Below are positions 1-12,905 of a DNA stretch of 12,905 nt, in pieces (positions within the stretch are counted from its first letter, which is position 1; every line of letters starts with the position of its first letter). The stretch comes from Deltaproteobacteria bacterium (GTDB lineage Bacteria > Myxococcota_A > Polyangia > Polyangiales > Houyiibacteriaceae), in assembly GCA_034670305.1 (NCBI GenBank), contig JAXMNT010000094.1, positions 1-12,905 of the forward strand, written 5' to 3'. The notes under the pieces are model-generated. The model was not told the origin of the DNA. It saw only the letters and a program-made list of their open reading frames with translations, and made no database searches. Made by a program: the position numbers and the translations under genes.

Positions 1-51
1 GAGCAGGTCGTCGCGATGCTCGTCGCGCTGATCAAGCGATCTGACCGCTGA
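1..51 (+). CDS. 3' end of a CDS truncated by the window edge; probable four-helix-bundle protein (TIGR02436 / 23S rRNA-IVP / bAvd-like family)
   Basis: Frame 1 reads EQVVAMLVALIKRSDR* (TGA 49-51) with mostly GC-ending codons. It is an amphipathic helix resembling the '...ERIVAMLTKLI' C-terminus I recall for this family, and is followed by a hexamer tract. Only 16 aa are visible. Confidence 0.5.
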   Translation, partial: EQVVAMLVALIKRSDR

Positions 52-56
52 TCCGC

Positions 57-131
57 GGGCAAGGGCAAAGGCAAGGGCAGGGGCAAGGGGCAGGCTGCGA
101 GAACGCCCTGCGGGCGTTCTTCAGCACCTAG
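57..131 (-). repeat. Composite hexamer-tract/hairpin element, copy A
   Basis: About 5-6 degenerate AAGGGC units at 57-95; perfect 9-bp stem AGAACGCCC-tgc-GGGCGTTCT at 100-120; TCAGCACCTAG at 121-131. The minus strand reads CTAG-GTGCTGAAGAACGCCC...-(CCCTTG)n. Confidence 0.85.
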
Positions 132-171
132 GCTGGACGCGGGATCGTGCGCGTGAGACACCGTCTCACCG

Positions 172-930
172 ATGCGCGGCAGCCAACTCAAGCAGACCTG
201 CTTTCCGACCGGCCGACACTACCCGGGCATCGCGGACCTCATCGCCCAAGCCATCCGGAACATTCCGGGCCTCTGCGAAGAGTTCGAGCCCAGTCGCAAC
301 TGGACGGACCTCCCGCTCGTCGTCATCGACTTCGAGACCACCGGCACCGACCCGGAGACGGACCGCGTGCTCGAGATCGGCATGGTCGGCTTCGACGGAA
401 CCCGGAAGGTCGCGTTCCGGGAAGGGCTGCTCGTCGACCCCCAGATCCCAGTCCCCGAAGACGCGCGCAAAGTGCACGGCATCTCGGACGAAGAGCTCGC
501 GGGCGCACCCACCTTCGCCGAAGTGCTTCCCACGGTATTGCAGCGGCTCGAAGGCCGACTGCCGGTGGCGTACAACGCGGCGTTCGACCGCGGGTTCCTC
601 CACGCCGAAGTGGCGCGTCTCTCGGGGCAGGTGACCGAAGGGCTCTTGCCGCCCGCGCTGCGTCCGGAGGTCGTCTGGCTCGACCCGCTGGTCTGGGCCC
701 GGGAGATCCTCAAGGACCAGAAGAGCCGCAAGCTCACCGAGGTCGCGGCCCACTTCGGCATCCCGCTCGAGCAAGCACACCGCGCCGCCGGAGACGCCGA
801 AGCGACGGGGCATGTGCTCGCCGCATTGGCCCCCAACATGCCGGGACCCTACGGTGAGATCGTGCGACTGCAGGGCCGGTACGGCGCCTTCCAGGAAGCC
901 GAACTCATGCAGTGGAAGCGCTTCCAATAA
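172..930 (+). CDS. DEDDh 3'-5' exonuclease (DnaQ / Pol III epsilon-like)
   Basis: ExoI VIDFETTG, VHGI, ExoII AYNAAFD, ExoIII HRAAGDA; 252 aa. Confidence 0.92.
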   Translation: MRGSQLKQTCFPTGRHYPGIADLIAQAIRNIPGLCEEFEPSRNWTDLPLVVIDFETTGTDPETDRVLEIGMVGFDGTRKVAFREGLLVDPQIPVPEDARKVHGISDEELAGAPTFAEVLPTVLQRLEGRLPVAYNAAFDRGFLHAEVARLSGQVTEGLLPPALRPEVVWLDPLVWAREILKDQKSRKLTEVAAHFGIPLEQAHRAAGDAEATGHVLAALAPNMPGPYGEIVRLQGRYGAFQEAELMQWKRFQ

Positions 931-932
931 AC

Positions 933-991
933 GTCGTCAAGCTTCGTCAAGCTTCGTCGGTTTCGTCGGCTTCGTCGGCTTCGTCGGCTTC
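933..991. repeat. 9/10-bp tandem repeat (GCTTCGTCG / GCTTCGTCAA) spanning the phoR stop codon
   Basis: cgtcaa gcttcgtcaa gcttcgtcg gtttcgtcg gcttcgtcg gcttcgtcg gcttc; encodes the PhoR tail EADEADEADETDEA* on the minus strand. Confidence 0.9.
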
Positions 992-2719
992 GGTCGCGTC
1001 CGGTGACGCGCGCAGACGGATCGTGAACGTGACGCCTTTGCCCGGCGGACTCTTGACGGAGATCGCGGCGCCCATGCCGGTGCACAGGTGTTTGACGATC
1101 GCGAGGCCGAGCCCGGTGCCGCCGACCTCTCTCGAGCGTCCGGTGTCGACGCGGTAGAACCGCTCGAAGATGCGCGTGAGGTGTTTGGGGTCGATCCCCG
1201 GTCCGGTGTTGTGGACTTCGACGACGATCGCTTCGCCTTGGCCCGGCACCTGCGCGACCGCATCCAAGCCGAAGCCGGAGACCCGCTTGGCGCGGACCGT
1301 CACCGTCGCGTCGGCGGGGGAGTACTTGAGCGCGTTGTCGATGAGGTTCACCAACACCTGATCGAGCGAGCGCGGGTTGGCCATCGCGAACAGGCCCTCG
1401 GACAGATCGAGCGCGAGGCGCGTCTCTTGGGACTCCGCCAGTTTCGCGAGTCCTTGGATCGCTTCGCGGGCAACGCGCGCCACATCGACCGAGGTCAGGT
1501 CCGAGGGCGAGCCCACCGCTTCGGCGCGGGCCAACGCGGTCAGATCGTCGGCCAACGCTTGCAGTCGGAGTGCGTGTTTGAGGATGACCTCCACGAACCT
1601 CTGGGCCGCTTCGCGGTCGTCGAGCGCGCCGTCCCGAAGCGTCTCGGCAAAGCCGCGAATGGCCGTCAGCGGGGTGCGCAACTCGTGGCTGGCGTTGGCC
1701 ACGAAGTCGCGCCGGATGCGCGCGGCTTCGGCGAGCTGCGTCAGGTCGTGCAACACCGCGACCACGCCCGCCTGGTCTGGCAAGGACGCGAGCACCGCAC
1801 GCAGCGTCCGCCGGCCCTGTTCGGAAGAGATCTGCAGTTCCACTTCCTGCGCCTTGCCGCGCCGCGCCACCCGCACCGCTTCGTGCAGCGCTTCGCTCCC
1901 GAGCGCTTCCAGCGGCGTGCGGCCGACGCTGTCCCCGCCCACGAGTGCATCGAGCGCGAAGTTGGTCTGTTCGATGCGGCCGAGCGAGTCGGTGACGAAG
2001 ACGGCTTCCACCATCGAGTTGAGCACCGTGCGCAGACGATCCTGCTCGGAACGCAGGCGCCCAATCCGCTCTGCCAGCTGGTCTGCCATTCGATCGAGCG
2101 CCCGACCGATGGCCCCGAGTTCGTCGTCCCGCTCCGACATCGCACGCGCGGTCAGATCCCCGCGCGCGAGCGCATCGGCGACCTCCGTCAGCTCACGCGC
2201 CGGCTCGACCAGCGCGCGCCCGAGCACGATCGTCAGCGAGATCGCCACGAGCAAGGCCATCGCCCCGCCGATGACCAGGAGCTCGCGCACCGTGGCGTGC
2301 ACACGCTGCAGGTCCGCCTGCTGCCGCCACGCGCGCACGACCACCCCATCGCGGACGCCGATGAGCATGTGGCCGTCGCCTTCGGGCTCGACCCGTCCAG
2401 ATGGCTCCTCGTCGAAACGTTCTTCGTGCAAGCGGTCCGGGCGACTGGAGTCGGCGCGGAGCATGCCCGACTGGTAGACCTTGATCGAGACCCCCAGTTC
2501 GGCGGCGGTCGCGAACGCCGCTTCGCGGGCGTCGGCCCCGCCTTCCATTCTCTCGTGAACCGTGTCGATGGCATCGTTGAGCGACTCGCTCGCGAGTTCG
2601 GTGAGGCGGTGTTGGACCAGTGGCTCCTCGAGCAACATCACGGCGAGGATGAGCGCACCGATCGCCGTGCCGATCGCCGCGACGAGGGTCCGCCGGAGCC
2701 CGCCGATGCCACGCCTCAT
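947..2719 (-). CDS. phoR: Sensor histidine kinase, PhoR-like (2 TM, HAMP, PAS, HisKA, HATPase)
   Basis: H-box RRDFVANASHELRTPLTAIRGFAETL, N-box NLIDNALKYS, NTGPGI, IFERFYRVD..RSREVGGTGLGLAIVKH, HAMP ...DDELGAIGRALDRMADQL. Downstream of a PhoB-like regulator. ATG 2719 is preferred over GTG 2755. Confidence 0.85.
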   Translation of the reverse strand: MRRGIGGLRRTLVAAIGTAIGALILAVMLLEEPLVQHRLTELASESLNDAIDTVHERMEGGADAREAAFATAAELGVSIKVYQSGMLRADSSRPDRLHEERFDEEPSGRVEPEGDGHMLIGVRDGVVVRAWRQQADLQRVHATVRELLVIGGAMALLVAISLTIVLGRALVEPARELTEVADALARGDLTARAMSERDDELGAIGRALDRMADQLAERIGRLRSEQDRLRTVLNSMVEAVFVTDSLGRIEQTNFALDALVGGDSVGRTPLEALGSEALHEAVRVARRGKAQEVELQISSEQGRRTLRAVLASLPDQAGVVAVLHDLTQLAEAARIRRDFVANASHELRTPLTAIRGFAETLRDGALDDREAAQRFVEVILKHALRLQALADDLTALARAEAVGSPSDLTSVDVARVAREAIQGLAKLAESQETRLALDLSEGLFAMANPRSLDQVLVNLIDNALKYSPADATVTVRAKRVSGFGLDAVAQVPGQGEAIVVEVHNTGPGIDPKHLTRIFERFYRVDTGRSREVGGTGLGLAIVKHLCTGMGAAISVKSPPGKGVTFTIRLRASPDATEADEADEADETDEA

Positions 2720-2858
2720 GCCGCGATCATGATTCACTGGATCCCATGGTGCCACGGCCGAGGCTTCTCACGTCCGGACGTCCGGTGACGCGGCCGCGCA
2801 GCGCCCGAGGGCTACCCAACAACAGGCAAGGGCAGGAGTCGAGCGCGATGGGGTGTGC

Positions 2859-3542
2859 TCAGTCCGCGATGCGGTAGCCGACGCCGCGGACGGTCTCCAC
2901 GTAACGCGCGCCGGTGCCGAGTTTCTCTCGGAGTCGTTTGACGTGGGTGTCGACGGTGCGGGTCTCGATGCCGGGCGCATAGCCCCACACGCGCTCGAGC
3001 AGCGCCCCGCGGGACTGCACCCGGCCACGGCGTTTGGCCAGATCGAGCAAGAGCCGGAACTCGAGCGCGGTCAGCGGGATCTCCTCGCCGCCGACTTCGA
3101 CCCGGTGCGCCGGCACGTCGATCATCATGTCGCCCACCATGATCGCCTGCGGACCGTCCGAATCGACCTGACCCACCCGCCTCAGGATCGCGTCGATCCG
3201 CAGAAGCAGTTCACGCGGCGAGAACGGTTTGGTCACGTAGTCGTCCGCGCCGACCTCGAAACCCACCACGCGATCGACCTCTTCGCCTTTGGCGGTCAGC
3301 ATCACGACCGGGAGGCGGATCGTGTCGGGATCGCGCCGGAGCCGACGGCAGACCTCGAGACCCGTGATGTCTGGGAGCATGACATCGAGCACAACCAGAT
3401 CGGGGCGCTGCCGGCGGATCTCGGCGAGCGCGGTGGCGCCGGTGCCGGCCGTGGTGACGGCGTGTCCAGCCTGCTTGAGGTTGAACGCGACCAGCTCGGC
3501 CAGGTCGCTCTCGTCTTCGACCACAAGTATGCGTGAGCCCAT
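2859..3542 (-). CDS. phoB: OmpR/PhoB-family response regulator
   Basis: ILVVEDE, LVVLDVMLP (phospho-Asp), MLTAKGEEVDRVVGFEVGADDYVTKPFSPREL, winged helix TRTVDTHVKRLREKLG...TVRGVGY. ATG at 3542 gives 227 aa. Confidence 0.88.
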   Translation of the reverse strand: MGSRILVVEDESDLAELVAFNLKQAGHAVTTAGTGATALAEIRRQRPDLVVLDVMLPDITGLEVCRRLRRDPDTIRLPVVMLTAKGEEVDRVVGFEVGADDYVTKPFSPRELLLRIDAILRRVGQVDSDGPQAIMVGDMMIDVPAHRVEVGGEEIPLTALEFRLLLDLAKRRGRVQSRGALLERVWGYAPGIETRTVDTHVKRLREKLGTGARYVETVRGVGYRIAD

Positions 3543-3606
3543 CTGAGCCGAACCTGTCTGTGAGAAGCAACGTTCGTGTGACGCCGCCGTTGCGTCGCCG
3601 CAACGC

Positions 3607-3615
3607 TGTATAGCA
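3607..3615 (-). promoter_or_regulatory. Candidate extended -10 element for phoBR (TGcTATACA)
   Basis: Minus strand TG-c-TATACA about 65 bp upstream of the phoB ATG. It is an AT-rich spot in a GC-rich spacer; no clear -35. Confidence 0.4.
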
Positions 3616-3694
3616 CGCGGGTTAACCGGGGCACGGAGTGCTCGGCCCCAGCCGACCAAGACTCAGCGTTCCCCTGTTCAACACGACCACAACG

Positions 3695-3781
3695 AAGGGC
3701 AAGGGCAGGGGCAAGGGCAAGGGCAAGGGCAAGGGCAAGGGCAACGTGTTGCGGGGCGCTTTCAGCGCCCGCTACACGTTG
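3695..3781 (-). repeat. Composite hexamer-tract/hairpin element, copy B (overlaps the ychF stop)
   Basis: 8 AAGGGC units at 3695-3742 (one is AGGGGC); imperfect hairpin CAACGTGT-T-GCGGGGCGCT-ttc-AGCGCCCGC-T-ACACGTTG at 3742-3781. The minus strand reads TAG-CGGGCGCTGAAAGCGCCCCGC...-(CCCTTG)n. Confidence 0.92.
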
Positions 3782-4878
3782 AAGCGGAAGTGCATGATGT
3801 CGCCGTCCTGCACGACGTATTCTTTGCCTTCGAGTTTCATCTTGCCGGCGGCTTTGACCGCTTGTTCGCTCTTGAGGGCGAGCATGTCTTCGCTGGCGAT
3901 GACCTCCGCGCGGATGAAGCCGCGCTCGAAGTCCGTGTGGATCTTGCCGGCGGCGCCGGGCGCTTTGGTGCCGCGGGTGATGGTCCACGCATGCACTTCG
4001 GGTTCGCCACACGTGAAGTACGTGATGAGGTCGAGCATGTCGTAGCCGGTCCGGATCACCGAATGCAGCCCCGGCTCTTCGAGGCCGAGTGACTCGAGGA
4101 ACTCGCCCCGGTCCTCGACCGGCAGCTGCATGATCTCGGCCTCGATGGCCGCGCTGATCACCACGCAGGGCGCGCCGCGGGACTCCGCGATCGCGCGCAC
4201 CTTGGCAACGAGCGGGTCCGTGTCCGCCGAACCGATCTGATCTTCTTTGACGTTGCAGACGTAGAACATCGGCTTGCGGGTGATGAGGAAGAGGTCGTGC
4301 ACGACGCGCGCTTCTTCTTCGGTCGGCGGCTCGTACTGCCGGGCGGGCAACCCCTCGTCGAGGAGCGCGGCGATCGCTTGGCAGACCTCGGCGATCTTCG
4401 CTTCGGGTTTGTTCGCGCCGCTCTTGGACGCCTTGAGCGCCTTGTCGAGGCGCTTCTGAACCGTCTCGAGATCCTTGAGCGCGAGCTCCGTCTCGATCGT
4501 CGCGATGTCCGATTCGGGATCGACCTTGTTGTCGACATGCAGAATGTTGTCGTCTTCAAAGCAGCGCACGACGTGTGCGATCGCGTCCGCGTCGCGGATG
4601 TGGCTCAGGAACGCGTTGCCCTTGCCTTCCCCCTTCGACGCGCCGCGGACCAGGCCCGCGATGTCGACGAAGTCCACCGTCGCGGCGACCACCTTCTTGG
4701 GGGAGAACAACTCGACCAGCGCATCGAAGCGGGGGTCCGGGATCGGGACCACCCCGACGTTCGGGTCGATGGTGCAGAACGCGTAGTTCGCGGCCTCCGC
4801 CTGTTTGCTGGAGAGCGAGTTGAAGAGGGTGGATTTCCCGACGTTCGGGAGCCCCACGATGCCGACAGCGAGTCCCAT
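3772..4878 (-). CDS. ychF: Redox-regulated ribosome-binding ATPase YchF (Obg family)
   Basis: GIVGLPNVGKSTLFN, ANYAFCTIDPNVG, FVDIAGLVRGASKGEG.GN.FL, TGS domain AAGKIHTDFERGFIRAEV...EGKEYVVQDGDIMHFRFNV. ATG 4878 gives 368 aa. Confidence 0.97.
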   Translation of the reverse strand: MGLAVGIVGLPNVGKSTLFNSLSSKQAEAANYAFCTIDPNVGVVPIPDPRFDALVELFSPKKVVAATVDFVDIAGLVRGASKGEGKGNAFLSHIRDADAIAHVVRCFEDDNILHVDNKVDPESDIATIETELALKDLETVQKRLDKALKASKSGANKPEAKIAEVCQAIAALLDEGLPARQYEPPTEEEARVVHDLFLITRKPMFYVCNVKEDQIGSADTDPLVAKVRAIAESRGAPCVVISAAIEAEIMQLPVEDRGEFLESLGLEEPGLHSVIRTGYDMLDLITYFTCGEPEVHAWTITRGTKAPGAAGKIHTDFERGFIRAEVIASEDMLALKSEQAVKAAGKMKLEGKEYVVQDGDIMHFRFNV

Positions 4879-4924
4879 GACGCGCCGGGTACCACGCCGA
4901 AGGGCACCGCGCGATGCGATATTC

Positions 4925-5017
4925 TTGGGGGCACAGCCCCCAAACCCCGTCCGTGACACGGCTTGCTCGCTTCGCTCAGCTTCGCCGCGTCGGATATTGC
5001 TGGTCTCTCGCGGGGTT
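4925..5017. repeat. REP-like structured intergenic element
   Basis: 8-bp stem TTGGGGGC-aca-GCCCCCAA (4925-4943) followed by ACCCC; AACCCCG (4943-4949) pairs with CGGGGTT (5011-5017); imperfect inner stem 4950-4962/4984-4994 encloses CTCGCTTCGCTC. Confidence 0.65.
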
Positions 5018-5019
5018 CC

Positions 5020-6189
5020 TCAGCGGAGGAGCACGCGGACCAGGGTGGCGCGGTGGACTGCGCGCGGGGGCGGGGTGGCGTCGATCGCGACCAGCTCGTC
5101 CACGTCGCTGCGCGGCAACCAGTAGAGCAACATCGCGGCGGGGGCGCGGGGGCCGAAGAGCGATTCGCGCCAGCCCTCTTCGAACGCGGCGGCTTCGGGC
5201 GCCGTCAACCCGTGGGCGATCAGATCCTCGCGAAGCGCTCGTTGTCCATCCTCGCCGGACAGCTCGGTCTCGGGGAACGGTACGGTCACCCGGCCGCCGG
5301 GCGCCGGCCAGTCGATCCGCTCTGCCAAGATCGGAGACGGAACCACCAGTCCGCCGCGCCCTGCACCACCACTGCGTCCACGCAGCCCTAGGCCGTAGCG
5401 TTGGTAGCCCCGCGCCACGAACCAGATCGAACCAACCGTCGAATCGGTCGACCCTGCCTTGCGCTCGAGTTCGAGGTCGGCGCGGTAGCCGGCATGGGTC
5501 GTCTCGAGGGGCAGTTCGAGCGGTGGGGGCGGGTTGCCGTTCGGGTCCGGCGTCGGGGCGCTCCGGTAGAAGAGCAGGTGCTGTCGCGCGTCGCTTACCC
5601 CGAGACACGCGGACTCCGGGTTTTCGAAGGCCGCCAGCGAAGCCGCTTCGCACTGATGATCGAGGATGCCCACGCAGCCTGCCTCCGCGACCACCGGGTA
5701 GCGCCGCTCCGCTGGACACGCGCCGCGGGTGGCTTCCACGTGCCAGGAGATCGTCGACGCGGGCGACCGGTCGTCGCCGGGGCGCGGGAACCACTCGACG
5801 TGTTGCAGGCCCTGCAGGGCGCGAAGCTCGAGGTCGATCGTCGCCGCGTCGACTCCCTCGCCGAGATGCACGTAGAGGATCGGCAGGCCGTAGCCCACGC
5901 CGGCCGCGCCGAGCCCGCCCGTGGGACCGTGCAACGAGCCGGCCTGGTAACCGACGACCCCGCCGTCTGGGCCGACATCGAGCACGCCCCACTCGTGGAG
6001 GTCGTAGACGGGCGGAGGCGGCGGAGGGGGCTCCGGTGCGGTGACCGGCGCCTGCGCCGGCTCTTGCGTCTCGTTTCCACCACACCCGAACGCTGCCAGG
6101 AGCACCATGCCGATCACACTGCCGATCGCACTGCCGATCGGAATGCCGATCCGACGGCCGATCGCATTGCCGTTTCGCATGGAGTTCAT
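5020..6189 (-). CDS. Hypothetical lipoprotein with HEWG motif
   Basis: Hydrophobic segment ending in lipobox-like LAAFG|C (Cys codon 6084-6082), Pro-rich linker, then LHEWG, PILYVH, EWFP and C-terminal L.AHGLTAPEAAAFEEGWRESLF. Start is uncertain (ATG 6225, 6189 or 6180). Confidence 0.72.
   Translation of the reverse strand: MNSMRNGNAIGRRIGIPIGSAIGSVIGMVLLAAFGCGGNETQEPAQAPVTAPEPPPPPPPVYDLHEWGVLDVGPDGGVVGYQAGSLHGPTGGLGAAGVGYGLPILYVHLGEGVDAATIDLELRALQGLQHVEWFPRPGDDRSPASTISWHVEATRGACPAERRYPVVAEAGCVGILDHQCEAASLAAFENPESACLGVSDARQHLLFYRSAPTPDPNGNPPPPLELPLETTHAGYRADLELERKAGSTDSTVGSIWFVARGYQRYGLGLRGRSGGAGRGGLVVPSPILAERIDWPAPGGRVTVPFPETELSGEDGQRALREDLIAHGLTAPEAAAFEEGWRESLFGPRAPAAMLLYWLPRSDVDELVAIDATPPPRAVHRATLVRVLLR
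6108..6179. repeat. 12-bp degenerate tandem repeat (TGCCGATC-N4), about 6 units, within the lipoprotein signal region
   Basis: Units start at 6108, 6120, 6132, 6144, 6156 and 6168 (last degenerate); they encode (xxIG)n: AIGRRIGIPIGSAIGSVIG. Confidence 0.8.
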
Positions 6190-6231
6190 GCCTCTACTAC
6201 GTCTGAGCTCGGCGCGAGCTTCCATGAACCG

Positions 6232-7245
6232 TCAGGCGGCTTGGGGGGCATGGCCGCCGACGCCGAGTCCGAACACCCGCGACCGGAGCACACTGAGGTT
6301 GGTGATCGACACGCCGCGGTCGATGCCCTCGTCGATGTAGCGGTCGAGCAAGATCCGGGTCTGATCGCGCACCTTGGTGAAGTGGTAGCGCAGGTAGATC
6401 TCGACTTCGAACGGCAGCATCCCAGGCGCCAGGACGGTCGCGAGCTGGATCAACGATGCACCGAGCAGCCCCATCATCGCGGGCGGTTTGCTGCCGAGCT
6501 GGGCGGCGGTGACCTCACGCGCTTCCGCGGCCGCGTCCGCGGCGAGCTTCGCCCATTCGCGTTTGCGGAGACCCTTGAGTTTCCAGTCCGCGCCTTCGAG
6601 CGCGGCCATGAGCGGCATCAAGGTGGCGCTTCCGAACGCCATCATCGATCGGGCGTCGGGGTGGACCTTCGCGGGGCACTTGCCGGCTTTCAGCGCGGCG
6701 ACGACGCTCACCGCATCGGCGCCGGTGAAGGGCGAGGTCTGGAGCGTGAACGCCACCCCCGGTTCGTCGACCTCGTCTTCGACGAGCGGTGCTTGGTAGG
6801 CCACCATCGCGATGCCGCCTTGAACGATCTGCCGGGACGGCACGATCGGCGCGAGCAGGTCGGACACGTGGAGGCCAGGCTGGAACTGGACGAAGGTCGC
6901 GGTCCCAATGGAACGGAGCAGACGTTCGAGGCCGCGCTTCGCGCTGTTCTTCGCCGCCAGCGCCTTCTCCAGCGCGGAGGTCGAGATGCACAACCACACC
7001 TGGTCGTAGCTCGTGCCCGCCACTTGTTCCGGCGTCGTCAGGACCTCGCGCGGCACGAACCGCTCGACCGCGCGTCCGCGCGCGCTGGTCATCCGGTAGA
7101 GGGTGAGCCCGGCGCGACACTCCGCGACGTACTTGGGACGTACGTAGACGTCGACCTCGGCACCGCCCTTCTGGAGGTGCAGGCCATACACCTGACCGAC
7201 CGCGCCGGCGCCAATGATGAGGATGCGGGGGGCGCGCGGATGCAC
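6232..7245 (-). CDS. Ketopantoate reductase (PanE/ApbA)-like NAD(P)-binding protein, divergent
   Basis: N-terminal Rossmann motif ILIIGAGAVGQVYGLHLQKGG..V.VYVR, then YDQVWLCI and VQFQPG (cf. LQNG). Start is GTG 7245 (GAGG upstream) or ATG 7272. Confidence 0.7.
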   Translation of the reverse strand: MHPRAPRILIIGAGAVGQVYGLHLQKGGAEVDVYVRPKYVAECRAGLTLYRMTSARGRAVERFVPREVLTTPEQVAGTSYDQVWLCISTSALEKALAAKNSAKRGLERLLRSIGTATFVQFQPGLHVSDLLAPIVPSRQIVQGGIAMVAYQAPLVEDEVDEPGVAFTLQTSPFTGADAVSVVAALKAGKCPAKVHPDARSMMAFGSATLMPLMAALEGADWKLKGLRKREWAKLAADAAAEAREVTAAQLGSKPPAMMGLLGASLIQLATVLAPGMLPFEVEIYLRYHFTKVRDQTRILLDRYIDEGIDRGVSITNLSVLRSRVFGLGVGGHAPQAA

Positions 7246-7357
7246 GCGGCCTCTGCGTTCGAGTTCACGCATGACGGGAAACTTCCGTGCGCCAGCGGCG
7301 CGGTGCGGTCGTGGGGAGTCGTCGGGGGATCATCGAGGAGCGGGTTCGTACCGCGGT

Positions 7358-8737
7358 TCAGCTCTCACGCACGCCGTACCGCTTCGCGAGTTCCCGCAAA
7401 TGGTACCGGGTCAGACCGGCGGCTTGTGCGCTTCGGGTGATGTTGCCGCCGTGTTTGTCGAGCAAGGACTTCAAGTAGGCCGCTTCGAACGTGTCGAGCA
7501 CCTTCTGTTTCGCTTCTTTGAAGGGCACGTCGTCCTCCACGAACTGCTCGGCCGTGCCGCCGGGAAGCGTCAGCGGCGGCGTCTTCTGGGACGATGGCAT
7601 CAGGTCGCGGATGCCGAGCTCGGTGCCATCGGCGAGAGAAGCCGCCCGCTCGATGGTGTTCTTCAACTCGCGCACGTTGCCCGGCCAGGGGTAGGACTTC
7701 AGACGCGCCATCGCGTCGGGGGTCACCGTGAAACGTTTGGTGGGATCGTCCGGGAAACAGCGCGCGGTGAACTCTTTCAGGAACGCGTCGACCAACAGGG
7801 TGACGTCTTCCGGTCGCTCGCGAAGCGGCGGCAACTCCACCTGGACCACGCTGAGCCGGTAGTAGAGGTCCTCGCGGAACGTTCCTTCGTTCACCATCTG
7901 GCGGAGATCGCGGTTGGTCGCGGCCACGACCCGGCAGTGCACCGAGATGGTCTTGTCGCCGCCCACACGTTTGACCTCACGGTTCTCGAGGACCCGCAGC
8001 AGCTTCGGTTGGAGCGAGAGATCGAGTTCACCGATCTCGTCCAAGAAGATGGTGCCGCCCTCCGCCTGTTCGAAGCTGCCCTTGTGCCGGTCGGTCGCGC
8101 CGGTGAACGCGCCGCGCTCGTGGCCGAAGAGCGTGCTCTCGATGAGGTCCTTCGGAATCGCGCTGCAGTCCTGAACGACGAGCGGCTGCGACGCGCGGGG
8201 CGATGCTTGGTGGATGCCGCGCGCCACGAGCTCCTTGCCCGTGCCGGTCTCGCCGCGCACCAGCACCGTCAGATCCGCGGCGGCGACCTTCTCGAGCACC
8301 GCGAATATCTCCCGCATGCGCACGCTCTTGCCGCGCAACTCGAAGAAGCGGTCCTTCTGCGAGAGCTCGATCTCGACTTCGCCCTTTTGCGCTTCGAACT
8401 CGATGCGGGTCTGTCCGAGCGACACTGCGGTGCCCGGCTTGATCCAGACTTCGCGGATCTGGAGATCGCCGACGCGGCTGCCGTTGGTCGAGTCGAGGTC
8501 CTTGAGCAAGAACCCCTTCTCCGTCGCGATGATCTCCACGTGGGTGCCGCTGACCGACTTGTCCTCCAGCACCAGGTCGCAGATCACCGAGCGGCCGATG
8601 GTCACGCGCTCGCGCTCGATCACCAGCTCTTTGCCCTTGTCGGGCCCAGACGTCACGATCAGCTTGGCCTTCTTGAGGCGCCTTTTGGTCGCTTTGCTGT
8701 CGACGAAGATGGTCGTCAGGCCGGGGTTGTCCGCCAT
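7358..8737 (-). CDS. FHA-domain sigma-54 enhancer-binding transcriptional activator (FHA-AAA+-HTH)
   Basis: FHA TIGRS...SVSGTH...DLDSTNGS; Walker A GETGTGKE; GAFTGA; Walker B FLDEIGE; RVVAATNRDL; FREDLYYRL; WPGNVREL; C-terminal Fis-like HTH GGNITRSAQAAGLTR. Confidence 0.95.
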   Translation of the reverse strand: MADNPGLTTIFVDSKATKRRLKKAKLIVTSGPDKGKELVIERERVTIGRSVICDLVLEDKSVSGTHVEIIATEKGFLLKDLDSTNGSRVGDLQIREVWIKPGTAVSLGQTRIEFEAQKGEVEIELSQKDRFFELRGKSVRMREIFAVLEKVAAADLTVLVRGETGTGKELVARGIHQASPRASQPLVVQDCSAIPKDLIESTLFGHERGAFTGATDRHKGSFEQAEGGTIFLDEIGELDLSLQPKLLRVLENREVKRVGGDKTISVHCRVVAATNRDLRQMVNEGTFREDLYYRLSVVQVELPPLRERPEDVTLLVDAFLKEFTARCFPDDPTKRFTVTPDAMARLKSYPWPGNVRELKNTIERAASLADGTELGIRDLMPSSQKTPPLTLPGGTAEQFVEDDVPFKEAKQKVLDTFEAAYLKSLLDKHGGNITRSAQAAGLTRYHLRELAKRYGVRES

Positions 8738-9447
8738 CAGGTGCCTTTGGCCACGGTCTCTACGGTTGGAAGGACGGACATCGCGTCCGCTCGAATCGCA
8801 GCGATGGCTGCGCGGTAGTCAGATTGCCCGTAGATCGCGCTGCCCGCCACGAGTACGTCTGCGCCGGCCGCCACGACCTGGGCCGCCGTGCCGGGCTTGA
8901 TGCCGCCGTCGACCTCGATGTGGATGGGATGGCTCTGCTGGTTGGCGAGCGCACGCAGAGCGCGGATCTTGGGCAATACGTCCGGCAGGAAGGATTGGCC
9001 GCCGAATCCAGGGTTCACACTCATCACCAGGACCAGGTCGAGGTAGGGCCAGACGTACTTCAGCACATCCTCGCTGGTGTGGGGGTTCAACGACACCCCG
9101 GCCAGTTTGCCCCGCTCCCGGATCTGCGTGAGCGTGCGCTGCAGGTGTACGCAGGCCTCGGCGTGCACGGTGATGACGTCCGCACCAGCGTCGGCGAAGG
9201 CGTCCACGTACCGCTCGGGCTCCACGATCATCAGATGCACGTCGACGGTGCGGGTGGCGGCTGCAGCCACCGCCTTCACGACCGGTGGGCCGATCGTGAG
9301 GTTGGGCACGAAGCGCCCGTCCATCACGTCCACGTGGATCCAGTCGGCGCCCGCGTCCTCCACCGCCCGGATTTCGTCGGCCAAATGCCCGAAATCCGCA
9401 GAGAGAATGGACGGAGCGATGCAGATGGGTGCGTCGGGGCCGCTCAC
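8737..9447 (-). CDS. rpe: Ribulose-phosphate 3-epimerase
   Basis: IAPSILSADFG, WIHVDVMDGRFVPNLTIG, DVHLMI, MSVNPGFGGQSF, IEVDGGI, LVAGSAI. GTG 9447 is the inferred start; the stop overlaps the next ATG (TGATG). Confidence 0.97.
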   Translation of the reverse strand: MSGPDAPICIAPSILSADFGHLADEIRAVEDAGADWIHVDVMDGRFVPNLTIGPPVVKAVAAAATRTVDVHLMIVEPERYVDAFADAGADVITVHAEACVHLQRTLTQIRERGKLAGVSLNPHTSEDVLKYVWPYLDLVLVMSVNPGFGGQSFLPDVLPKIRALRALANQQSHPIHIEVDGGIKPGTAAQVVAAGADVLVAGSAIYGQSDYRAAIAAIRADAMSVLPTVETVAKGT

Positions 9448-9581
9448 CGCCGACAAGTACGCCGGTCGCCGGTCGCCCGTCAAGCATCGCCGGGTGGTCG
9501 GTTGTCCCGAGGGTTGGGTCCTTCCGGTCGCGCTGGGGTGCATTCGGCCCGAGTTCTCGGGCGCCCTGGGCGATCGACAGC

Positions 9582-9611
9582 TTGACCTCGCGAACCCAGG
9601 CAGATCACAAT
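9582..9611 (+). promoter_or_regulatory. Candidate sigma70-type promoter for the kinase operon
   Basis: TTGACC (9582-9587), 18-nt spacer, CACAAT (9606-9611), about 48 bp upstream of ATG 9659. Confidence 0.55.
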
Positions 9612-9658
9612 CCCGGACGCTCCGGGCCGGTCGAAGGACACCCGGGGTCCGCCCACCC

Positions 9659-11068
9659 ATGGCCGAACAACGATACCGCGTCATCAGACGGCTCGAAGCT
9701 GGCGGCATGGCCGAGGTCTTCGTCGGAGAGACCCAGAGCCTCCAGGGCTTCAAGAAGAAGGTCGCGATCAAACGCGTCCTGCCGCACCTCGCCCAGAACG
9801 AGGGCTTCATCGGGATGTTCCTCGACGAAGCCCGTCTCGGCGCGCGGCTGAACCATGCCAACATCGTCTCGGTCTTCGATATCGGCGCCGCCGACGGCAC
9901 CTACTTCATCGTCATGGAGTACGTGGATGGCTGCAACCTCAAGAAGATCATCGAGGTGCTGCGCAAGGCCGGCCGCACCGTGCCCCTCAAAGAAGCGCTC
10001 TACATCTGCATGGAGGCGTGCCGAGGGCTCAGCTACGCGCACGAGCTGACCGACGAAGACGGCTCCGACTTCGAGCTCGTGCACCGAGACGTCTCCCCGC
10101 CGAACATCCTCATCTCGCGGCGGGGCGAGATCAAAGTCACCGACTTCGGCCTCGCCAAAGCGACGACCCAGCTCGAGAAGACCGACCCCGGCGTCGTCAA
10201 AGGCAAGTTCAGCTACCTCTCGCCCGAAGCCGCGTCCGGTGAACCGGCCGACGAGCGCGCGGACATCTTCGCGCTCGGCATCGTGCTCTGGGAGATGCTC
10301 GCGGGCCGGCGCCTCTTTCTCGGCGAGACCGACTACCAGACGGTGAAGCTGGTCCAGCAGGCCGACGTGCCGAGCCTGGTGACGATCAACTCCGAGGTCG
10401 ACGCGGAGTTCGAGAAGGTGCTGCTCAAGTGCCTCGCCCAGGACAAGCGCGTTCGTTTCCAGACCGCGCGGGAGTTCGGCGACGCGCTCGCGGACTACCT
10501 GTTCGGACACCAGATGAAGGTGACGTCGTACGACATCGCCAACCTGGTGAAGTTCACGCTCGAGCAGACCCCGGTCGAGACCAAGTCCGGCTCGCAGCAG
10601 TCGGTCATCGACCAGCTCATCCAAGAAGAGCTGCTTCGCTTCACTTCGCTCGACGACGTCGACGAAGAGAGCGTGGCCGGCGCGGTGCTGAGCCCCGACG
10701 ACGTGGTCGGCGCGCAGCCGCTCGACGCCGGACTCTTCGAGAACCCCCAGGACTGGTTCAGCGACGACGACGAGGTCGCCGCCGCGTTCGATCAGGCCGC
10801 GACCGACAACCACGACTCGGAGCCGGGCTGGCGGGAGTCGGGCCTCGAGGGCCTGGCCGGGACCCTCGAACAAGACCTGATCCCGGTGGACCCGATCCCG
10901 GTCGAGCCACTCGTGGAACACGCACCGCCGCCCACCGGCAACCGACCGGTCGCGATTCCGACCGAGACCGCACCCGCCAAGAGCGGCGGCAGCGGCGCCA
11001 TCATCATGCTGCTCTTGCTCTTGCTCGCCGGTGGCGGCGCCGCGGCTTACTTCTTCCTCGGGATGTAG
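9659..11068 (+). CDS. Hanks-type Ser/Thr protein kinase with acidic linker and C-terminal membrane anchor
   Basis: EAGGMAEV, VAIKR, FLDEAR, HRDVSPPNIL, TDFGLAK, GKFSYLSPE, DIFALGIVLWEML; terminal AIIMLLLLLLAGGGAAAYFFLGM. ATG 9659 gives 469 aa. Confidence 0.95.
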   Translation: MAEQRYRVIRRLEAGGMAEVFVGETQSLQGFKKKVAIKRVLPHLAQNEGFIGMFLDEARLGARLNHANIVSVFDIGAADGTYFIVMEYVDGCNLKKIIEVLRKAGRTVPLKEALYICMEACRGLSYAHELTDEDGSDFELVHRDVSPPNILISRRGEIKVTDFGLAKATTQLEKTDPGVVKGKFSYLSPEAASGEPADERADIFALGIVLWEMLAGRRLFLGETDYQTVKLVQQADVPSLVTINSEVDAEFEKVLLKCLAQDKRVRFQTAREFGDALADYLFGHQMKVTSYDIANLVKFTLEQTPVETKSGSQQSVIDQLIQEELLRFTSLDDVDEESVAGAVLSPDDVVGAQPLDAGLFENPQDWFSDDDEVAAAFDQAATDNHDSEPGWRESGLEGLAGTLEQDLIPVDPIPVEPLVEHAPPPTGNRPVAIPTETAPAKSGGSGAIIMLLLLLLAGGGAAAYFFLGM

Positions 11069-11069
11069 G

Positions 11070-11993
11070 GTGCTGCAGCGACTGCTGCCGCTGGCGCGCA
11101 CGCACGCGCGATGGCGCCCCCGGACCGACGCGCCCAGCGAGGACGCCGTCCGGGTCCGTTGGTTGGGGACCGCCGGGCACGTGGTGCAGACCGCCACGAC
11201 CACGGTGCTGCTCGATCCGTTTCTGACCCGGCCGGGCATCCGCCGGATGATCGCGCGGCCGCTCCGAAGCACCCCCGACGCGTGGGCCCGCTGGGTGCCG
11301 GAGAAGGTCGATGCGGTCTGTTGTGGACACAGTCACTACGACCACCTGCTCGACGCACCCGGCATCGCCCTGCGGACCGGCGCGACGCTGATCGGATCCG
11401 GCACGACGATTCAGTTCGCGCGCGCGGAGGGGGTCCCAGAATCGCAACTGGAAGAGGTGCCGCCCGAAGGCCGCGTGGTGCGGATCGGCGACGTCGAGGT
11501 TCGATTCGTGCCGAGCCTCCACGGCCGCATCGCACTGGGCCGGGTGCCCTTCCCCGGCGAGGTGAAGCAGCCGCCCCGCCTGCCCGCGCGCGCGTGGCAC
11601 TACCGGATGGGGGGTGCGTTTGGGGTGCATCTGACGACGCCCTTCGGCCGGCTCTACCACAACGGATCCGCGGACCTCGTCGACGCGGAGCTCGAAGGAT
11701 TGAAAGCCGAGACCTTGCTGGTGGGGTTGGCGGGCCGGTTCGCGACGCGCGACTACCTGAAACGTTTGGTCGAGGCGCTCGAACCGGAACTGCTCGTACC
11801 GACCCACCACGACGCGTTCTTCGGGCCGCTCGAAGCGGGTCTGCGCCACCTGCCCGGGATCGACCTGTCGGGGTTCGTCTCCGAGGCGCACGTGCTCGCC
11901 CCGCGGGCGGCGTTCGTGGCCCCCACCTACGGCGATGTGTTGCATGTACCGCGGGACGCGCGCGCGGCAGCGTTTTCGGAGTGGCGGTCTTGA
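11070..11993 (+). CDS. Metallo-beta-lactamase-fold metallo-hydrolase (UlaG/Lactamase_B_2-like)
   Basis: VRWLGTAG, LLDPFLTRP, metal-binding GHSHYDHLLD, PSLHG, YHNGSAD, PTHHD. GTG 11070 lies 1 nt after the kinase stop. Confidence 0.88.
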   Translation: MLQRLLPLARTHARWRPRTDAPSEDAVRVRWLGTAGHVVQTATTTVLLDPFLTRPGIRRMIARPLRSTPDAWARWVPEKVDAVCCGHSHYDHLLDAPGIALRTGATLIGSGTTIQFARAEGVPESQLEEVPPEGRVVRIGDVEVRFVPSLHGRIALGRVPFPGEVKQPPRLPARAWHYRMGGAFGVHLTTPFGRLYHNGSADLVDAELEGLKAETLLVGLAGRFATRDYLKRLVEALEPELLVPTHHDAFFGPLEAGLRHLPGIDLSGFVSEAHVLAPRAAFVAPTYGDVLHVPRDARAAAFSEWRS

Positions 11994-12784
11994 ACTGGGA
12001 TCTGTACTGGCGGTTCGAAGCATTCCGCCGCGCCTGCGACCCGCTCGACTTCCGGAAGTGGAAACGCGACAGCCAGCGCGCGCTGCGCGGGCTGTACCCG
12101 GGACCCGACGTGCGGCTGCTCGACGCGACGGCGGGCATGGGCGACCACACCGTGAACCTCGCCGAGGAGGGCTTCGTCGTGGAGTGCACCGACGAGAGCC
12201 CTCGCGCGCGCGCGATGACCCGGGCGGCGCTGGACGAAGCCGGTCTGCAGGTGCCGGTGCACGACGTGCGGTGGCAGGACCTCGGCGACGCGATGCCGGG
12301 CCGCTTCGATCTGATCTTCAACGACGCGCTCCACTGGACCTACGACGAAGAAGAGATGCGCGCAGCGTTGCGCGGGACGCTCGGTGCGCTGCGGCCCGGC
12401 GGCGCGCTCGTCTTCTTCTTCGCGGACGCACGGAAACCAGCGGAGGACAGCGGCCGTCGGCTGCTGGAGCTCGAGTGGGGACCGAAGTCGGCGCCGCGGC
12501 TCGGCTGGTCGCACGCCACCCCGCAATGCGAAGTGACCCTCACCCTCCATGCGACGAAGGGATCCGATCACATCGACGAACACCACGTCTACCTCGAACG
12601 CGATCTGGAGAGCGGCGCCGTGCAGCCGAGCGTGCTGACCATGCGCCACGTCTACCGATGGGACTGGTTCCATCTCGTGCCGATGCTCGAAGAAGCCGGG
12701 TTCGTGGATGTGCGCAGCGACGTCTTCCCGAACGTGGCCAAGGGCTACGACTTCGCAATGAACCGGGCCTTCCGACCAGCCTAG
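11990..12784 (+). CDS. Class I SAM-dependent methyltransferase
   Basis: Motif I LLDATAGMGDH, VECTDES, RFDLIFNDALHW, LRPGGALVF. Probable TTG start at 11990 overlaps the MBL stop (TTGA), with GGAG at 11978-11981; GTG 11981 is an alternative. Confidence 0.85.
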   Translation: MNWDLYWRFEAFRRACDPLDFRKWKRDSQRALRGLYPGPDVRLLDATAGMGDHTVNLAEEGFVVECTDESPRARAMTRAALDEAGLQVPVHDVRWQDLGDAMPGRFDLIFNDALHWTYDEEEMRAALRGTLGALRPGGALVFFFADARKPAEDSGRRLLELEWGPKSAPRLGWSHATPQCEVTLTLHATKGSDHIDEHHVYLERDLESGAVQPSVLTMRHVYRWDWFHLVPMLEEAGFVDVRSDVFPNVAKGYDFAMNRAFRPA

Positions 12785-12842
12785 CAGGTCGCTGAAAAGC
12801 GACCTGCTCCCTTGCCGTTGCCCTTGCCCGTGCCCTTGCCCG
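12781..12842 (+). repeat. Composite hairpin/hexamer-tract element, copy D (overlaps the methyltransferase stop)
   Basis: CTAG, then perfect 11-bp stem AGCAGGTCGCT-GAAA-AGCGACCTGCT (12783-12808), then CCCTTG CCGTTG CCCTTG CCCGTG CCCTTG CCCG (12809-12842). Confidence 0.92.
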
Positions 12843-12905
12843 CGTCGTGGACGCCGTGTGTTTCGCGACGGCGAGGCGCGAATCGGAGCGCGATGCCCAG
12901 CGGAC

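Follow-up and report, generated by a model that had tools for sequence, protein, structure and literature searches.

The DNA analysed here (the window, 12,905 nucleotides) is the entire contig C94 of a 7.93-Mb genome of 68% GC in 105 contigs (G000), and its position 1 is the contig start, the edge falling inside a high-copy repeat. The window opens with a frame that reads EQVVAMLVALIKRSDR and then stops (positions 1-51). This is the end of a four-helix-bundle gene, here called the passenger, and behind it lie a hexamer tract, a hairpin and CTAG (Table 1). The same order, including the 5 nt between stop codon and tract, had been given in a preliminary description and was found at those positions on re-reading. 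The assignment of the gene to the four-helix bundles, made in the same description, is borne out by profile matches of longer copies in the same genome (PF05635, E 1.5e-17; TIGR02436, E 1.5e-19), by intact relatives and by a fold model, and the longer copies end in the same bases as window 1-126. The period-6 tract motif of the window is not due to chance, with 18 matches against a shuffle mean of 0.28 and none of 200 shuffles having as many. The inner stem of the hairpin pairs 100-108 with 112-120. Its stability shows no excess over shuffles of the same GC-rich stretch (z -0.41), and we take the hairpin as real because it is conserved at both ends of related elements; the ends of its terminal repeat match those of IS5 relatives that lack the passenger.

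This first element end (copy A), which abuts an exonuclease gene, is one of 12 altered right ends among the 73 right ends at contig edges, and since it belongs to this damaged class the interior of copy A may be deleted. Two further arms (copies B and D) had been suggested to be solo arms or binding sites and described as opposite in orientation to copy A. The opposite orientation holds relative to the host genes but not relative to the genes of the element: there, a G-rich arm follows a stop codon in either case, that of the four-helix gene for copy A and that of the transposase for copy D. Copy B, which begins directly after the TAG stop of ychF and adjoins no piece of transposase or passenger, is indeed an arm-like unit on its own. 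Copy D is not; it is the opposite end of another element copy, cut by the contig edge.

Table 1. Coordinates of the features of copies A, B and D in the window
Feature	Position	Strand	Basis or remark
Four-helix-bundle passenger gene (copy A), last 16 codons and stop	1-51	+	TIGR02436/PF05635; identical in bases to annotated copies; length 117 aa in intact relatives
Spacer of 5 nt from stop codon to tract	52-56	+	Sequence
Subterminal hexamer tract, GGGCAA, 5.5 units	57-89	+	Inverted counterpart of the opposite-end tract
End hairpin	90-126 (approx.)	+	Inner inverted copy of terminal repeat, GC stem with 3-nt loop, terminal repeat (minus-strand reading)
Damaged terminal-repeat tip (4 nt lost) and CTAG target at 128-131	127-131	.	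Comparison with intact ends
Copy B, diverged solo arm	3695-3774	-	Terminal-repeat-like hairpin 3751-3771, tract 3697-3744
CTAG target of second element copy (copy D)	12781-12784	.	The TAG within it terminates a methyltransferase-domain frame
Copy D opposite-end terminal repeat, 11-bp hairpin	12783-12808	+	Comparison with element ends
Copy D hexamer tract, CCCTTG, 5.5 units	12809-12841	+	Tandem-repeat reading
Copy D non-coding interior up to transposase stop codon	12842-12905	+	Transposase on minus strand, past contig edge

Other repeats are also present in the window. Two small palindromic mini-elements lie side by side at 4917-5020 (69 and 29 anchor matches in the genome), and their units are nested in many element copies at ATAT sites, often at deletion joints. 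A 9-base tandem repeat of 5.7 copies (941-992) separates the converging exonuclease and sensor-kinase genes and overlaps the last codons of the latter, and a 12-base tandem repeat of 5.4 copies (6108-6172) is found near the start of a 401-aa frame (5020-6225).

An IS5-family element and its intact relatives

Metagenomes were scanned with the passenger as query, and the best 80 of 341 loci were taken. Two of them (L173 and L174) are complete elements, 92% and 90% identical to the query and 1722 and 1719 bp long, with the order CTAG, terminal-repeat hairpin, (CCCTTG)n, transposase, passenger (divergent), (GGGCAA)n, hairpin and CTAG. They code for a 354-aa transposase and a 117-aa passenger, separated by a gap of 70-72 bp (70-85 bp in the layout of the element overall). 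The L173 transposase scores 261 bits against NF033581 (cut-off 140) and has the domains DUF772 and DDE_Tnp_1, and the passengers score 78-79 bits for TIGR02436 (cut-off 24) and 76-78 bits for PF05635 (cut-off 33.8). Pieces from our genome cover L174 except for 306 of 1723 bases, the interior pieces listed matching at 81-99%. The divergent transposase-passenger layout is found in 17 of the best 80 loci (two nearly identical), a share that is silent on how many IS5 elements carry a passenger, since the passenger was the query. Compared with L173, their transposases are about 64-94% and their passengers 44-93% identical. Both ends are visible in 11 of the 17 (1692-1743 bp), namely L173, L174 and nine more, in all of which a single IS encloses the passenger gene between its ends. 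As deleted copies, this layout was also seen in a Planctomycetota record (G041, a 1.8-kb contig that may be misbinned) and in a Kofleriaceae record (G042). A second transposase-like frame (L072:657-1793) starts right at the CTAG beside the element in G041.

IS5 relatives without the passenger (1.2-1.35 kb) have the same CTAG and terminal repeat and weaker end hairpins. Hexamer tracts were seen at none of their 21 ends, versus 18 of 23 ends in passenger-bearing elements. They are present as several identical copies per genome, and therefore the passenger is not needed for transposition. Comparison of their ends and of the intact elements with the window shows that positions 1-131 are one end, on the passenger side, of an IS5-family transporter IS of ~1.72 kb. 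By IS convention this end is the one upstream of the transposase, and the passenger is inserted between it and the transposase start. We consider it highly likely that the element is such an IS and that the passenger is a selected part of it. The preliminary description had suggested, as one possibility, that the arms act as terminal inverted repeats, in agreement with the repeats and CTAG at both ends of the intact relatives. It had also proposed a cassette in which the gene sits between mirror-image arms. The opposite (CCCTTG)n-hairpin arm does exist, as seen from the 46 left-right arm pairs described below and from the C-rich tract upstream of 7 of the 8 element-type gene copies whose upstream sequence is available, but a gene-only cassette is unsupported because in the intact unit an IS5-family transposase separates the left arm from the gene; this transposase, 1.2 kb inside, had been missed.

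The DNA of the element was not found in 40 relatives, save for hexamer tracts and two passenger-like genes, and the arm pattern occurs in 2 of 400 other genomes of the phylum, with neither a transposase nor a passenger within 1.5 kb. Two genomes of the same order (G382 and G406) carry arms alone or miniatures lacking the gene, of the tract-hairpin-CTAG build (L161, L162 and L166). In a plasmid collection, 213 records match, the best of them in the transposase only, and none covers 80% of the element. An Rfam search of four intact elements gave only one match, at chance level.

Copies, ends and target in the genome

Searches of the genome with window 1-131 (right arm) and 12780-12905 (left arm) gave 138 right and 135 left matches, among them 46 same-orientation left-right pairs within 3 kb (176-727 bp long). 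Anchors outside the tract count 125 right and 129 left copies, and the copy number of the element in this genome is about 125-135. Among ends where the terminal repeat could be located, CTAG comes next at 85 of 99 on the right and 109 of 124 on the left; the 26 right and 5 left ends at which the repeat was not located or is cut off are outside these counts. The bases beyond CTAG show no consensus among the anchored copies, and dispersed copies have unrelated flanks. With its arms forming 137 of the 210 contig ends of the assembly and 246 of the 463 GGGCAA tracts lying at its ends (217 lie elsewhere), the element accounts for about half of these tracts and for 137 of 210 contig breaks. A similar end motif stands beside 47 of the 217 non-element tracts, compared with 5 for the opposite side of the tract and 102 of 2000 windows chosen at random, and the length of other GGGCA-type tracts in the genome also peaks at 5 units.

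Letter-identical ends number 56 on the right and 77 on the left, and the commonest right-end variant lies at contig edges in 57 of 58 cases, assembled internal copies being mostly altered. The copies comprise a young cohort of about 55-60 near-identical elements, which breaks the assembly, and older ones that have internal deletions and contain nested mini-elements. Two oppositely oriented genes are represented by pieces in the assembled copies; the transposase C-terminus adjoins the left arm, and fragments in different deleted copies span codon 1 to 361. The assembly has no intact transposase (only fragments, DUF772 not being found) and no intact passenger of this element, every assembled copy being broken. 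In Logan contigs from four runs of one study, from which this DNA may itself derive, a collapsed contig of 475-1043 bases stands at 48-58 times the depth of its flanks, a depth that is not equal to copy number and fits the 57 young ends. It covers mid-passenger and continues into the N-terminal codons and beyond, the reading of this continuation covering 30 letters. A database protein of 117 aa (P0013), which passes the TIGR02436/PF05635 profile, equals the passenger pieces of our genome at 117 of 117 positions. From the collapsed high-depth contigs and P0013, a full-length form of the element very probably exists in this organism but has been lost from the assembly by collapse. The number of copies and the depth of the collapsed contig also suggest that the passenger moves with the element.

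CTAG flanks both sides of the 11 intact relatives and most ends in our genome. Starting from 5 complete copies flanked by CTAG at each end, the search for a paralogous empty site found none; CTAG is therefore a presumptive target duplication, and duplications of 2-4 bp look alike in sequence. An apparently restored frame at C10:138354 was discarded as empty-site evidence, as it reflects insertion at a stop codon rather than a split gene. At 120 of 194 junctions (62%) the target's TAG closes an open frame of at least 150 codons, compared to 1070 of 2776 other CTAG sides (39%). Long open frames are common by chance at this GC, and the enrichment of junctions at frame ends fits the survival of harmless insertions. 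No U-run follows the element hairpins, and a reading of them as intrinsic terminators was rejected.

The genome has 37 other PF05635 matches, which belong to other cassettes. The upstream C-rich tract, looked for as the preliminary description had suggested, was present at the element-type gene copies (7 of 8) and at only 4 of these 37. Three further, mostly intact families of four-helix genes were seen among them (such as C35:10682-10981, C78:519-812 and C37:72423-72674), with a conserved structured upstream region, a downstream hairpin, other hexamer runs and no transposase seen. A link to 23S rRNA intervening sequences, also raised earlier, did not hold up: no element arm is found in the assembled 23S gene (C85:11277-14289, matching the whole model).

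The passenger gene and its arms in other elements

Selection on the two genes was compared in 9 pairs, one of which was too close to score, leaving 8 informative. Passenger dN/dS is 0.06-0.23 in 7 of these 8 and 0.50 in one distant pair; transposase dN/dS is 0.09-0.24, with dS similar to that of the passenger. Purifying selection on the passenger inside elements persists across dS above 1. These substitution patterns, together with the distribution of tracts, show a passenger kept under purifying selection like the transposase and travelling with the tracts. The passenger of L173 and L174 sits on a long branch, which suggests a passenger swap rather than strict co-inheritance with the transposase. 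Passenger-bearing transposases require 2 changes on the tree, and no bootstrap tree (0%) places them together on a single side of a branch, leaving a single origin of passenger capture unsupported.

To our knowledge, the TIGR02436/PF05635 family is very widespread and has solved structures, and no function has been assigned to it outside diversity-generating retroelements (DGRs). The passenger model (pLDDT 95.5) has four helices and a TM of 0.89 to XCC0516 (2GSC), with BT_0352 also matched. Against Avd (PDB 4DWL and 8UB7) the TM is 0.80-0.83 at 15-18% identity. In a sequence search of the passenger, XCC0516 was the only match among structures, and no Avd model or chain was among the matches. 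XCC0516 is reported as a homopentamer (PMC4990558), and Avd as a pentamer shaped like a barrel with positive charge, which binds RNA and on which the DGR reverse transcriptase depends (10.1101/2023.10.23.563531). By analogy with 2GSC and Avd, the passenger would be a homopentameric ring.

The best 80 loci include 63 other loci, 52 of them with enough flank to score. Inverted similarity between the flanks was found in 29 of the 52, versus 2 of 52 controls and 7 of 135 background cases, in line with the earlier remark that short tandem repeats often flank genes of this kind. Of the other loci, 26 have hexamer tracts on the upstream side and 25 on the downstream side (background, 8 of 335 windows). 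When 82 neighbouring frames were scanned against Pfam, taking the longest frame per side and missing some neighbours, transposase domains of four Pfam types were found. Inverted ends with a score of 40 or more enclose both transposase and passenger in 10 of 19 other transposase-adjacent loci, and in 8 of these 10 the repeat visibly includes hexamer units; in the remaining 9 the ends are weak, cut off, or between genes. The enclosed four-helix genes accompany a DUF4096-type IS5 (L188, L227 and probably L204), DDE_5 (L200 and L210), DDE_3 (L212 and L217) and IS66 (L230 and L242), the tenth being L239; we take DDE_5 to be IS701 and DDE_3 to be IS630. Passenger orientation in these other IS types is tandem or divergent.

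Tract lengths were counted after removal of near-duplicates, which kept 69 of the 80 loci. Length peaks at 5-6 units: in the IS5 family, tracts of this size follow the passenger at 9 of 15 ends and the transposase at 8 of 11, and elsewhere they occur at 19 of 46 upstream flanks versus 5 of 415 background windows. This peak could come from common descent or from selection on duplex length. As a general role of the tracts, a G-quadruplex or Rho loading was considered and not adopted, since transposase-free loci show either polarity and non-GGG units. Some transposase-free cassettes (L176:2348-2877, L152, L150 and L156) have IS-type ends and CTAG around the four-helix gene, which is intact in L176; judged by their ends, they are putative mobile insertion cassettes. 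Reverse-transcriptase frames adjoin four-helix genes in 2 of the 63 other loci (L193:749-2098 and L222:862-2211).

Possible roles and related systems

From what is known of the family, the transposase would recognise the terminal repeats and insert the element at CTAG, and it would act in trans on deleted derivatives, also into CTAG. The passenger may form a ring like that of XCC0516 and Avd, and such a ring could bind the paired or single-stranded tracts at both ends, as DNA or as read-through RNA. Binding of this kind might improve movement of the element or lower its cost. Binding of the inverted tracts by the passenger, to the benefit of the element, is our favoured though tentative reading, to which we give somewhat less than even confidence; if the protein does bind them, this would account for unrelated IS with the passenger also carrying inverted ends inside their terminal repeats. 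It is possible, and on balance doubtful, that TIGR02436 proteins are general mobile-DNA accessory factors, a five-fold ring reading about five inverted hexamers at both ends. The module would have been recruited independently by IS5, IS701, IS630 and IS66, with transposase-free copies and solo arms as derivatives, and the passenger might do for DDE transposases what Avd does for the DGR reverse transcriptase. If the accessory reading is true, the protein would be a shared helper for several IS families, and the short tandem repeats that flank four-helix genes would be offered an origin.

The gene and its inverted tracts may instead form a self-contained cassette that serves a function of its own or of the host and contributes nothing to transposition; an IS would have landed inside or beside it, and end-to-end copying would have made the tracts subterminal. 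Such a hitchhiker is conceivable rather than probable. It would explain why inverted arms are frequent at transposase-free loci (29 of 52; L045, L049, L147 and L148), why passenger-free IS5 relatives are mobile, and why there are signs of passenger exchange and several capture geometries, tandem and divergent. However, a single landing would put both tracts on one side of the transposase, whereas at least 8 loci of other transposase types, and the IS5 family, have a tract inside each end. The purifying selection inside elements across dS above 1 also argues against it, and some of the transposase-free loci with IS-type ends and CTAG (L176, L152) may themselves be element derivatives. We think it unlikely that the tracts work by pairing in host read-through transcripts so that the element is looped out, as the preliminary description had considered, with RNase III cutting and the protein chaperoning the RNA, such that the transposase is silenced or the host operon spared. 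Pairing of the first with the last 110 nt is predicted at 31-37 pairs in L173 and L174 on either strand and at about 76 for L198, yet any inverted repeat yields such a prediction. Intervening sequences with this protein family are reported to use a terminal stem cut by RNase III (PMC4990558), and Avd to bind RNA (10.1101/2023.10.23.563531); the 120 of 194 junctions at the end of a long open frame also count in favour of this reading. But with the two genes divergent, both arms occur together only in read-through RNA; the assembled 23S gene contains no copy, no Rfam match above chance level was obtained, and the transposase already explains mobility.

A passenger that helps the host, for instance in stress or defence, with tracts and hairpins as mere terminators or microsatellites, seems quite improbable to us. 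Transporter IS are described as carrying passengers of varied function (PMC9330008), and 217 of the 463 GGGCAA tracts in this genome are not at element ends; on the other hand, no U-run follows the hairpins, the tracts track the passenger, and their lengths peak at 5-6 units, which is not the shortest class. In addition, all assembled copies here have a broken passenger, as expected of selfish copies and not of host-selected cargo. Hardly any weight attaches to the idea that the contig start is a chimeric repeat join with a spurious gene end. The window does begin at a contig edge in a high-copy repeat, but the same bases occur in the same order at 125 anchors and in intact elements of other metagenomes, and L173 and L174 refute it.

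The TIGR02436 gene studied here is part of a two-gene, self-mobile package of 1.7 kb with defined ends, which offers natural passenger-free controls and a candidate ligand, the tracts of 5-6 units, for testing the role of the family. A search of the open literature, with subscription papers and ISfinder outside it, found no paper joining four-helix-bundle genes to insertion sequences. The kind of element, a transporter IS, is known, and the passenger-plus-arms module was not found described in that literature. Its closest relatives are the passenger-free NF033581-type IS5 (L092-L095, L119, L074 and L079), which have the transposase family, the terminal repeat CAGG..GCTGA and the CTAG flanks in common with it; the present element is ~400 bp longer, with the divergent four-helix gene inside its upstream end and with hexamer tracts and strong hairpins at both ends. 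The ORF-bearing intervening sequences of 23S rRNA, as described in PMC4990558, share the protein family and a gene enclosed by complementary ends, whereas the element lies outside rRNA and has a transposase and DNA-level ends and target. Avd of the DGRs (10.1101/2023.10.23.563531) has the same fold and is likewise a small accessory gene beside a mobile-element enzyme, but the intact elements hold only a DDE transposase and the passenger, with no reverse transcriptase or template repeat. In Geobacter metallireducens, 4-5 short tandem repeats are paired on opposite strands, some of them beside IS (ISGme8 and ISGme9, at a fixed distance), and were read as regulator binding sites (PMC2700814); those units are of 7-8 bases, and the main text of that paper makes no mention of S23. 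Transporter IS, mobile insertion cassettes and MITEs, as already known from PMC9330008 and PMC6542083, share with our element a passenger inside the ends of a single IS and non-autonomous deleted derivatives; what differs here is a TIGR02436 passenger tied to inverted hexamer arms and recurring in unrelated IS families.
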